From: Cyclobacteriaceae bacterium
GTDB taxonomy: Bacteria > Bacteroidota > Bacteroidia > Cytophagales > Cyclobacteriaceae
Direction of reading: 5' to 3'
Assembly (NCBI GenBank): GCA_965243755.1
Contig: CBDEVW010000004.1
Coordinates: 272,053-336,052, forward strand
Length of the DNA: 64,000 nucleotides
This document shows positions 1 through 64,000 of this stretch, piece by piece. The notes beneath the pieces are model-generated. The model saw only the letters and a program-made list of their open reading frames with translations, had not been told where the DNA came from and ran no database searches. A program made the translations under genes and the position numbers. How positions within the stretch are numbered: position 1 is the first letter of the stretch; each line of letters begins with the position of its first letter.

Positions 1-788
1 TATTGAAGCGCTTTTTCCAGTTCGCCGCTACTTTTATAGATATCTCCAAGCCCCACATAGGTGGTGGCAACATCCGGGTGACTGTCTCCAAAAGTATTGA
101 TATAGATTTCCAGCGCTTCATTGTAATGATCTTTCGCCAGGTTGTAACTCCCTTTGTTTCTATAAAGGTTGCCCAGGCTTAATAACGAGTTGGCCACATA
201 TGGATGGTTTCTTCCCAGAATTTCTGTATTGGTATTTAAGGCATTTTTGAAATAATTGAATGCTTCCTTGTACTGCAGCTTACCATAGTACACATTTCCA
301 ATTCCCATATTTGTTGGTGCAGCATACAGGTGCTTCTCGTCATGACTAATGTCATCGATGATCTTTTTGGCCTTGTTGTACTCTTCCAAAGCCTGTTCAT
401 GCTGGCCGGTCAGGTAATGTACGTTACCGATGTTGAGATATGCATTGGCCTCTTCCAGGTGATCTGGTTTTAGGTGTTGATGACAAAGCCTGAGGGCCTC
501 TTCGGCAATAGTGAGTGCCTCATCCAGTAAAAAATCAGCACTTAAGTTTTCTGCAATTTTATTTTTACAACTGATGACTCCCTCATAGTTTTGGATCTCC
601 GCAAATATTTTTTCCGCTTTTTTGAAGTAATGGATGGAGCTGTCATGCAGGTTAAACAGTAAAAGTGTATCCGCTTTTTGATAATATTTCACCGCTTGCA
701 GGCTATCATTTGGAACAGTTCTGGCAAAAGTGCTGAAAGTGTTTAAAGTGAAAAAGATAGCAGTGACAGCCAAATATAGGTAGTTCAT
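1..788 (-). CDS. TPR-repeat protein, N-terminal part (ORF open at left window edge)
   Basis: Not in the ORF track because it is open at the window edge. My reverse-complement translation from the ATG at 788-786 gives MNYLYLAVTAIFFTLNTFSTFARTVPNDS (signal-like). Repeated helical TPR-like units follow (..IAEEALRLC.., ..HEQALEEYNKAKKI..). The N-terminal architecture matches the TPR histidine kinase at 36854-38995. Confidence 0.65.
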   Translation of the reverse strand, partial: MNYLYLAVTAIFFTLNTFSTFARTVPNDSLQAVKYYQKADTLLLFNLHDSSIHYFKKAEKIFAEIQNYEGVISCKNKIAENLSADFLLDEALTIAEEALRLCHQHLKPDHLEEANAYLNIGNVHYLTGQHEQALEEYNKAKKIIDDISHDEKHLYAAPTNMGIGNVYYGKLQYKEAFNYFKNALNTNTEILGRNHPYVANSLLSLGNLYRNKGSYNLAKDHYNEALEIYINTFGDSHPDVATTYVGLGDIYKSSGELEKALQ

Positions 789-877
789 CTAATAATTAAT
801 TTCTGTATTAAAATGTTTCCTAATTTAGGTAAATTATTATCAATTAATTATTTCCTCATTACGAACCGATCAAAAAA

Positions 878-2629
878 ATGAATATCCTACGCAGCATAAT
901 CACACTATGTTTGTCAATTCTATTGACTAGTTACGCCCTTCAAACTACTGCCCAGCCGCCGGATGCCGTTACCCAATACTATGTTTCTGAAAGCGGTAAA
1001 TTATACTGGCCGGCAGATAAGCCAGTCTATTTATTTGTTTCTGATGCTCCTGATGGTGCAAGACCACAGCGCCTAAAAAGTGACTCCAGCAACCAATATG
1101 CAGATCCATTTTTTCTGGATACTGAAGGAGTAAATTATATCCGAACCAAATGGGCCGTTGACCCTGAAACAAAGAAATATGTACTTCCGATGCGGGAAGT
1201 AGTTTTTGAAATATACCGGGATGGAACAACCCCGGCAACAGATATCAGCCTTACTGGCGCAAATTCTTTCAACAAGGAAGGAGTACAGTATTACGGTAAA
1301 AATTTACAACTAAGTTTGTCATCCAAAGACCAGCTTTCAGGATCAAGAGTTACATATGTTTCGGCAAATGGCTCTGATTTTCAGCCATATAGTACTGCAC
1401 TGAAGCTCGAAGAAAACAAACCCTACACGTTTAAATATTATACTGTTGATAATGTGGGTAACCGTGAAAACACCAAAGAAAGGTCCTTCATTGTAGATGT
1501 AGTAGCTCCTACAACTGAAATTGAATTTACTGGTGACCGACGAAACAACATCTTTTCACCAAGAGCCAAATTTTCCTTGAAAGCAATGGATACAGGCTCG
1601 GGCGTGAAGGCATTGTATTACAGTATTGATGGGGGACAGGAAAAACGCTTTTATAATGAAGTGCCACTCAAAGATCTTGTTGATGGAGACCATAAAGTGT
1701 CTTTTTATAGTATAGATCAGGTAGGCAATAAAGAGGAAGTTAAAACAATGGACTTCTATCTGGATAAAACTGCTCCTGAGGTTAAAGCTACCGTTGTGGG
1801 TGATCAATATCAAAACAGAGGTAGAGTGTTTGTGTCTGTTAGAACAAAGGTGAAGCTGGAGGTGTCGGATAATAAGGCAGGGGTTAAAAAAGTATGGTAC
1901 AAAATTGATGACAACCCAGAGCGACCATACGTCGAGCCTTTTGAACTGCCGCAATCAAAAGGAAAACATGTGATCATGTATTATGCTACAGATAATGTAA
2001 ACAATAATTTCAAATCACTATTTGACGAGTCTGCGAGTGACCGATCAAGTCTGGATATAGATATGGTAGCACCTGAGATCAGTTACAACTTCAAAGGAAA
2101 GATGCATGTGACAAGAGATACGTCCTTCATTACTTCCGAAACAAAAATTGACCTGGGAGCAGTGGATGATGATAGTGGAGTGAAGAAAGTAGGCTATAAG
2201 ATCAATGGTGGTAAAGGAATTGAATATGTAGCTCCGTTTAACATTCCTGAAGAAGGAAGATATGTGATTGATTTCTATGGTATGGACCAGGTCAATAACA
2301 GAAATTCCAAAGAGTTTTTCTTTATAGTTGATAATACAGGTCCGGAGATAGAAACTATTCTGAGTAGTGATCCCATTGGAAGCATTAGCCTGGATGATAA
2401 GGACAGTGATCTCAAAGTGTACTCATCCGGCGTGAAATTATACCTGGGAGCCACAGACATGGTGGTTAATACAGCCGCAATTTATTATCAGATCAATGAT
2501 GGCAAAGAAGTGGAGTATAGCGGACCGATCGCAATTAAGCAAAAGGGTATTGTAACCTATAAGGTCAGAGCCGTGGATGATCTTGGAAATGAAAGCACCA
2601 GTGAAACATTTGAGATTTTTATAAAGTAA
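878..2629 (+). CDS. Secreted protein with five tandem Ig-like/beta-sandwich repeats
   Basis: 583-aa track ORF with signal peptide MNILRSIITLCLSILLTSYALQTTAQ. Five ~90-aa repeats each end in an aromatic-x-x-D-x-[VL]-[GN]-N motif (YYTVDNVGNRE, FYSIDQVGNKE, YYATDNVNNN, FYGMDQVNNRN, VRAVDDLGNES). Linkers of type D-x-x-[AG]-P-[TE] follow the first four (DVVAPTTE, DKTAPEVK, DMVAPEIS, DNTGPEIE). Resembles chitobiase-C-terminal / OmpL47-type repeats. Confidence 0.75.
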   Translation: MNILRSIITLCLSILLTSYALQTTAQPPDAVTQYYVSESGKLYWPADKPVYLFVSDAPDGARPQRLKSDSSNQYADPFFLDTEGVNYIRTKWAVDPETKKYVLPMREVVFEIYRDGTTPATDISLTGANSFNKEGVQYYGKNLQLSLSSKDQLSGSRVTYVSANGSDFQPYSTALKLEENKPYTFKYYTVDNVGNRENTKERSFIVDVVAPTTEIEFTGDRRNNIFSPRAKFSLKAMDTGSGVKALYYSIDGGQEKRFYNEVPLKDLVDGDHKVSFYSIDQVGNKEEVKTMDFYLDKTAPEVKATVVGDQYQNRGRVFVSVRTKVKLEVSDNKAGVKKVWYKIDDNPERPYVEPFELPQSKGKHVIMYYATDNVNNNFKSLFDESASDRSSLDIDMVAPEISYNFKGKMHVTRDTSFITSETKIDLGAVDDDSGVKKVGYKINGGKGIEYVAPFNIPEEGRYVIDFYGMDQVNNRNSKEFFFIVDNTGPEIETILSSDPIGSISLDDKDSDLKVYSSGVKLYLGATDMVVNTAAIYYQINDGKEVEYSGPIAIKQKGIVTYKVRAVDDLGNESTSETFEIFIK

Positions 2630-2642
2630 TATAAGTTTAAGT

Positions 2643-2663
2643 CCTGCTCCATTAAGGAGCAGG
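2643..2663 (+). terminator. Putative intrinsic terminator hairpin
   Basis: Inverted repeat CCTGCTCC-ATTAA-GGAGCAGG begins 14 nt after the stop at 2629 and is followed by CATGTTTT. The T tract is short. Confidence 0.5.
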
Positions 2664-2758
2664 CATGTTTTCCAGGGGATTGGATCTTAGTGCGTAGGAT
2701 ATTTATTTATTAGAAGAATAATAGCTATTTTATATAACACTGATCATACTGGACGGGA

Positions 2759-4141
2759 ATGGCAAGATTCATTCTATTAAAAAAGAGTTTTTATCAATCA
2801 GTACTTACGAAAATTGGTGTATTGGCACTTACAATGCTAATATTGTCCATACTATCCTACCTTATCATTAATAATAGCAAGGCACAACAATACCAAAGAG
2901 ATCTGGACCTTGTCAGTCATATGAAGGTTTTATCTCAACAGATAGGAATTGCCTCGTTGACCAATGAAAAAACAGCTCAATTGATCACACAATTTGATAG
3001 CTGCTACAGCAGGATCAATAGGAAAATTGAAGACCCTAAAACTTTAGATAAGCTTAATGTACATTGGCAGGCTTTTAAGAATTTGTTAGATGTTGAAACT
3101 GAACAATTGGTTTTGGTTGAATCTTCCAGGGAATTACTGCGACAATGTGAAGTAGTTTACAACAGTGCTTATTTGAAAAAAGAGGCAGAAAACAGGTTCA
3201 CCAATACCATAGTGATCATCATATTAAGTCTTTCAGCCTCAGTGATTGCTGTTGGAGCATTTGTCATGCAAAAACAAATGATCACACCTTTAAAGTCGAT
3301 TGTGAAGTTTTTGAGGGCCTTTGGCAATGGAGACCTTACGCATAAACTCAATCAGTCTATTCGGAATGAGATCGGTTATGTGGCCTATAATCTGGATATG
3401 GTCATTGATCAACTTTCCGAGATCATAAAAAAGGTAAATGGGCAATCGAAGCAACTTTTGGATGCCAGCGGCCCACTGACTTCCAATGCAGATAGCCTAA
3501 GTGTGAATGCCGCAGATTTGTCCAGCTCAGCAAGTGAAATTGCCTCCTTGATTGAGGAAATGACAGCCAGTATCGAATCAAATGTTCATACGACCACTAA
3601 TACCAACCAGGAAATCCTTAATGTACTCAAGGAGCTGGACCGATTGAAGAAACTGGTGACCGAAGGTACCAAGTCAGCCAAAGAGGTGAGGGAAAAGACC
3701 AAGATGATCAATATGATTGCCGGCCAAACGAATTTATTGGCGCTGAATGCTGCCATTGAGGCAAAAAGGGCAGGAGAGGCCGGAAAGGGTTTTGCAGTGG
3801 TGGCCCAGGAAGTTCGAAACCTGGCTGAACTCAGTAAACGAGCTGCGGATGATATCATTACCATTTCTGCCAGCAGGGTTACGCTGGCACAGGAAATAGA
3901 ACAACTTTTTGACCAGGTGGTGGAAATCATCAGGGAATCTTCCAAATCTATTGAAGCCATTACTACAGCAAGTCAGGAACAGAAAATCAGTACCCAACAG
4001 ATCAATTCGTCCATGCAGGGTTTAAACAATATTTCAATCTCCACTGAAAATGCAGCGGCAATACTGAAGGACTATGCCGACACCCTTGCCAGGATGTCGG
4101 TAGAACTCAATGAGATAGTTTCCGCTTTCAAAATCAGGTAA
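2759..4141 (+). CDS. Methyl-accepting chemotaxis protein (TM sensor, HAMP, MCP signalling domain)
   Basis: 460 aa with two hydrophobic segments. HAMP-like [23 protein letters not shown]. Highly conserved MCP hairpin tip [35 protein letters not shown]. Confidence 0.9.
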
Positions 4142-5078
4142 TTTCTTTAAAAATGCCAACACCTCGCTCTTCGTCTGAGCTGAGCCATCCACGATACATG
4201 CCTTCGGAATTAAAGGAAATGCCAATATGACCATCCGGGTCCACCGCTATGACACCACCTTCACCTCCCATTGCAACAAGTTTATTCTGAATCACTTCAT
4301 CCGCCGCTTCCTGCAGGCTCATTCCTTTGTATTTAACAAGTGCAGCAATATCATGTGCGACCACAGCGCGAATGAAGAATTCTCCATATCCGGTGCTGGA
4401 CACTGCACACGATTGATTGTCAGCAAAACAGCCACATCCAATTAATGAACTGTCACCAATTCTTCCATATTTTTTATTGGTGAGCCCTCCAGTAGATGTG
4501 CCGGCAGCAAGGTTATCATTCAGATCCAACGCCACTGCACCAACAGTCCCGAATTTTTTCTCACCATCATGATCTAGCAGCACTTTTCCTATCTTCTTGG
4601 CGGCCATCAATTGATTGTACCGGAAATCCGTATAGAAATAAACCGGATCAACCAGTTTCATGTGATGCTCTGCGGCGTACTGTTCCGCACCTTTTCCAGA
4701 GAGATAAACATATTCATCGTCATGCAGGATCTTTCTGGAAAGTACAATTGGGTTTTTAACCCGACTTATAGCAGAAACTGCGCCTGCTCTGGCAGTGGCA
4801 CCATCCATGATAGACGCTTCCATCTCGTGCGTCTCATCATTGGTGAATACTGAACCTTTACCAGCATTGAACAAGGGAGAGTCTTCCAAAGATTTGATAG
4901 TGGCCTCTACAGCATCCAGTGCTGTACCACCTACTTTCAATATACTTTCACCTGCATCTAATGCTTCGTTAAGTGCTGTTTTATATTGCTCCTCCAGTTG
5001 CGGAGTGATTTCATTTCTTAATAAAGTACCTGCACCACCATGGATGGCCAGGGCATATTTTCCTAACATACTACTCAA
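4134..5078 (-). CDS. iaaA: Isoaspartyl peptidase / L-asparaginase (Ntn hydrolase, IaaA type)
   Basis: 314 aa, colinear with E. coli IaaA as I recall it: [33 protein letters not shown], autoprocessing site [26 protein letters not shown]. Confidence 0.9.
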
Positions 5079-5121
5079 TATTTTTAATGTTTTTTCTATT
5101 TACCGGAGCAATGCTCCTTAT

Positions 5122-6516
5122 CTAAAAAGGTCCCCAATCGAATAATAGAACAGGTGGTATCAGCAATAGCATGGCAATAAGAAAGAATGTAATCATTACC
5201 GGGAGCATCCATCTCATCCATTTGTCGTAAGGGACTTTTCCCATGGCCAATACTCCCATTGTTACCCCACTGGTGGGAATGATCAGGTTGGTTAGCCCAT
5301 CACCAAATTGAAAAGCCAATACTGCTGTTTGCCTGCTGATTCCCAATAGATCACTCAATGGGCTCATTATTGGCATGGTCAATGCTGCTTGTCCTGACCC
5401 GGATGGAACAAACAGATTTAAAAAACTCTGCACAAGAAACATGGCTTGTACCGAAATATATGAAGGCAGGTCTTTTACCGAAGATGCAATATGATATAAA
5501 ATTGTATCAAGGATTTTGCCATCCTGGGCAATGATCAAAATGGCTTTAGAGAAGGCGATGACAAGTCCCGCAACCAAAATATCCTTCGCACCATCCACAA
5601 AAGAATCGGCAGCATCATTGGGTGACATTCTGTATATAATTGCACTGATTATGGCCAGAGCGAAAAACAGCCCACCAATTTCATTGATGTACCAACCAAG
5701 ATTACTGACGCCATAGATGAGCAAACCAATGGCAATGAAAAAAAGCGCAAGAATTATTTTCCTAGCGGGAGTGAATACGATCACATCAACCTGATCCAGT
5801 CGATTTTCTCTTTTTTGATCCACCTCATACATTGGGCTGACTGAAGGATTTTTTTCCAGCCGTTTGATATACTTCATGATGAAGAATATTGGAACCAGTG
5901 TTAGGATACCCCAACAAATGATACGATATCCTGATCCACTGAAGGGAGGCAATTCAGCTATACCTTGTGCGATACCAACGGTAAAAGGATTGCTGAACGC
6001 ACCAGCAAAGCCAGCTCCGGCACCAACGAATGGGATAGCCACCCCAACGATGGAATCATAGCCCAAAGCCAATGAAAGTGGGATAGTGATCAAAACGAAT
6101 ACAATTACTTCCTCACTCATACCAAATGTTGCCCCAGCCAGTGAAAACAAAGCAATGAGCGCTGGAATGATCACATTTTTTAATGCAGGCTTGCGTTTGC
6201 ACAACCTGATTAAGCTTTGCAGTGCTGCATTAATGGCTTGCGAGCGATTGATCACGGAAAATGCCCCTCCCACAATCAAAACAAATGCAATGATTTGACC
6301 AGCAGAAATAAAACCTTTCAAGGGACTTGTGAAAAACGCAAAGAAACCCTGAGGAGCCTGCTCGGTGACCTGATAGGAACCAGGCACCACCACTTCACGA
6401 CCACTATTGGTAATTCTTTCAAACTCACCCGCCGGGATCACCCAGGTAAGCCCGGTGAAAATGAGAAGAATAGCGATCAGTATGATCAGGGTATGGGGTA
6501 TTTTTTTTGCTGTCAT
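5122..6516 (-). CDS. yfcC: YfcC / DcuC-type (C4-dicarboxylate anaerobic carrier family) permease
   Basis: 464 aa and polytopic. The N-terminus PHTLIILIAILLIFTGLTWVIPAGEFERI is typical of the YfcC family. The start overlaps the upstream cyanophycinase stop by 4 nt (6513-6516). Confidence 0.8.
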   Translation of the reverse strand: MTAKKIPHTLIILIAILLIFTGLTWVIPAGEFERITNSGREVVVPGSYQVTEQAPQGFFAFFTSPLKGFISAGQIIAFVLIVGGAFSVINRSQAINAALQSLIRLCKRKPALKNVIIPALIALFSLAGATFGMSEEVIVFVLITIPLSLALGYDSIVGVAIPFVGAGAGFAGAFSNPFTVGIAQGIAELPPFSGSGYRIICWGILTLVPIFFIMKYIKRLEKNPSVSPMYEVDQKRENRLDQVDVIVFTPARKIILALFFIAIGLLIYGVSNLGWYINEIGGLFFALAIISAIIYRMSPNDAADSFVDGAKDILVAGLVIAFSKAILIIAQDGKILDTILYHIASSVKDLPSYISVQAMFLVQSFLNLFVPSGSGQAALTMPIMSPLSDLLGISRQTAVLAFQFGDGLTNLIIPTSGVTMGVLAMGKVPYDKWMRWMLPVMITFFLIAMLLLIPPVLLFDWGPF

Positions 6517-7367
6517 TCTATTGGAAATGATTGTTCAGAAGTAAATATGCTCATAATGAGCTGATTTGCACTCAACTTACCGTTAGGGTTACTTTTAATT
6601 CCATCTGGTGAGTGAAACACAAGTACCTGGGATTCACCAATTACAGTAGCCATCCCTTTCACTACTACAATAGCTGTCGATTCATCAATACCAACGCCCT
6701 TGTAGTCAGGGTTTTCCAGGACAGCACTTATCAATCGGTTATGTCTGCTTCTTTTTACAAAGTGTTGATCAATTATAGCTGTTTTGATGAACCCCAGGCC
6801 TTGTTTCAGTTCTATGTTGTTTGTTTCAATGTTGCGAAATGTGCTGTGATACTCAGGGTATTTCAGCTCATTTCCGGTAATCATTTTTTGACTCATCACT
6901 GCTGCCCCTGCACTTGTTCCTGCGATAACTCCTCCGTTTAGATAACATTTTTCAATGGCTTCCTGAATGGCTGTGCCACCGGCAATGTCCATGAATTTAT
7001 TCTGGTCACCACCTGTGATATAGATCAAACGTGCATTTTCAATGCTATCGGTCCGGGTTTTATCGATTGCCTCTCCTTTGTTAAAGTTGAATCCAACAAT
7101 ATTGGTTAATCCCTGTTCTGTGAATTGTTTTCCGGCATAATAAATTGCAGAATCAGGTTCGGAGCTGGACATTGGTAAAATAATGCCATATCCTCCGGAA
7201 TCCAATTGAGCTACCTTGATGAGCCTCTTTATCATTGAAGGAGGACGTTTGCCCCCTCCAATGATAAAGAGTTTGCCAGATGGCCATTCCTTTTGGGTTA
7301 ATGTTTCGGAATTTTGGCCCGTACAGCTTAGGATTATTAAAAGTGCAATTGCAGTGAGTACTCTCAT
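6513..7367 (-). CDS. cphE: Cyanophycinase (peptidase S51) with lipoprotein-type signal
   Basis: 284 aa with signal ..IILSC-TGQ. S51/cyanophycinase motif order: FIIGGGKRPP, ITGGDQNKF, nucleophile elbow GTSAGAAVM, IDQHFVKRSRHNRL. Confidence 0.85.
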   Translation of the reverse strand: MRVLTAIALLIILSCTGQNSETLTQKEWPSGKLFIIGGGKRPPSMIKRLIKVAQLDSGGYGIILPMSSSEPDSAIYYAGKQFTEQGLTNIVGFNFNKGEAIDKTRTDSIENARLIYITGGDQNKFMDIAGGTAIQEAIEKCYLNGGVIAGTSAGAAVMSQKMITGNELKYPEYHSTFRNIETNNIELKQGLGFIKTAIIDQHFVKRSRHNRLISAVLENPDYKGVGIDESTAIVVVKGMATVIGESQVLVFHSPDGIKSNPNGKLSANQLIMSIFTSEQSFPIE

Positions 7368-7422
7368 TTTTGGTGTTATTTGAAAATTGCTTTGTTACGG
7401 CCTACTTTTAGTAACCTAATCA

Positions 7423-8547
7423 CTATTCAATAAAAAAAAGTCCCCTTGGATCATTGTAATCTGCAGTAAGCGTCACTTGACCGGAACCATCAAGGTTGGC
7501 CATAAATACACTTCCTGAGTTTCTTTCGGTCCAGTATATTTTATCATTGGTGTTGTCAATCCCGATCCCATATACGCGGTTACCTGTATCCACAAGTGAT
7601 TCTATATTAGAACCGTCCAGGTTGGCTCTCATCAACTGGCCTGTGTCCGAATTATCAAATATAATTTTTTCATTGACCGGATCCACAGTGATACCATATC
7701 CAAAGCCTCCAGCAGTATAACCGATGATTCTGGTCACTCCACTGCCATCTACATTTCCTACCCAAACGGCTTCTGCATCAACTGCAACGCATGTGATGTA
7801 GAGGTCACCATTGTGGAGGTCTAAGCCTACTGGTAGTTCTCCGAGTCCATGTGTGGCATTGTCGTAAAGTACCGTGCTGGTTTTGGTACTAAGATCCACT
7901 TCCCATATGGCATTGATCCCTGTACCGCGATCAGCAACATAAACTTTGTTGTTGGGGATGTCAAGTGCTATGTCTCTCGGTGCTCCAAACACATCGCTGA
8001 TCACCTCAGAATTGCTTCCATCCAGATCTACTCTCATTAATGTAAGATCATCGTCGTTGGTGTAATAGATGTGTTCATTGACCGGATCATACGCAATACC
8101 AGTTCCATACGCTCCAATATCTATGGATCCTCCTCCAATTTCATTGATGCTTCCACCAGCTGCGTCAATAAAGAAGAGCCTTACCAATAAGGCATTCGGG
8201 TCCTTGATCGTGACCTGTTTTTCAATGAAATCCAGGTCATTGTCAGAAGTTACGGTCATTGAAACAGTGTAGGTGCCTGGGTTAGTATACAAATGAGAAG
8301 GGCTTGCCTCGGTAGAGGAGGTGCCATCACCGAAGTTCCATGCATACGCAACACCGCCAGCATCTTCAGTAAGGTAGGTGGTGTTACTAAATGCGACAGT
8401 AGCAGGAGCAAATCCTTCATTTTCAATGGTGAAGCTGTAGTCAGCCACTACCGAACTGGCCTGTGGCACTGGAAACTCGTCATCTCCACAGGCGCCCAGG
8501 GTTATTGAAAGTATCAGCGTTGCTATTATTGATTTTATGCTTTTCAT
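7423..8547 (-). CDS. Lipoprotein: PKD domain + YWTD (LDL-receptor class B type) beta-propeller
   Basis: 374 aa with lipobox LGAC followed by the acidic stretch GDDE. PKD signature WNFGDGTSSTEASPSHLYTNPGTYTVSMTV. Propeller blades: IYYTNDDDLTLMRVDLDGSN, VYVADRGTG, IIFDNSDTGQLMRANLDGSN, IYWTERNSGSVFMANLDGS. Confidence 0.8.
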   Translation of the reverse strand: MKSIKSIIATLILSITLGACGDDEFPVPQASSVVADYSFTIENEGFAPATVAFSNTTYLTEDAGGVAYAWNFGDGTSSTEASPSHLYTNPGTYTVSMTVTSDNDLDFIEKQVTIKDPNALLVRLFFIDAAGGSINEIGGGSIDIGAYGTGIAYDPVNEHIYYTNDDDLTLMRVDLDGSNSEVISDVFGAPRDIALDIPNNKVYVADRGTGINAIWEVDLSTKTSTVLYDNATHGLGELPVGLDLHNGDLYITCVAVDAEAVWVGNVDGSGVTRIIGYTAGGFGYGITVDPVNEKIIFDNSDTGQLMRANLDGSNIESLVDTGNRVYGIGIDNTNDKIYWTERNSGSVFMANLDGSGQVTLTADYNDPRGLFFIE

Positions 8548-8549
8548 GA

Positions 8550-9929
8550 TTATTCTGCTTTTCTTATGACCATACCTCTAATATCAACACCCGTTTCATT
8601 CACAATCTCTTCATTGCTACCATCCAGATTGGCTGCACGGATGACTCCATCCCGTCCGGCCCAATAAAACTTGCCACTCTCATTGTCAATGGCTATTCCA
8701 TAAGTGCGGTCAGTCGTATTTCCAACCTTCTCTACATTACTCCCATCGAGATCAGCTCTTAAAATCTGGCTGCCATCACTGTCATCAAAGTATATCTTAT
8801 CATTCACTTTATCCACTTCAATGCCATAGCCAAATCCTCCTGCTCCATAGTCAATGATTTTTGAGATGCCTGAGCCATCCGTACTGCCAGTCCATACTGT
8901 TTCAGCATCAAAATCAACAGCTGTGGCAAATACGGTCCCATTGTGAATGTCCAGACCAACAGGAAGGAGAAAGTTTGCGTCATCTACGACACTGTATAGT
9001 GCCGATTTTGAATTATCTGACAGATCAATGGCTGAGATCTGATCAGCACTTCGTTCAACCACATAGACCATATTATTGGAGATGTCCAGGGCAATGTCGC
9101 GCCCACCATTCAAACCAGTGGCAATTTCTACCTGGTTGGTTCCCAGAAGGTTATTTTTATACAGTATCGCACTATCGTCATCCGTATAATAGAATTCTTC
9201 ATTTTCTGCATCATATGCAAGTCCAAAACAGAAACCGGGTAAATCAAAGACATCTTCTACTACCGCAGCATCGCTCAGCGAAATTTTCCGAAGTTTCAGA
9301 TTATCATTATCGATAAAGTACAGCTCAAACTGATTGGGCTGGATGGTAATGACCCGTGAAGCATCACTTGAACCTCCTGTACCTGTTGCAGTTAGTGTTA
9401 CCGTATAATCACCAGCCGTTAAATATGTAAACGTAGGGTTGGTTTCAGTACTGGTGGAATTACCAGGATCACCAAATGACCAAAGCAAACTGGTGGCATT
9501 TTCGGTAGTGCTCATAAAGCTAACTGCCTGACCAACTTTCAGGTCATTTTCATTTTCTATGGTAAAACCAGGTGTAGGAATGATTCCAGCAATGGTTATG
9601 GTTTGAGACGTTACGTCTCTTTGCCCGTTTCCACTTGCTTCCAATGTAACAGTATAATCACCAGGAGTTTCATAAATATGAGTTACTGTTTCCCCAACAG
9701 CTGAAAGTCCATCTCCAAAAGTCCAGTTGAATGTTACCGCATTCTCTGAGGTACTGGCAGAAAAAGTAATGGATTCTCCTTCCATGAGAACGCTTTCATT
9801 GGAGATTTCAAATGAAGCAACCGGATTCAAAGAAGCGTCTTCATCTTCATTACACGACGTAAATAACGCCGCAATTGACAGCACGATAACACATCGTGAT
9901 AAGAGTGTATTGATATATTTAAAATTCAT
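8550..9929 (-). CDS. Lipoprotein: two PKD domains + YWTD-type beta-propeller (paralog of 7423-8547)
   Basis: 459 aa with lipobox FTSC followed by NEDED. Two PKD signatures (WTFGDGLSAVGETVTHIYETPGDYTVTL, WSFGDPGNSTSTETNPTFTYLTAGDYTVTL). Blades: FYYTDDDSAILYKNNLLG, VYVVERSADQISAIDL, IYFDDSDGSQILRADLDGSN, FYWAGRDGVIRAANLDGSN. Confidence 0.8.
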   Translation of the reverse strand: MNFKYINTLLSRCVIVLSIAALFTSCNEDEDASLNPVASFEISNESVLMEGESITFSASTSENAVTFNWTFGDGLSAVGETVTHIYETPGDYTVTLEASGNGQRDVTSQTITIAGIIPTPGFTIENENDLKVGQAVSFMSTTENATSLLWSFGDPGNSTSTETNPTFTYLTAGDYTVTLTATGTGGSSDASRVITIQPNQFELYFIDNDNLKLRKISLSDAAVVEDVFDLPGFCFGLAYDAENEEFYYTDDDSAILYKNNLLGTNQVEIATGLNGGRDIALDISNNMVYVVERSADQISAIDLSDNSKSALYSVVDDANFLLPVGLDIHNGTVFATAVDFDAETVWTGSTDGSGISKIIDYGAGGFGYGIEVDKVNDKIYFDDSDGSQILRADLDGSNVEKVGNTTDRTYGIAIDNESGKFYWAGRDGVIRAANLDGSNEEIVNETGVDIRGMVIRKAE

Positions 9930-9941
9930 GATTTCTATCTT

Positions 9942-11300
9942 TTAGTAAGAAGGATTCTGGATCAATGTCCCGTCAGTGATATTGATCTCTCTTTGTGGAA
10001 TTGGAAAGATGCGCCTGAAGGATTCTAACCCTCTGGTTGATTCCAACCGGTCAAGTCGCACCAAATCAAACCAGTAATGCCCCTCAAAAGCAAACTCTGC
10101 TCTTCGTTCATTCAGGAGAACATCAATTAACTGGCTCTCAGAAGCAACATTTGCAGCGGTCAAACTCGTCAGGCCTGCCCGGTTCCTGATTGTATTGATG
10201 TCTGGAAGCGCATCGGCTGGTGTACCTCCACTCATCATCGCTCTTGCTTCCCCTCTTATAAGATACATTTCTGATAACCTGAGCAAAATGGTATTACCAC
10301 CTTCATCTGCAGGTTCGCTTCCATATTTGGTACACCGTATAAAATTCCCAACTTGCTGGAACAATTGGCCTCTTTCAGCCTCATTGCTGCTCACAGGATC
10401 GAGAAATGATATGAGGTCTGTACTTACGGTTACTTCTGGTGGAGAAATGTACATTTCGATAGCCCACGCACTTGGGTCTTCGAGTGCAATAAAATTCAGC
10501 TCGAATATGGACTCTGCACTGCCTTCTGAAAGGTAAATTTCATTGTAGTCTTCGCTTAGACTATAACTGGAATTATTAATCACCTCGGTAGCTAGTTGTT
10601 CAGCTTCCTGGTATTCACGCTGATACAAATGGACCCTTGCCTTAAGTGCCTGAGCCGCTCCGGAAGAGGCGAAGAATTTGTCTCCATGACTTTCCAGTAA
10701 CTGAATGGCAAGATCCAGATCACTTTCTATTTGTGCATATGATAGGGATACGGTACTTCTTGCCGTTTCCTGAATACTCGATGAGGGGGTCAATGGCAGT
10801 GGAATACCGTAAGCAGAACCACCATCAAAGAATTCACCATATTGCCGGAGGGCATCAAAAAATGCCAGACTTCTCAGAAAGTATGCTGTGCCCAATAATC
10901 TATTTTCATCAGAAGCATCAAGGTCCAGTCCAGGTACTTTTTCAATGACACTGTTTGCAACATTTACCACATCGTATATTGCTACCCAGTTGTCCTGAAT
11001 ATGGAAATTGGATGTAGGCACTATACCAGTCTCCAGTTCTTTCCAAAACTGTTGAAATGCTGCCGCCCTACCATTTCCAGCTGCCATCTCTGTGGCCATA
11101 ATGAAGCGACCACCATAATAGTCACCATCTTGCAGGGCATTGTAGATTCCTATTACTGCGGCTTCAGCCGTTTGAAGATCCACAATAGCATTCTCATTGG
11201 AAATTAAAGTGGGAGGTTCCTGGTCGAGTAAGTCACATGCCGGAACTAACCATACCAGCATTACCATTGCAATTAGCGTATTTCTTGTTTGCTTTTTCAT
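9942..11300 (-). CDS. susD: SusD/RagB-family outer-membrane nutrient-binding lipoprotein
   Basis: Lies immediately downstream of SusC. Lipobox LVPAC. C-terminal ERRAEFAFEGHYWFDLVR motif typical of SusD-like proteins. The ATG at 11300 (MKKQTRN) is preferred over the track's TTG at 11324, which would overlap susC. Confidence 0.9.
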   Translation of the reverse strand: MKKQTRNTLIAMVMLVWLVPACDLLDQEPPTLISNENAIVDLQTAEAAVIGIYNALQDGDYYGGRFIMATEMAAGNGRAAAFQQFWKELETGIVPTSNFHIQDNWVAIYDVVNVANSVIEKVPGLDLDASDENRLLGTAYFLRSLAFFDALRQYGEFFDGGSAYGIPLPLTPSSSIQETARSTVSLSYAQIESDLDLAIQLLESHGDKFFASSGAAQALKARVHLYQREYQEAEQLATEVINNSSYSLSEDYNEIYLSEGSAESIFELNFIALEDPSAWAIEMYISPPEVTVSTDLISFLDPVSSNEAERGQLFQQVGNFIRCTKYGSEPADEGGNTILLRLSEMYLIRGEARAMMSGGTPADALPDINTIRNRAGLTSLTAANVASESQLIDVLLNERRAEFAFEGHYWFDLVRLDRLESTRGLESFRRIFPIPQREINITDGTLIQNPSY

Positions 11301-11313
11301 GATTGGTTCCATT

Positions 11314-14300
11314 TTAAAATTCAAAGTTTAACCCTACTGAATATGTTCTGGCTTGTCCCAGTGTACCAAAGTCTTCGCCTTGAAGTGTGTTGAGTGATTC
11401 ACCACTGCTGGTATTGGTACTTACTTCCGGATCAAAACCCAGGTAGTCGGTCCATGTGAGCAGGTTTTGTCCCTGGGCAAATATCATGGCATTTGACAGT
11501 TTGAGTTTTTGCAGGAGGGCAGCAGGAAGTCGATATGTAAGCTTCACATTTTTAAGTCTCACAAAGTCCCCATCCTCCAGGTATTGTGTGCTAAACCTCT
11601 GCCATTGTAATTGAGGGTTACCGGCATCTTCCGGCCCAACCATAGAAGGTCTTGGAATTTGAGTGATGTCACCGGGTTCACGCCAATAGTCTAAACTTCT
11701 TCTGGTTTGATTTCCATAAGGGATACCACTTCTCGTAGTACCATAATTTTCATAAGCATGACGGCTTTGATTAAAAATTTTATTGCCGCCACTGAATTGA
11801 AAGAAGACCGCTAGCGAGAGGTTTTTATAACTAAAAGTATTCGTGAATCCTCCAAAATAGGAGGGTAGTCCCGATCCCACCGCCTGGCGATCATCCAGGT
11901 TGATCAGGCCATCGCTGTTGATGTCTTCAAATACGGCATCTCCTGTTGTTGGGTCAACTCCCAGAAATTTGATCAAATAAAGCTGGCTCAGCGATTCATC
12001 TTCCAGAAGAATGAAATTTCTACTTAAAATTTGCCCATGATTCAGCACATCAACTACTCTATTTTGTAGTGTGGTGAAATTAATTCCTGTTGTCCATTGG
12101 AATTCTTTCCCGGAAATATTCTGGCTGTTGATGGCCAACTCAAATCCTTCATTTTCTATTTCTCCAATGTTGGAGGTGGTGCTGAAGAAACCCAGTGTTC
12201 CGGGCACATCTACATCCATAAGCAGATTAGTAGTGTTTTTCTTAAAATAATCTGCGACAATACTGACTTTGTTAAATAGAGACAGGTCTATTCCGACATC
12301 CAACTGAGCAGTTTGCTCCCAGCCTAATTTAGGATTACCCAGAACAGATGGGTTGGATCCTCCAATTCCATTGTATGAAGAAGCACCCCACAAGCCCTGC
12401 CAGGTGTAGTTTCCAATTTCAGCATTTCCAACCAGGCCGTAGCTGGCACGTAGTTTTCCATCTGAGAATATATTTCGAATGCCTTCAAAGAATGCCTCGT
12501 TGGAGAACCGCCATCCGATGGACCCAGAAGGCAACAACGCATAGCGATTGTCTGGTCCAAATCTTGATGACCCATCCATTCGTACAGATCCCTGAATCAA
12601 ATACTTTCCCTGAAAATCGTAGGTAACCCTTCCAAGGTAGGATAAAAATCCATAGGCGGTGGCACTTGAAGTACCAGTAGTGTTTGCTGCTGCACCAATT
12701 TTAATGATTTGATTATTGGGGAAGCCATTACCTGAAATCTCGGAAAGATCCATTTGAGATTCCTGAAAGCTAAAGCCACCTAAAATATTGAAATGGTGAT
12801 CCTCACCAATGGTGGTCGCATAGGTCAAGGTGTTTTCATTGATCCATACCAACTCCTCCAAAGTAGCGAATATGCCAGCGCCAGTAGGGGCCTCATTACT
12901 GCCTACAGGAACAAATGATTCCTCCATTAAGGAGTTGTAATCAGCTGACCAGGTAGTCTTAAAAGTAAGGTTGTTCAGGATCTCCCATTCCACATAGGTG
13001 GAGGCAAGAATTCTGTTAGATGCAGAATTATTCACATATTGTTCAGCAATGTATAAGGGGTTTTCCAATGCCCACCAGCCATTATATGAAAATGGGTTAG
13101 TGTAGGTGCCATCATCATTTTTTAGTGGAGCGGTTGGATCCCACGCCTGTGCATTGACTACTACACCATATTCATCATTTTCGTTGATAGTTCGTTGATG
13201 GACACCTCGGGTAAGTAAGACATTCGTCCCAACTCCAACTTTCTCATTTAGAGAGTGATCAAGCCTCAAACGGGTACTGAATCGTTCAAACGCCTGGCCC
13301 AACTGTATGCCTTTTTGGTCAAAATAGTTGCCGGAAATCACGTATCTGGTACTCTCATTTCCTCCTGAAAGGCTGAGGTCAACATTTTGGGTAATTCCAG
13401 TTCTGAATATTTCATCATACACATTATGATTGGGAAGGTTTGGATCATTTGGATCTCCCAACACATCATTCCAATAATTTTCGCCTAACCCATCAAATGC
13501 AGCTGCTGCGTTCATGAACTGTATCCATTCACTTGAACTCATCATTTCAGGGGTATTGCTTATTTCTGATACTCCCATGCTATAGCCTACATTGACTTTG
13601 GTTTTGCCAACCTGTCCACTTTTGGTTGTGATGATAATTACTCCATTAGCACCCCGTGTACCATAAATTGCCGCGGCGCTGGCATCCTTCAATACTGAAA
13701 TAGATTCAATTTCATTTGGATTGATATTAGCCAATGGGTTAATGGGTTGAATATTGCTATTCAGAGCAGACTGATTGCCAGTAAGAATCGGTATGCCATC
13801 CACAACGATCAAGGGTTGGCTACTGGCACCAATAGAGGTTACACCACGGATATTCAAATTGAATGCAGAACCAGGTGTGGCAGACGCGCTTCCAATATAA
13901 ACACCTGACAATTTGCCCTGTATCGCACCATCGAAACTGTAGGTTGCTGCTACATTAGCTACATCTTCATTATCGACACTTGCTATTGAGCTGGTAATGT
14001 CACGTTTCTTTTGTGTGCCATATCCCACAACTACGATTTCATCTAATTCTGTTACATCTTCAGATAGGGTGACATTCAGTATATCCCCGGTGATGTTCAA
14101 TTCATTGGAGACATATCCAACAAATGAAAAAATCAGTACAGAGGAATCATCCGTCACTTCAAGCTTGTATTGACCATCGAAATCTGTGATCGTCCCTTTT
14201 GAAGTTCCTTTGATGACTATGCTTACCCCGGGTAGCGGCTCTCCCTTTTCATCGGTCACCTGGCCAGATACAATTGTCTGGGCCCATCCGGTAGTTGCTG

Positions 14301-14340
14301 TCAGTAATAACAGCAGGTTAAGTAATAGTTTTATTTTCAT
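11314..14340 (-). CDS. susC: SusC/RagA-family TonB-linked outer-membrane transporter
   Basis: 1008 aa. Signal peptide, then a carboxypeptidase-regulatory-like domain (VSGQVTDEKGEPLPGVSIVIKGTSKGTITDFDGQYKL). Plug region (VVVGYGTQKKRDITSSI; ISVLKDASAAAIYGTRGANGVIIITTK). Beta-barrel ends in YSVGLNFEF. Confidence 0.95.
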   Translation of the reverse strand: MKIKLLLNLLLLLTATTGWAQTIVSGQVTDEKGEPLPGVSIVIKGTSKGTITDFDGQYKLEVTDDSSVLIFSFVGYVSNELNITGDILNVTLSEDVTELDEIVVVGYGTQKKRDITSSIASVDNEDVANVAATYSFDGAIQGKLSGVYIGSASATPGSAFNLNIRGVTSIGASSQPLIVVDGIPILTGNQSALNSNIQPINPLANINPNEIESISVLKDASAAAIYGTRGANGVIIITTKSGQVGKTKVNVGYSMGVSEISNTPEMMSSSEWIQFMNAAAAFDGLGENYWNDVLGDPNDPNLPNHNVYDEIFRTGITQNVDLSLSGGNESTRYVISGNYFDQKGIQLGQAFERFSTRLRLDHSLNEKVGVGTNVLLTRGVHQRTINENDEYGVVVNAQAWDPTAPLKNDDGTYTNPFSYNGWWALENPLYIAEQYVNNSASNRILASTYVEWEILNNLTFKTTWSADYNSLMEESFVPVGSNEAPTGAGIFATLEELVWINENTLTYATTIGEDHHFNILGGFSFQESQMDLSEISGNGFPNNQIIKIGAAANTTGTSSATAYGFLSYLGRVTYDFQGKYLIQGSVRMDGSSRFGPDNRYALLPSGSIGWRFSNEAFFEGIRNIFSDGKLRASYGLVGNAEIGNYTWQGLWGASSYNGIGGSNPSVLGNPKLGWEQTAQLDVGIDLSLFNKVSIVADYFKKNTTNLLMDVDVPGTLGFFSTTSNIGEIENEGFELAINSQNISGKEFQWTTGINFTTLQNRVVDVLNHGQILSRNFILLEDESLSQLYLIKFLGVDPTTGDAVFEDINSDGLINLDDRQAVGSGLPSYFGGFTNTFSYKNLSLAVFFQFSGGNKIFNQSRHAYENYGTTRSGIPYGNQTRRSLDYWREPGDITQIPRPSMVGPEDAGNPQLQWQRFSTQYLEDGDFVRLKNVKLTYRLPAALLQKLKLSNAMIFAQGQNLLTWTDYLGFDPEVSTNTSSGESLNTLQGEDFGTLGQARTYSVGLNFEF

Positions 14341-14434
14341 GCTTGGTATAATTTAAATTTCAATTGAGCAGCCAGTGAGTAGCTACTTTTAATAGTGGTC
14401 GCTCCGGGTAAGGAGCTGACGTCATTGAAAGATA

Positions 14435-14462
14435 CCTAGCAATCGAAGATAGGCTGCAGGTT
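14435..14462 (-). promoter_or_regulatory. Conserved 28-nt intergenic motif, copy 1 (94 nt upstream of susC start)
   Basis: CCTAGCAATCGAAGATAGGCTGCAGGTT, 24/28 identical to copy 3. Its 3' part (GGCTGCA, 14452-14458) pairs with TGCAGCC at 14481-14487. Confidence 0.55.
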
Positions 14463-14529
14463 CATTAAACCCAGTGATTTTGCAGCCTGAAGCAGAATGA
14501 TTTTAGTTTTAGCGCCTAACATCTTTACA

Positions 14530-16494
14530 TTAATTAAAATATAGTTTTTGAGTAAACATATATTGTTGATCCTGGTCTTTGATCACCAGTATTTTCAATC
14601 CGGAGATAAGAAGTTGATCGGTTATTTCCAGATTGCCATTAATCTGCTGCATGCTCACGCATCGACCGGTAAGGTCAAAGAGCTGCACTTGTAAATTTTT
14701 ACTATTCGGGTTGTTGATGAAAAGTCCTTTACCCGTGTTAATAATTTCTATCTGTAAATGTTTCCCGGATTTTGTGATCGTTGAGGGGATTTCCAGCTCA
14801 TAGTCAGGGTCATCTGTTGGAACTGGAGTCCCAATATCAAAGGTGCTTGTCCCTACCATAACCTGATATGTAAACCGGTCATAAGCGACGACATTTCTTA
14901 CGGTACTAAAATCGTGTCGGGAGCTTTCGTTATTTATAAGTAAAGTGGGCAGATCTCCATATGTCTGAAGCATGTTCCTGCCATTCAACTGACCCAATTT
15001 CACATAGCTTCCTTCCATTAAGTAAAGTCCATATTTCAGTGATTGTTGGGCCATCATAAATGGAATGGAAGAAGTTGTGTTTTCATAATATTCCGTGGTT
15101 GACCGATCAATAGTATTGGGCATTACGGCAGTAGTTTTCAGCAAACCGAGCCCTTCTCGAAAATCCAGCCGGTTCCTGTAGGATGCTGCCGGATCCGTCA
15201 GATGGTTGGTCACGAAGACCGGGCCGGAAAAACGGCTGTCCTGTCCCATAAACCCAATGATCATTTCATTTCTGAACAAATGACTGTGTAGTAGTTCGCC
15301 TGTAGGTCCACCTTCTAAAAAGGAAAATAACTGATCATCATTATTTCCGACAAACAATACTTTTCTCGACTGACGAATATTGTTTCTGATTGAAATACTA
15401 TCCACATGATTATAAGTGTCCAGAGTAGGAAGCACGGTGACATGGGGAGCACCATAGTTGTGAAGCCTGCTTTTGATGGCATTTGCGGTTGATGTAACTC
15501 CGGACACAATAACTATTGCCTCCGACGACTCATGCTCATTGACAAATGCTTCTAAAAAATTGAGGTTATCGCCAATTTCATCATTTCCGCTTAGCAATAA
15601 GGTGTAATTACCATTTTCTTCGATTTGCGTTACCTCGGTATTTAATGCAGGCGCTGAAATAATTTCGAAATTGAGGAGATTGAATGACTGACCATCGGTT
15701 AGCGAAAAAACATTCAACGAGTCAGATGTAAAAGTGTGGGCTTCCCTGGTAAATGAGGAAGGGGTAATTACAGTAACTGCACCAGTCCCATAAACTTGTC
15801 CTACGTTATTACTATCGATACATAATGCGGTTTGATCGTCCACTCCAATTCCACCAATAGAGGCTCCATTATTGAAATCCCAATGGGCCATGAACGCCAT
15901 TAGTCGGAAAATTCTTCCTCTTTCAATGAAATGGGTGTCAAAAATGTAATCTGGTTGAAGGTTAAGAAAATCTTTTTTGAGATTGAAAAGTGGAGAGGTA
16001 ATGTCCACTAAACCATCATCCGGATAAACAGAACCATTGGATGCTGTAAACACCACCTGGGATAGTATTGCCATACCTGCAGACGTTCCACCAATGACTC
16101 CACCATCATTGAACTTTTGGGTGATAATATCCATGAGGTTGGTTCCTTTGTACGTCTCATAATAATTCGACTGGTCGCCACCTTTGAAAAAGAAAAAATC
16201 AAATTCTAATAATTCATTTTCCAGTGCTTGCGAGTTCGCATATTCACTGGAATTGATCTGAAAGTTTGTGGCCTCTGATGCGCCAAGGGATATGAAATAC
16301 TCGGGAAGGTCTTCGGTTTCACTGTTGAAACTAATAATGGCTACTTTGTGATTGGCAGCTTGCTCAATGCCCCAGGAGTACGGAGTATCACTCCATGATC
16401 CCTCAGCACCACCGCCAACAAGTAACAACTTTCCCTGTCCAAACAACAGGTTTGAAAAGAATAAACCAAAAAGTAATAAATAGATTTTTTGCAT
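14530..16494 (-). CDS. Secreted tandem peptidase-S51 (cyanophycinase-like) protein with putative T9SS C-terminal sorting domain
   Basis: 654 aa with a signal peptide. The first S51 module is intact (LLLVGGGAEGS, FFFKGGDQSNYY, GGTSAGMAILS, FDTHFIERGRIFRL). The second module has the same motif order but degenerate residues (LLLSGNDE, LFVGNNDDQ, GFMGQDSRFSG). The last ~75 aa (..NNPNSKNLQVQLFDLTGRCV..SGLKILVIKDQ..QKLYFN) resemble a Por-secretion tail. Confidence 0.8.
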   Translation of the reverse strand: MQKIYLLLFGLFFSNLLFGQGKLLLVGGGAEGSWSDTPYSWGIEQAANHKVAIISFNSETEDLPEYFISLGASEATNFQINSSEYANSQALENELLEFDFFFFKGGDQSNYYETYKGTNLMDIITQKFNDGGVIGGTSAGMAILSQVVFTASNGSVYPDDGLVDITSPLFNLKKDFLNLQPDYIFDTHFIERGRIFRLMAFMAHWDFNNGASIGGIGVDDQTALCIDSNNVGQVYGTGAVTVITPSSFTREAHTFTSDSLNVFSLTDGQSFNLLNFEIISAPALNTEVTQIEENGNYTLLLSGNDEIGDNLNFLEAFVNEHESSEAIVIVSGVTSTANAIKSRLHNYGAPHVTVLPTLDTYNHVDSISIRNNIRQSRKVLFVGNNDDQLFSFLEGGPTGELLHSHLFRNEMIIGFMGQDSRFSGPVFVTNHLTDPAASYRNRLDFREGLGLLKTTAVMPNTIDRSTTEYYENTTSSIPFMMAQQSLKYGLYLMEGSYVKLGQLNGRNMLQTYGDLPTLLINNESSRHDFSTVRNVVAYDRFTYQVMVGTSTFDIGTPVPTDDPDYELEIPSTITKSGKHLQIEIINTGKGLFINNPNSKNLQVQLFDLTGRCVSMQQINGNLEITDQLLISGLKILVIKDQDQQYMFTQKLYFN

Positions 16495-16541
16495 CGTAGT
16501 AACAATATAAAGTAGATAAATATCCGGACTTTATAGTGTTT

Positions 16542-16569
16542 ACTAGCAGTTGAAAATGGGTTGAAGATT
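16542..16569 (-). promoter_or_regulatory. Conserved 28-nt intergenic motif, copy 2 (47 nt upstream of the tandem-S51 gene start)
   Basis: ACTAGCAGTTGAAAATGGGTTGAAGATT, 23/28 identical to copy 3. Confidence 0.55.
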
Positions 16570-16733
16570 TTGCAATGAAAGGGACTTTACATAGGAGATT
16601 TTGCCTATGAAAACACTAAGAGGTTTGTATGTTAGTTGTCCGTTCATTACATGAATATGACCCTAATATTAAGAGGAATTCTGGAAAAATAAAATTTTTT
16701 GCAATGAATAATATCGGATGAAGAGGTGGAAAT

Positions 16734-16775
16734 GAAACCGTGAATCATGGTTTTTAAGTCATAAATCACGGTTTC
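16734..16775 (-). terminator. Hairpin downstream of S51 lipoprotein gene (possible terminator/attenuator)
   Basis: Perfect 10-nt inverted repeat GAAACCGTGA (16734-16743) / TCACGGTTTC (16766-16775) with a 22-nt loop, 8 nt past the stop at 16783. The T tract on the minus strand is weak. Confidence 0.4.
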
Positions 16776-16782
16776 AGCTGTT

Positions 16783-17835
16783 TTAATTGGTCCTAAATCT
16801 TCCTCTGTCCACATAAAAATACTCCCATGATCCACCACTGCCGGAATTCCAGTTGGTCAGCCAGAAATACCTGGATCCGCTGGTGTTTGCCAGAATTTTG
16901 TACACCTTAACGGCTTGTCTGTTTCTATACCAGTCCAGTTTTTGGCCTGGAGAACAAACTTCAGGACCCTGATTGTTCTGTTGCAGGAAAAAGGCATACC
17001 CATAGCCATATATAGAAGCTTTTCCATTACTATCGATACAAACAGCGGTTTCTTCATCCACTCCGATCCCCTTAGCTGACCACCCCCAATCAGTATTTGC
17101 TCTGGCAAGAAAGGCCATATGTCTGCCTCTTCTGTCCGGGTTGTCGTAGTGTGTGTCTGTGATGGTGTTACCCAGGTATGGGTTGTTCAGGAAATCACTT
17201 CCTCCAAGTGTGAGGTAGTGGTTATAGGGATTTCGTAATGCTTCTCTGGACCTAATGGTGCCATTTTCCGCACTAAAATAACCTTCACCCTGAATGGCAC
17301 ACCCGGCACTTGTACCTCCAATTGGTACGTTTTTAGTGTTTCTTAAGTAATTAATGGCATCTTCCACTTTGGTGTTTTTCCAGTAATTCACATAATCCCA
17401 CTGATCGCCTCCGGCAATGAAAAGCGCCTCTGCATCCCTGATGGTTTGTTCCACCTGGGAGTTATTGGCGAGACTTCTGCTATCAATAAGCAATGTTTCT
17501 ACAGAATTGGCATTGCCCAGGTCATAGATGTACTGATTATATCCGGTCCCACCAGATGCCCGAATGACTACAAAGTCACCACCCCCGGCTTTGTTGAGCA
17601 TCCATTCTATGGCTTCATCCACATCGGGACCACCACCCATTAAAACTGTCCCTCCGGAAGTGGAAGTATTGACATCCTGCGTGCTACCAACGATCCCTAT
17701 GGATGCTGGTGAACTACCACCTGCGGCCGACGGAACTTCCGGCAGCTGATCAGTAGTAGAGAGCTCCTCCTGACATGCTGAAAACAGCAGTACAGCAATT
17801 AGTGAAAACAAAGGTTTTCTGATTGAATTGTACAT
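16783..17835 (-). CDS. Peptidase S51 (cyanophycinase-like) lipoprotein
   Basis: 350 aa with lipobox LFSAC followed by QEEL. Motifs: VLMGGGPDVDEA, FIAGGDQWDYV, GGTSAGCAIQ, TDTHYDNPDRRGRHMAFL. Confidence 0.8.
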   Translation of the reverse strand: MYNSIRKPLFSLIAVLLFSACQEELSTTDQLPEVPSAAGGSSPASIGIVGSTQDVNTSTSGGTVLMGGGPDVDEAIEWMLNKAGGGDFVVIRASGGTGYNQYIYDLGNANSVETLLIDSRSLANNSQVEQTIRDAEALFIAGGDQWDYVNYWKNTKVEDAINYLRNTKNVPIGGTSAGCAIQGEGYFSAENGTIRSREALRNPYNHYLTLGGSDFLNNPYLGNTITDTHYDNPDRRGRHMAFLARANTDWGWSAKGIGVDEETAVCIDSNGKASIYGYGYAFFLQQNNQGPEVCSPGQKLDWYRNRQAVKVYKILANTSGSRYFWLTNWNSGSGGSWEYFYVDRGRFRTN

Positions 17836-17975
17836 AATTACAATGTTTGGTTAGAAATAGATTGCAAAAAAGATGGGCTTCAAATCCCGGTTTGGAATTC
17901 GATAATATGAGACTTCCAACAAGACAGCTTTAGTTGCCTGTTTTACTTAGTGGATATGAAGCTTTATGGAGATGT

Positions 17976-18003
17976 CCTAGCAGTTGAAAATTGGCTGCAG
18001 GTT
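17976..18003 (-). promoter_or_regulatory. Conserved 28-nt intergenic motif, copy 3 (140 nt upstream of S51 lipoprotein gene start)
   Basis: CCTAGCAGTTGAAAATTGGCTGCAGGTT. The left flank (CTTTATGGAGATGT) also resembles the flank of copy 2 (CTTTATAGTGTTTA). Confidence 0.55.
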
Positions 18004-18219
18004 TCTGAGATGTACTGGTTTTACAGGCGTAGCAAAGACATGCTTAAGAGTGCCTGAATATGTAGATATGGTACATTCCATGTGTGGAATATAAGACGCC
18101 TAAAAAATTAAACCAAACAAAGTACCGAAAAATCCTGTCAATAAGAATAATATTTTGATATAATTAATAATTCAGAATAATATACCTTACAAGAACTAAG
18201 TTGGGCTAGGAAATATAAA

Positions 18220-18244
18220 AGGTGACTATCAGAAATAGTCACCT
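18220..18244 (-). terminator. Intrinsic terminator after the IscA-like gene
   Basis: AGGTGACTAT-CAGAA-ATAGTCACCT 20 nt past the stop (18264), followed on the minus strand by TTTTATATTT. Confidence 0.6.
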
Positions 18245-18263
18245 TCATATCTATTGAATAAGT

Positions 18264-18599
18264 TTAAATTGAGAAGCTTTCTCCACAACCACAGGTCCTG
18301 GAGGCATTGGGGTTGATGAATTGAAAGCCTTTTCCGTTGAGGCCATCGGAGAAGTCGAGGGTTGTCCCTAACAGATAGAGGAGGCTTTTTTTATCTACTA
18401 TGACCTTTACTCCTTTATCTTCAAATACATCATCAGCATCAGTGATCTTGTCATCAAATTCCAGGTCATACATTAATCCTGAGCAACCTCCACCTTTCAC
18501 AGCCACGCGAACATTGTGTTGATCACTGTGGCCTTCTTCTGTACGCAGTTCGAATAATCTCTCTTTAGCTTTTTCTGTGACGTTAATCATGGCTTTCAA
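18264..18599 (-). CDS. HesB/IscA-family iron-sulfur cluster insertion protein
   Basis: 111 aa with GGGCSG and the C-terminal CGCGESF cysteine ligands. Confidence 0.9.
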
Positions 18600-18600
18600 A

Positions 18601-19008
18601 TTAGGCTATTGGGTTCAATACAACACTAAATACGGTAATACCATTGACATCTCTGCCATAGTATAATTTATCAAGCGCATCGTACATGTTTTTGGCTCGG
18701 AAATAAGAAGTCTGTAATTCCTTCATGCCTTTCACCATCCACTGAATTGTAAAAGAACCTTCTTTATCCTGATGATTCTTTACATAATCCAACAATTTAT
18801 TGAGTGCATCGGTCTTATCAAATCCTAATACAGATTGAAACAGGAATGACTGATTGTGCCTTGGGTTTATTGTAATTAAATCCAATTTCACTTTTCCATC
18901 AACGGTTGCATACTCAAATACAACTTCCTCGTCCCGCAATCCCAGAAATTTTTTTATTTCATTTTGGATCCTTGCTGCTTCAACATGTACATCTGTTCTT
19001 AATTCCAT
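18601..19008 (-). CDS. Hypothetical protein
   Basis: 135-aa track ORF with a 1-nt gap to the downstream IscA-like gene, suggesting co-transcription. No family recognised. Confidence 0.55.
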
Positions 19009-19165
19009 AGTAAAGGGTTTTTAAACGGTCTTAATTCAACAATCAAGTTTGGGATTGCGAAGAATAACCACCCAACGAGTTATTCATCATTGGAACCTTT
19101 CGGCTTCACGAAAAGTTTCCGCATTTTTGCGAAATTAAAGAATTGTGAAGAAATAATTCTAAAAT

Positions 19166-19567
19166 ATGTTAAAAGTTGAGCATATAGGTATTGCGGTGAA
19201 AGACCTGGAAAATAGCAATGCGCTGTTTGAAAAGTTGTTTGGGAAGTCCCAATATAAAATAGAATCTGTAGCCAGTGAGGGAGTAAATACCTCCTTTTTT
19301 CAAATGGGCGAAACAAAGATTGAACTACTGGAGGCGGAGACTGAAGATAGCGCAATCGCCAAGTTTATTGAAAAGCGGGGAGAGGGAATTCATCATATCG
19401 CCTTCGAAGTAGAGGACATATATGCCGAGATGGACCGATTGAAAAAAGAAGGGTTTACCCTGTTGAATACAGAACCAAAACATGGTGCTGACAATAAACT
19501 CATTTGCTTTGTACACCCCAGGTCGGCCAATGGAGTCCTGATAGAATTGTGCCAGGATAGGGGGTAG
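19166..19567 (+). CDS. mce: Methylmalonyl-CoA epimerase (VOC/glyoxalase fold)
   Basis: 133 aa: VEHIGIAVKDLE, IELLE, GEGIHHIAFEVEDI, and a C-terminal FVHPRSANGVLIELCQ typical of the epimerase. Confidence 0.8.
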   Translation: MLKVEHIGIAVKDLENSNALFEKLFGKSQYKIESVASEGVNTSFFQMGETKIELLEAETEDSAIAKFIEKRGEGIHHIAFEVEDIYAEMDRLKKEGFTLLNTEPKHGADNKLICFVHPRSANGVLIELCQDRG

Positions 19568-19637
19568 AGTTTTGAGTTTTGAGTTTAGAGTTTTTGAGTT
19601 TTGAGTTTTGTGATTAGGGTTTAGGATTTAGGGTTTG
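19567..19637. repeat. Degenerate GT-rich heptamer tandem repeat (~10 x GRGTTTW)
   Basis: GAGTTTT GAGTTTT GAGTTTA GAGTTTTT GAGTTTT GAGTTTT GTGATTA GGGTTTA GGATTTA GGGTTTG, beginning at the last base of the mce stop codon. Confidence 0.85.
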
Positions 19638-19683
19638 ATTAACTTCTTTAATATTTGGTGGTTATGAAAGCCAATCTGAAAGT

Positions 19684-19727
19684 CAGGGACCAAAAACTAT
19701 AGGAGCAAAATCAGGAACCAAAAACTA
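19684..19727. repeat. Two copies of a 16-mer CAGGRACCAAAAACTA spaced 28 nt
   Basis: 19684-19699 CAGGGACCAAAAACTA and 19712-19727 CAGGAACCAAAAACTA (15/16 identical). This A/C-rich segment is partly complementary to the GT-rich heptamers upstream. Confidence 0.7.
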
Positions 19728-19775
19728 AGAACACTAAGAACCAGAAATGAAAAAAAAACCAGGAACTAAATACAA

Positions 19776-20801
19776 ATGGAAGAAAGAAAAGAAATAGCGG
19801 ATTTGGGTGAGTTTGGGTTGATCAAGCACCTTTCGGAAAAGTTTGAAAATGTACAGGAAAGTACTGTAAAAGGAATTGGTGATGATGCAGCTGTTATAGA
19901 CAAAGGAGACCACTATGAGATCATTTCTTCTGATATGTTGTTGGAAGGTGTTCATTTTGATTTGTCTTATGCACCACTACCGCATTTAGGTTTTAAAGCA
20001 ATTGCGGTTAATATATCAGACATTGCTGCGATGAATGGTGTGCCAAGGCAGGTGACTGTAAACATTGGCATTAGCAATCGGTTTTCATTGCAGGCTGTTG
20101 AGGCCCTTTATCAGGGAATAAAATATGCTTGCGATGGCTATAAGGTAGATTTGGTTGGGGGAGATACTACAAGCACACCGTCTGGTTTGGTAATATCTGT
20201 GACTGCTATCGGCACAGTGGATAAGGATAAGATCACTTACAGAAGCACCGCGAAGGAAAATGATATTGTTTGTGTTACGGGAGATCTTGGAGGAGCTTAT
20301 GTGGGATTGCAGGTATTGGAAAGAGAGAAGCAGGTATTTTTGGCCAATCCTAATATGCAGCCTCAACTGGAACAATATGATTACCTGGTGAGAAGGCAAC
20401 TTAGAGCTGAAGCACGTACCGATATTATTCATGAGCTGAGGGATTTGGGTGTAGTGCCTACAGCAATGATTGATGTATCCGATGGACTGGCCTCTGATCT
20501 GTTTCATATTTGTGAGCAATCAGAGATGGGAGTAGCGATTTATGAGGACAAGTTACCAATCGATAAGTCAACATACGATACGGCTGTGGAGTTTAACCTC
20601 GACCCAATTACTTGTGTGCTAAATGGGGGCGAAGATTACGAATTGCTCTTTACACTCAAACAGGAGGACTTTGAAAAAATTAAGAAACATCCGGATATAG
20701 CAACAATAGGCTATATGCACCCGGCAAAAAAGGGAAAAGTGTTTGTGACCAAAAACAATAACGTGGTTGAATTAAAAGCTCAGGGTTGGAAACATTTTTA
20801 G
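19776..20801 (+). CDS. thiL: Thiamine-monophosphate kinase
   Basis: 341 aa. N-terminal LGEFGLIKHL...GIGDDAAVI and the AIR-synthase-related fold motifs (GGDTTS, DVSDGL). Confidence 0.9.
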   Translation: MEERKEIADLGEFGLIKHLSEKFENVQESTVKGIGDDAAVIDKGDHYEIISSDMLLEGVHFDLSYAPLPHLGFKAIAVNISDIAAMNGVPRQVTVNIGISNRFSLQAVEALYQGIKYACDGYKVDLVGGDTTSTPSGLVISVTAIGTVDKDKITYRSTAKENDIVCVTGDLGGAYVGLQVLEREKQVFLANPNMQPQLEQYDYLVRRQLRAEARTDIIHELRDLGVVPTAMIDVSDGLASDLFHICEQSEMGVAIYEDKLPIDKSTYDTAVEFNLDPITCVLNGGEDYELLFTLKQEDFEKIKKHPDIATIGYMHPAKKGKVFVTKNNNVVELKAQGWKHF

Positions 20802-20820
20802 AAGGCTGATAAAAAGAAAT

Positions 20821-20852
20821 AAAGAAGGAAGCCAGGGTTCTTCCTTCTTTTC
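20821..20852. terminator. Bidirectional terminator hairpin between convergent thiL and blaR1-like genes
   Basis: AGAAGGAAG-CCAGGGTT-CTTCCTTCT flanked by an A run upstream and a T run downstream. Confidence 0.55.
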
Positions 20853-20858
20853 TAATTA

Positions 20859-22136
20859 CTACAATTTGAATGAAATCGGGAGTACCATTTTTGCGTTTAC
20901 CGGCTGACCAGCGATTTCACCTGGCTTCCATCCAGACATATTGGAAATCACTCTGGCTGCTTCAGTTTCAAATTTTCTGGTATAAGTGGCTTTAGTTTCA
21001 TCATCCAATGCTGTCAGGATTTTGGTTTTAATACAAGAGACATCCTTGATATTACCGGTCTTATCAATTACAAATGAGACATAAGTTTTAGCCTCCACTT
21101 TATTTTCCATGGCCATAACAGGGTACTTTATTGAACTACCCAAAGCAGCACTGAGGTTCTCAAATCCCCCGTTAAATGAAGGTGCTACATCAAATCCTTC
21201 TGTATAAACTTTGCTTTCAGTTTCTACCGGATTTTGTGTGGGAAGTTCGGTACCGTCACAACTAACGATCGCAAACACAACCGCAATTGCCAACACAGGA
21301 ATGATATACCTGATTGGGTTCATTTCATTGGTTTTCTTTTTCATCATTTTAATTCGTTTTAAAGTAATAGATTTATAAAACCCAATTGGATTATTTGAAG
21401 GGCTTCCAAAATGGTTGCCCAGGCTTAAGCCAACATTTGAAAGTGTCTGATTCACCAGTAGATTGATGTATTTGCCAGAATCCAAATACGCAATGACCCC
21501 TTGATCTGCCTGATATTCGTGAACTAATTTTAGCGCATTTGAATATAAGTGCACCATGGGGTGGAACCAGAAGATCGTTTTAACCATTTCCAGGATGATT
21601 AAATCAATACCATGTTTAAGTCGAACATGAACATATTCATGGGCCAGAACTTGTTTTTGATCATCCTCATTTAATGATTCAGCATTAAAGAAAATTGCAT
21701 TTTGAAATGTGAATGTACCAAGATCTCTTTGCATCAGATATAAATCTGCATCGTTGTACTTTTTTCTTACAGATTCATATTTCAATAATCGTAACCGGTA
21801 CAGTTGATACAGCAATTTGGTGGTGACCAGGAGTAATCCTACACCATAAATCCACCAGCAAATCTCACCAACAATTTCACCAGGCATAGGGGAGGTATTG
21901 CCCAAACTATTCACCACGATTTCATCCAAACTTACTTCAGGTGATAAGGAAATCTCACCTACCCGAATGCCAGATAAACTGATCAATGGGAATAAGCAGC
22001 AAAGCAGTAAACTACCAACCAAATAAATCCTGACAAATTGAAACCTGGTTTCATTACGCAAAAACAGTAGATAAACTACATAGCAGATGGCTAACCCAAG
22101 TGTAAGTTCCAGGATATAGTTTAGTACACTAGTCAT
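20859..22136 (-). CDS. BlaR1/M56-family membrane metallopeptidase fused to a TonB-type C-terminal domain
   Basis: 425 aa with N-terminal TM helices and the HEXXH motif in LAHEYVHVRLKH. The C-terminal ~90 aa (..KTYVSFVIDKTGNIKDV..GWKPGEIAGQPVNAKMVLPISFKL) is TonB-C-like. Overlaps the upstream BlaI gene by 8 nt. Confidence 0.85.
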   Translation of the reverse strand: MTSVLNYILELTLGLAICYVVYLLFLRNETRFQFVRIYLVGSLLLCCLFPLISLSGIRVGEISLSPEVSLDEIVVNSLGNTSPMPGEIVGEICWWIYGVGLLLVTTKLLYQLYRLRLLKYESVRKKYNDADLYLMQRDLGTFTFQNAIFFNAESLNEDDQKQVLAHEYVHVRLKHGIDLIILEMVKTIFWFHPMVHLYSNALKLVHEYQADQGVIAYLDSGKYINLLVNQTLSNVGLSLGNHFGSPSNNPIGFYKSITLKRIKMMKKKTNEMNPIRYIIPVLAIAVVFAIVSCDGTELPTQNPVETESKVYTEGFDVAPSFNGGFENLSAALGSSIKYPVMAMENKVEAKTYVSFVIDKTGNIKDVSCIKTKILTALDDETKATYTRKFETEAARVISNMSGWKPGEIAGQPVNAKMVLPISFKL

Positions 22137-22518
22137 TGTTCTCCTCCTTTAATTCATCTTTTACTTCATTTAGCAGTTCATCCAATTCGGTGATGTCCAT
22201 GTTGTGTTCTTTCGCAAAAAACGAAACCATCTTCTGGAATGAGCCACTGAAATAATCGGAAACCAGGTTTTTCATGAAGAAACTCCTGTATTCATCCTTT
22301 CCTATAATGGGGTAGTACTCATGACTTTTTCCATAAGATTTAAATCCAACGAATTCTTTCTTAACCAGAATTCTGACAATAGTGGAGACCGTATTGTATG
22401 CAGGTTTTGGGGAAGGCATTTTATCTATAATGTCTTTCACAAATCCTTTCTCAATTTCCCACAGTATTTTCATTATCTGCTGTTCGGCCTTAGTAAGCTC
22501 CTTCATGGATTCTAACAT
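22129..22518 (-). CDS. BlaI/MecI/CopY-family transcriptional repressor
   Basis: 129 aa. Winged-helix N-terminus LTKAEQQIMKILWE...AYNTVSTIVRILVKKEFV. Confidence 0.9.
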   Translation of the reverse strand: MLESMKELTKAEQQIMKILWEIEKGFVKDIIDKMPSPKPAYNTVSTIVRILVKKEFVGFKSYGKSHEYYPIIGKDEYRSFFMKNLVSDYFSGSFQKMVSFFAKEHNMDITELDELLNEVKDELKEENND

Positions 22519-22546
22519 TTGATTGAGACAAATGTATAACTAAATC

Positions 22547-22564
22547 TTTAGTTTACAAACTAAA
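22547..22564. promoter_or_regulatory. Candidate BlaI operator (perfect 8-nt inverted repeat)
   Basis: TTTAGTTT-AC-AAACTAAA lies 29 nt upstream of the blaI start. An extra half-site copy CTTTAGTTT sits at 22566-22574. It contains the TACA core known from BlaI/MecI operators. Confidence 0.5.
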
Positions 22565-22646
22565 ACTTTAGTTTTTGTAATCTTTTGTGATTTTGAACAA
22601 GGAGACCGGTTTGGCAATTCGTTCCAACCAATGTAGTTTTGCAGTT

Positions 22647-23210
22647 ATGATTATTTTGGATAATGCGGTACTTTCAGATGACATCAAAGAGAATTTTTTT
22701 GTGTGCAATCTGGAAAAGTGCAAAGGAGCCTGTTGTGTTGAAGGAGATTTGGGAGCACCACTTGAAAAGGATGAGTTACTGGAAATCGAAAATAATCTTG
22801 AAACCATCAAACCATATTTGTCTGAGGAAGGGTTGAAGGCAATTGAAGAAAATGGGCCTTACCTATTGGATGAAGAAGGGGATTACTCCACCACCACCAT
22901 TGGAAACAGGGAGTGTGCCTTTGCTATCTACGATGATCAGGGCATTCTGAAATGTGGTATTGAACAAGCCTATATGGATGGTAAAATTGATTGGAAAAAG
23001 CCAATTTCCTGCCACCTATACCCAATAAGAATTACCAAATATGATCATTACGATGCATTGAACTATGATCGATGGGATATTTGTTCACCTGCATGTGATT
23101 TTGGGGCTCAACTTAAGGTCCCAATCTACAAATTTCTGAAAGATGCCCTTGTGCGAAAATATGGAAAAGAGTGGTATGATGCACTTGTGAAGTTGATTGA
23201 AGAGGATTAG
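22647..23210 (+). CDS. Cys-rich DUF3109-like protein
   Basis: The track ORF starts at GTG 22587; the ATG at 22647 ([12 protein letters not shown]) is more plausible. Motifs: [32 protein letters not shown]. Confidence 0.7.
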
Positions 23211-23263
23211 CCTGCCTTACCGTTATTTTTAATTAATATCTGAAGCAACCATTTTCCTGATTC

Positions 23264-23905
23264 ATGAGTTTTGGTTCCACCAAAGTTCATATCATGTTCA
23301 AAGAAGAATTCAAAAGCTCATGGTTAGTTGAATCCCGACTACCAACAAAACACGGTTTGTTTGATGTATTAGCCTTTAAAAGCGAGTTTCATACGTTCCC
23401 TCATATTGTTTTGAAGAAAGGTGATATTTCTTCGAAAGAAATCATTGATGTTCGCATTCACTCTGAATGCATGACCGGAGACGTATTTTCTTCATTGAGA
23501 TGTGAATGCGGTGATCAACTTGATTTTTCAATGAACTGGATTCAAAATCATGGTGGCTTATTAATCTATCTACGGCAGGAAGGCAGGGGAATTGGTCTGG
23601 TAAACAAACTGAAGGCTTATAATTTACAGGACAAAGGACTGAATACTAAAGAAGCCAATTTAACATTGGGATTTCACAGTGATCTACGAACATATGAAGT
23701 GGCCGTAGACATATTAAGGTTCCTTAAGGTGGGTAAAATACGGTTGCTAACCAACAATCCTGAAAAAATTGATGCTTTTAAAGATTCTGGGGTAACGATA
23801 ATTGATAGAATTCCTATTGAAATATCACCATCTGCAGAAAACTTAAAGTATCTTAAAACAAAAAAGGTGGAAATGGGACACCTGCTGACCAAACTAAATG
23901 ACTGA
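23264..23905 (+). CDS. ribA: GTP cyclohydrolase II (stand-alone, not fused to RibB)
   Basis: 213 aa: RIHSECMTGDVFSSLRCECGDQL (zinc Cys triad region), YLRQEGRGIGLVNKLKAYNLQD, DLRTYEVAVDILRFLKV..IRLLTNNP. Confidence 0.9.
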   Translation: MSFGSTKVHIMFKEEFKSSWLVESRLPTKHGLFDVLAFKSEFHTFPHIVLKKGDISSKEIIDVRIHSECMTGDVFSSLRCECGDQLDFSMNWIQNHGGLLIYLRQEGRGIGLVNKLKAYNLQDKGLNTKEANLTLGFHSDLRTYEVAVDILRFLKVGKIRLLTNNPEKIDAFKDSGVTIIDRIPIEISPSAENLKYLKTKKVEMGHLLTKLND

Positions 23906-23907
23906 TT

Positions 23908-24843
23908 ATGATTTGGGATTTATTAGTAAGAATAAGAAATGTATTAGAAAAGCAAAGTAAACCCATTGACTATATTTCAGTAACTGGTTCTTTAAATTCG
24001 TATGAAATTTCTTTTGATATTACAGATAGGCCATGTCTGCTGGTTATAGTATTTGAGCAAAAAGATATTACACTAAATACGGCGTTATTTATAGCTGAAA
24101 CTCCACTAAAAGTTCTTTGTTTAAAAAAAGGCAACCTAACCAGCGACCAACTTGCTGAGTTACAAATGTACCTACCATATGCGCTCATTCCGTACTTCGC
24201 CAGGAAACTCAATAAATGTTTTGCAATCTCACACTTTGCGCAAACGCTTGATGGTAAAATAGCGTCGATCTCAGGAGACAGCAAATGGATAGGAAATGAA
24301 GAAAATCTTATTCACGCACACAAAATGAGGGCGCTGTGTGATGGTGTATTAATTGGTTCCAAAACACTGGAAATAGATAATCCCAGACTAAATGTAAGGC
24401 ATGTTAAAGGTGAAGATCCGATTAAAATAATTCTTGGAGGCGATTCCCTTGATTTGACCATGTTCAATGCGATAGATGAAAAATCAATTGTTATTTGTCA
24501 TAATCATTACACATTACAGGATCAGCGGTTTAAAAAGATTAACCTCAACAGCAATTCGCAATATGATCCCAGAGAATTGTTGCGGCAGCTGTATTCTTTA
24601 GGGATCCAATCTATCTATATTGAAGGAGGTTCATTTACCACTTCGAAATTTTTAAAGATGGAATCCTTAGATCAGATCCAAATCCATATCTCCGCGAAAA
24701 TACTTGGATCTGGGACCGCTTCATTTCAGTTCTCAGGTATTTCCAGTATGGCCGAGGCACTCGAATTTGAAGATGCTGAATTTGTGTCTGTAGGTGATGA
24801 AATTATGTTTATAGGAAATCGAAAAGTTAATGGAGATTCTTGA
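23908..24843 (+). CDS. RibD-C-terminal-type (DHFR-fold) pyrimidine reductase with ~100-aa N-terminal extension and no deaminase domain
   Basis: 311 aa. Residues ~100-311 read HFAQTLDGKIASISGDSKWIGNEENLIHAHKMRALCDGVLIGSKTLEIDNPRLNVR ... SIYIEGGSFTTSKFL. No CDA-type H/C-A-E ... PCxxC motif is visible. Confidence 0.75.
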   Translation: MIWDLLVRIRNVLEKQSKPIDYISVTGSLNSYEISFDITDRPCLLVIVFEQKDITLNTALFIAETPLKVLCLKKGNLTSDQLAELQMYLPYALIPYFARKLNKCFAISHFAQTLDGKIASISGDSKWIGNEENLIHAHKMRALCDGVLIGSKTLEIDNPRLNVRHVKGEDPIKIILGGDSLDLTMFNAIDEKSIVICHNHYTLQDQRFKKINLNSNSQYDPRELLRQLYSLGIQSIYIEGGSFTTSKFLKMESLDQIQIHISAKILGSGTASFQFSGISSMAEALEFEDAEFVSVGDEIMFIGNRKVNGDS

Positions 24844-25774
24844 GTTATGGCATAATAATCAGGAGAGTTGGATTCAGTCATCCCACTTTGAGATTGGAGA
24901 TGATGATCAATTAATTGACCCTTGCTATTCTATGATCAGTCAGGGAACCGAACGTAGGATGATCACTGGTCAAATCAATGGTAATTTGGCAGAAAGAATG
25001 AAAGTGCCTTATATGAAAGGTCATTTTAGTAAGAATTTCACCTATGGCTATTCAATGGTAGGCAGACTAATTAATTCTCCTGAAACAATGGTGCACTTAA
25101 TGTGCCCTCATCAAACTCCGGTATACGCCAGGGCCAAAGATTACACAAGCCTTCCTGAAAATTTTGACCCAAAACTAGGCACGCTAATAAGTAATATGGA
25201 GACTGCTGTTAATGCTGTTTGGGACGCCGAAATCGAGCTGGGAGATAAAGTCCTCGTGATTGGGTTTGGGATAATTGGTGCACTAACTAGCCTAATTCTA
25301 GCTCGATGTGTTGGTGTTGACCTTGATGTAGTGGAAAAAGATGCGCATCGGAGAGCCACTGCATGTAGAATGGGCTTGAACGCAACTGAGCATATAAATT
25401 ATTCTGAATATGATGTAGTAATTAATGCTGCAGGGAACAAGCAAGCATTAAATGATGCGACCAAATCGGTAAGAAAAGAAGGAAAAATCATTGAATTGAG
25501 TTGGTATGGTAATGAAGGTGTTTTACTTGATTTGGGGGATGACTTTCATCATAAAAGATTAAGAATTATTTCGTCCCAGGTAAGCACAATTCCTTATAAA
25601 AAACAGCCTACATGGGATTTCAGGAAACGCAAACAGTTGGTCATTAAATTATTGCAAGAGATTAATCCGGTCGAACTTATTGAAACGGAGGTTGATTTTA
25701 ATGATACCCCTGGTTTCTATCAGCAACTCAGGATAGCTTCTCCGCCTGCAATTGGGATAATAATTAAATATTGA
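24830..25774 (+). CDS. Medium-chain dehydrogenase/reductase-like protein (BchC-like, no obvious structural-zinc Cys cluster)
   Basis: 314 aa: SMISQGTERRMITGQ, Rossmann motif VLVIGFGIIGALTSLIL, VVINAAGN. Confidence 0.7.
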   Translation: MEILELWHNNQESWIQSSHFEIGDDDQLIDPCYSMISQGTERRMITGQINGNLAERMKVPYMKGHFSKNFTYGYSMVGRLINSPETMVHLMCPHQTPVYARAKDYTSLPENFDPKLGTLISNMETAVNAVWDAEIELGDKVLVIGFGIIGALTSLILARCVGVDLDVVEKDAHRRATACRMGLNATEHINYSEYDVVINAAGNKQALNDATKSVRKEGKIIELSWYGNEGVLLDLGDDFHHKRLRIISSQVSTIPYKKQPTWDFRKRKQLVIKLLQEINPVELIETEVDFNDTPGFYQQLRIASPPAIGIIIKY

Positions 25775-25775
25775 A

Positions 25776-26150
25776 ATGTTTACAGTAACAGTTAAGGATC
25801 ATATTATGATCGCACACTCACTTCCTGATCCGTTTTTTGGTCCTGCTGCTAAAATGCATGGCGCAACTTATGTGGTAGAAGTTACTTTCAAAAGGAAAGA
25901 ACTCAATCAATTTAATGTGGTCATTGACATTGGTGAAGCAGGAAAAATTACGAATGAGGTGCTGGGGAAATTGGCTTATCAAAATTTGGATGAACTGCCG
26001 GAATTTCAGGGAGTCCTTACTACAACAGAGTTTTTGGCAAAGTACATCCACGACTCTATCATGGAAAATGTTGATAAGGAATTAGCATTAAAAGTTGAAT
26101 TGTTTGAATCACACATTGCTTCTGCTGCTTATGAATCAGCCTGGCCATGA
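25776..26150 (+). CDS. 6-pyruvoyl-tetrahydropterin synthase / QueD-family (T-fold) protein, non-canonical active site
   Basis: 124 aa. IMIAHSL ... KMHGATYVVEV ... VVIDIGEAGKITNEVLGKLAYQNLDELPEF..TTTEFLAKYI follows the PTPS/QueD motif order. The HGH triad reads HGA, and no Cys precedes it. Confidence 0.75.
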   Translation: MFTVTVKDHIMIAHSLPDPFFGPAAKMHGATYVVEVTFKRKELNQFNVVIDIGEAGKITNEVLGKLAYQNLDELPEFQGVLTTTEFLAKYIHDSIMENVDKELALKVELFESHIASAAYESAWP

Positions 26151-27135
26151 ACCGAAAAAGAAACTGATTATTCTGACTACTCACTTTGGAGAGGGGTTTT
26201 CTGGAGGGTCGGATGCAACTGTTGAAGTTTTTTCCAGAATTCAGGAGAATTTCGATCAGATCATAGTTGTAGGTAACCAACTTGGAAACCATACCATTCA
26301 AAACCTCGAATTCTTGGCCTATAAAAACTGGATTCATGCCTTTTTGATTATTAGAAAACATGCAAAGGAAAACCCATTGTATTATGGTGATTTCTATAAT
26401 AGCATCATCTATTGGCTAGCTGGGGTACAATATTACTTTACCTATCATGATAATTGGCCGGAACAGGGTGCATTGGGAGGCTGGGAAAGAATTCGGTCTG
26501 TCTGGTTTACCATCTTGTATGTATTAATTTTAAAGGGAGCAAAAGTCGCTTTTACAGTATCGGCCTTTAAGTACTCTTTTGTGCAAAAGCACAGTGGATC
26601 TGCCAAATTAATTCCCAATGGGTTTTCTTCAAAAATTTGCGAAACAATTGATTATTCCAGGTCCACCAGTAAAATCCTGATGATTGGTAATATCGACAAA
26701 AGAAAGTATGCCCTTGCAGATAAAGTATTCAATGAAATCGATTCAAGTAAGGACTTGAGCATTGAGATATTCGGAAGAATCATAGACAAAACATTGGCAA
26801 GAAAGTTATCGAAGTATCCTTTTGTCACGCTGAAGGGGTATTCGAGGGATATCCCCATCGCAAACTATCGATTATTGCTACACACTTCGGTCAGTGAAAG
26901 TTTCGGAATGATATTTTGTGAAGCAGCACATAACAGGATTCCGGTACTAACTTTTAATGCAGGGGGAGCCAGGGAATTGATTCCTCCAACGAATGGTGTC
27001 TTAATTGAAAAATATGATGTAAAGAAAATGGCCAGATCTCTGCTGGATTTCCCTGGTCTGGAAGTAGATCCTGCAGCGGTTGAGCAATATAGCTGGGAAA
27101 ATACTTCACGAAAATACCTGGAGCATTTAGTATGA
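26131..27135 (+). CDS. Glycosyltransferase, GT-B fold (family 4-like)
   Basis: The track ORF starts at TTG 26095; the ATG at 26131 (MNQPGHEPKKKLIILTTHF) is preferred. The C-terminal half reads LLLHTSVSESFGMIFCEAAHNRIPVLTFNAGGARELI (the E-x7-E type motif of GT4). Confidence 0.8.
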   Translation: MNQPGHEPKKKLIILTTHFGEGFSGGSDATVEVFSRIQENFDQIIVVGNQLGNHTIQNLEFLAYKNWIHAFLIIRKHAKENPLYYGDFYNSIIYWLAGVQYYFTYHDNWPEQGALGGWERIRSVWFTILYVLILKGAKVAFTVSAFKYSFVQKHSGSAKLIPNGFSSKICETIDYSRSTSKILMIGNIDKRKYALADKVFNEIDSSKDLSIEIFGRIIDKTLARKLSKYPFVTLKGYSRDIPIANYRLLLHTSVSESFGMIFCEAAHNRIPVLTFNAGGARELIPPTNGVLIEKYDVKKMARSLLDFPGLEVDPAAVEQYSWENTSRKYLEHLV

Positions 27136-27680
27136 TCACTTATATCATTATATTCATTTATTTGAGTTTTGCTTTGGACTTTATCGTTTGGCCGGTTGCC
27201 AGTGAAGCGTCTACGGGTCAGTTAATTTCAGGGCGAGCAAGTTTGATCAACAAAATAATGTTGGTCGTTGTTTATGCAGTTAATCTTATTTTCTTCAGTT
27301 TTCCCCTGTTGCTGGCCATTGGATGTTTAATTGATGGAGCTTATAATGCGGGATTGCTTTCCTGGTTAGGCATACCCATCGCTCTGATGGGTAGAGTAAT
27401 TTCAATTCTTGGCACATTGGCACTTAGAAACTCTCCAGGAGACTCTCCAGTGACGCATTCAATTTTCAGATATACCAGAAACCCAATTACACTGGGGATT
27501 CACCTTACCAGTATTGGCTTGATTTTGTGTTTTAACCATTGGTATTTGTGGGCTGGCTTATTGTTTTCAGTAGTTAACCTTCATGTTAAAATTAAAATTG
27601 AGGAGCGTAACCTGTTTCAGGTCTTTAAGGAGTCCTACACTCTTTACTTTCAAAAAACCCCTAGGTATTTGATATGGTAG
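27132..27680 (+). CDS. Membrane methyltransferase, ICMT / phospholipid-methyltransferase (PEMT) family
   Basis: 182 aa with 4-5 TM helices. IFRYTRNPITLGIHL matches the RHPxYxG-type motif of this family. ATGA overlap with the upstream GT gene. Confidence 0.7.
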   Translation: MITYIIIFIYLSFALDFIVWPVASEASTGQLISGRASLINKIMLVVVYAVNLIFFSFPLLLAIGCLIDGAYNAGLLSWLGIPIALMGRVISILGTLALRNSPGDSPVTHSIFRYTRNPITLGIHLTSIGLILCFNHWYLWAGLLFSVVNLHVKIKIEERNLFQVFKESYTLYFQKTPRYLIW

Positions 27681-28354
27681 ATCAACAATTACAAATAAAA
27701 CACTGGTTTGATGAGACATACCGGAAAAGAGGGTTTCAGTACCTCAGGCCTGTTCAGGCATACGAGATATTTAAATCTGTGCTTTTACCTGGAAAAGGAA
27801 AGGTGCATTTAGATGTAGGGTGCGGTCCAGGTTTATTGTTGGAGGTTTTTTTGAAAAATGGAGCCATTTGCCACGGACTGGATATATCACAGGAAGCCAT
27901 TGAGTTGTGCAAAAGGAACTGTCCGGAAGCTGTTGCCATAGAAGGAAATGCTGAAAATTTACCTTATAAAGATCAAACATTTGACTCAATCAGTTGTATT
28001 GGATCCCTGGAAAGAATGATTGACCGTAATCGTGTCTTGATGGAAAAAAGACGGGTGTTGAAAGATAGCGGTGAGGTATGCATTATGGTTAGAAATTCAG
28101 AAAATATTACATGGAAGTACTTTTGGAAACCCCTGGGTTTATACAACCGCAAGGGGCATCAGGATGCAAATAACCTACAGCAGTGGAAGTCTTTGTTCGA
28201 ACAGAGTGGATTTGAAATACTGAGGGTTTACCCTGATCATTGGCCATATTACAGACTGATACAATGGTTCAAACCAGACTATAGTAGAATCAGAAGGTTT
28301 CCCTTCAGTATTGAACTTGCCTATGAGTTTATATTTCACTTAAGAAAGAAATGA
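27674..28354 (+). CDS. Class I SAM-dependent methyltransferase
   Basis: 226 aa. Motif I HLDVGCGPGLL, post-I GLDIS, then FDSISCIGSLERM. Confidence 0.85.
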   Translation: MVDQQLQIKHWFDETYRKRGFQYLRPVQAYEIFKSVLLPGKGKVHLDVGCGPGLLLEVFLKNGAICHGLDISQEAIELCKRNCPEAVAIEGNAENLPYKDQTFDSISCIGSLERMIDRNRVLMEKRRVLKDSGEVCIMVRNSENITWKYFWKPLGLYNRKGHQDANNLQQWKSLFEQSGFEILRVYPDHWPYYRLIQWFKPDYSRIRRFPFSIELAYEFIFHLRKK

Positions 28355-29142
28355 GCAAGGTTGCCAATATATATAATGTGCTGTTCGAGATGGAAAGCAA
28401 AAAGAGGAATTTGCCGTACCCTATTCACAAGAGACTGGCAATACCTGATTCTGGCAACCTGATCAATTTTCTGTTGGAAAAAATAAATTTTCAAAATGAT
28501 ATAAATATTCTTGATGCCGGTTGTGGGACAGGAAATACACTTTTTCAGTTAGCGGCTCTATATAGGATCAATGGAATTGGAATATCCTTGAGTGAGGCCG
28601 AAATAAAAAGAGCACAATCTTATCTGGATAAATATTCAAATGGCTCCCGGCTTTCGTTTGAGCAAAAAAATTTTGAATCCAGAATTACAGGTAAGTATCA
28701 AAAAATAATTGCAATTGAATCATTAAAACATGCTGATTCAATCAAAAAAGCCTTGTTTAATTTTAATGAGGTACTTGATGAAGAAGGAGAAATCATAATA
28801 GCAGATGACTTTACTGATTCTGAAGATAAGCTAATATATAAACAAAAAGAGTGTTGGGGGGCTCCCTCGTTTACTTCAATCTCGAGATATACCGATATCC
28901 TCAGTTCTTTAGCTGAATACCAGTACACTATTTATGATGTCACAAGATATGTATTGCAGAAACCCCGGTTGGTGCTAATGGTTTTAACTTCATTCATGGC
29001 TTTATTATTGCCGCTCACCTTTGGGAAATCCCGAACCAAGATGTCCATATTGTATGGAGGGTTAATACTGGAATATTTATATCACCAGAAAAAAGTAAGC
29101 TATGTTGTATTAATTGCTAAAAAGAAGCGCAATGAAAAATGA
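28351..29142 (+). CDS. Class I SAM-dependent methyltransferase with hydrophobic C-terminal segment
   Basis: 263 aa. Motif I ILDAGCGTGNTL, then GIGISLSEAEI. The C-terminal LVLMVLTSFMALLLPLTF is TM-like. Confidence 0.8.
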   Translation: MSKVANIYNVLFEMESKKRNLPYPIHKRLAIPDSGNLINFLLEKINFQNDINILDAGCGTGNTLFQLAALYRINGIGISLSEAEIKRAQSYLDKYSNGSRLSFEQKNFESRITGKYQKIIAIESLKHADSIKKALFNFNEVLDEEGEIIIADDFTDSEDKLIYKQKECWGAPSFTSISRYTDILSSLAEYQYTIYDVTRYVLQKPRLVLMVLTSFMALLLPLTFGKSRTKMSILYGGLILEYLYHQKKVSYVVLIAKKKRNEK

Positions 29143-29503
29143 AAAAGTATCGAAAGAACGATTTATAGCCCTGAAGATTTACTTTGACCGGGCCCGGATG
29201 TACCTTGGATATATTAATTTCTTCTTACTTAATGTGGTTATTATCAATTCATTTGACAATCCCAACTATAGGGATTTGGTAGAGAGCTACAAATGGATCA
29301 TTATGCCTGTTTTATTTCTGGTATACACCATTGGCTTAATTGGTGTGGGGTATTTGGACACAAAACTTGGTTTACGCAGAGAAGAAATGAGGAATAACTC
29401 CCTAATGAACCCGGTGCTTACTGACCTGGTAGAAACGACAAAACGCATAGAGGAGAAAGTCAACTCATTAGAAAGTTTAAAAGAAAACAAATTACAATCT
29501 TGA
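29132..29503 (+). CDS. Small 2-TM membrane protein
   Basis: ATG at 29132 (MKNEKVSKERF); the track start at 29114 is TTG. Two hydrophobic helices are followed by a C-terminal amphipathic/coiled segment. No family recognised. Confidence 0.5.
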   Translation: MKNEKVSKERFIALKIYFDRARMYLGYINFFLLNVVIINSFDNPNYRDLVESYKWIIMPVLFLVYTIGLIGVGYLDTKLGLRREEMRNNSLMNPVLTDLVETTKRIEEKVNSLESLKENKLQS

Positions 29504-30243
29504 TAAGGGTACATGCATCGTTTCATAAGTGCATGACCATGTATTTCATTAGGGTTATGTCAGGAATATACAATACAGTTCCGTTTACCACTCCTTCATT
29601 TCGACACTTCGAGAGCATACAAGGTGAATTCTATAATAATCTCAATAACTATCGAGTACTGTCAACCAATGGATTTGCAGTTGATCCAGACAAGTTTCCT
29701 GATGGTGAAGATTATCGAATTACAAGATTTGTCAGGGATCCGAGGGATTTAATCATTTCGGGATACTTCTATCACTTGCGTGGTGCTGAACCATGGTTTA
29801 GATTTAAACATGTTGACCCTAAATATTGGGAACCTATCAATGGCAATGTGCCAGACAAAATGCCACCAGACATTTCCTTTGCAGAATATCTGCAGTCCAT
29901 ATCCAAGGAAGAGGGCCTAATAGCCGAGATTGAGTTTAGGAAATTTCATTTTCAATCGATAAGAGAATGGAAAATTGATGACAGAATTAGGTTATTCAGG
30001 TATGAAGATATCCTGGGAAATGAGGAACAAAAGTTTGATGAGTTACTTAGGTTTTATGAGGTTTCCCCGATTGAGAGAAAACTGGGTGTGTGGTTAGCCC
30101 GCAGGCAAAAATATGTCAATGGACAAAAACGGAAACACATTAGAAAACCTGAGCCCGGTCAATGGCAGGAGCACTTTACCCCAAGGGTGTTGAAATATTT
30201 CAATAAGCATTATGAAGACGTTTTAAAGATTCTCAATTACTAA
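29500..30243 (+). CDS. Sulfotransferase-family-like protein (start uncertain)
   Basis: RFVRDPRDLIISGYFYH matches the 3'-phosphate-binding RDPRD..S.Y motif of PAPS sulfotransferases. No clear PKxGTT 5'-PSB loop. The track start is TTG at 29500; the first ATG codons are at 29533 and 29539. Confidence 0.5.
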   Translation: MIRVHASFHKCMTMYFIRVMSGIYNTVPFTTPSFRHFESIQGEFYNNLNNYRVLSTNGFAVDPDKFPDGEDYRITRFVRDPRDLIISGYFYHLRGAEPWFRFKHVDPKYWEPINGNVPDKMPPDISFAEYLQSISKEEGLIAEIEFRKFHFQSIREWKIDDRIRLFRYEDILGNEEQKFDELLRFYEVSPIERKLGVWLARRQKYVNGQKRKHIRKPEPGQWQEHFTPRVLKYFNKHYEDVLKILNY

Positions 30244-30965
30244 CTTCTCTTCATAATTATACTTCCAGCTGTGGAGGAAAGAAATGATAAAATAACTAAA
30301 CCACCTGAGCTATATACCAACCATTTAATAACTTCATGCTCAAATATAAATGGTAGTAATAATGAGATGAAAAATAGTACTGCAATGGTACTTCTTATTT
30401 TTTTGCTGAGAAACTCTTGTCCGCTATTTGGAATCCAGAAAAATAAAATTTCATTGATATATTTAAATGCTCCGGGGATTAGTATAAATCCAGATAGTCT
30501 ATCCTCTTCAAAATGAATCCAGGAGAGAGTCAATACCAGAAAGCTATCTACTTCCATGTCAAACTTCTCACCTACTTCGGAGGTTTCTCTAAATTTTCTG
30601 GCTATTAAACCATCCAACCCATCCAGTAAAACTGCCAACGAAAAGCCAATAAATAAGGATAAAGTTCCTAACGCATTCTTATAATAACACGTTAGTAAGA
30701 TCAGAATTATTCTTACCATTGTAATGCTATTGGCAAAACCAAATCTGTTTTTGTTTCTAAAAAAATGAGGGATGTTCCAGAAGAAAAAGATGAACATTAA
30801 TGCAGTGAATAAAATCCAGTGATTTTGAATCAAATTGCCTCGGATTAAAATTACAAGACAAAGCAGCTGTATCACAGCCATTGACATACACCACCTCCTA
30901 TAAAATGTATTAAATCTCCAGTCCATTTGGTTCATAATCAGGAGGAATACTGTTCGGTCCACCAT
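30240..30965 (-). CDS. CDP-alcohol phosphatidyltransferase-family membrane protein
   Basis: DGLDGLIARKFRETSEVGEKFDMEVD fits D-x2-D-G-x2-A-R-x8-G-x3-D-x3-D, and the protein has multiple TM helices. Alternative in-frame ATG starts lie at 30935, 30926 and 30887. Confidence 0.8.
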   Translation of the reverse strand: MVDRTVFLLIMNQMDWRFNTFYRRWCMSMAVIQLLCLVILIRGNLIQNHWILFTALMFIFFFWNIPHFFRNKNRFGFANSITMVRIILILLTCYYKNALGTLSLFIGFSLAVLLDGLDGLIARKFRETSEVGEKFDMEVDSFLVLTLSWIHFEEDRLSGFILIPGAFKYINEILFFWIPNSGQEFLSKKIRSTIAVLFFISLLLPFIFEHEVIKWLVYSSGGLVILSFLSSTAGSIIMKRS

Positions 30966-32622
30966 AAACCCTGATGTACTCCCTTAAAAATATTGAATAT
31001 AATGACTGATGAGTGATTGTTGTACTGGAATTTTCCAGTTCCTCTTGAAAGCCATACGCCTTAAACCCATCGAGGAATCGCTTGTCCTTTGCAATAATGT
31101 GTACTGGCGTGGCAACACCGTGCTCTTCGGTATTAGCCAATACTGGAGGTTGATGATCACCAATTATTAAAAAGATATCACTGTCCTTACCTTGATTTCT
31201 GATAAAATGATCAATTACCTTTAATTGGTAATTGATTGATTTGATGTACTGATCTTGCTTAGGCTGTTTTAAAAATGTGTTGTGAACCCTGGACTTATAT
31301 TCAACATTATTCAACTGCTTCCAGTCATCTTTTATTTCTGGATCAAAAAATGGAGAATGGGAGTTTTGGGTTAAAAAAAACAGTGTGTAAGGTTCCTCAT
31401 TGCTTTTTCTGATAATATCAATGCATTTGTTTAGGGAATATTGATCCGGTGGACTAGCACCAAAACCATAAACATCTCCTTTGTAGTCTAATTTGTCGTT
31501 TAAGATCCAACGATCTATAGCATAAAATTCTCTCATCTGGTCATAGGGGATATTTACACCCAGAATTGGGTTGATAGGATTCAGGTTATAGTTTGTATAA
31601 CCTAACCTTCTGAATAGCCTAAGTAAATTGTTGCTGGAGTGGGCACATTTATCATATAAGAGATTTTGATAATAGCTTTGGTTTGGCATATTAATACCGT
31701 ATAAGAATGAACTATACGCTAACCAGGACTGACCACCTGTAGTTGGGGATTTGCTATATGTGCTTAATGTTACCCAGTTCTGTGAAGACATGTTTGCAAG
31801 AAAGTTCCTATAGTTGGAAAAGGCTACATGTTTATTTTCACCCTGAAAATAGTATGAGCCGTATGACTCAATAAATAAAAAATGAATATTAGGAGTGCTA
31901 ATAGGGTTTTCGACAAGAATTACAGATCTGGCTTCATGAATTTTTTTCCCTAATTCGCTGCTTGCTAATCTGTAATTGTTATAACTCCTGTAAATATTCA
32001 ATGCAAACTCTACCATTGTAAAATGATATCTTAATTTAATATCAGATGGGTAAGGAAAATGAAAACCAAACTTTTGAATTGATCTCAATAAGGGGACAGA
32101 CCAGATAGTTGCTATAGTTACAAATATTGTGTTAGGCTTCAAGGAAAACGAAAATGGTATAAACCATTTGACCAGAGAGAAAGTAATAAGCGATAATAAA
32201 AAAGCTCCGATAATTCCAATAAAAAGGTATATTCTTGAATCTTTCCAGACTATCGCAAGACCAGTTTTAAGGAGTTTTAATTCATTAATTAAGTCGGGTT
32301 CCTGGTGGTACAGCGCTCTAAGCAAGTACTGATGGGTATTGAAAATCAAAATAAATAAGAATAAAATTGTTATTGGAATTTCCAGATTAGACAAATCCTT
32401 GAACCTGGAAATAATTAGAATAATTGAGATTTCAACACTGTATCTGAAGCAATCCTGATTTGCACTTATGATCAATCCAGATTTTTTGAATTTTGTCCAT
32501 TCAGAGATATATGGTAAAAAATAGGATTTTTTAAAATGGACGATGTAGTTAATGACGAAATTCATGGAATTTAATACCAGGAAAATCAGCCAAAAAGTGA
32601 GCTCGTTAAAAACATTATGCAT
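30910..32622 (-). CDS. Membrane-anchored alkaline-phosphatase-superfamily transferase (LtaS / sulfatase-like)
   Basis: 570 aa with ~5 N-terminal TM helices. The extracytoplasmic domain carries HFLFIESYGSY (metal site), SPTTGGQSW (candidate Thr nucleophile) and FLIIGDHQPP. Confidence 0.65.
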   Translation of the reverse strand: MHNVFNELTFWLIFLVLNSMNFVINYIVHFKKSYFLPYISEWTKFKKSGLIISANQDCFRYSVEISIILIISRFKDLSNLEIPITILFLFILIFNTHQYLLRALYHQEPDLINELKLLKTGLAIVWKDSRIYLFIGIIGAFLLSLITFSLVKWFIPFSFSLKPNTIFVTIATIWSVPLLRSIQKFGFHFPYPSDIKLRYHFTMVEFALNIYRSYNNYRLASSELGKKIHEARSVILVENPISTPNIHFLFIESYGSYYFQGENKHVAFSNYRNFLANMSSQNWVTLSTYSKSPTTGGQSWLAYSSFLYGINMPNQSYYQNLLYDKCAHSSNNLLRLFRRLGYTNYNLNPINPILGVNIPYDQMREFYAIDRWILNDKLDYKGDVYGFGASPPDQYSLNKCIDIIRKSNEEPYTLFFLTQNSHSPFFDPEIKDDWKQLNNVEYKSRVHNTFLKQPKQDQYIKSINYQLKVIDHFIRNQGKDSDIFLIIGDHQPPVLANTEEHGVATPVHIIAKDKRFLDGFKAYGFQEELENSSTTITHQSLYSIFLREYIRVYGGPNSIPPDYEPNGLEI

Positions 32623-32836
32623 AATCCTCTAACTTACTCATCAAGGCAAACAGTTGCTTCATCATTTTAAATTAGATTAAAAAACTAAATTATGAATGCT
32701 TTACCTGATGGATTTCATCAGTTTAAGTCCTTCATCATCAGTACTTCCGAATATGGTAGTTATTCACACAAGGTTATCCTAAAATTAAGTATCTTTAGTA
32801 TCCACCTGGAACAATAGGGACATTTTTCTGCCGGGA

Positions 32837-35800
32837 ATGAAACAACTAGCTCAAATAACAACATTTTTGATGTTGCTCATGTGGGTTTGCCTAGGGGATT
32901 TAGCATCCGCTCCTACACCCACAAGATATGAGTTCCATCATATTGAGGTCGATGATGGCCTTCCAAACGGGGTTGTCCGTACTGTTTATCAAGATCGCAA
33001 AGGCTTCATTTGGATAGGGACAGATGCCGGATTGGTAAGATACGATGGCTATAGCTTCGAAATTTTCCTGAATGAATTTATGGACCGGGTATATTCTCCC
33101 GGAAATATTATTCTTGACCTTGCAGAGGATCAGAACGGTCGCTTGATTGCCGGAACTCAGGCGGGCTTGATTATCCTGGATACAAATACCGAAAAGGTAA
33201 AGCATTACAAACCCATTGAAGGGGACTCCACTTCACTATCTGACCGATGGGTAGAAAATATCCTGGTGGACAGCAAGAACAGAATATGGGCTGCCACGAA
33301 TCAGGGATTACATCTCCTCAACGAGGATGAACAGGGGTTTACCAAATTTCCATCTTTTTCCAGCGCTAAGATATTCACCGGAGCAATCGCCATGTCTTTA
33401 ATTGAAGATGAAGAGGGATTCATATGGCTCACATCAAACAAAGGCTTTCTTTACAAATTCAACCCTGATGATGGATCTGTACAGAAATTTGCATTTCCCG
33501 AAAACCAAAAGCTTGAAGTAATCAGCCTTCTCAAAGACAACTATGGGACAATTTGGCTAGGCACACTTGGACAGGGAATTTGGACATTCAATACTACGAC
33601 CAAAGCGTTTAGCCCCTTCCAGGTCGAATGGAAAAACGGCAACCTTAAGGTAGTCAGAGATTTTCTTGAAGCGAGCGACGGAAGAATATGGATGGCCCTT
33701 GACGGAAATGGTATAGCAATGCATGATCCAGTCACGAAGGAAACAAGCTATCTTCGTTTTGACCCATACATGGAAAATGGCCTCAACACCGACCAATTGT
33801 ATAGTTTATATGAAGATAGGGATGGTAATATTTGGGCAGGAACCTTTAGGAAGGGCATCAACCTATTTTCCGTCAACAAAAAGCAGTTCATCACTTACAG
33901 AGCGATTGCCGGGAAAAGTAGAAGTTTGTCCAACAACTCCGTGATGTCCATGTTGGAGAATGATGATGGTAGGATTTGGGTGGCAACAGACGGTGGTGGC
34001 CTTGATTTGTTTGACCCACGAACCGAAGAGTTTTTGCACTTTAAATACTCAGAGAAAGATCCATATTCCATCAGTTCCAATGTCATTACCGCAGTAGCAA
34101 GTGATCATAACGGCTTGATATGGCTTGGGACCTGGCAGGGGGGAGCTAACTTGTTCAATCCTAAAACCGGAAGATCCAAAAGGTTTTATCACGATCCGGA
34201 TGATGCAAAGACGATTGCCGCCAACGACGTATGGTCAGCGCTTGTTGACTCTGAAAACAATATTTGGTTGGGGACTTTCAATGCCGGTCTTGATCGATAC
34301 GATCCTGTTAAAAATGTGTTCATCCACTATACCGGAGGAGATAAAGACCCCTCCATATTGGGTTGTATCCTGTTTAAAATGTTGGAAGATGATGATGGTA
34401 CACTTTGGATTGCCACAGATAAGGGGTTATTTCAGTTTGATCCTAAATCCGAACGGTTTACTCGATACGTCAATGACAAAGACGATCCCAATTCAATTCC
34501 CGGAAACGATGTGAGAGCCATATATTTTGACGAAAATGGAACTTTCTGGATTGGTACCAATCAGGGCATTTGCCAGTTCGATCGGGAAAAGCGACATTTT
34601 GTATCCCTTGATATCAACGATCAGCTAAAAAATAAGGCAATCTATGGGCTGTTAAGTGATAAAAATAATAACCTCTGGATAGGTTCCAAAGGTGGGCTTG
34701 CCAGGTATAATCTGATTACCAGGGAACTGCGAAATTTTGATAAATCTGACGGGATCCAGGGCGCTAACTTTAATTCCAATTCTTCCATATATACCAAAGA
34801 TGGTTTAATGTTTTTTGGAGGAGTCAATGGAATGACCATGTTTGACCCATTAAATATACGAGACAACCAGATTGTGCCTCCTGTCTACATCAGATCCCTC
34901 TATATATTTGATCAGGAAATTGGAATTGGGGATACATTGGACGGCAGGGTATTACTGCCTCAGGCACTCTATACAATGCCCACCATTGAGCTGGAATACA
35001 GGCAAAATTTTAAGGTGACCTTCGCCTCTCTGGACTATACTTCATCACTTAAGAATCAGTACAGGTACAAACTTGAAGGATATAATTCGGACTGGGTCTA
35101 CACTTCATCGAATAACAGAATTGCATCATATATGAATCTGGACCCGGGTGAATATCGGCTAATAGTTGGCGGTACAAATAGCGATGGGGTTTGGAGTCCT
35201 CACGAACATTCCATCAATATCAATATCAAACCTCCATGGTACATGATCGGTTGGGTGAGGGTACTGGCATTGGTCTTTTTGGTTGGATCGTTGGTGATAG
35301 CGTACAAGATGAGAACCAACATGTTGAAGAGAAGGAGTGTAGAACTGGCCAATCTGGTTCGTGAAAAAACCCGTGAAATCAGAGATAAAAATGAAAGGCT
35401 GGAGTCACTTAATCAGGATCTCATTGAAAGTCTGCATCAAAAGAGTAAAACACTGAAGCAGTTAAGACAAACTCAAAATCAATTGATTGAGTCTGAGAAG
35501 ATGGCCTCCGTGGGGCATCTCGTTGCGGGTCTTGCCCATGAGCTCAATAACCCGATGAGTTTCATTAAGGGAGTGGTTGAGCCCATCAAGATGGATGTGA
35601 TGGAGTTGAAATCTCTATTGCCTGAAGAGCTAAAAGTGGCTCATCAGGAGCTGTTAAGTGAACTGCAGATTCTGACCAGTGGAATGGAGGAGGGAGTTGT
35701 AAAAGCTTCTACAATCATCAAAAACCTAATGGACATCTCTCCACTCAACGCCAACAAAGAAGAGTCTAAAATATGTGTAAAAGAGCTGATCTCAAATGCC

Positions 35801-36220
35801 TCCAAATCAATCAACTTACCTCCGGATATAGTTAATGTGTCTTTGCCTTCCAGCGAAGAAATTACGATTCTGGGTAATCAGATGGAATTAAATCAGGCAT
35901 TGGCCAATGTGATCAGAAACTCTGTTGATGCCATACCCATGGGTGCAATCGGACAAATCAATATAAAGGGATACAGGGAAAATGGTCATGTAATTATTGA
36001 AGTAGAGGACAATGGATTTGGGATGGATAAAAGTACAGTTTCTCAGGTATTTGATCCTTTCTTTACTACAAAAGAACCTGGAAAAGGAAAAGGCCTTGGA
36101 CTATACATAGCCTACGGAATTGTTAAAAAACATGGAGGAGAGATATTTGTTACCAGCCAGCAGGGGATTGGTACTAAATTTACTCTGATGCTACCTCCGG
36201 CACCAGAAAACACCGATTAA
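32837..36220 (+). CDS. Sensor histidine kinase with periplasmic two-component-regulator propeller repeats + Y_Y_Y domain
   Basis: 1127 aa with ~14 repeats of the ..D..G.IW.GT..GL..(Y/F)D type. YRYKLEGYNSDWVY (Y_Y_Y), a TM helix, a coiled coil, H-box SVGHLVAGLAHELNNP and ATPase motifs DNGFGM and GKGKGLGLY. No receiver or AraC domain. Confidence 0.9.
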   Translation: MKQLAQITTFLMLLMWVCLGDLASAPTPTRYEFHHIEVDDGLPNGVVRTVYQDRKGFIWIGTDAGLVRYDGYSFEIFLNEFMDRVYSPGNIILDLAEDQNGRLIAGTQAGLIILDTNTEKVKHYKPIEGDSTSLSDRWVENILVDSKNRIWAATNQGLHLLNEDEQGFTKFPSFSSAKIFTGAIAMSLIEDEEGFIWLTSNKGFLYKFNPDDGSVQKFAFPENQKLEVISLLKDNYGTIWLGTLGQGIWTFNTTTKAFSPFQVEWKNGNLKVVRDFLEASDGRIWMALDGNGIAMHDPVTKETSYLRFDPYMENGLNTDQLYSLYEDRDGNIWAGTFRKGINLFSVNKKQFITYRAIAGKSRSLSNNSVMSMLENDDGRIWVATDGGGLDLFDPRTEEFLHFKYSEKDPYSISSNVITAVASDHNGLIWLGTWQGGANLFNPKTGRSKRFYHDPDDAKTIAANDVWSALVDSENNIWLGTFNAGLDRYDPVKNVFIHYTGGDKDPSILGCILFKMLEDDDGTLWIATDKGLFQFDPKSERFTRYVNDKDDPNSIPGNDVRAIYFDENGTFWIGTNQGICQFDREKRHFVSLDINDQLKNKAIYGLLSDKNNNLWIGSKGGLARYNLITRELRNFDKSDGIQGANFNSNSSIYTKDGLMFFGGVNGMTMFDPLNIRDNQIVPPVYIRSLYIFDQEIGIGDTLDGRVLLPQALYTMPTIELEYRQNFKVTFASLDYTSSLKNQYRYKLEGYNSDWVYTSSNNRIASYMNLDPGEYRLIVGGTNSDGVWSPHEHSININIKPPWYMIGWVRVLALVFLVGSLVIAYKMRTNMLKRRSVELANLVREKTREIRDKNERLESLNQDLIESLHQKSKTLKQLRQTQNQLIESEKMASVGHLVAGLAHELNNPMSFIKGVVEPIKMDVMELKSLLPEELKVAHQELLSELQILTSGMEEGVVKASTIIKNLMDISPLNANKEESKICVKELISNASKSINLPPDIVNVSLPSSEEITILGNQMELNQALANVIRNSVDAIPMGAIGQINIKGYRENGHVIIEVEDNGFGMDKSTVSQVFDPFFTTKEPGKGKGLGLYIAYGIVKKHGGEIFVTSQQGIGTKFTLMLPPAPENTD

Positions 36221-36861
36221 TCTGCCAGTCCATTTTCAATGGCATACCTCACCAACCCTGCAGAGTTCTTTACCTGAAGTTTGCTGATGAGGTTTTTTTT
36301 ATGGGTATGAACTGTGTGTGTGCTGATAAACAAAGTGTCCGCTATTTCTTTGGCGGTATATTCCTCCGCCAGGTACCGAAGGATTTCTTTTTCTCTGCGA
36401 CTCAATTTTACGTTCAAAGTTTGGCTTTCGCCATGGAATACCTGGTTCATGTAGGATTCTTTTACTTCCCTCGAAAAATATTTATTGCCGGCATACAATG
36501 TTTCCAACGCTTCCATGAGCTCTCCTTTTTCGGCATTCTTCAACAAATATCCATCCACCTCTTTTTTGATAAGCTTCTCTATTTTATCAGGGTCATTGTG
36601 TGTGCTGAGGATTAACGTTTTAATGTGAGGATAATCTTTCTTGATGATACTATGAAGCGCTATGCCATCCATCTGTGGCATGCTGATGTCTGTAACCACA
36701 ATATCAGGTTTGATATGGTCCAGTTGGTCCAGCAGTTCTTTGGCTGAAGTCGCCTTACAAGCAATGTTGATATGTTGATCCCTTTCAAAAATAGCAGATA
36801 AGCCATCCAGAAACATGGCATGGTCATCTACCAGCGCTATGTTAATGATTTCATTACTCAT
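36217..36861 (-). CDS. NarL/FixJ (LuxR)-family response regulator
   Basis: 214 aa. Receiver domain (IALVDDH, VVTDISMP, K in ..DGYLLK). LuxR HTH REKEILRYLAEEYTAKEIADTLFISTHTVHTHKKNL. Confidence 0.9.
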   Translation of the reverse strand: MSNEIINIALVDDHAMFLDGLSAIFERDQHINIACKATSAKELLDQLDHIKPDIVVTDISMPQMDGIALHSIIKKDYPHIKTLILSTHNDPDKIEKLIKKEVDGYLLKNAEKGELMEALETLYAGNKYFSREVKESYMNQVFHGESQTLNVKLSRREKEILRYLAEEYTAKEIADTLFISTHTVHTHKKNLISKLQVKNSAGLVRYAIENGLAD

Positions 36862-38995
36862 GTACAGGTAAGTCCAGGTTTACAATAGTACCACGATCAA
36901 TTACTGAGTCAATGTTGAAAATGCCATTTAGTTTCTTTACTCTGGATTGAATGTTTTTCAACCCCATGCCCATTTTGGCCGATTGCTGACAAAAGCCTTT
37001 ACCATTGTCTTCTACCAAAATATTAAGATGACCATCCACTTCATTGATAGAAACTTCAATAAATTCAGCATCAGCGTGTTTTACTATGTTGTTCATCAAT
37101 TCCTGTAAAATACGATATGTCTCCAGCTTTTGGTGATCACTCATATTACTGAATGCCTTGTCGACCGAACAGTTGAATTCTATTTCAAATGGATGGAGTT
37201 GATTCAAATCGTTGATATAATTACTCAAAAATGCTGAGAATCCTACCTCTTTGGATTTTATTGGGGATAAATTGGCGGATATGGACCGAACTTCATGGTA
37301 AGTCTGATCAATGTTCTTTTTGACCTGGGTTAAAACCTCTTGGTCACCATTGGAACCTGAGAGCCTTTCTAACCCGAGTTTAATTCCAGCCAGATTACCT
37401 GCAACACTATCGTGCAATTCCTTTGCAATTCTTATCCTTTCTTTCTCCTGTCCGGCGATATTAGCCTTGATTTCTTTCATTTCATTTTCGCGAATGAGTT
37501 CCTTGGTCTTTTGTCGATTGATTTCTTCCGCTTGTTCTGCCAATTGTTTGGTAGCCCGTTCCTTTTGACGATATATCTCCAACAATATCAGTACAGCCAA
37601 TACGATCAGCGTGGCTACTGATGCAATTGCTACCTGCTTCACTTTTTGTCTGTCGAGTTCGGCCTGTTTAAGCTCTTTTTCTTTTTCCAGTAATGCAATT
37701 TGATTTTCCTGCTGGGCCTGCGCCATTTTCTCTTTCTGCAATGAAACAAACTGAAGTTCATTGGTAGCTTTTAATTCACGAATTTTATTCTCAGCAGCTT
37801 GTGCTTCCAACTGCTCCTGCAACTGCTTCTTTTCAAACTGATTTTGTTGATTGATGATCTCAATTTTTCTTAATTCATTCTCCTTCTGAAGTAGTTTGAT
37901 TTCATGTTCCTTTTCCCTTGCCTCATATTTAATCAGCAGGTCCTCCACCTTGCTACTGGTGTTGACCCGCTCCATACTATCCCGAAAATAAAGATGATCG
38001 ATCATGCTTAAATAGGCAGAATCATACATTCCAAGAATTTCATAAGCAAAAGCAAGGTTGGCATGCAGCAGGTGACTTTGCTTGTATTGGGCCTTATTGG
38101 CGATTTTTAATGCTTTTCTGAAATTAGGAATCGCTTTTCTGCCGTCTCCTTTATTCAGAAAGATCAGCCCACGCTGGTTGTACCGTATGATCAGCTCAAC
38201 ATCTTCAGTCCGATCAGTAAATTCTGCTAAAAGTTGATCTGAGTATTTCAGGGCACTATCCAGCTCTTGTTGATTCTGAAATAACATCACCAGTAGACTC
38301 AAAGGTGTATAGGTACAGTCCTTATCAGGAACTTCTTCGCATACATTCAAAGCAGTTTGCAGGTAATACCGGGCACTATCAAATTCCTTTAATTTGATAA
38401 AAGAAAGGGCCATATTACCCATTACTATTGATTTTAACCTTAAACCTGGGTTTCTATCCAAACTTTTTTTGTAGTGTTTGATTGCCTGATGGTACAGGCC
38501 TTTCTCATTGAAAATGGTTGCGAGATTGTTGATTAACACTGTTGCATCATCTTCAATGTTATGCTGAAGGGCCAGTTCGTATGCTTGCAGGTAATTACTT
38601 GTTGCCAGGTCCAGGTTACCTCTCTCATGATGATGTAACCCCAGTATGCGATAGTAGGTAATGAGTTGAGTGGTGTCATTGAGGTGCTCAATGATTTCCA
38701 GACTTGCATCCAGATGTTCCTGTGATTCAGTGTACCTGCCGTGAAAGATCAATTCTTTCGCGATGCGCAACCGGACATTGCATTCATTTTTGTGAAGTCT
38801 GTATTGAACGCAGCGTTTGAGGGCTTCATTTAGTTTGGATAATGTAGAGTCATTGTGGGCATCATCCAGTAATGATTGAATTTCCAGTTCAACCATTTTA
38901 AGGTCTTGAAACAGGCTGTTTTCATGGCATATACCCACATTACTCACCAGTAATAGTGATAGGAAGAGAGCGATGTTTATGAATAATTGCCTCAT
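36854..38995 (-). CDS. TPR-repeat sensor histidine kinase (HisKA_3 type)
   Basis: 713 aa. Signal, ~8 TPR-like repeats, a long coiled coil, a TM helix, H-box IAKELHDSVAGNLAGI, and HATPase (LVEDNGKGF, GMGLKNIQSR). Overlaps the downstream response-regulator gene by 8 nt. Confidence 0.85.
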   Translation of the reverse strand: MRQLFINIALFLSLLLVSNVGICHENSLFQDLKMVELEIQSLLDDAHNDSTLSKLNEALKRCVQYRLHKNECNVRLRIAKELIFHGRYTESQEHLDASLEIIEHLNDTTQLITYYRILGLHHHERGNLDLATSNYLQAYELALQHNIEDDATVLINNLATIFNEKGLYHQAIKHYKKSLDRNPGLRLKSIVMGNMALSFIKLKEFDSARYYLQTALNVCEEVPDKDCTYTPLSLLVMLFQNQQELDSALKYSDQLLAEFTDRTEDVELIIRYNQRGLIFLNKGDGRKAIPNFRKALKIANKAQYKQSHLLHANLAFAYEILGMYDSAYLSMIDHLYFRDSMERVNTSSKVEDLLIKYEAREKEHEIKLLQKENELRKIEIINQQNQFEKKQLQEQLEAQAAENKIRELKATNELQFVSLQKEKMAQAQQENQIALLEKEKELKQAELDRQKVKQVAIASVATLIVLAVLILLEIYRQKERATKQLAEQAEEINRQKTKELIRENEMKEIKANIAGQEKERIRIAKELHDSVAGNLAGIKLGLERLSGSNGDQEVLTQVKKNIDQTYHEVRSISANLSPIKSKEVGFSAFLSNYINDLNQLHPFEIEFNCSVDKAFSNMSDHQKLETYRILQELMNNIVKHADAEFIEVSINEVDGHLNILVEDNGKGFCQQSAKMGMGLKNIQSRVKKLNGIFNIDSVIDRGTIVNLDLPVHE

Positions 38996-39164
38996 TATGT
39001 GATTGTTGCCGCTAATATAGTACGAAGGTGCATTTTCTTACTGAATATATCTATCACTAATTTTAGTGATTTTTCCATTTGACCATATTTGGTGATGTTT
39101 TCCTGCATCGCTCAATCCTACATTTGTCTTACTATTTAAAACCAAAAAACAAATCAATTTTAAG

Positions 39165-39860
39165 ATGAAAACAGTGAAACCACTTATCATGATGATGGCT
39201 ATCGTAATGATGGCATTTGGAGTACAGGCTCAAAAACTTCCTAAGTTTGGAAGCACTATTGAAAAACAGGTAGGACCTAAGACCGTGAGGGTTCCTTATA
39301 CAGATGTAGTAAGTTATCTCGGATATGCTGCACCTGGTAATGAGGATGAAGTGAAGGATGGTAAAAAATTCTACTACATCTACGTATGGATACCTGCAGT
39401 TGCTCCTGAGTTGGGAGTAAGGATGATGTCGCCGGTTCCTGCAAAATTCAAAGCAAAAGGAGCAATTATTGGAGAAGGTTATGAAGATAATGCCAAGTCT
39501 GATGATTATTTTGATACCTACATTACAATTGAAAGATCCAACATCATTGACAAAGCAAAAATCAGTGAAGATGCAGTGCAAAATGCCAATTGGGTTGTTT
39601 TGGAATACAATGATGACAGCAGCGAAATGCCACAGAACCCGGGTGGGTCTTCTTACAACTCCTTGTTGAGATACAAAAGTGAGGTGAGCAATCCAACTAA
39701 AGCATTAACAGTTGGTCTATACAGAATTGGATTTACAACCTACAAAGTAGGAGAAGTTAAAGGAACATTCCTTGCAGAAGTAGCATCCCCAATAAAATTA
39801 CCTGGAGTAGCTATGGCTAAAACGATTGATGAGCTGGTGAAGCAACTTCAGATCAACTAG
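39165..39860 (+). CDS. LipL32-family protein (homolog of the Leptospira major outer-membrane lipoprotein), SPase I-type signal
   Basis: 231 aa. Blocks match L. interrogans LipL32 as I recall it. Query first, LipL32 second: [16 protein letters not shown] / [42 protein letters not shown] / [38 protein letters not shown] / [21 protein letters not shown] / [33 protein letters not shown] / [24 protein letters not shown]. The signal MMAFGVQAQ has no lipobox Cys. Confidence 0.8.
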   Translation: [231 protein letters not shown]

Positions 39861-40029
39861 TTTTTACGGTACGCAACATGTATTGGGGGCCTTTTATGGA
39901 GGTCCTCAATCTGTCCACAAAATGCATTGATGGTTATTCAATGTTTAATTATAGCTACTTGTTCAGTCTTTTTCTGAGTTTTAATTGGTTAATCGTAGCA
40001 GAACTGGCAAGTACTATGGTTTAGGTTGG

Positions 40030-40056
40030 CCCGGCTATTTATAGTCGGGTTTTCTG
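40030..40056 (+). terminator. Possible terminator downstream of the LipL32-like gene
   Basis: CCCGGC-TATTTATA-GTCGGG (one G-T pair) followed by TTTTCTGGTTT, 170 nt after the stop. Confidence 0.35.
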
Positions 40057-40114
40057 GTTTACAAATATTCTATGTGAACCCGGGATACGCTGAGACGTAT
40101 GACTTTGAATACTT

Positions 40115-40966
40115 ATGAGTTTGCACAAATCTTTAGTAGCATTGAAAAATCACTCAATCAGTTATCATAACAATCGCATCATACTTTCTCACGAACGGAG
40201 GGAGCAGGCTACAATGGAAATTTATCCTTCCAACCACCTTCTGACTTTCATCAGGTCAGGATTACTGAATGTTGAAGTCAATGGAGAGACCCGAAGCTAT
40301 TCTAAAGGTGAATTTGTATTGTTTAAAAAATTTGCTCCTGCAAGAATTACAAAAACCTGGGGTCGCGGGGGATCAATGTTTTCTAGTGTGGTGTTCACAT
40401 TTCAGGAAGATCTGGTTCAAAAGGCATTAATGCAAATGGAATTTGATGATCCAGGCAGACAGGATAATCAGAATCAAAATATCATCGCTATTCATTCAAA
40501 TCCAATATTGGATCAGTTTATACAGTCCCTTGAGTTGTTTTTCGAGCAAAAAGTTGAAATGGATCATGCACTGGCCAATCTTAAGACTATGGAGGTCCTT
40601 GTAGGGCTAATCAGATCAAACAAAAGCATATTTTATGAGCTGCAAAGCTTTGCACAAAGAAGCATTGCGGACTTATACCAATACATGCAATATCACTACA
40701 GGGAAAAGAAGAGCCTGGAAGAATTTGCAAGAGATTCCGGCCGTAGTTTGACGACATTTAAAAAGGAATTTTTTCAACTCTTTCAAACCAGCCCTGGCCG
40801 TTGGTTAAAAATGAAAAGACTTGATCATGCCTACCGACTGCTGAAATTCACAAACCGCAAAGCATCAGAAGTCTACCTGGAATGTGGGTTTGAGGATCTT
40901 GCGCATTTTAGCAAATCCTTCAAAAAACAATTTAATGTCAACCCCTCTGAATTAGCGACTGTCTAG
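40115..40966 (+). CDS. AraC-family transcriptional regulator
   Basis: 283 aa with a cupin-like N-terminal half. C-terminal double HTH: SLEEFARDSGRSLTTFKKEFFQLFQTSPGRWL ... ASEVYLECGFEDLAHFSKSFKKQFNVNPSE. Confidence 0.85.
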   Translation: MSLHKSLVALKNHSISYHNNRIILSHERREQATMEIYPSNHLLTFIRSGLLNVEVNGETRSYSKGEFVLFKKFAPARITKTWGRGGSMFSSVVFTFQEDLVQKALMQMEFDDPGRQDNQNQNIIAIHSNPILDQFIQSLELFFEQKVEMDHALANLKTMEVLVGLIRSNKSIFYELQSFAQRSIADLYQYMQYHYREKKSLEEFARDSGRSLTTFKKEFFQLFQTSPGRWLKMKRLDHAYRLLKFTNRKASEVYLECGFEDLAHFSKSFKKQFNVNPSELATV

Positions 40967-41045
40967 ACAAACAATCACGTCCTTATAGACAAACTGTTGA
41001 GCACCACAGGTCAATAGATTTGTACTTAATAAATAAAGATTAAGT

Positions 41046-41900
41046 ATGAAGACAGTTTTAATAACAGGATCCAGCACCGGATTTGGAAACATATTAGCTC
41101 ATCAACTTTCAGGGCAGAATAAATATCATGTAATCGCGACAATGAGAAATACCAGCAGCAGCAATTACCAGGCAAAGCTTGCACTAGAAAAACTTTCCAA
41201 TGTTGATGTAATGGATTTAGATGTTACCAATGATCAGGGAGTGAAGGATTGCATTGCACAGGTCATTGAAAGGTATGATCGATTGGACATCTTGATTAAT
41301 AATGCCGGCCAATTTGGTGGAGGTCTCCTGGAAGCGCACAGTATCCCTCAGGTTCACAAATTATTCGATATCAATGTGTATGGCCCACTGCGAATGATGC
41401 AAGCGGTACTTCCCCAGATGAGGAGACAAAAAGAAGGACTCATCATTAACATCTCCAGTATGCTAGGCTTTTTTTCTATTCCTCTGAATTCAATTTACTG
41501 TAGCACAAAAGCTGCTTTGGAATCGCTGGTTACCGGATCATATGGAGAGCTAATTCAAAAAGGGGTGGAAAATATATTGATAGAACCTGGTTCATTTCCA
41601 ACAGAACTGTATGAAAAAGCGGGAGTTGTGGCAGACCTCAAAGAGATTACTGAATCATATGAAGGACTATATGAACAGATGAGAGACTTTGCAAATGCAA
41701 AAGTTTACAACGCCATAAAAACCCATAAACCTGATCCTTCTGCAGTCGCCAGAAGAGTGATTCAACTGATTGAAATGAATAAAGGCTCCAGGCCAGTTAG
41801 GAATCCAATTGACCATATTTCGGGAGAGGATTTTACCAACAAATTAATTGGGGAACTCACCGAACTCGCTAATACACAGATGAAGTCTTACGGTTTTTAG
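41046..41900 (+). CDS. Short-chain dehydrogenase/reductase (SDR)
   Basis: 284 aa. TGSSTGFG (TGxxxGxG), NNAG, S..YCSTK (YxxxK). Confidence 0.9.
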   Translation: MKTVLITGSSTGFGNILAHQLSGQNKYHVIATMRNTSSSNYQAKLALEKLSNVDVMDLDVTNDQGVKDCIAQVIERYDRLDILINNAGQFGGGLLEAHSIPQVHKLFDINVYGPLRMMQAVLPQMRRQKEGLIINISSMLGFFSIPLNSIYCSTKAALESLVTGSYGELIQKGVENILIEPGSFPTELYEKAGVVADLKEITESYEGLYEQMRDFANAKVYNAIKTHKPDPSAVARRVIQLIEMNKGSRPVRNPIDHISGEDFTNKLIGELTELANTQMKSYGF

Positions 41901-41945
41901 GCTATACCCCAACCTAACTTTCATTATTCGCTAAACGCTTTAATC

Positions 41946-42398
41946 ATGACTAAAATATTTACTTCAACAGCGGTGCTTGTTTGCATTGCAGTACTGCTTT
42001 CATTTAGAACAGAAAACATGGAAAAGAAAAAAATTGAACAATCAATCACCGATAATTACATTCATGGTGCTTTCAATGAGACAAATATTGAGAAATTCCG
42101 ATCAGTATTTCACCAGGAATTTTCAATCATCAATATTCAAGAAGATGGGTCATTTTTCAATTTTACCCGAGACATGTGGGAAGAGGCCTTGAAACAAAGA
42201 AAACAAGACAGCAATTTTGATTATGGTACTGTGGCATTCAGGCCTGTATTCAAACACATTGATATCACCGGGGACAAGGCAAGTGTGTCGATGGACCTGC
42301 TGTTGCATGATAAGGTAATATATTCTGATTATTTGCTACTCTGTAAAGTCGATCAACACTGGAAAATAGTTTCAAAAGTATTTTATGAGCATGATTAA
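41946..42398 (+). CDS. NTF2/SnoaL-like fold protein with N-terminal signal/anchor
   Basis: 150 aa with a hydrophobic N-terminus. Size and pattern (YIHGAFNE..KFRSVFHQEF, ..DQHWKIVSKVF) are consistent with an NTF2-like (lumazine-binding-like) domain. The assignment is weak. Confidence 0.5.
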   Translation: MTKIFTSTAVLVCIAVLLSFRTENMEKKKIEQSITDNYIHGAFNETNIEKFRSVFHQEFSIINIQEDGSFFNFTRDMWEEALKQRKQDSNFDYGTVAFRPVFKHIDITGDKASVSMDLLLHDKVIYSDYLLLCKVDQHWKIVSKVFYEHD

Positions 42399-42474
42399 GT
42401 TCCAATTAGTGAAGTTTTGTAAAAGGGGGACTTGCATGGTCTCCTATCTAAATTTTCTATGCTAAACAACTTTG

Positions 42475-42879
42475 ATGATGTCACTAAAAAACATGAATAC
42501 GAAAGACCTGTTATTTACACTTTGGATATTTCTCACAGTAAATTATCTGTATTGCGATGTATTTACGCTCCATCATGCGCCTGAATTGAATTTATTATTA
42601 ACTGGTAAGGTAGGGGACTTAATTATTTCACAGGAGTTTCTGCTGTATTTTGCATTTATTCTTGAAGTACCAATGCTTATGATCGTACTGACAAGAGTTC
42701 TAAGTGTGAAATGGAGTAAATATTGCAGCCTGATTGCTGCAATATTTACTGGTACTGTCCAAGCCTGGAGCTTGTCCATGGGGGGCAACACTTTGCACTA
42801 CATATTTTTCAGTATTGTTGAAATAAGTACTGCAGTGATAATTGCTGGTATTGCGTTTCGTTGGAAGTCAGTTGCTTAG
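42475..42879 (+). CDS. Small 4-TM membrane protein (DUF6326-like)
   Basis: The track start at 42472 is TTG and ATG codons follow at 42475 and 42478. LFTLWIFLTVNYLYCDVFTL is reminiscent of the DUF6326 family. Low certainty. Confidence 0.5.
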   Translation: MMSLKNMNTKDLLFTLWIFLTVNYLYCDVFTLHHAPELNLLLTGKVGDLIISQEFLLYFAFILEVPMLMIVLTRVLSVKWSKYCSLIAAIFTGTVQAWSLSMGGNTLHYIFFSIVEISTAVIIAGIAFRWKSVA

Positions 42880-43922
42880 TTCTTTTTTAAATTTTCATTC
42901 TCTTGCTCTAGCTCCTGCACTCTTTTGTTCAGGTCAATCAAATGTAATGTTAGTTCTTCCACCTTCTGAAGTAGCATGAGGTTCATCTCTTTCAAATTCA
43001 AACCCTCTGACTCCATCACTTTTGCGGAAGGAATTTCTGGTAAATGCTTGTTGGCTTTGATGTATTCCTCTGTTTCTTCCAGGCTTCTAAGATGGTAGTC
43101 TTCTTCGAATACATAGTCTGGGCCCTGGCCAGCGTCTACTGTTACTTTTACCTCCTGGGATTTGATGTTTCCTGCAACTGTAAGTAGGGCTTCAGGGGTT
43201 GTAGTGCCTATCCCAATCTTGCCGTCACTTTTAATAATCATTCTTGCCTGATATCCGGAGGGCCTGGTTATAAACTTGATATCACCTGTGCCCTGCAATC
43301 CGGTCATTATTAAAGTTGATTTGTTGCTCGTAAACAGGCCAGCTGAGTTATCATATGCCTGGCCTAAAGATCCGTACCCCACCAGGTCAATGATTCCTGT
43401 GGTTTGCTCAAACCTCGCTCTGTCACTTCCTACTACATGAAAATGATATAATGGTGAAGACGTGCCTATACCAAAATTCCCACCGTTAAAATAAGTATCG
43501 TCGTAAGTGTGAAGCTGTATTTTTACATCATTACTATAACCAAATAGCTGATAAAAACTCCCGGATCCAGCTCCATATAAATAGGCTACTTTTTTGTCAA
43601 CCCCTCCGTTGCTTTCACGGGACCAGGTTTGTCCAAGTCCCCATCTACGAGCATGTACTCTAAGGTATGAACTACCTCCATCTGAGGAGTAGAACCTAAT
43701 ACTGGATATCCCATCATTTCTGCCTAATTGAAGGTCTATGCTTTCAGTCCCGTCGGTTGATCCATAAAATTTCCCTGGATTGGTTTGACTGAAAAGATTT
43801 AAACTAATTGTAATGACGAATAGGAAAATGCTGACAGTTTTCATTTGATTTATAGTTTTGAAAAGTAGACTGAATGGTTGAATCGCAAAAATGAATGACT
43901 CAGACCTCAGGTTTGGAGGCAA
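42876..43922 (-). CDS. Secreted protein with Gly-rich beta-strand region and conserved C-terminal coiled-coil module
   Basis: 348 aa with a signal/TM helix (VSIFLFVITISLNLFSQ). The C-terminal GPDYVFEEDYHLRSLEETEEYIKANKHLPEIPSAKVMESEGLNLKEMNLMLLQKVEELTLHLIDL.. module recurs in Bacteroidota proteins that are often annotated as tail-fiber-domain proteins. Confidence 0.6.
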   Translation of the reverse strand: MPPNLRSESFIFAIQPFSLLFKTINQMKTVSIFLFVITISLNLFSQTNPGKFYGSTDGTESIDLQLGRNDGISSIRFYSSDGGSSYLRVHARRWGLGQTWSRESNGGVDKKVAYLYGAGSGSFYQLFGYSNDVKIQLHTYDDTYFNGGNFGIGTSSPLYHFHVVGSDRARFEQTTGIIDLVGYGSLGQAYDNSAGLFTSNKSTLIMTGLQGTGDIKFITRPSGYQARMIIKSDGKIGIGTTTPEALLTVAGNIKSQEVKVTVDAGQGPDYVFEEDYHLRSLEETEEYIKANKHLPEIPSAKVMESEGLNLKEMNLMLLQKVEELTLHLIDLNKRVQELEQENENLKKN

Positions 43923-43953
43923 ATTTAATAAAAAGGATTATAAATTATCTAAT

Positions 43954-43985
43954 AATAAAAAAAGCAGCCCAAACCGAGCTGCTTT
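43954..43985 (-). terminator. Intrinsic terminator of the accB-accC operon
   Basis: On the minus strand AAAGCAGC-TCGGTTTGG-GCTGCTTT is followed by TTTTTTT, 27 nt after the accC stop. Confidence 0.75.
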
Positions 43986-44011
43986 CATCTATCAAAGATA
44001 AAAATCTAATA

Positions 44012-45355
44012 CTAAATAGAACTGAAATCGAAAGTATCCAGGTATGCGGTAGTAAATTTACCCGACTTGAATACCGGATCATCCATCAGTTTTATGTGTA
44101 ATGGAATGGTGGTCTGAATTCCTTCAATAACGGTCTCTTCCAATGCACGCTTCATTCTTACGATAGCTTCTTCGCGGGTTTGCGCAGATACTATCAACTT
44201 AGCAATCATGGAATCGTAGTTTGGCGGAATGGTATAACCAGCGTAAATGTGACTATCTACACGAACTCCGTGTCCACCTGGTAAATGCAGATTAGTGATC
44301 TTTCCAGGAGAAGGACGGAAACCTTTTCTAGGATCCTCAGCATTGATTCTGCATTCTATTGAGTGCAACTGTGGGAAGTAATTCTTACCAGAAATTTCGA
44401 TACCAGCAGCAACTTTAATTTGCTCTTTGATCAGGTCAAAATCTGTTACTTCCTCAGTAATAGGGTGCTCTACCTGTATCCTGGTGTTCATTTCCATGAA
44501 GTAGAAATCACCGTGTTTGTCAACAAGAAACTCAATGGTCCCTGCTCCCTCATAGCCAATGGCCTCAGCGCCAGCTATAGCGGCAGCTCCCATTTTCTCT
44601 CTTAGTTCCTGGCTTACAATTGGAGAAGGCGTTTCTTCAATTAACTTTTGGTGTCTTCTTTGAATTGAACAATCCCTTTCAGACAGGTGACATGCTCTTC
44701 CTCTTTTGTCTCCCACAATCTGGATCTCAATGTGCCTTGGCTCCTCAACGAATTTTTCAAGGTATAAAGCATCATTTCCGAATGCAGCTCCAGACTCTCT
44801 TCTTGCGTCATCCCAGGCTTTTTGGAATTCTTTTTCGTTTTTCACGATCCGCATTCCTCTACCACCACCTCCGGCAGTTGCTTTCAGGATAACAGGATAT
44901 TTTACTTTCTTGGCAATCTTAAGTCCTTCCTCTACAGAATCCAACAGTCCGTCAGATCCGGGAATAGTCGGGACACCTGCTTTTTTCATGGTGTCTTTCG
45001 CAGTGGCCTTATCTCCCATTTTGCTGATCATATCAGCACTTGCTCCGATGAACTTGATGCCGTAATCGTCACATACTTTGGAGAATTCCGCATTTTCAGA
45101 CAAGAATCCATATCCCGGGTGAATAGCATCTGCATTGGTGATCTCAGCAGCAGAAATAATCCTGGGGATATTTAAATACGATTCAGAGCTTGGAGGAGGT
45201 CCAATACATACGGCCTCATCTGCAAATGTTACATGCAAACTGTCCGCATCTGCCTGAGAATACACAGCTACTGTTTTGATTCCCATCTCCCTGCAGGTAC
45301 GGATTACTCGTAGTGCTATTTCGCCTCTGTTGGCAATTAGTATTTTTTTAAACAC
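44012..45355 (-). CDS. accC: Acetyl-CoA carboxylase, biotin carboxylase subunit
   Basis: 447 aa. [29 protein letters not shown]-grasp [22 protein letters not shown]. Confidence 0.97.
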
Positions 45356-45373
45356 GTCGCTTAATGGGTTTGA

Positions 45374-45871
45374 TTATGATGGATCAACTAAGAATAAAGG
45401 CTGGTCGTACTCAACAGGCTGAGCATTTTCTACCAACACTTTTACAATTGTACCGGAAACGTCAGATTCAATTTCATTGAAGAGTTTCATGGCCTCCACG
45501 ATACATACTGCCTGTCCTGCTGAAACTTTGTCGCCAACATTAACAAATGATGGAGAATCAGGATTTGGAGAACGGTAGAAAGTACCAATCATTGGAGACT
45601 TGATCTGTACATATTTTGATTCATCTGATGCGGGTGCTGCTGCTGGTGCAGGAGCTGCCGCTGCAGGAGCTGGTGCCGCTGCTGCAGGTGCTGGAGCCGG
45701 CGCTGGTGCTGGTGCAGCCATTACTGGTGCCGGTGCAGCCTCAATAATTTGATTCGTAACTTCGTTGCTACGTTTTACTTTGATTTTAAATTCTTCAGTC
45801 TCTATATTAACCTCTTCCAATCCGGATTGAGAAATAAAGTCTATCAAATCTCTTAGCTCCTTTGCTTTCAT
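45374..45871 (-). CDS. accB: Acetyl-CoA carboxylase biotin carboxyl carrier protein
   Basis: 165 aa with an Ala/Pro linker and the biotinylation motif [13 protein letters not shown]. Confidence 0.97.
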
Positions 45872-45971
45872 AGGTATATTAAATTAAGTTTTTTCAGGTC
45901 AATTAATTGCTTTGAAATTTGTTCAAACAACTTTTTAGAACAGCGTTTCAAAACAGGGTGGTAAATATAAG

Positions 45972-46535
45972 TTATTTTACACGTTCCACGTAAGATCCCT
46001 TGGTCGTGTCAATTTTAATTTTTTCATCCTGGTCAATAAACAATGGTACCTGGACAGTTGCGCCAGTGTCTATAGTGGCAGGCTTGGTGGCGTTGGTTGC
46101 AGTATCACCTTTGATGCCCGGCTCAGTATAGGTAACAGTCACTTCTACATGCAATGGTAGTTCACAGCCTAATATCTCTTCCTGCTCTTCATGAATGATT
46201 ACCTCACAAACCTGCCCATCATGCAGAAATTGTGGAGCATTGATCAGACTTTCCTGAATACTCACCTGCTCAAATGTTTCATTGTCCATGAAGTGATATC
46301 CCATGTCGTCCTTGTAAAGGAACTGATAAGGTCTTCTGATTACTCTGGCAGTAGTGATCTTGTGTCCTGCAGAAAATGTGTTGTCCACCACTTTTCCGGT
46401 TCGTACACTTTTGAGCTTTGTTCTAACAAAAGCAGGACCTTTACCAGGTTTTACATGTTGAAATTCAACTACAGAATACAGGTCGTGATTGAATTCAATT
46501 ACCAACCCATTTCGAATATCTGCTGTGGTTGCCAT
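45972..46535 (-). CDS. efp: Translation elongation factor P
   Basis: 187 aa. VEFQHVKPGKGPAFVRTKLKSVRTGK. Confidence 0.97.
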   Translation of the reverse strand: MATTADIRNGLVIEFNHDLYSVVEFQHVKPGKGPAFVRTKLKSVRTGKVVDNTFSAGHKITTARVIRRPYQFLYKDDMGYHFMDNETFEQVSIQESLINAPQFLHDGQVCEVIIHEEQEEILGCELPLHVEVTVTYTEPGIKGDTATNATKPATIDTGATVQVPLFIDQDEKIKIDTTKGSYVERVK

Positions 46536-46571
46536 GAAAAGTTTTGTTTATTTGAACTTTGTTAAAATTCT

Positions 46572-47570
46572 TTATTTAGGATCGTAGGACCACTTGATAT
46601 AAGTTGCTCCCCAGGTGAACCCTCCACCAAAAGCAGCAAGGATTATATTGTCACCTTTTTTCAATTTTGATTCGTAATCCCACAAGCATAAGGGGATAGT
46701 GCCACTGGTGGTGTTGCCATACTTGTGAATATTGAGCATCACTTTCTCCTCATCCAATCCAATTCTGTTCGCAGTGGCGTCAATAATTCTTTTGTTGGCC
46801 TGGTGTGGTACCAGGTAAGCGATATCATCCCCTGTAAGGTTATTTCTGGCGGCAACTTCAGCAGCAGTATCTGCCATGTTTTTCACCGCAAATTTGAACA
46901 CTTGTGATCCTTCCTGATAGACGTAATGTTCGCCATTCTTAACAGTTTCGATGGAGGCAGGTTTTCTACTTCCTCCAGCCTTCATATGAAGATAAGGTTC
47001 TCCTGAACCATCTGAATGAAGCTCCGTATCGATGATGCCTGTTTCGTCCGTTGAAGGTTCAAGCATTACTGCTCCTCCACCATCTCCAAAAATGATGCAG
47101 GTAGTTCTGTCAGTATAATCAATGATAGAAGACATCTTGTCTGCACCAACAATGATTACCTTCTTATATAGTCCGGTAGCAATAAACTGGGAACCGGTAG
47201 TTAATGCATATAGAAAACCTGAACATGCAGCCTGCAGATCGTAACTGAATGAGTTGACGGCACCAACAGCATTGGCGATAATGTTGCCAGTTGCCGGAAA
47301 TGCCATATCAGGTGTTGTGGTTGCGCAGATGATCAGATCTATGTCCTCTGCCTTTGTGTTTGTTTTTTCCAACAATCCCTTTACCGCTTCGATACCAATG
47401 ACCGATACACCCTGGTTTTCCCCCTTCAGGATCCTACGCTCCTTAATACCTGTTCTGGTCGTGATCCATTCATCATTAGTGTCCACCATTTTTTCCAGTT
47501 CCTGATTGGTCAGGACATAGTCTGGAACATACCCATGGACTCCAGTTATAGCCGCTCGTTTGACGTTCAT
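46572..47570 (-). CDS. fabH: 3-oxoacyl-ACP synthase III
   Basis: 332 aa with the catalytic triad context [29 protein letters not shown]. Confidence 0.97.
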
Positions 47571-47595
47571 CTAGGTGATTGTGTTTATAAAAACC

Positions 47596-47620
47596 AAAGC
47601 CTGCAATTTATACAGGCTTT
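47596..47620 (-). terminator. Hairpin between rpmF and fabH (terminator/attenuator)
   Basis: AAAGCCTG-CAATTTATA-CAGGCTTT. On the minus strand GGTTTTTATAAA follows it. Confidence 0.5.
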
Positions 47621-47637
47621 TCTATTTCTTCTAACGA

Positions 47638-47829
47638 TTAAGCTAAAACTTCCTTCTCCATTACAACTTTACCTTTGTAGTAAAGTTTACCTTCGTGCCA
47701 GTAAGCCCTGTGAGGCAAATGAGCTTCTCCGGTAGTAGGACAAATCACATAGTTTTTTGGTTCTGCTTTGTAATGCGTTCTTCTCTTATCTCTTCTCTGT
47801 TTCGATATCTTACGCTTAGGATGAGCCAT
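47638..47829 (-). CDS. rpmF: 50S ribosomal protein L32
   Basis: 63 aa. [21 protein letters not shown]. Confidence 0.95.
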
Positions 47830-47846
47830 TTCTTATGTATTTAATG

Positions 47847-48374
47847 TTATTGTTTGTTCAATTTTTTTAATGCTTCCCATCTGGGATCTATTGTTTCCTC
47901 ATTTTGTTCTTCCTCTACTATTTCGTCTTCAGAAGTATAAACAAGTTCATCATTCTCTTCTTCTCCCTCAAACTTAGGGTGGAGCTTCTTCATGGGAATC
48001 GATATGGTCAGGTATTCAAAAATATTCTGAGCCATGTTGAGAGATTGCGTATCTCTTTGAATACTGATAATCTCATCACTCAACTCAGCATCCTCCTCTC
48101 CAAATTTGATGAGCAAAGTTTCTGATTTTTGAATAGGGAACCAGAAAGGCTCCAGACTTCTATCGCAAATCAACTCAACTTCGGCATCTATCTGGAACTC
48201 TGCCGTCATCATCGTTTCCTCTTTCATCAACTCCAGGTGACAGGTGCCTCTGCCTTTTTCAATTAAACTATCTTCAAATAGTTCGAAAAAGTCATTATCA
48301 AACTCAAAATCGAAACTGTGCGTTTTATTCGCCAGCTTGTAAATATCGATTCTATAGTTATCAAAAGCCCTCAT
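47847..48374 (-). CDS. yceD: YceD/DUF177-family protein
   Basis: 175 aa with an acidic C-terminus. It occupies the conserved position immediately upstream of rpmF. Confidence 0.8.
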   Translation of the reverse strand: MRAFDNYRIDIYKLANKTHSFDFEFDNDFFELFEDSLIEKGRGTCHLELMKEETMMTAEFQIDAEVELICDRSLEPFWFPIQKSETLLIKFGEEDAELSDEIISIQRDTQSLNMAQNIFEYLTISIPMKKLHPKFEGEEENDELVYTSEDEIVEEEQNEETIDPRWEALKKLNKQ

Positions 48375-48456
48375 CGACCCTTCTTTTGAGTAAAGAACCG
48401 CAAATTTAAGAACAGTTTTATAAATAATAAAGAAAAAGCAGTAATTAGATTAGCTT

Positions 48457-49479
48457 TTATTGCATTGTCTCCTGACGCATTTTCCAAACATCGTAGGCGA
48501 GATACAGTGCATGCCTCATTGAAGTTTCGCTGGACACGTTTTTACCTGCTATGTTGTAGGCAGTACCATGGTCCGGGGAGGTTCTGATGACAGGAAGGCC
48601 GGCAGTGAAGTTTACCCCGTGCTCAAATGCCAGGCTTTTAAATGGAATCAGGCCCTGATCGTGATACATCGCCAATATGCCATCATAGTTGTTAAACTGA
48701 CTGCTTCCAAAAAATCCATCTGCAGGGAATGGACCAAATACCAGGTTGCCAGACTTTCTTTCCTCTTCCAGGGCTGGTCCAATGATTTCCAGCTCTTCTT
48801 TGCCTAACAAGCCGTTTTCTCCAGCGTGAGGGTTCAGCCCCAAAACAGCAATCTTTGGCTTTTTTATGCCAAAGTCTTTCTGTAATGACCTGATCATTAT
48901 TTTTAGTTTTTTTCTAATGATTTCTCCGTCAATTTTCTGAGGGACATCCTTCAAAGGAATGTGTCCTGTCACCACACCTACACGCAGTGAATCACTTACC
49001 AGAAACATCAGGTTGTCGTCCACTTCAAATTTTTGTGCGAGATACTCGGTATGGCCAGGAAACTTAAAGCTATCGGATTGGATATTGTTTTTATTGATAG
49101 GAGCCGTAACCAGCCCTTGAATTTTACCTTCTTTAAGGTCATTGGCAGCTTTTTCCAGAGACATTAAGGCATATTTACCTCCTGTTTCATTCTCTTCGCC
49201 CGCTGTGATTTCAATATTTTCATCCCAGATGTTAAGCACGTTTACTTTTTTAGGGTTGATATTGTCCAGGCTTTTGGTTTGGAAGTAATTAAAGGATTGT
49301 AAGTCTAGCTGTTTCCTATAGAATGAAATTACTTTAGCTGAGCTGTATATCACAGGTACAAACGATTTGGTCAACCGATTATCCATCAGAGATTTAATGA
49401 TCACCTCAGGTCCCACGCCATTAATGTCTCCTACTGTAATCCCTATCAGGGGCTTTTCAATTTTATTTTTATTGCTCAT
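48457..49479 (-). CDS. pdxA: 4-hydroxythreonine-4-phosphate dehydrogenase
   Basis: 340 aa. FPGHTEYLA, LGLNPHAGENG, IRTSPDHGTAYNIAG. Confidence 0.95.
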   Translation of the reverse strand: MSNKNKIEKPLIGITVGDINGVGPEVIIKSLMDNRLTKSFVPVIYSSAKVISFYRKQLDLQSFNYFQTKSLDNINPKKVNVLNIWDENIEITAGEENETGGKYALMSLEKAANDLKEGKIQGLVTAPINKNNIQSDSFKFPGHTEYLAQKFEVDDNLMFLVSDSLRVGVVTGHIPLKDVPQKIDGEIIRKKLKIMIRSLQKDFGIKKPKIAVLGLNPHAGENGLLGKEELEIIGPALEEERKSGNLVFGPFPADGFFGSSQFNNYDGILAMYHDQGLIPFKSLAFEHGVNFTAGLPVIRTSPDHGTAYNIAGKNVSSETSMRHALYLAYDVWKMRQETMQ

Positions 49480-49583
49480 TTTTTGCCTTCAGCGCTAAAC
49501 AATTTCTACCATCGGGTGAATCTTCCCAAAGAATAACCCTTACTTTGCCACTGCAAGTTAAAATATTTGAAAAATATATTGCA

Positions 49584-50360
49584 ATGGATTCAGTAAGGCC
49601 AAAGAAGAAGTTAGGACAACATTTCCTGAAGGATGAAAACATCGCCAGGAAAATCGTAGAATCCATGAGGCTGGAGCAGGAGGAACAATTGGTGTTGGAA
49701 ATTGGTCCGGGAACCGGTGTGCTTACAAAATATCTGCTCGAAAAAGATATTCCATCTTTCCAGGCGCTTGATGTGGACCAGGAATCGATCGATTATTTGA
49801 GAAAACACTACCCAGAAGATAAAGACAAGTTTCAACTCAGGGACTTTTTGAAGTCAGGTCTTCCGGAAAGCAACCTCGCAATCATTGGAAACTTCCCTTA
49901 TAATATTAGTTCTCAGATTTTTTTTAAAATATACGATCATCGTCAACATGTCACTGAAGTGGTTGGGATGGTCCAGAAAGAAGTAGCCGATCGCATATGT
50001 TCCAGGGAGGGGAATAAAGTTTATGGGATACTGAGTGTTTTGATTCAGGCATTTTATGAAGTGGAATATTTGTTCAGCGTTTCACCGGGTGTGTTCAACC
50101 CACCCCCGAAGGTAACCTCAGCTGTAATCAGGTTTTCAAGGAACAACGTAAAAGCGCTCTCCTGTGATGAAACGCTCTTTAAAAGAGTGGTGAAAGAGGG
50201 GTTTCAAAAGCGACGCAAAACATTGTGGAACGCCCTAAAAAATTTAAATTTGCCCGAAACATTAAGAGAGTCTCCCATGCTATCAATGAGGGCCGAACAG
50301 CTCTCTGTTAACCAGTTTATAGAATTAACCGCTTTGATTGAAAAATCATGGAGCAAGTAA
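49584..50360 (+). CDS. rsmA: 16S rRNA (adenine1518/1519-N6)-dimethyltransferase
   Basis: ATG at 49584 (MDSVRPKKKLGQHFL); the track start at 49545 is TTG. Motifs EIGPGTGVLT and IGNFPYNISS. Confidence 0.92.
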   Translation: MDSVRPKKKLGQHFLKDENIARKIVESMRLEQEEQLVLEIGPGTGVLTKYLLEKDIPSFQALDVDQESIDYLRKHYPEDKDKFQLRDFLKSGLPESNLAIIGNFPYNISSQIFFKIYDHRQHVTEVVGMVQKEVADRICSREGNKVYGILSVLIQAFYEVEYLFSVSPGVFNPPPKVTSAVIRFSRNNVKALSCDETLFKRVVKEGFQKRRKTLWNALKNLNLPETLRESPMLSMRAEQLSVNQFIELTALIEKSWSK

Positions 50361-51712
50361 CTCAATTTGAACTTTCCAAAGAGTTCCTCGATCAGTTCCA
50401 GCATTCGCTGAACATTCGGGATGATGAGTTTGTGCTTCAAACCCTTGAAGGGGTTAATCCCGCTGATATTTCAGCCTTACTTGACGAGTTTGAGACGGAC
50501 GAATGCCGATACGTTCTGGAGCTGCTGGATGATAAAATCAGTGCTGAAATCATCAGTGACCTGGATGAAGATGTAAAGGAAAAGTTTATTCAGGAATTTG
50601 ATGCAGCAAGTATTGCCCGGTTCATCGAACATCTCGACTCTGATGATGCGGTGGATATCCTTGCACTGATCCCTCTTAAAAAGCGAGAGGAGATCATCAG
50701 TTTACTTCACAATGAGGAGAAAGCGTCAAACATTCTTGACCTGTTGCGCTATGATGATGATGTAGCTGGGGGGTTGATGGCCAAGGAGTTGATCAAGGCG
50801 AACCTAAACTGGACCGTACTTCAGTGCATTGATGAAATCCGCAAACAGGCCGAAAATGTTGAAAAAATATATTCTGTTTATGTAGTAGACGATCATGAAA
50901 AGCTAATCGGAAAGGTTTCTTTAAAAAGAATTATCCTGGCCAGCGATGTGATGAAAATCTCGGACATCTACGATCCGGATGTTGTTTCGGTTGAGACATA
51001 TATGGAAGAGGAAGAAGTAGCCATTGTCATGCAAAAGTATGACCTGGATGCAATCCCCGTTGTAAACGCAAGAGGCAGGTTGGTTGGAAGGATTACCATA
51101 GATGATATCGTAGATGTGATCACCGAGATGGCCGAGGAAGAGCGTCAGATCATGGCAGGTATTTCTTCCGATGTGGAAGAAGATGATTCCGTATGGATGC
51201 TATCAAAAGCACGTTTACCATGGTTGGTTATTGGGTTGGTTGGAGGACTTTTGGGGGCATTTTTCATCAGTTTTTTCGAAGGGGAAATTAAACTCATTCC
51301 CATTATGGCCTTTTTCATTCCTCTTATTACGGCGACAGGAGGCAATGTGGGCATTCAGTCTTCCTCTTTGGTCGTTCAAAGCCTTGCAAATAGAAGCGCC
51401 TTTACGGACACATTGGTCAATAGATTGGTAAAGGTGTTGTTTGTTGCGGTTGTTAATGGTGTAATCCTGGCATTAATTGTATTTGGTGTAGTGATTTTAT
51501 TTACCAAGGACCAGAGGATTGCACTTACGGTATCACTGGCATTGTTTAGTGTTGTGTTGCTTGCTTCTTTTATGGGAACCATCACACCATTGTTGTTAGA
51601 CAGGTTTGGAATTAACCCCGCACTGGCCTCTGGACCGTTCATTACAACAGCGAACGATTTGCTGGGATTAATCGTTTATTTTGCTGTAGCCCATTCGCTC
51701 TATGGCCTATAA
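50348..51712 (+). CDS. mgtE: Magnesium transporter MgtE
   Basis: 454 aa with an N-domain, a CBS pair and a TM domain (ATGGNVGIQSSSLVVQ, FITTANDLLGLIVYF). Confidence 0.95.
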   Translation: MEQVTQFELSKEFLDQFQHSLNIRDDEFVLQTLEGVNPADISALLDEFETDECRYVLELLDDKISAEIISDLDEDVKEKFIQEFDAASIARFIEHLDSDDAVDILALIPLKKREEIISLLHNEEKASNILDLLRYDDDVAGGLMAKELIKANLNWTVLQCIDEIRKQAENVEKIYSVYVVDDHEKLIGKVSLKRIILASDVMKISDIYDPDVVSVETYMEEEEVAIVMQKYDLDAIPVVNARGRLVGRITIDDIVDVITEMAEEERQIMAGISSDVEEDDSVWMLSKARLPWLVIGLVGGLLGAFFISFFEGEIKLIPIMAFFIPLITATGGNVGIQSSSLVVQSLANRSAFTDTLVNRLVKVLFVAVVNGVILALIVFGVVILFTKDQRIALTVSLALFSVVLLASFMGTITPLLLDRFGINPALASGPFITTANDLLGLIVYFAVAHSLYGL

Positions 51713-51725
51713 AATACATTGAGTA

Positions 51726-52682
51726 ATGACCACCAAAAAAATTCTTATAGTAAATGATTTGCACGATAGTTTTATGAAGCTATTGGAGCGTGACTGGATT
51801 GAAATCAATTATCAGCCAAAAATCTCTAAAGAGGAAGTTCTGAGGATGATCCCTGACTATCACGGCATTGTAGTCAGGAGCAAATTAAGAATTGATCAGG
51901 AACTGGTAGAGAAAGCCAGAAAACTGGAATTTGTTGCCCGTGCGGGAGCTGGTATTGATAACATTGATGAATCAGCACTGAAAGGAACAAATATTGAAGT
52001 ATTTAATGCGCCGGAAGGAAACAGGGATGCCGTTGGGGAACATACAATCGGAATGATCCTTAACCTGTTTAATCACCTGTCAAGGGCTGATCAGGAAGTG
52101 AAGAATGGGGTTTGGGAAAGAGAAAGAAACAGGGGAATCGAACTGAGCGGAAAAACTGTTGGAATTATCGGGTTTGGAAATACCGGGCAATCACTGGCAA
52201 GAAAGTTATCGGGTTTTAATGTTGAAGTCCTGGCGTACGATAAATATCATGCAGATCGTATTTTTCCAAATACCACCATGGTGTCAATGGAGACGCTTCA
52301 GGCAAAGGCAGATATCGTCAGCCTTCACGTGCCGTTAACAAGAGAAACAGAGTTTTTTGCTGATGAAGAATTTTTAATGGGATTCTCAAAAAATATTTTT
52401 CTCATCAATACATCCAGGGGCAAGGTTTTGTCGTTGAAGGCTTTGGCCAAATGTATAGAGCAGGGTAAAGTGCTTGGAGCAGGACTGGATGTCTTGGAAA
52501 ATGAAAAGCTGGATACGTTCACGGAAGAGCAGAAAACAGTATTTCAGTCATTGGTAAAATCAGGTAGCGTATTGTTCACACCGCACGTAGCAGGATGGAC
52601 CTACGAATCTTACCAGAAAATCAGTGAAGTTCTGGCCGGGAAAATCCTCAAACATTATCAAGAGTTGGCTAAAGTTGTTTGA
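51726..52682 (+). CDS. D-isomer-specific 2-hydroxyacid dehydrogenase (phosphoglycerate dehydrogenase-like)
   Basis: 318 aa. GIIGFGNTGQSLARKL, INTSRG, LDVLENE, TPHVAGWT. Confidence 0.85.
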   Translation: MTTKKILIVNDLHDSFMKLLERDWIEINYQPKISKEEVLRMIPDYHGIVVRSKLRIDQELVEKARKLEFVARAGAGIDNIDESALKGTNIEVFNAPEGNRDAVGEHTIGMILNLFNHLSRADQEVKNGVWERERNRGIELSGKTVGIIGFGNTGQSLARKLSGFNVEVLAYDKYHADRIFPNTTMVSMETLQAKADIVSLHVPLTRETEFFADEEFLMGFSKNIFLINTSRGKVLSLKALAKCIEQGKVLGAGLDVLENEKLDTFTEEQKTVFQSLVKSGSVLFTPHVAGWTYESYQKISEVLAGKILKHYQELAKVV

Positions 52683-52731
52683 TATAAGCTAATTTCTGTA
52701 TATTTGTGCTTTAAAATAAGATTTTAAGATA

Positions 52732-52766
52732 AAGACGGTTCTAGCGATAGGGCCGTTCTTTTTTGT
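52732..52766 (+). terminator. Possible terminator after the dehydrogenase gene
   Basis: AAGACGG...CCGTTCTT stem (7 bp with one bulge) followed by TTTTTG. Confidence 0.35.
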
Positions 52767-52783
52767 TTATAAACGTAGAAGAT

Positions 52784-53257
52784 ATGAGTAATATAAGTTA
52801 TTACACACCAGAAGGATTAGAGAGGTTGAAAAATGAGCTTCAGGAATTGAAAACCAAGGGGAGAGCCGATATGGCCAGGCAAATAGCTGAAGCTCGTGAT
52901 AAAGGAGACCTCAGTGAGAACGCTGAATATGATGCTGCAAAAGATGCACAGGGATTATTGGAACTCAAGATATCTAAGCTGGAAGAGGTGGTTGCTAATG
53001 CCAGGGTGATTGATGAGTCTTCTATCGATACTTCTAAGGCCGGTATCCTTTCTACAGTGAAGATCAAAAATAAAAAGAACGGCATGGAAGTGAAGTACAC
53101 TTTGGTTTCTGAAGAAGAGGCTGACCTGAAAGCCGGTAAAATCTCTATCAAATCACCGATTGGAAAAGGACTGATGGGCAAAGAAGTGGGACAGGTTGCA
53201 ATCGTTGATGCACCTGCTGGTAAAATTGAATTTGATATCCTGGAGATTTCATACTAG
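52784..53257 (+). CDS. greA: Transcription elongation factor GreA
   Basis: ATG at 52784 (MSNISYYTPEGLERLKNEL); the track start is TTG at 52763. Motif GDLSENAEYDAAKD. Confidence 0.95.
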   Translation: MSNISYYTPEGLERLKNELQELKTKGRADMARQIAEARDKGDLSENAEYDAAKDAQGLLELKISKLEEVVANARVIDESSIDTSKAGILSTVKIKNKKNGMEVKYTLVSEEEADLKAGKISIKSPIGKGLMGKEVGQVAIVDAPAGKIEFDILEISY

Positions 53258-53261
53258 ATCA

Positions 53262-53654
53262 ATGGCAAGCATTTTTTCTAAAATCATCAGTCGGGAGATA
53301 CCAGCACACATTGTAGCTGAAAATGATCAATACCTGGCTTTTCTCGATATCAATCCGCTAATGGAGGGGCATACACTGGTAATCCCAAAAGTAGAGGTAG
53401 ACTATGTGTTCGACCTTGATGATGAAACATTATCAGGGCTTCACCTTTTCGCAAAAAAAATCGCACTAGCCATACAAAAAACAGTTCCATGCGAGCGAAT
53501 TGGGATGACAGTAATGGGGCTCGAGGTACCACATGCCCATGTACACCTTATTCCAATTAACAATATGGAAGACATGAATTTCAGCAGAATGAAACTGAAG
53601 CCCACTCAGGATGAGCTGAAAGACATGGCCGACCAAATCAAATCAAACTTGTAG
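53262..53654 (+). CDS. HIT-family nucleotide hydrolase/transferase
   Basis: ATG at 53262 (MASIFSKIISREIPAH). Histidine triad HAHVHLIP. Confidence 0.9.
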   Translation: MASIFSKIISREIPAHIVAENDQYLAFLDINPLMEGHTLVIPKVEVDYVFDLDDETLSGLHLFAKKIALAIQKTVPCERIGMTVMGLEVPHAHVHLIPINNMEDMNFSRMKLKPTQDELKDMADQIKSNL

Positions 53655-53659
53655 GAAAA

Positions 53660-54217
53660 TTATTTCATGCGTCTGGGATTCTCACTAAGGAATGCCTTCC
53701 AGCTTTTAAATGATGGAGTGGTATTTCCACCCTGAAAGTGATGACAGACCGCAACAGCTAAAGCATCCGAAGCATCCAGTAACTTGGGTGCTTCTTTAAA
53801 TTTTAGCAGGTTTTTCAACATTGCAGCAACCTGTTCCTTCGATGCATTACCATTTCCGGTTACAGATTGCTTTACTTTTTTAGGTGCATATTCAGTAATG
53901 GGAATTTCTCTGGCCAGGGCGGCAGCCATGGCAACACCCTGGGCACGACCCAGTTTCAACATCGACTGAACATTTTTACCATAAAATGGAGCTTCCAGTG
54001 CCAGTTCATCAGGATGATATTCATCGATAATTGATGTAACCCTTTCAAAAATCTTCTTAAGCTTTATTTCATGGTTAGTATATTTGCTAAGATGAATAAC
54101 ACCAAATTGCAATAACCTGAAATCTGAGCCTTTGACAATGATCAGACCATATCCCATCACAGTTGTTCCCGGGTCAATGCCCAGGATAATCTTTTCTTTC
54201 TTTGTCTGATTACTCAT
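53660..54217 (-). CDS. ruvC: Crossover junction endodeoxyribonuclease RuvC
   Basis: [42 protein letters not shown]. The ATG at 54217 (MSNQTKK) is preferred over the TTG at 54226. Confidence 0.92.
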
Positions 54218-54220
54218 GTT

Positions 54221-55141
54221 ATGCAATTTATGAATAAGGAACCCATATTAAAAAATCACCAACAATTCCTTAATTATTTTTGGAAGTCGTTTGTCCTTTT
54301 ACTGATTGTAATCTTCATTTATCAGCAGGACTGGAGCTCGTTGGAGGTTGATTTTGTAAATCCTCTTATTCCAGCATTGGTTATAGTGATGATGGCATTT
54401 AATTGGGGACTGGAAGCGAAGAAATGGCAGTTATTGGTGGGTGAAGGCACATTTCTGGAAGCTTTGAAATCAGTACTTGTAGGTTTGCTATTTCGTCAGT
54501 TTATAAGCGCTGTAGGAGATGCTTCTGGTAGGCTGGCTGGGATATCCGGCAATAGATCCACCCAACTGAGCTCATTTTTTATCAATGCTGTATGTCAAAA
54601 CCTGATTACAGTATCTATGGGGATGATCGGTGCATTTACACTATTGGAAAACCAGACAATTATTAAGTGGGGAGAATCTGTATATGTGTATTTGATGGGA
54701 GCAGCGCTGATATTTTTACTGTTGATAGTAATTTTGTTTTTGAGACAGAAAATATCTCGCTTCCTCGGCCAGGGGATACTTATTTTGAAGAATCACTCAT
54801 GGCAACAAATTGCTCCTACTTTACTTTATTCACTGTTGAGGTATGCCGTGTTCTTTACGCAATTCTTTATGGTGTTTAAAATGCTTGTTCCTGATCTGGA
54901 CCCGTGGATTTTGATGAATGGTATTGCGTTTATTTTTCTCATGAAGTCTATAGTGCCTACCATCAATCTTTTTGGAGATATCGGTATCAGGGAATTTTCA
55001 GCTATCGTATTTTTTGGTCAGTTTGGAGTATCCACACCATTGGTGGTCTCTGCTACTTTGGTCTTATGGATCATTAATATTTTTATTCCGGCAATATCAG
55101 CCATAGTTTTCATTCCCAAACTTAAACTGGTACATCATTGA
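54221..55141 (+). CDS. Flippase-like polytopic membrane protein (lysyl-PG synthase TM-region / UPF0104-like)
   Basis: 306 aa with ~8 TM helices. Overlaps the downstream GT2 gene by 4 nt. The family call rests on topology and the conserved pairing with GT2; confidence is moderate. Confidence 0.6.
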
Positions 55142-56259
55142 TTTTAGCTGGAGCATTTACACTAACCTTACTTTACACCATTTATTTGGTGACATTAAGG
55201 ATCGCCTGGATCAATATTCCTGTCCTTTCAAATGAAAGTAATGAAAGCGAGTATCAAGTGTCTGTCATTATCCCTGTTAGAAATGAAGCGAAACACATAT
55301 TAAGTCTGCTAACTGATTTCGAACTTCAGACTTTCCCCAGGGAACAGTTTGAAATTCTGGTGGTTGATGACTATTCGCAAGACCAAACAGTCAATTTGGT
55401 CAAAGGGTATATACCACACAGCAAGTTGGCTATTAGAGTTATTTCACTGGATGCGCTAGATGCTGCAGAAGGAAAAAAAAGTGCCATTACACAAGGAGTT
55501 AAGGCGGCAAAAAATGAGATTATACTCTGTACCGACGGAGATTGTACTGTCCCAAAATACTGGATAGAACAATATGCCCATCAATTTTCTGATCCAGAGG
55601 TCCAAATGGTGCTGGGGCCTGTCAGGTTTCTGGAAGGAAACACAACTTTTAACAGAATGCAGCAACTGGAGTTCGCAGGTCTTATCGGCTTAGGAGGTGC
55701 GTCTTTGCAATTGGGGTTACCTACTATGTGTAATGGTGCTAATCTTGGTTACAGAAAATCATTATTTAACAGCGTCAGAGGCTATGAGGGAAATCAGGAT
55801 ATTGCTTCTGGTGATGATGAGTTTTTATTACAGAAAGCGTTTGACGAAAATCCAAAATCCGTTAGGTTCCTGAAATCTTCCAAAGCTATTGTTGGCACCT
55901 TTGCCAAGAAATCCTTCAGCTCCTTCCTAAGTCAACGTATCAGATGGGCAGGTAAATGGAAATACCATAAACAGCTCAGGGTAATTATTTGGGCAATCTC
56001 AATGTTTTTGTTTCATATTGCACTACTGATGTCCGGGCTTGGAATCTCATTGCTGGAGCGTCCGGAAATAGGCCTGGGAATTATTATGATTAAGATATTA
56101 GCAGAATATTTTTATATAAAATCTGTTTCTAATAGTATGAAGCTAAAGGTACCGATCAAAGAGTTTCTGCTGATCCAGCTGATTTACCCTTTTTATATTG
56201 TTTTTTTATCTCTAATTTCATTGTTCGTTAACTATCGGTGGAAAGGAAGGAGTTATTAA
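55138..56259 (+). CDS. Processive-type family 2 glycosyltransferase (D, DxD, D, QxxRW)
   Basis: 373 aa. VSVIIPVRNE, VVDDYSQD, CTDGDC, SGDDEFL, QRIRWAGKW, with flanking TM helices. Confidence 0.85.
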   Translation: MILAGAFTLTLLYTIYLVTLRIAWINIPVLSNESNESEYQVSVIIPVRNEAKHILSLLTDFELQTFPREQFEILVVDDYSQDQTVNLVKGYIPHSKLAIRVISLDALDAAEGKKSAITQGVKAAKNEIILCTDGDCTVPKYWIEQYAHQFSDPEVQMVLGPVRFLEGNTTFNRMQQLEFAGLIGLGGASLQLGLPTMCNGANLGYRKSLFNSVRGYEGNQDIASGDDEFLLQKAFDENPKSVRFLKSSKAIVGTFAKKSFSSFLSQRIRWAGKWKYHKQLRVIIWAISMFLFHIALLMSGLGISLLERPEIGLGIIMIKILAEYFYIKSVSNSMKLKVPIKEFLLIQLIYPFYIVFLSLISLFVNYRWKGRSY

Positions 56260-56519
56260 TGAGTGATTTAGAGTACGACGTATTAGATGAGCTATATTTT
56301 GTGATTTCTTTTGAGGATCTGATGAACAAAACAGACCTGGAAGATCATGAATTGAAAAAGATCTTACAGAAGTTGCTGCAAAAGAAGTGGATTAAGTGTC
56401 TTTCTTCCAGTACAGAGGACGTTCTTGAAGAGGATCTTAATTTAGAAAGGGATGCAAGAAGATATTACTATCTGGCTACCAAAGCTGGTCTTATGGCACA
56501 CAATAGTAATGGACAATGA
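56259..56519 (+). CDS. Small acidic cytoplasmic protein (possible winged-helix)
   Basis: The ATG at 56259 overlaps the GT2 stop (TAATG), and the gene's own stop overlaps the downstream PP2C start (ATGA). 86 aa; no family recognised. Confidence 0.5.
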   Translation: MSDLEYDVLDELYFVISFEDLMNKTDLEDHELKKILQKLLQKKWIKCLSSSTEDVLEEDLNLERDARRYYYLATKAGLMAHNSNGQ

Positions 56520-57715
56520 TTGAATCAAAGGACTCACAAATAAAGGATTTGCAACTGAAAGCGTTGCTGGAGATCACTCAGGCCATTAATAATAACCTGT
56601 CTGAAGAATCTTTATATAAAATCTATCGGTTTACACTTCTGGCAGATCTCAAAATTGAAAAGATTGCGTTATTTGTGCTGGACGCGGAATGGATTTGTAA
56701 GGTGAATTATGGGACAAGCATTAAAATGGATGGCCATTCTTTACCTGAGGAGTACCAGAAAATCACCAAGCCTCAGAAAATGGATTCCTGTGATGAGGAA
56801 TTTTGTGAGTTTGATGAGGTATTTCCGGTTTCGCATAAAGATAAATTGCTGGCTGTGGTCTTTTTGGGAGGAATAGCGGATGTTGAAGAACAAGCTGTAG
56901 ATGTTACCTTCTTGCAGGCTTTAACTAATATCATTATTGTGGCTATCGAAAACAAAAAGCTGGCCAGGAAGCAAATTGAGCAAGAAGCCTACAGGAAAGA
57001 ACTCGAAATCGCCAAGCAGGTACAGAATTATCTGATACCAAATAAGTTGCCCTATGATACAGATTTGCAACTGGAGGCAAGCTATATACCACATCAGGAC
57101 GTAGGTGGCGACTATTATGATTACATCCCTCTGCCTGATAATAAGTTCATGGTTTGTATTGCCGATGTTAGCGGAAAGGGAGTCCCGGCCGCACTGCTGA
57201 TGTCCAATTTCCAGGCATCACTTCGTACGTTGGTGAGGAAGTCATCAGATTTGAAAGAAATTATAGAGGAATTGAATTACCAAATCAATTTCAGTGGTAA
57301 CGGAGAAAACTTCATTACCTTTTTTATCGCCATATTTGATAGTAACTCACGGGAACTTCATTTTGTAAATTGCGGTCATAATCCGCCAATCCTGGTGAGG
57401 AACAATAAGCATGAGTTGTTGGAAGCGGGCACTACAGTTTTAGGCATGTTCAACCCATTGCCATTCATTGAAGTAGGGCATCTGGAGCTCAAAGAAGATT
57501 TTCTTTTATTTTCTTACACTGACGGTGTGATTGAAACCTTTAACGATCAGGGAGAGGAGTTTGGACAGGAACGATTGGTTGAGATCATAGTAGCATATGG
57601 AAGCGAGGAACCAGCTCAAATACATGCAGCAGTTTTTAATGAAGTGGACGACTTCAGAGGGGAAAACAGCTACAGAGATGACATCACCATGTTGTCGTGC
57701 AAAGTAACCCGATAG
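56516..57715 (+). CDS. GAF-domain PP2C-family (SpoIIE/RsbU-like) serine phosphatase
   Basis: 399 aa. The N-terminal ~160 aa are GAF-like. PP2C motifs: DVGGDYYD, IADVSGKGVPAALLMS, NCGHNPP, FSYTDGV, DDITML. Confidence 0.85.
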   Translation: MIESKDSQIKDLQLKALLEITQAINNNLSEESLYKIYRFTLLADLKIEKIALFVLDAEWICKVNYGTSIKMDGHSLPEEYQKITKPQKMDSCDEEFCEFDEVFPVSHKDKLLAVVFLGGIADVEEQAVDVTFLQALTNIIIVAIENKKLARKQIEQEAYRKELEIAKQVQNYLIPNKLPYDTDLQLEASYIPHQDVGGDYYDYIPLPDNKFMVCIADVSGKGVPAALLMSNFQASLRTLVRKSSDLKEIIEELNYQINFSGNGENFITFFIAIFDSNSRELHFVNCGHNPPILVRNNKHELLEAGTTVLGMFNPLPFIEVGHLELKEDFLLFSYTDGVIETFNDQGEEFGQERLVEIIVAYGSEEPAQIHAAVFNEVDDFRGENSYRDDITMLSCKVTR

Positions 57716-58350
57716 CGGTGAGGTCCTATTTTTTCAAAACTCCTTTCTGGTTAAAATGGGCATTCCCAACTTTGGTTTGGAACGCAGAAGGCAGTACTGA
57801 TAAAAGCATAGCGCTGACCTTTGATGATGGCCCAATTCCGGAAATCACACCATGGGTGCTCAAAATACTGGAGGAAAGAGCGGTCAAAGCTACCTTTTTT
57901 GTTGTTGGTCAAAACGCTGAAAAATATCCGGAGTTATTGAAGGAATTAGTCAGCAACGGACACCGAATAGGTAATCATACCCAAAATCACCTGAATGGCT
58001 GGAAGACATCTGATGCTGCTTATATTAAAAGTATCCTTCAGTGTCAGTCGGTGATTGATCGCTATTATGATGGTGAAAAATTGTTTCGTCCTCCTTATGG
58101 GAAAATAAAGCCTTCACAAATCAAACGAATTGCGAAATCTCATAAAATTGTAATGTGGGATTATCTGATCGGTGATTTTGACATGTCACAAAATTCAGAG
58201 GAACTGTATTCCAGAGCCGTTGATGGCGTGAAAAATAACTCGATCGTAATATTTCATGATAGCATAAAAGCAGAAAAACATTTGAGAGCGCTACTGCCTC
58301 GATTTCTTGATCATTTTCTTGAACAGGAGTACACATTTAAGACCTTATAG
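57697..58350 (+). CDS. Polysaccharide deacetylase (NodB homology domain)
   Basis: ALTFDDGP, GNHTQNH, LFRPPYG. Start is GTG 57697 or GTG 57718; there is no nearby ATG. Confidence 0.85.
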   Translation: MQSNPIAVRSYFFKTPFWLKWAFPTLVWNAEGSTDKSIALTFDDGPIPEITPWVLKILEERAVKATFFVVGQNAEKYPELLKELVSNGHRIGNHTQNHLNGWKTSDAAYIKSILQCQSVIDRYYDGEKLFRPPYGKIKPSQIKRIAKSHKIVMWDYLIGDFDMSQNSEELYSRAVDGVKNNSIVIFHDSIKAEKHLRALLPRFLDHFLEQEYTFKTL

Positions 58351-58387
58351 TTTTAATTTGCCGTTTGGCCGTTAACCCAGTTGTCAA

Positions 58388-59164
58388 ATGCGATATGTTG
58401 AAACACATGCTCATATCTATTTGGAGCATTTTGAGAAAGATTTAGACGATATTATTTCCAGGGCACAGGAAGCTGGCATTGGCAAAATATATATGCCAAA
58501 CATTGATCATACGTCCATAGACCGCATGATGGAACTGGAAATGAAATACCCCGACCTTTGTGTAGCAACTATGGGCCTTCATCCATGTAGTGTAAATAAA
58601 GACTTTGAGAAACAGCTATACGAAGTGGAGGAATGGCTGGGTAAAAGAAAGTTTGCTGCAGTAGGAGAGATGGGTACCGACCTGTATTGGGACAAAACCA
58701 ACTATAAATACCAGGTAGAAGCATTTAAGATTCAGTGTCAGTTGGCCATACAGCATGAAGTGCCAATCATCATTCATTGCAGAGACTCTCTGAGGGAAAC
58801 AATTGATTTGGTGAAGGAAATCAATGACGACCAGCTAAAGGGAGTATTTCATTGTTTTGGTGGATCTTTGGAGGAAGCGAAGGAGATCACCGAACTTGGA
58901 TTTTACCTGGGGATTGGCGGGGTTTTGACCTTTAAGAATAGTAGCTTGAAGGAGTACATCGCAGATATCGACATTAACAAAATTGTTCTGGAGACGGATT
59001 CCCCATATTTGACACCCGCTCCGCATCGAGGAAAAAGAAACGAACCTTCTTATATACCACTCATTGCTGAAAAGCTAAGGGAACACACAAGCCTGGAAGA
59101 AGATGAGATTGCCAGTATTACAACCAAAAATGCATTAAAATTATTTCAGGCCAATGAACTATAA
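58388..59164 (+). CDS. TatD-family metal-dependent hydrolase
   Basis: 258 aa. ETHAHIY, VGEMGTDLYW, IIIHCRDS, FHCFGG, LETDSPYL. Confidence 0.9.
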   Translation: MRYVETHAHIYLEHFEKDLDDIISRAQEAGIGKIYMPNIDHTSIDRMMELEMKYPDLCVATMGLHPCSVNKDFEKQLYEVEEWLGKRKFAAVGEMGTDLYWDKTNYKYQVEAFKIQCQLAIQHEVPIIIHCRDSLRETIDLVKEINDDQLKGVFHCFGGSLEEAKEITELGFYLGIGGVLTFKNSSLKEYIADIDINKIVLETDSPYLTPAPHRGKRNEPSYIPLIAEKLREHTSLEEDEIASITTKNALKLFQANEL

Positions 59165-60221
59165 GATAGTCAACATAAAAACCACTGCCGGCAAAGATCC
59201 GGATTCCAGTATTTTGATTATTTACACCGGAGGAACATTCGGGATGGCCTATGATAAGTCTGGAAGCCTGGCGCCATTCAACTTTGGGCGAGTATTAGAA
59301 AGTATTCCGGAATTAAGTGCCCTGGAACTAAAATTAACAGTGATTTCCTTCCCAGAACCTCAGGATTCATCCAATGTGAATCATGAGCACTGGGTAGACC
59401 TTGGTTATATCATCTATGAGAATTATGCGCAGTACGACGGGTTTGTCATTCTTCATGGCACAGACACCATGGCCTATTCAGCATCAGCATTGAGTTTTAT
59501 GCTAAAAGGCCTGAATAAACCGGTGATTTTCACCGGAGCACAAATTCCAATTGGGTTTATCCGATCAGATGCCAGGGAAAATCTGATCACAGCACTTGAA
59601 ATTGCTTCCTCTAAAAAGGATGGGGTGCCAATCATCAATGAGGTTTGTATCTATTTTAACTTTTTTCTGCTGCGTGGAAATAGATCTCAAAAAATCAGGA
59701 GTAGTACATTCGCGGCATTTGAATCCGAGAATTACCCGAAGTTAGCAGAAGCTGGTATTTTCATCGAATACAATTTTTCGGCACTGCAACCACATGACCC
59801 CAACGCCAAGCTGACCATGAAGAAGAATTTTGATGATAATGTGGTGGTTTTAAAGCTATTTCCAGGAATCAATGAAACATTGGTGAAGAGCATTTTGGGA
59901 ACTGAGGGGCTAAAAGGGGTGGTATTAGAGACCTATGGATCAGGAAATACAATGAATTACCCCTGGTTCCTTGATTGCCTGAAAGATGCTAACGATAGAG
60001 GTATACTACTGTTTAATGTATCGCAATGTAGTGGCGGTGAGGTGATTATGGGAAGATATGAAACCAGCAAGACACTTAGTGATCTTGGAGTGTTGAGTGG
60101 AGGTGATATTACTACAGAAGCGGCCCTTACTAAAATGATGCTTTTACTGGGTGAGGAGAAGAAACTTGAAATAATTAAAAATAAACTCCAAATGCCACTA
60201 AATGGCGAAATGGACTATTAA
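59154..60221 (+). CDS. ansA: L-asparaginase, type I (cytoplasmic)
   Basis: 355 aa. IIYTGGTFGM (Thr nucleophile), LHGTDTMAYSASAL, FTGAQIP. Confidence 0.9.
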   Translation: MNYKIVNIKTTAGKDPDSSILIIYTGGTFGMAYDKSGSLAPFNFGRVLESIPELSALELKLTVISFPEPQDSSNVNHEHWVDLGYIIYENYAQYDGFVILHGTDTMAYSASALSFMLKGLNKPVIFTGAQIPIGFIRSDARENLITALEIASSKKDGVPIINEVCIYFNFFLLRGNRSQKIRSSTFAAFESENYPKLAEAGIFIEYNFSALQPHDPNAKLTMKKNFDDNVVVLKLFPGINETLVKSILGTEGLKGVVLETYGSGNTMNYPWFLDCLKDANDRGILLFNVSQCSGGEVIMGRYETSKTLSDLGVLSGGDITTEAALTKMMLLLGEEKKLEIIKNKLQMPLNGEMDY

Positions 60222-60306
60222 ATGCCATTAAGGTAAATTTGATTGCAAAACTTGCATAACGTAATTTTTATTATTTGATTTGTTGCCGGAGAAAATCCGG
60301 GTATTT

Positions 60307-60395
60307 GGAGAGGTGGCCGAGTGGTTGAAGGCGCACGCCTGGAAAGTGTGTATACTCTTCACGGGGTATCGAGGGTTCGAATCCCTCTCTCTCCG
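60307..60395 (+). tRNA. tRNA-Ser (anticodon GGA)
   Basis: Acceptor GGAGAGG / TCTCTCC (one G-U pair). D-arm GCCGAGTGGTTGAAGGC. Anticodon stem-loop with CTGGAAA. Long variable arm. T-arm GAGGG-TTCGAAT-CCCTC. Discriminator G; no encoded CCA. Confidence 0.9.
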
Positions 60396-60469
60396 CTGTA
60401 TTAACCGGGAAATAAATAAACAAGAATAGATTAGTTAAACTTAACCGAAGATTCAATTTAAACTAGATT

Positions 60470-61309
60470 ATGAAAAAGCTATTTACATTATTGATGCTTA
60501 CCGGTGTTCTTATGTTCAGCCAGAACACTTACGCACAAGAGGAGCAAGAGGGAGATACTACTGAAGTGGCTACTGATACTGCATCTACTGAGGAAGTTGT
60601 TTTTGATGACAATGCAGATGCAACTGATGAGGCTGATACTCAAACTTTCGTTGAAGAAGAGCCTGTAAGTGATGCCGGATTTCATCAAGTAATCAAAAAG
60701 CAGTTTATTGATGGTGGATGGCAGTTCATGAGTATCGTACTTGCATGTTTGATACTTGGTCTTGCTATTGCAATTGAAAGAATTATCACCTTGAACCTGG
60801 CCAGCACTAACACTAAGAAATTATTGGCTCGAGTAGAAGATGCACTTTCTTCTGGTGGAGTTGAAGCTGCTAAGGATGTTTGTAGAAATACAAGAGGTCC
60901 TGTAGCATCTATTTTCGTTCAGGGATTAATGAGAATGTCAGAAGGTATAGAAATGGTTGAAAAATCAATCATCGCTTACGGATCTGTTGAAATGGGTAAA
61001 TTGGAAAGAGGTATGGTTTGGGTTTCTCTATTCATCTCTCTGGCTCCAATGCTTGGTTTCATGGGAACTGTAATTGGTATGATCGATGCATTCGACGCTA
61101 TCGCTGAAGCTGGTGACGTATCTCCTGCACTTGTGGCAGATGGTATTAAGCAGGCACTTTTAACTACAGTAGGTGGACTGATCGTTGCGGTAATTCTTCA
61201 GTTATTCTACAACTACCTGATTTCTAAAATTGACTCTATTGTAAACTCAATGGAAGATGCGTCTATTTCATTAGTAGACATGCTTGTTAAGCACAACCTA
61301 ACTAAATAA
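60470..61309 (+). CDS. exbB: MotA/TolQ/ExbB-family proton channel with acidic N-terminal periplasmic extension
   Basis: 279 aa with a signal peptide and a D/E/T-rich ~45-aa stretch. Three TM helices; LAPMLGFMGTVIGMIDAF. Confidence 0.9.
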   Translation: MKKLFTLLMLTGVLMFSQNTYAQEEQEGDTTEVATDTASTEEVVFDDNADATDEADTQTFVEEEPVSDAGFHQVIKKQFIDGGWQFMSIVLACLILGLAIAIERIITLNLASTNTKKLLARVEDALSSGGVEAAKDVCRNTRGPVASIFVQGLMRMSEGIEMVEKSIIAYGSVEMGKLERGMVWVSLFISLAPMLGFMGTVIGMIDAFDAIAEAGDVSPALVADGIKQALLTTVGGLIVAVILQLFYNYLISKIDSIVNSMEDASISLVDMLVKHNLTK

Positions 61310-61318
61310 GAAGACTGC

Positions 61319-61630
61319 ATGGAAAATTTTGTAAATATAATGCTATGGGCGAGCTATGTTTTAGTAGCAGCCTCAGTAGTACTGGCGATTGTACTACCGC
61401 TTATCAATGCAATTGATAACCCTAAAGGACTTGTGAAAGGAGCTGTTGGTCTTGTTGGCCTTTTGGTGATCTTTTTCCTAGGCTGGGCAATTGCAGACGG
61501 TACGGCTGTAGGGACATCCAGTGCGGGAGTAGCCAAGTTTGTTGGTGGAGCTCTGATCACTATGTATATTTTGACAATTGGTGCCCTGGGAGGCATTGTT
61601 TATACTGAAATAGCAAAAGCAATTAAATAA
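61319..61630 (+). CDS. Small 3-TM membrane protein between exbB and exbD
   Basis: 103 aa and hydrophobic. Its stop overlaps the exbD start by 1 nt (TAATG). Confidence 0.55.
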   Translation: MENFVNIMLWASYVLVAASVVLAIVLPLINAIDNPKGLVKGAVGLVGLLVIFFLGWAIADGTAVGTSSAGVAKFVGGALITMYILTIGALGGIVYTEIAKAIK

Positions 61631-62277
61631 TGGCAAGAAGCAAGAATAGAGGATCAACAGAGGTGAATGCCGGTTCAATGGCCGACATTGCATTCTTGTT
61701 GCTTATCTTCTTCCTGGTTACTACTACGATAGCTAACGATAAGGGGATAGCAATGCGACTGCCACCGCCTCCAGATCCAAATAACCCACCACCTGAGGTG
61801 ACCAAGAATGATAAAAACATATTTAAGATTCTTGCTAACTCACAGGATAGACTTTTGGTGGAGGATGAACCCTGGGAACAAGATCCAGGGGAACTGAAAG
61901 AGGAAATCAAGAAGTTTATATTGAACTTTGGAAACCCAAGTCCGGAAGGTCTGGATATTTACAACTCCTTACCTCCTAAAATGAAGGCATACATCAGTGC
62001 GAACGGACGAAGAGAGGATTCTTCGGAAGATCCTACTGAAGCTGTGGTTTCATTTAAGGCACAAAGGGGAACCAGCTATGAACTGTACATTCAGGTATTG
62101 GATGCTATTAACAAGGCATACAATGAGGTGTATGGAGAAAGAGTTGGTTTAACTGCTGAAGAGTTTCTTAACCTGGATAAGAGTAACGACATTCAGAAGG
62201 ATCTCTATGACAGGGCTCGTCAGGGAATTCCAAGAGCGATTTCAATTGCAGAACCAGATAAAGTAGGAAGTAGATAA
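61630..62277 (+). CDS. exbD: ExbD/TolR-family protein (long form)
   Basis: 215 aa. VNAGSMADIAFLLLIFFLVTT, followed by a Pro-rich linker. Confidence 0.85.
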   Translation: MARSKNRGSTEVNAGSMADIAFLLLIFFLVTTTIANDKGIAMRLPPPPDPNNPPPEVTKNDKNIFKILANSQDRLLVEDEPWEQDPGELKEEIKKFILNFGNPSPEGLDIYNSLPPKMKAYISANGRREDSSEDPTEAVVSFKAQRGTSYELYIQVLDAINKAYNEVYGERVGLTAEEFLNLDKSNDIQKDLYDRARQGIPRAISIAEPDKVGSR

Positions 62278-62741
62278 TGGGAAAGTTTAGCAAAAGTTCA
62301 AGAACATCTCAGGATATCCCTACGGCGGCACTTCCTGATATTATTTTCATGCTGTTATTCTTCTTCATGGTAACAACTGTACTTAGAGAAGATGATATTT
62401 TGGTAGTACAAAAATTACCAAAAGCTACGCAGCTTACGAAAATCGAGAAGAAGTCTTTGGTCAGTTACATATACATAGGCGCTCCAAAAAATACGGAGCA
62501 ATATGGATCTGAGCCTAAGATTCAGACCAACGATGTGTTTACTGAAATCGACGATATCATACAGTTTGTGAATCAGGAGAAGGATGCTCTTGATGAAAAC
62601 CAGAGAGATAAGATTACAATGTCTTTCAAGGTGGACCAGGAAACTGAAATGGGTATTGTATCTGATGTTCAGGAGAAATTACGTGAAGCAAATGCATTAA
62701 AAGTATTGTACAGCTCACGAAAAACTGCATCTGAGGAATAG
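62277..62741 (+). CDS. exbD: ExbD/TolR-family protein
   Basis: 154 aa. IPTAALPDIIFMLLFFFMVTT. Its start overlaps the upstream stop by 1 nt. Confidence 0.85.
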   Translation: MGKFSKSSRTSQDIPTAALPDIIFMLLFFFMVTTVLREDDILVVQKLPKATQLTKIEKKSLVSYIYIGAPKNTEQYGSEPKIQTNDVFTEIDDIIQFVNQEKDALDENQRDKITMSFKVDQETEMGIVSDVQEKLREANALKVLYSSRKTASEE

Positions 62742-62770
62742 CGAATTGATTATTCCAAAATAGAAATATG

Positions 62771-62800
62771 AAAGGTGACTGTAATTGTCACCTTTTTTAT
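62771..62800. terminator. Bidirectional intrinsic terminator between exbD and the convergent HNH gene
   Basis: AAAGGTGAC-TGTAATT-GTCACCTTT followed by TTTAT, with an A-rich stretch upstream. Confidence 0.7.
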
Positions 62801-62824
62801 TTAATAATTATCCTGTCTTCTAAT

Positions 62825-63337
62825 TTAAGAGACTGATTTTTTAGGATTTAAATAGGGGAGCCACTCATTTTGAACCCGGCCATTTGACTCACGAAGGAAC
62901 ATCACATACGAAGGCTTCATTGGTTGATTCATGAGCTTTAAGCCAACTTCTTCCAGACTATAATCTCCTTTTTTCGCATTGCACTTTTGACATGCCGTAG
63001 CAAGATTAGTCCAGGTGGATTTACCCCCTTTTGATTTAGGGATTACATGGTCAATGGTGAGATTTTTACTAGTGCCACAATACTGACACTGATGTTTATC
63101 TCTTTTGAATATATTGTAGCGGGTTAATACCACGCCACGGTAAGGAATGTTTATATAACGGTTGATTCGGATCACCGCTGGTAACGGATAAGATTTAGAG
63201 ACTGTTCTGAGATATCGGTTTTCTGACTGATCAATCATTTCAGCCTTGTTTAAATAAACTAATAGAAAAGCCCGATATGCAGAACAGACAGTGATAGGAC
63301 TGTAATCCTGATTCAATACCAGTACTTTTCCTTGCAT
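62825..63337 (-). CDS. HNH endonuclease-family protein
   Basis: 170 aa. CQYCGTSKNLTIDHVIPKSKGGKSTWTNLATACQKCNAKK. Confidence 0.85.
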   Translation of the reverse strand: MQGKVLVLNQDYSPITVCSAYRAFLLVYLNKAEMIDQSENRYLRTVSKSYPLPAVIRINRYINIPYRGVVLTRYNIFKRDKHQCQYCGTSKNLTIDHVIPKSKGGKSTWTNLATACQKCNAKKGDYSLEEVGLKLMNQPMKPSYVMFLRESNGRVQNEWLPYLNPKKSVS

Positions 63338-63338
63338 A

Positions 63339-63803
63339 TCAGTATTTCATTTGTTTCAACTCTCTTTCCTGATCCTTTTTCTTCATGCTTTCCCTCTTGT
63401 CGTACAATTTCTTGCCTTTAGCAAGACCAACCTCAAGCTTGGCAAAACCACGTTTGTTAATGTACAGTTTTGTAGGTACAATGGTGAATCCTTTTTCTTC
63501 GGTTTTGCCTTTTAGCTTTTCAATTTCTCTTTTATTCAAAAGAAGTTTCCGTTCCCTGGTCGGTTCATGATTTGTGAATGAACCCTGTTCGTAGGGAGAG
63601 ATTGTCATTCCTTTTACAAACAATTCATCTCTGTGAATGTGGCAATAGGCCTCTTGTAAAGAAACCTTCCCTTCACGGATAGATTTAATCTCAGTACCCT
63701 TAAGCACCATCCCAGCTTCGAAAGTGTCAGAAATGGTAAACTCATGAAATGCTTTACGGTTCTTTATGCTGACGTTATTCGAAAATCTCTCCTTTCCTCC
63801 CAT
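63339..63803 (-). CDS. smpB: SsrA-binding protein
   Basis: 154 aa. NRKAFHEFTISDTFEAGMVLKGTEIKSIREGKVSL, with a basic C-terminal tail. Confidence 0.95.
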   Translation of the reverse strand: MGGKERFSNNVSIKNRKAFHEFTISDTFEAGMVLKGTEIKSIREGKVSLQEAYCHIHRDELFVKGMTISPYEQGSFTNHEPTRERKLLLNKREIEKLKGKTEEKGFTIVPTKLYINKRGFAKLEVGLAKGKKLYDKRESMKKKDQERELKQMKY

Positions 63804-63848
63804 GTTACTAAAATTACTTTACAATTGTTATTTATCAAATTAATCTAT

Positions 63849-64000
63849 TTAAAACCGCATTCTTGGCGCTGGGGTTTCGGTAAGTGGCTCAAATCTTTGC
63901 TCCAGGTAACTAAAATGACCTGCCATGGCAATCATTCCGGCATTGTCTGTACAGTATTCCATTTTTGGTATATAGACATTCCATTGACTACTACTAGCAA
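63849..64000 (-). CDS. tsaD: tRNA N6-adenosine threonylcarbamoyltransferase TsaD, C-terminal fragment (runs off right edge)
   Basis: My reverse-complement translation gives ..VYIPKMEYCTDNAGMIAMAGHFSYLEQRFEPLTETPAPRMRF*, with the stop at 63849-63851. CTDNA(A/G)MIA is the conserved TsaD/Kae1 C-terminal motif. Confidence 0.8.
   Translation of the reverse strand, partial: ASSSQWNVYIPKMEYCTDNAGMIAMAGHFSYLEQRFEPLTETPAPRMRF

Follow-up and report, generated by a model that had tools for sequence, protein, structure and literature searches.

In the 64,000-nucleotide stretch of DNA analysed here (the window), which comes from a marine Cytophagales genome, the open reading frame at 39165..39860 on the forward strand encodes a protein of the LipL32 family. 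We favour, with a probability of about 0.7, a reading in which this protein is soluble, non-lipidated and exported, and in which its gene is regulated by a two-component system. In pathogenic Leptospira no protein is more abundant than LipL32, which is also a major diagnostic antigen; its function is debated and its surface exposure disputed. No new family is added by this analysis, as Bacteroidota homologues have already been published and annotated; it concerns a whole branch of the family that appears to lack the lipid anchor, and for the entries of which 'lipoprotein' is a wrong public name.

Identity and fold of the protein

The coding sequence, which begins at the first start codon past an in-frame stop in the ORF list, specifies 231 amino acids followed by a stop codon. 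A Pfam search matched PF12103 (LipL32) over the full model (1-179 of 179) with E 8.1e-79 and 263.8 bits against a cut-off of 25, the domain spanning residues 39-217 (39279..39815, +). The PDB LipL32 chains 2zz8, 3frl and 2wfk were matched by phmmer with E 5e-27 to 8e-27, and a multiple alignment gave 36% identity to L. interrogans LipL32, the similarity covering the whole domain, with low complexity not its source. An earlier note, made from the sequence alone, had called the product a LipL32 homologue outside Leptospira and quoted two blocks in support; both blocks are present in the open reading frame and align to LipL32 as it had said, and the profile search and alignment that it proposed bore the assignment out. 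In contrast, the NCBIfam model NF038394 (equivalog 'major surface lipoprotein LipL32', lipo_LipL32) returned 106.2 bits against a cut-off of 300, and on these scores the product is a homologue of LipL32 and not an equivalog.

According to an AF2 model (pLDDT 79.4, pTM 0.74), the product would adopt the LipL32 jelly-roll fold, with the complete LipL32 Ca2+-binding cluster kept. When this model was searched with Foldseek, the top eight PDB matches were all LipL32 chains (E 1.6e-17 to 1.5e-14, TM 0.64-0.68), of which the Ca-bound LipL32 2wfk was the best (E 1.6e-17, TM 0.68), and the first non-LipL32 match followed at E 1e-3; the structural comparison that had been suggested thus agreed with the homology. 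Computation places the protein in the same Pfam family and the same fold as Leptospira LipL32 (2ZZ8, 3FRL, 2WFK), and the two also share an LPxFGS-like motif directly after the signal peptide. They differ in that the PNPPKSFDDLKNID insertion and the C-terminal tail of about 20 residues of Leptospira LipL32 are absent here, the C-terminus of the AF2 model being a 10-residue helix, and in that the host here is a non-pathogenic marine bacterium and not a pathogenic Leptospira.

Five residues within the segment 39513..39656 (+), namely D117 and T118 (39513-39518), D150 and D151 (39612-39617) and Y164 (39654-39656), were mapped by alignment to D132, T133, D164, D165 and Y178 of LipL32, which are the Ca-cluster residues listed in PMC8951592. 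The comparison of Ca sites that the earlier note had asked for thus found all five residues identical in the two proteins, whereas the acidic loop is shorter here (NDDSSE against DDDDDGDD in Leptospira LipL32) and of low pLDDT (52) in the AF2 model. The D-T-D-D-Y cluster was invariant in 120/120 nearest homologues, and from these conserved residues the product is predicted to bind Ca2+.

Signal peptide and absence of a lipid anchor

Residues 1-22 (39165..39230, +) were read from the sequence as a Sec/SPase I signal peptide, with a basic n-region, a 15-residue hydrophobic core, V at -3, A at -1 and Q at +1, and with predicted cleavage before Q23. There is no Cys anywhere in the 231 residues, hence no lipobox for signal peptidase II, and there is no in-frame start codon further upstream that could add one. 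The earlier note was therefore right about the missing lipobox Cys and about the SPase I type of the signal, but not about its cleavage, placed at AQ|K; the -3/-1 rule and the Bacteroidota Q-rule, which describes Gln at +1 of SPase I substrates (PMC5837995), favour A22 over Q23 and with it VQA|QKL. A22, Q23 and K24 were invariant or nearly so in 48 aligned homologues, and conservation of A22 and Q23 reached 90% or more. The same genome encodes a glutaminyl cyclase of the plant type (PF05096, E 3.7e-91), which together with VQA|QK gives the product the features of a Q-rule SPase I substrate.

Judging from these features, Sec would export the product and signal peptidase I would cut it between A22 and Q23, with the new N-terminal Gln probably cyclised to pyroglutamate by the glutaminyl cyclase of the genome. 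Pfam and NCBIfam searches (E up to 1) detected neither a T9SS sorting domain of type A or B nor any domain besides LipL32, and because both a Cys and such a sorting domain are missing, the mature protein should remain unattached in the periplasm or leave it, and not be anchored in a membrane. Leptospira LipL32, too, lies below the cell surface (PMC3544172), as a family of periplasmic proteins would, and the likely location of the two proteins is alike.

The earlier note had described this signal for one copy, but it is not special to that copy, as the signal peptide ends in xAQ and is followed by (K)LxxFGS, with no lipobox, in all 120 nearest homologues, and an SPase I/Q-rule signal is present in 59/89 family representatives (50% identity clusters). 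The family also includes a divergent 'AQRL' clade of Bacteroidia. The members from Leptospira, Alteromonas and Planctomycetota carry lipoboxes. As read from its sequences, every Bacteroidota-type member examined has the non-lipidated signal, and if an entire branch works without a lipid anchor, then membrane tethering would not be essential to the function of the fold.

Distribution and origin of the family

Homologues outside spirochetes had also been described as sparse. This was not the case in the protein database, where we found 1042 homologue clusters at 90% identity and 128 at 50%, many of them already named 'Lipl32 family lipoprotein' at NCBI; yet the family is rare per genome, being found in 1/400 sampled Bacteroidota species, in 3/24 and 0/12 members of the same taxonomic family (first and second sample) and in 2/5 of the same genus. 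Orthologues from Cellulophaga, Formosa and Ulvibacter appear in Table 2 of Gardiner et al. 2014 (PMC4080168), who noted the patchy distribution and discussed horizontal transfer; on the signal type or regulation of the Bacteroidota homologues, our literature search found nothing beyond that listing. The NCBI/UniRef entries from Aquimarina, Formosa, Cellulophaga, Fulvivirga, Flammeovirga and Reichenbachiella that carry the name 'Lipl32 family lipoprotein' belong to the same subfamily (66-86% identity) and share with the protein described here its length, AQ|KLxxFGS N-terminus, Ca residues and, often, a kinase/regulator neighbourhood, and their sequences do not support the name 'lipoprotein'. 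PtlL32 of Pseudoalteromonas tunicata and the Alteromonadales 'LipL32 family surface lipoproteins' are likewise environmental marine homologues, but the representative from Alteromonas has a lipobox-type signal and groups with Leptospira LipL32, whereas the protein here has the SPase I type and lies on the Bacteroidota side.

The public name would imply a true outer-membrane lipoprotein like LipL32, and the NCBI names of close homologues, the family membership and the lipoboxes of the Leptospira, Alteromonas and Planctomycetota members could all be cited for it. The sequence already contradicts this reading, which we regard as scarcely credible: neither the product nor an upstream extension supplies a Cys, all 120 nearest homologues have xAQ|K instead of a lipobox, and the score of 106 bits falls well below the 300 that the equivalog model requires. 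A recent horizontal transfer out of spirochetes or Gammaproteobacteria, which the earlier note had entertained and which would make the neighbouring genes irrelevant, is in our judgement improbable. It draws on the very patchy distribution (1/400 species, 3/24 of the first family sample, 2/5 of the genus), on the transfer proposed for the family in PMC4080168 and on a quick ML tree of 89 representatives, which put this clade among lipobox clades and so suggested two origins of the SPase I signal. That placement was overturned by an AU test, in which all Q-rule (Bacteroidota-type) sequences as one clade were not rejected (p 0.73) and the tree so constrained had the better log-likelihood (+20.7). 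Against a recent transfer, too, the nearest homologues are all Bacteroidota, the Flavobacteriaceae form nearly one group within the clade, the gene has a GC content of 39.8% against 40.1% for the window and hence no compositional signal of transfer, searches of 72,556 plasmid and 50,697 phage records found no mobile copy, and the gene is syntenic with the adjacent kinase and regulator in two congeners. Across families and orders LipL32 retains 68-76% identity while the linked kinase retains 29-37% and the linked regulator 44-51%, which argues for an old module under strong constraint. The LipL32-like protein is indeed unusually constrained for a small secreted protein and far more conserved than its neighbours, and identity of about 70% across orders, while the regulators drifted to 30-50%, implies a conserved partner or ligand. 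No empty site was definable in the congeners without the gene: none of the five congeners has a close orthologue of the downstream SDR gene, and even in G003 the flanking sequence is not the same.

The adjacent kinase and regulator

The two-component module that the earlier note had seen beside the gene was recovered in Pfam and NCBIfam searches. It consists of a sensor histidine kinase (36854..38995, -), transcribed divergently from the LipL32 gene, and a NarL/LuxR-type response regulator (Response_reg plus GerE; 36217..36861, -) in an operon with it. The kinase comprises a signal peptide, an extracytoplasmic TPR/coiled-coil region of about 430 amino acids, one TM helix, HisKA_3 and HATPase_c. 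Members of the kinase cluster were found within 6 kb of 36/79 LipL32 loci and of the regulator cluster within 6 kb of 29/79, and the loci so linked are labelled Flavobacteriales, Cytophagales and Bacteroidales, two of these orders resting partly on MAG labels. A full-length kinase orthologue occurs only in the congeners that have LipL32 (G003 and G004) and is missing from G001, G002 and G005, and in two congeners the whole kinase-regulator-LipL32 module is syntenic. When kinases from distant LipL32 loci were searched against this genome, their best match among at least 10 paralogues was the adjacent kinase, with 279 vs 143 bits and 224 vs 143 bits for the adjacent kinase and the next paralogue. 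The kinase-regulator pair is thus orthologously linked to the LipL32 gene across three named orders. A convergent Y_Y_Y/propeller kinase at 32837-36220 was considered as a part of the module and rejected, as it is adjacent to the module in no other locus.

In 51/79 loci LipL32 is accompanied by a small co-operonic membrane protein of 140 amino acids, cl1. A tblastn search for a copy or remnant found nothing meaningful in the window or elsewhere in the genome, and because of this the cassette here is, as far as its sequence can be read, a reduced one, from which the lineage has lost cl1 to leave the LipL32 gene alone; in this it differs from the Bacteroidota entries named above. In Flavobacteriaceae the LipL32 gene ends a separate operon with other cargo, and some Aquimarina genomes hold solo copies with no kinase nearby.

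Promoter, operator and transcription unit

An E. coli-type sigma-70 scan of the 169-bp upstream region gave nothing meaningful. A promoter alignment instead brought out TACATTTG (39119..39126, +), a match to the Bacteroidota -7 promoter box, the consensus of which we take to be TAnnTTTG, and the TTTG was invariant in 13/13 aligned promoters. Ahead of this box lie an inverted repeat, TCACTAATTTTAGTGA (39054..39069, no strand assigned), conserved in the aligned promoters and a candidate operator for the adjacent LuxR-type regulator, and a third half-site, GGTGATGT (39091..39098, +), which lies near -33 and follows the right arm of the repeat after about 27 bp, the whole reading TCACT-N6-AGTGA plus GGTGAT. 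The 13 promoters in which the repeat is conserved come from Cytophagales and Bacteroidales loci, and it was also found upstream of the operon in Flavobacteriaceae. Its strict form was present in 32/87 operon upstream regions, where 0.022 are expected per 300 bp, and it is enriched about 17-fold over background at LipL32 operon promoters; 29/51 module-linked copies had it vs 3/36 solo copies, and 22/51 module-linked promoters thus lack the strict palindrome. The 6.14-Mb genome holds only two copies of the composite motif (repeat plus GGTGA), the one described here and another that falls within a coding region. In the closest relative (L005) the operator is degenerate, with AGGTA for AGTGA and GGCGAT for GGTGAT.

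Downstream, an RNA fold of 39858-40070 contained a 13-bp hairpin that starts 22 nt past the stop codon and has no U-tract (39882..39910, +), and a terminator-like hairpin followed by TTTTCTGGTTT (40028..40051, +), which precedes the next gene, an AraC-type regulator at 40115. Transcription would be monocistronic, from a Bacteroidota-type promoter with a predicted start near 39133, in keeping with the earlier description of the gene as standing alone. Orthologous conserved adjacency together with a conserved promoter operator was taken to mark the target of a two-component system, and both were found here. We propose that the divergent TPR-HisKA_3 kinase and NarL/LuxR regulator would switch on the LipL32 gene via TCACT-N6-AGTGA plus GGTGAT, both the binding of the regulator to this candidate operator and the transcriptional control being predicted from sequence.

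A different transcription factor might be the one that uses this operator. On that view, or if adjacency and motif are coincidental, the product would be a constitutive structural or housekeeping protein of the periplasm, which we consider unlikely. TPR-HisKA_3 kinases are abundant paralogues (16-42 matches per congener genome), many promoters lack the strict motif and LipL32 is constitutively abundant in Leptospira (PMC3544172), all of which would suit such a protein; it is at odds with the best-match searches, which support the orthology of the linked kinases, with the joint presence or absence of kinase and LipL32 within the genus, and with a motif that is enriched about 17-fold and, in its composite form, essentially unique in the genome. 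The protein might also be more than a target of the two-component system and serve it as a periplasmic co-sensor, which binds Ca2+ or a ligand and reports to the TPR domain of the kinase, as LuxP does for LuxQ and TorT for TorS. Both the LipL32-like protein and the kinase sensor are predicted to face the periplasm, TPR domains bind proteins, the two genes are orthologous and close neighbours in the three named orders, and the operator stands between the divergent transcription units, from where it could control both. The conservation of the two is unequal, at about 70% for LipL32 and about 30% for the kinase sensor, which argues against a co-evolving interface, and neither the solo Aquimarina copies nor the separate Flavobacteriaceae operon would be expected of a co-sensor; we hold this role to be rather doubtful and prefer that of a regulated target.

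Possible role of the protein

For the Bacteroidota as a whole, we put forward tentatively, and at somewhat less than even odds, that their LipL32 proteins are soluble, pyroglutamate-capped periplasmic Ca2+-binders that act as output or partner of dedicated envelope-sensing two-component systems, here a TPR-HisKA_3/LuxR pair acting via TCACT-N6-AGTGA, and that are co-controlled with T9SS adhesins in relatives. If this is true, the LipL32 family has two ways of exporting its members, of which the lipid anchor seen in Leptospira is just one, and a regulated and genetically tractable non-pathogen system would be available for working out the long-debated function of LipL32. A dedicated sensor-regulator pair with a defined operator would make the inducing condition searchable in non-pathogenic marine bacteria, and that condition might give a clue to what the family originally did.

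Among members from outside Leptospira, PtlL32 alone has a phenotype, its mutant attaching poorly to ECM and to the algal host Ulva (PMC4080168), and it offers the best functional parallel to hand. The analogy of the product with an adhesin is weak, because an unanchored secreted protein would be an odd adhesin and because in Leptospira itself a role in ECM binding is disputed (PMC3544172). Taken with the occurrence of the operator in relatives before T9SS-secreted FG-GAP adhesins, PtlL32 hints weakly at a Ca2+-dependent binding protein in a surface-colonisation programme. These further operators were found upstream of T9SS-sorted cl7 proteins in L022 and L060 and on the opposite strand in L025, and in L078 the operator precedes the cl1 gene, which is followed by cl7.

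Identification and predicted fold of the LipL32-like protein

The ORF at 39165..39860 (+), which opens at the first start codon past an in-frame stop, encodes a protein of 231 aa that, from its sequence features, is most likely a soluble, SPase I-processed, probably pyroglutamate-capped and predicted Ca2+-binding periplasmic protein of the LipL32 fold. A search with the Pfam model PF12103 (Lipl32; cut-off 25 bits), as proposed in the earlier note, matched residues 39-217 along the full length of the model (positions 1-179 of 179) at 263.8 bits (E 8.1e-79), and the sequences of the LipL32 crystal structures 2zz8, 3frl and 2wfk matched the query at E 5e-27 to 8e-27. This confirmed the note's claim of a LipL32 homolog outside Leptospira, and both sequence blocks that it had quoted as resembling LipL32 aligned as described. 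Homologs outside Leptospira are already known, and the gene joins an annotated subfamily. With the NCBIfam equivalog model for LipL32 proper the query scored 106 bits, below the cut-off of 300; by these scores it belongs to the family without being an ortholog as NCBI strictly defines the term.

An AlphaFold2 model of the query, built from an input alignment of 48 homologs (mean pLDDT 79.4, pTM 0.74), was compared with the PDB using Foldseek. The top eight matches were all LipL32 chains, the best being the Ca-bound 2wfk (E 1.6e-17, TM 0.68), and the first non-LipL32 fold appeared at E 1e-3. The comparison with the LipL32 crystal structure suggested by the earlier note also supported its claim.

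The calcium cluster of LipL32 consists of D132, T133, D164, D165 and Y178 (PMC8951592), for which the equivalents in the query by alignment are D117, T118, D150, D151 and Y164. This D-T-D-D-Y set is kept in 120/120 nearest homologs, and the divergent Bacteroidia clade has mostly D-P-D-(N/D)-x at the same positions. Given the conserved cluster, the protein would be expected to bind Ca2+ in the periplasm. In comparison with Leptospira LipL32, the acidic loop is shorter (NDDSSE vs DDDDDGDD), and both the PNPPKSFDDLKNID insertion and the C-terminal tail are absent from the query. AlphaFold2 confidence was low over the query's acidic loop.

Signal peptide type and predicted export

The 231-aa product contains no cysteine, and therefore cannot be lipidated. 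The earlier note had described an SPase I-type signal without lipobox Cys, which held, but the cleavage site that it had given, AQ|K, places Q at both -1 and -3; the predicted cut after A22 agrees with the SPase I rule, the residues at -3 and -1 being V and A. The mature protein would begin with Gln (Q type, the Bacteroidota Q-rule; PMC5837995), probably capped as pyroglutamate, and the window's genome has a gene for a glutaminyl cyclase of the plant type (PF05096, E 3.7e-91). The Q-type signal is not special to the window copy. The signal peptide ends in xAQ then (K)LxxFGS, without a lipobox, in 120/120 nearest homologs, and A22, Q23 and K24 show little or no variation among the aligned homologs (n=48). 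Signal types were assigned across the whole family in 89 full-length rows (79 representatives at 50% identity and 10 members of the window's clade), of which 59 were Q type, 26 carried a lipobox, three had another SPase I-type signal and one was a fragment. The 26 lipobox carriers include Leptospira LipL32, one Alteromonas protein and one Planctomycetota protein; among the Q-type representatives is a divergent one from a Bacteroidia MAG. A quick tree that grouped the window's clade with those carrying a lipobox was rejected, as a tree with all Q-type proteins together was better in the AU test (log-likelihood +20.7, p 0.73). On the unrooted family tree, a single change of signal type, placed at the phylum boundary, would be enough to explain the data.

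Pfam and NCBIfam scans of the query detected neither a T9SS sorting domain nor any domain besides LipL32. Since there is also no cysteine or lipobox and the signal is of the SPase I type, the protein is predicted to be free in the periplasm and possibly released, a fate in keeping with experiments in which Leptospira LipL32 proved to be subsurface (PMC3544172). The clade-wide lack of lipidation, of which we found no report in the literature searched on LipL32 homologs, makes the public name 'lipoprotein' a misnomer. NCBI has given the product name 'Lipl32 family lipoprotein' to proteins without a lipobox cysteine, among them the database representatives P0003, P0011 and P0012; such entries appear to have taken the name over from the family.

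Linkage to a kinase-regulator pair and a candidate operator

As stated in the earlier note, the gene adjoins a two-component module, in which a TPR-HisKA_3 histidine kinase gene (36854..38995 (-)), divergent from the LipL32-like gene across a shared intergenic region of 169 bp, is accompanied by a NarL/LuxR response regulator gene (36217..36861 (-)). The gene also looks monocistronic, as claimed: a gap of 254 bp separates it from the downstream AraC-type gene and contains a 13-bp hairpin (39882-39910) and a terminator-like hairpin then T-run (40028-40051).

All ORFs within 6 kb of a LipL32 homolog were clustered for 79 loci, many with taxon labels assigned by MAG submitters. The regulator was present in 29/79 loci and the kinase in 36/79, the latter probably an underestimate because in some Aquimarina loci (e.g. 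L040) the pair lies just past a large divergent gene and beyond the 6 kb of flanking sequence retrieved for most other loci. The most frequent partner (51/79 loci, e.g. L019:6786-7214) was cl1, a multi-pass membrane protein of 140-142 aa without a Pfam match, usually encoded in the same operon as the LipL32 homolog. In loci labelled Cytophagales and Bacteroidales, regulator and kinase are divergent from LipL32, which is followed by cl1; in Flavobacteriaceae the order is kinase, regulator, cl1, an optional Zn-ribbon protein and SIMPL protein, then LipL32. The window and its two congeners with LipL32 have kinase, regulator and LipL32 without cl1, and neither a homolog nor a remnant of cl1 was found in the window's genome. 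Among five congeners, a full-length kinase ortholog (60-61% identity) occurred only in the two with LipL32; the other three had nothing but paralogs, with identity of no more than 38% and matches mostly confined to the kinase half. Kinases from distant loci, one from Cyclobacteriaceae (279 vs 143 bits) and one from Tamlana (224 vs 143 bits), each matched the window's LipL32-adjacent kinase best, near full length, among 10 or more paralogs. This co-presence within the genus and these best matches support orthology of the LipL32-linked kinases.

Alignment of the 128 nt upstream of the gene in 13 loci labelled Cytophagales or Bacteroidales revealed a common architecture: an inverted repeat TCACT-N6-AGTGA (39054-39069), a third half-site GGTGATGT (39091-39098), a TAnnTTTG box (TACATTTG, 39119-39126; TTTG invariant), which is the Bacteroidota -7 consensus, and an A-rich leader ahead of the ATG. 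Flavobacteriaceae have a similar repeat, TCACYAnAAArGGTGT, usually after CCCTGTTTTCAGGG, 110-160 bp ahead of cl1, with which the operon opens. The strict repeat was found within 300 bp upstream of 32/87 operon starts (background 0.022 per 300 bp), in 29/51 module-linked copies vs 3/36 solo copies, a comparison for which the p-value overstates the case as the loci are related. In the window's 6.14-Mb genome the composite pattern of repeat plus GGTGA occurs twice, at the LipL32-like promoter and once within a coding region. We infer that the repeat is the operator of the adjacent LuxR-type regulator, through which expression would be controlled by a dedicated TPR-kinase/LuxR-regulator pair, although the site of the closest relative is degenerate and one-mismatch variants occur in many promoters. 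Neither an operator of LipL32 homologs nor their orthologous linkage to a two-component system was reported in the literature searched on these homologs. A second copy of the palindrome (CACCAGTAATAGTG, 38946-38959) lies in the kinase gene, within its 20 opening codons, ~220 bp ahead of the LipL32 start. The congener loci L005 and L006 both have a strict match at this offset, and the copy may either serve autoregulation or be due to chance.

Distribution and age of the module

The earlier note's description of homologs outside spirochetes as sparse is outdated for sequences. In a database of 5.8 billion proteins, 1042 clusters at 90% identity matched the query, many of them named 'Lipl32 family lipoprotein' (Aquimarina, Formosa, Fulvivirga, Flammeovirga, Reichenbachiella, Cellulophaga and others), and a full HMMER pass over 50%-identity representatives gave 128 clusters. 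Cellulophaga, Formosa and Ulvibacter orthologs were listed by Gardiner et al. 2014, who noted a patchy distribution and proposed horizontal transfer (PMC4080168). Per genome the family is rare: homologs were found in 1/400 evenly sampled Bacteroidota species, in 3/24 and 0/12 same-family genomes in two samples, in 2/5 congeners and in 0/16 genomes from other families of the order. Among public records, the closest comes from a Cyclobacteriaceae MAG (86% identity).

Horizontal transfer was considered possible in the earlier note, but no sign of a recent transfer was found: GC content is 39.8% for the gene vs 40.1% for the window, no copies were found in the plasmid and phage records searched, and the marine-clade tree largely tracks taxonomy, with Flavobacteriaceae nearly one group. 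Two database representatives, P0204 (1651 aa) and P0235 (288 aa), matched short parts of the query in 7 and 5 separate stretches, respectively; with N-termini lacking a bacterial signal peptide they seem atypical of the family, and were left out of the trees. Most telling is the comparison with the neighbours: identity of the window's proteins to those of other families or orders is 68-76% for the LipL32-like protein, as against 29-37% for the linked kinase and 44-51% for the regulator. This marks the module as old and the LipL32-like protein as unusually constrained.

Possible cellular role

The candidate operator also lies ahead of other genes in relatives. In L022 (7438 and 10426) and L060 (2142-2168) the element stands ahead of large proteins of FG-GAP type that carry a T9SS sorting domain of type A or type B; in L078 (961) it precedes a cl1 gene, then a T9SS-sorted FG-GAP-type protein and a PorP/SprF-like gene; and in L025 (4284) it stands ahead of such a protein on the opposite strand, with the half-site in the intergenic region upstream of cl1. 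These placements suggest that the regulon includes adhesins in some lineages. In most Aquimarina loci, T9SS-sorted proteins of cluster cl7 are encoded divergently from cl1 across that intergenic region. Such putatively co-regulated adhesins, together with the attachment phenotype of PtlL32 in P. tunicata (PMC4080168), are pointers to a surface-colonisation programme. The extreme sequence conservation of the LipL32-like protein and its lack of an anchor of any kind would fit equally well with a conserved periplasmic partner, one possibility being the kinase's own TPR domain.

Variable surroundings of the gene

None of the five congeners has a close ortholog (E <= 1e-60) of the short-chain dehydrogenase gene downstream (41046-41900), and the region downstream of the LipL32-like gene is thus accessory and variable. 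On the other side, the propeller/Y_Y_Y kinase gene (32837-36220), convergent with the regulator gene, is not conserved beside the module in any other locus; unrelated large genes take its position in other lineages. In many Aquimarina genomes there are two LipL32 paralogs, separated by 0.3-4 kb (e.g. L007:3501-4184 and 7679-8362; L008; L013; L014), some pairs enclosing an SPFH/Band-7 protein and two genes of no known kind. The second copies, and solo copies between genes of the neighbourhood clusters cl13 and cl3/cl4, have neither operator nor kinase, and one chromosomal site in Aquimarina seems to hold cassettes of variable size.
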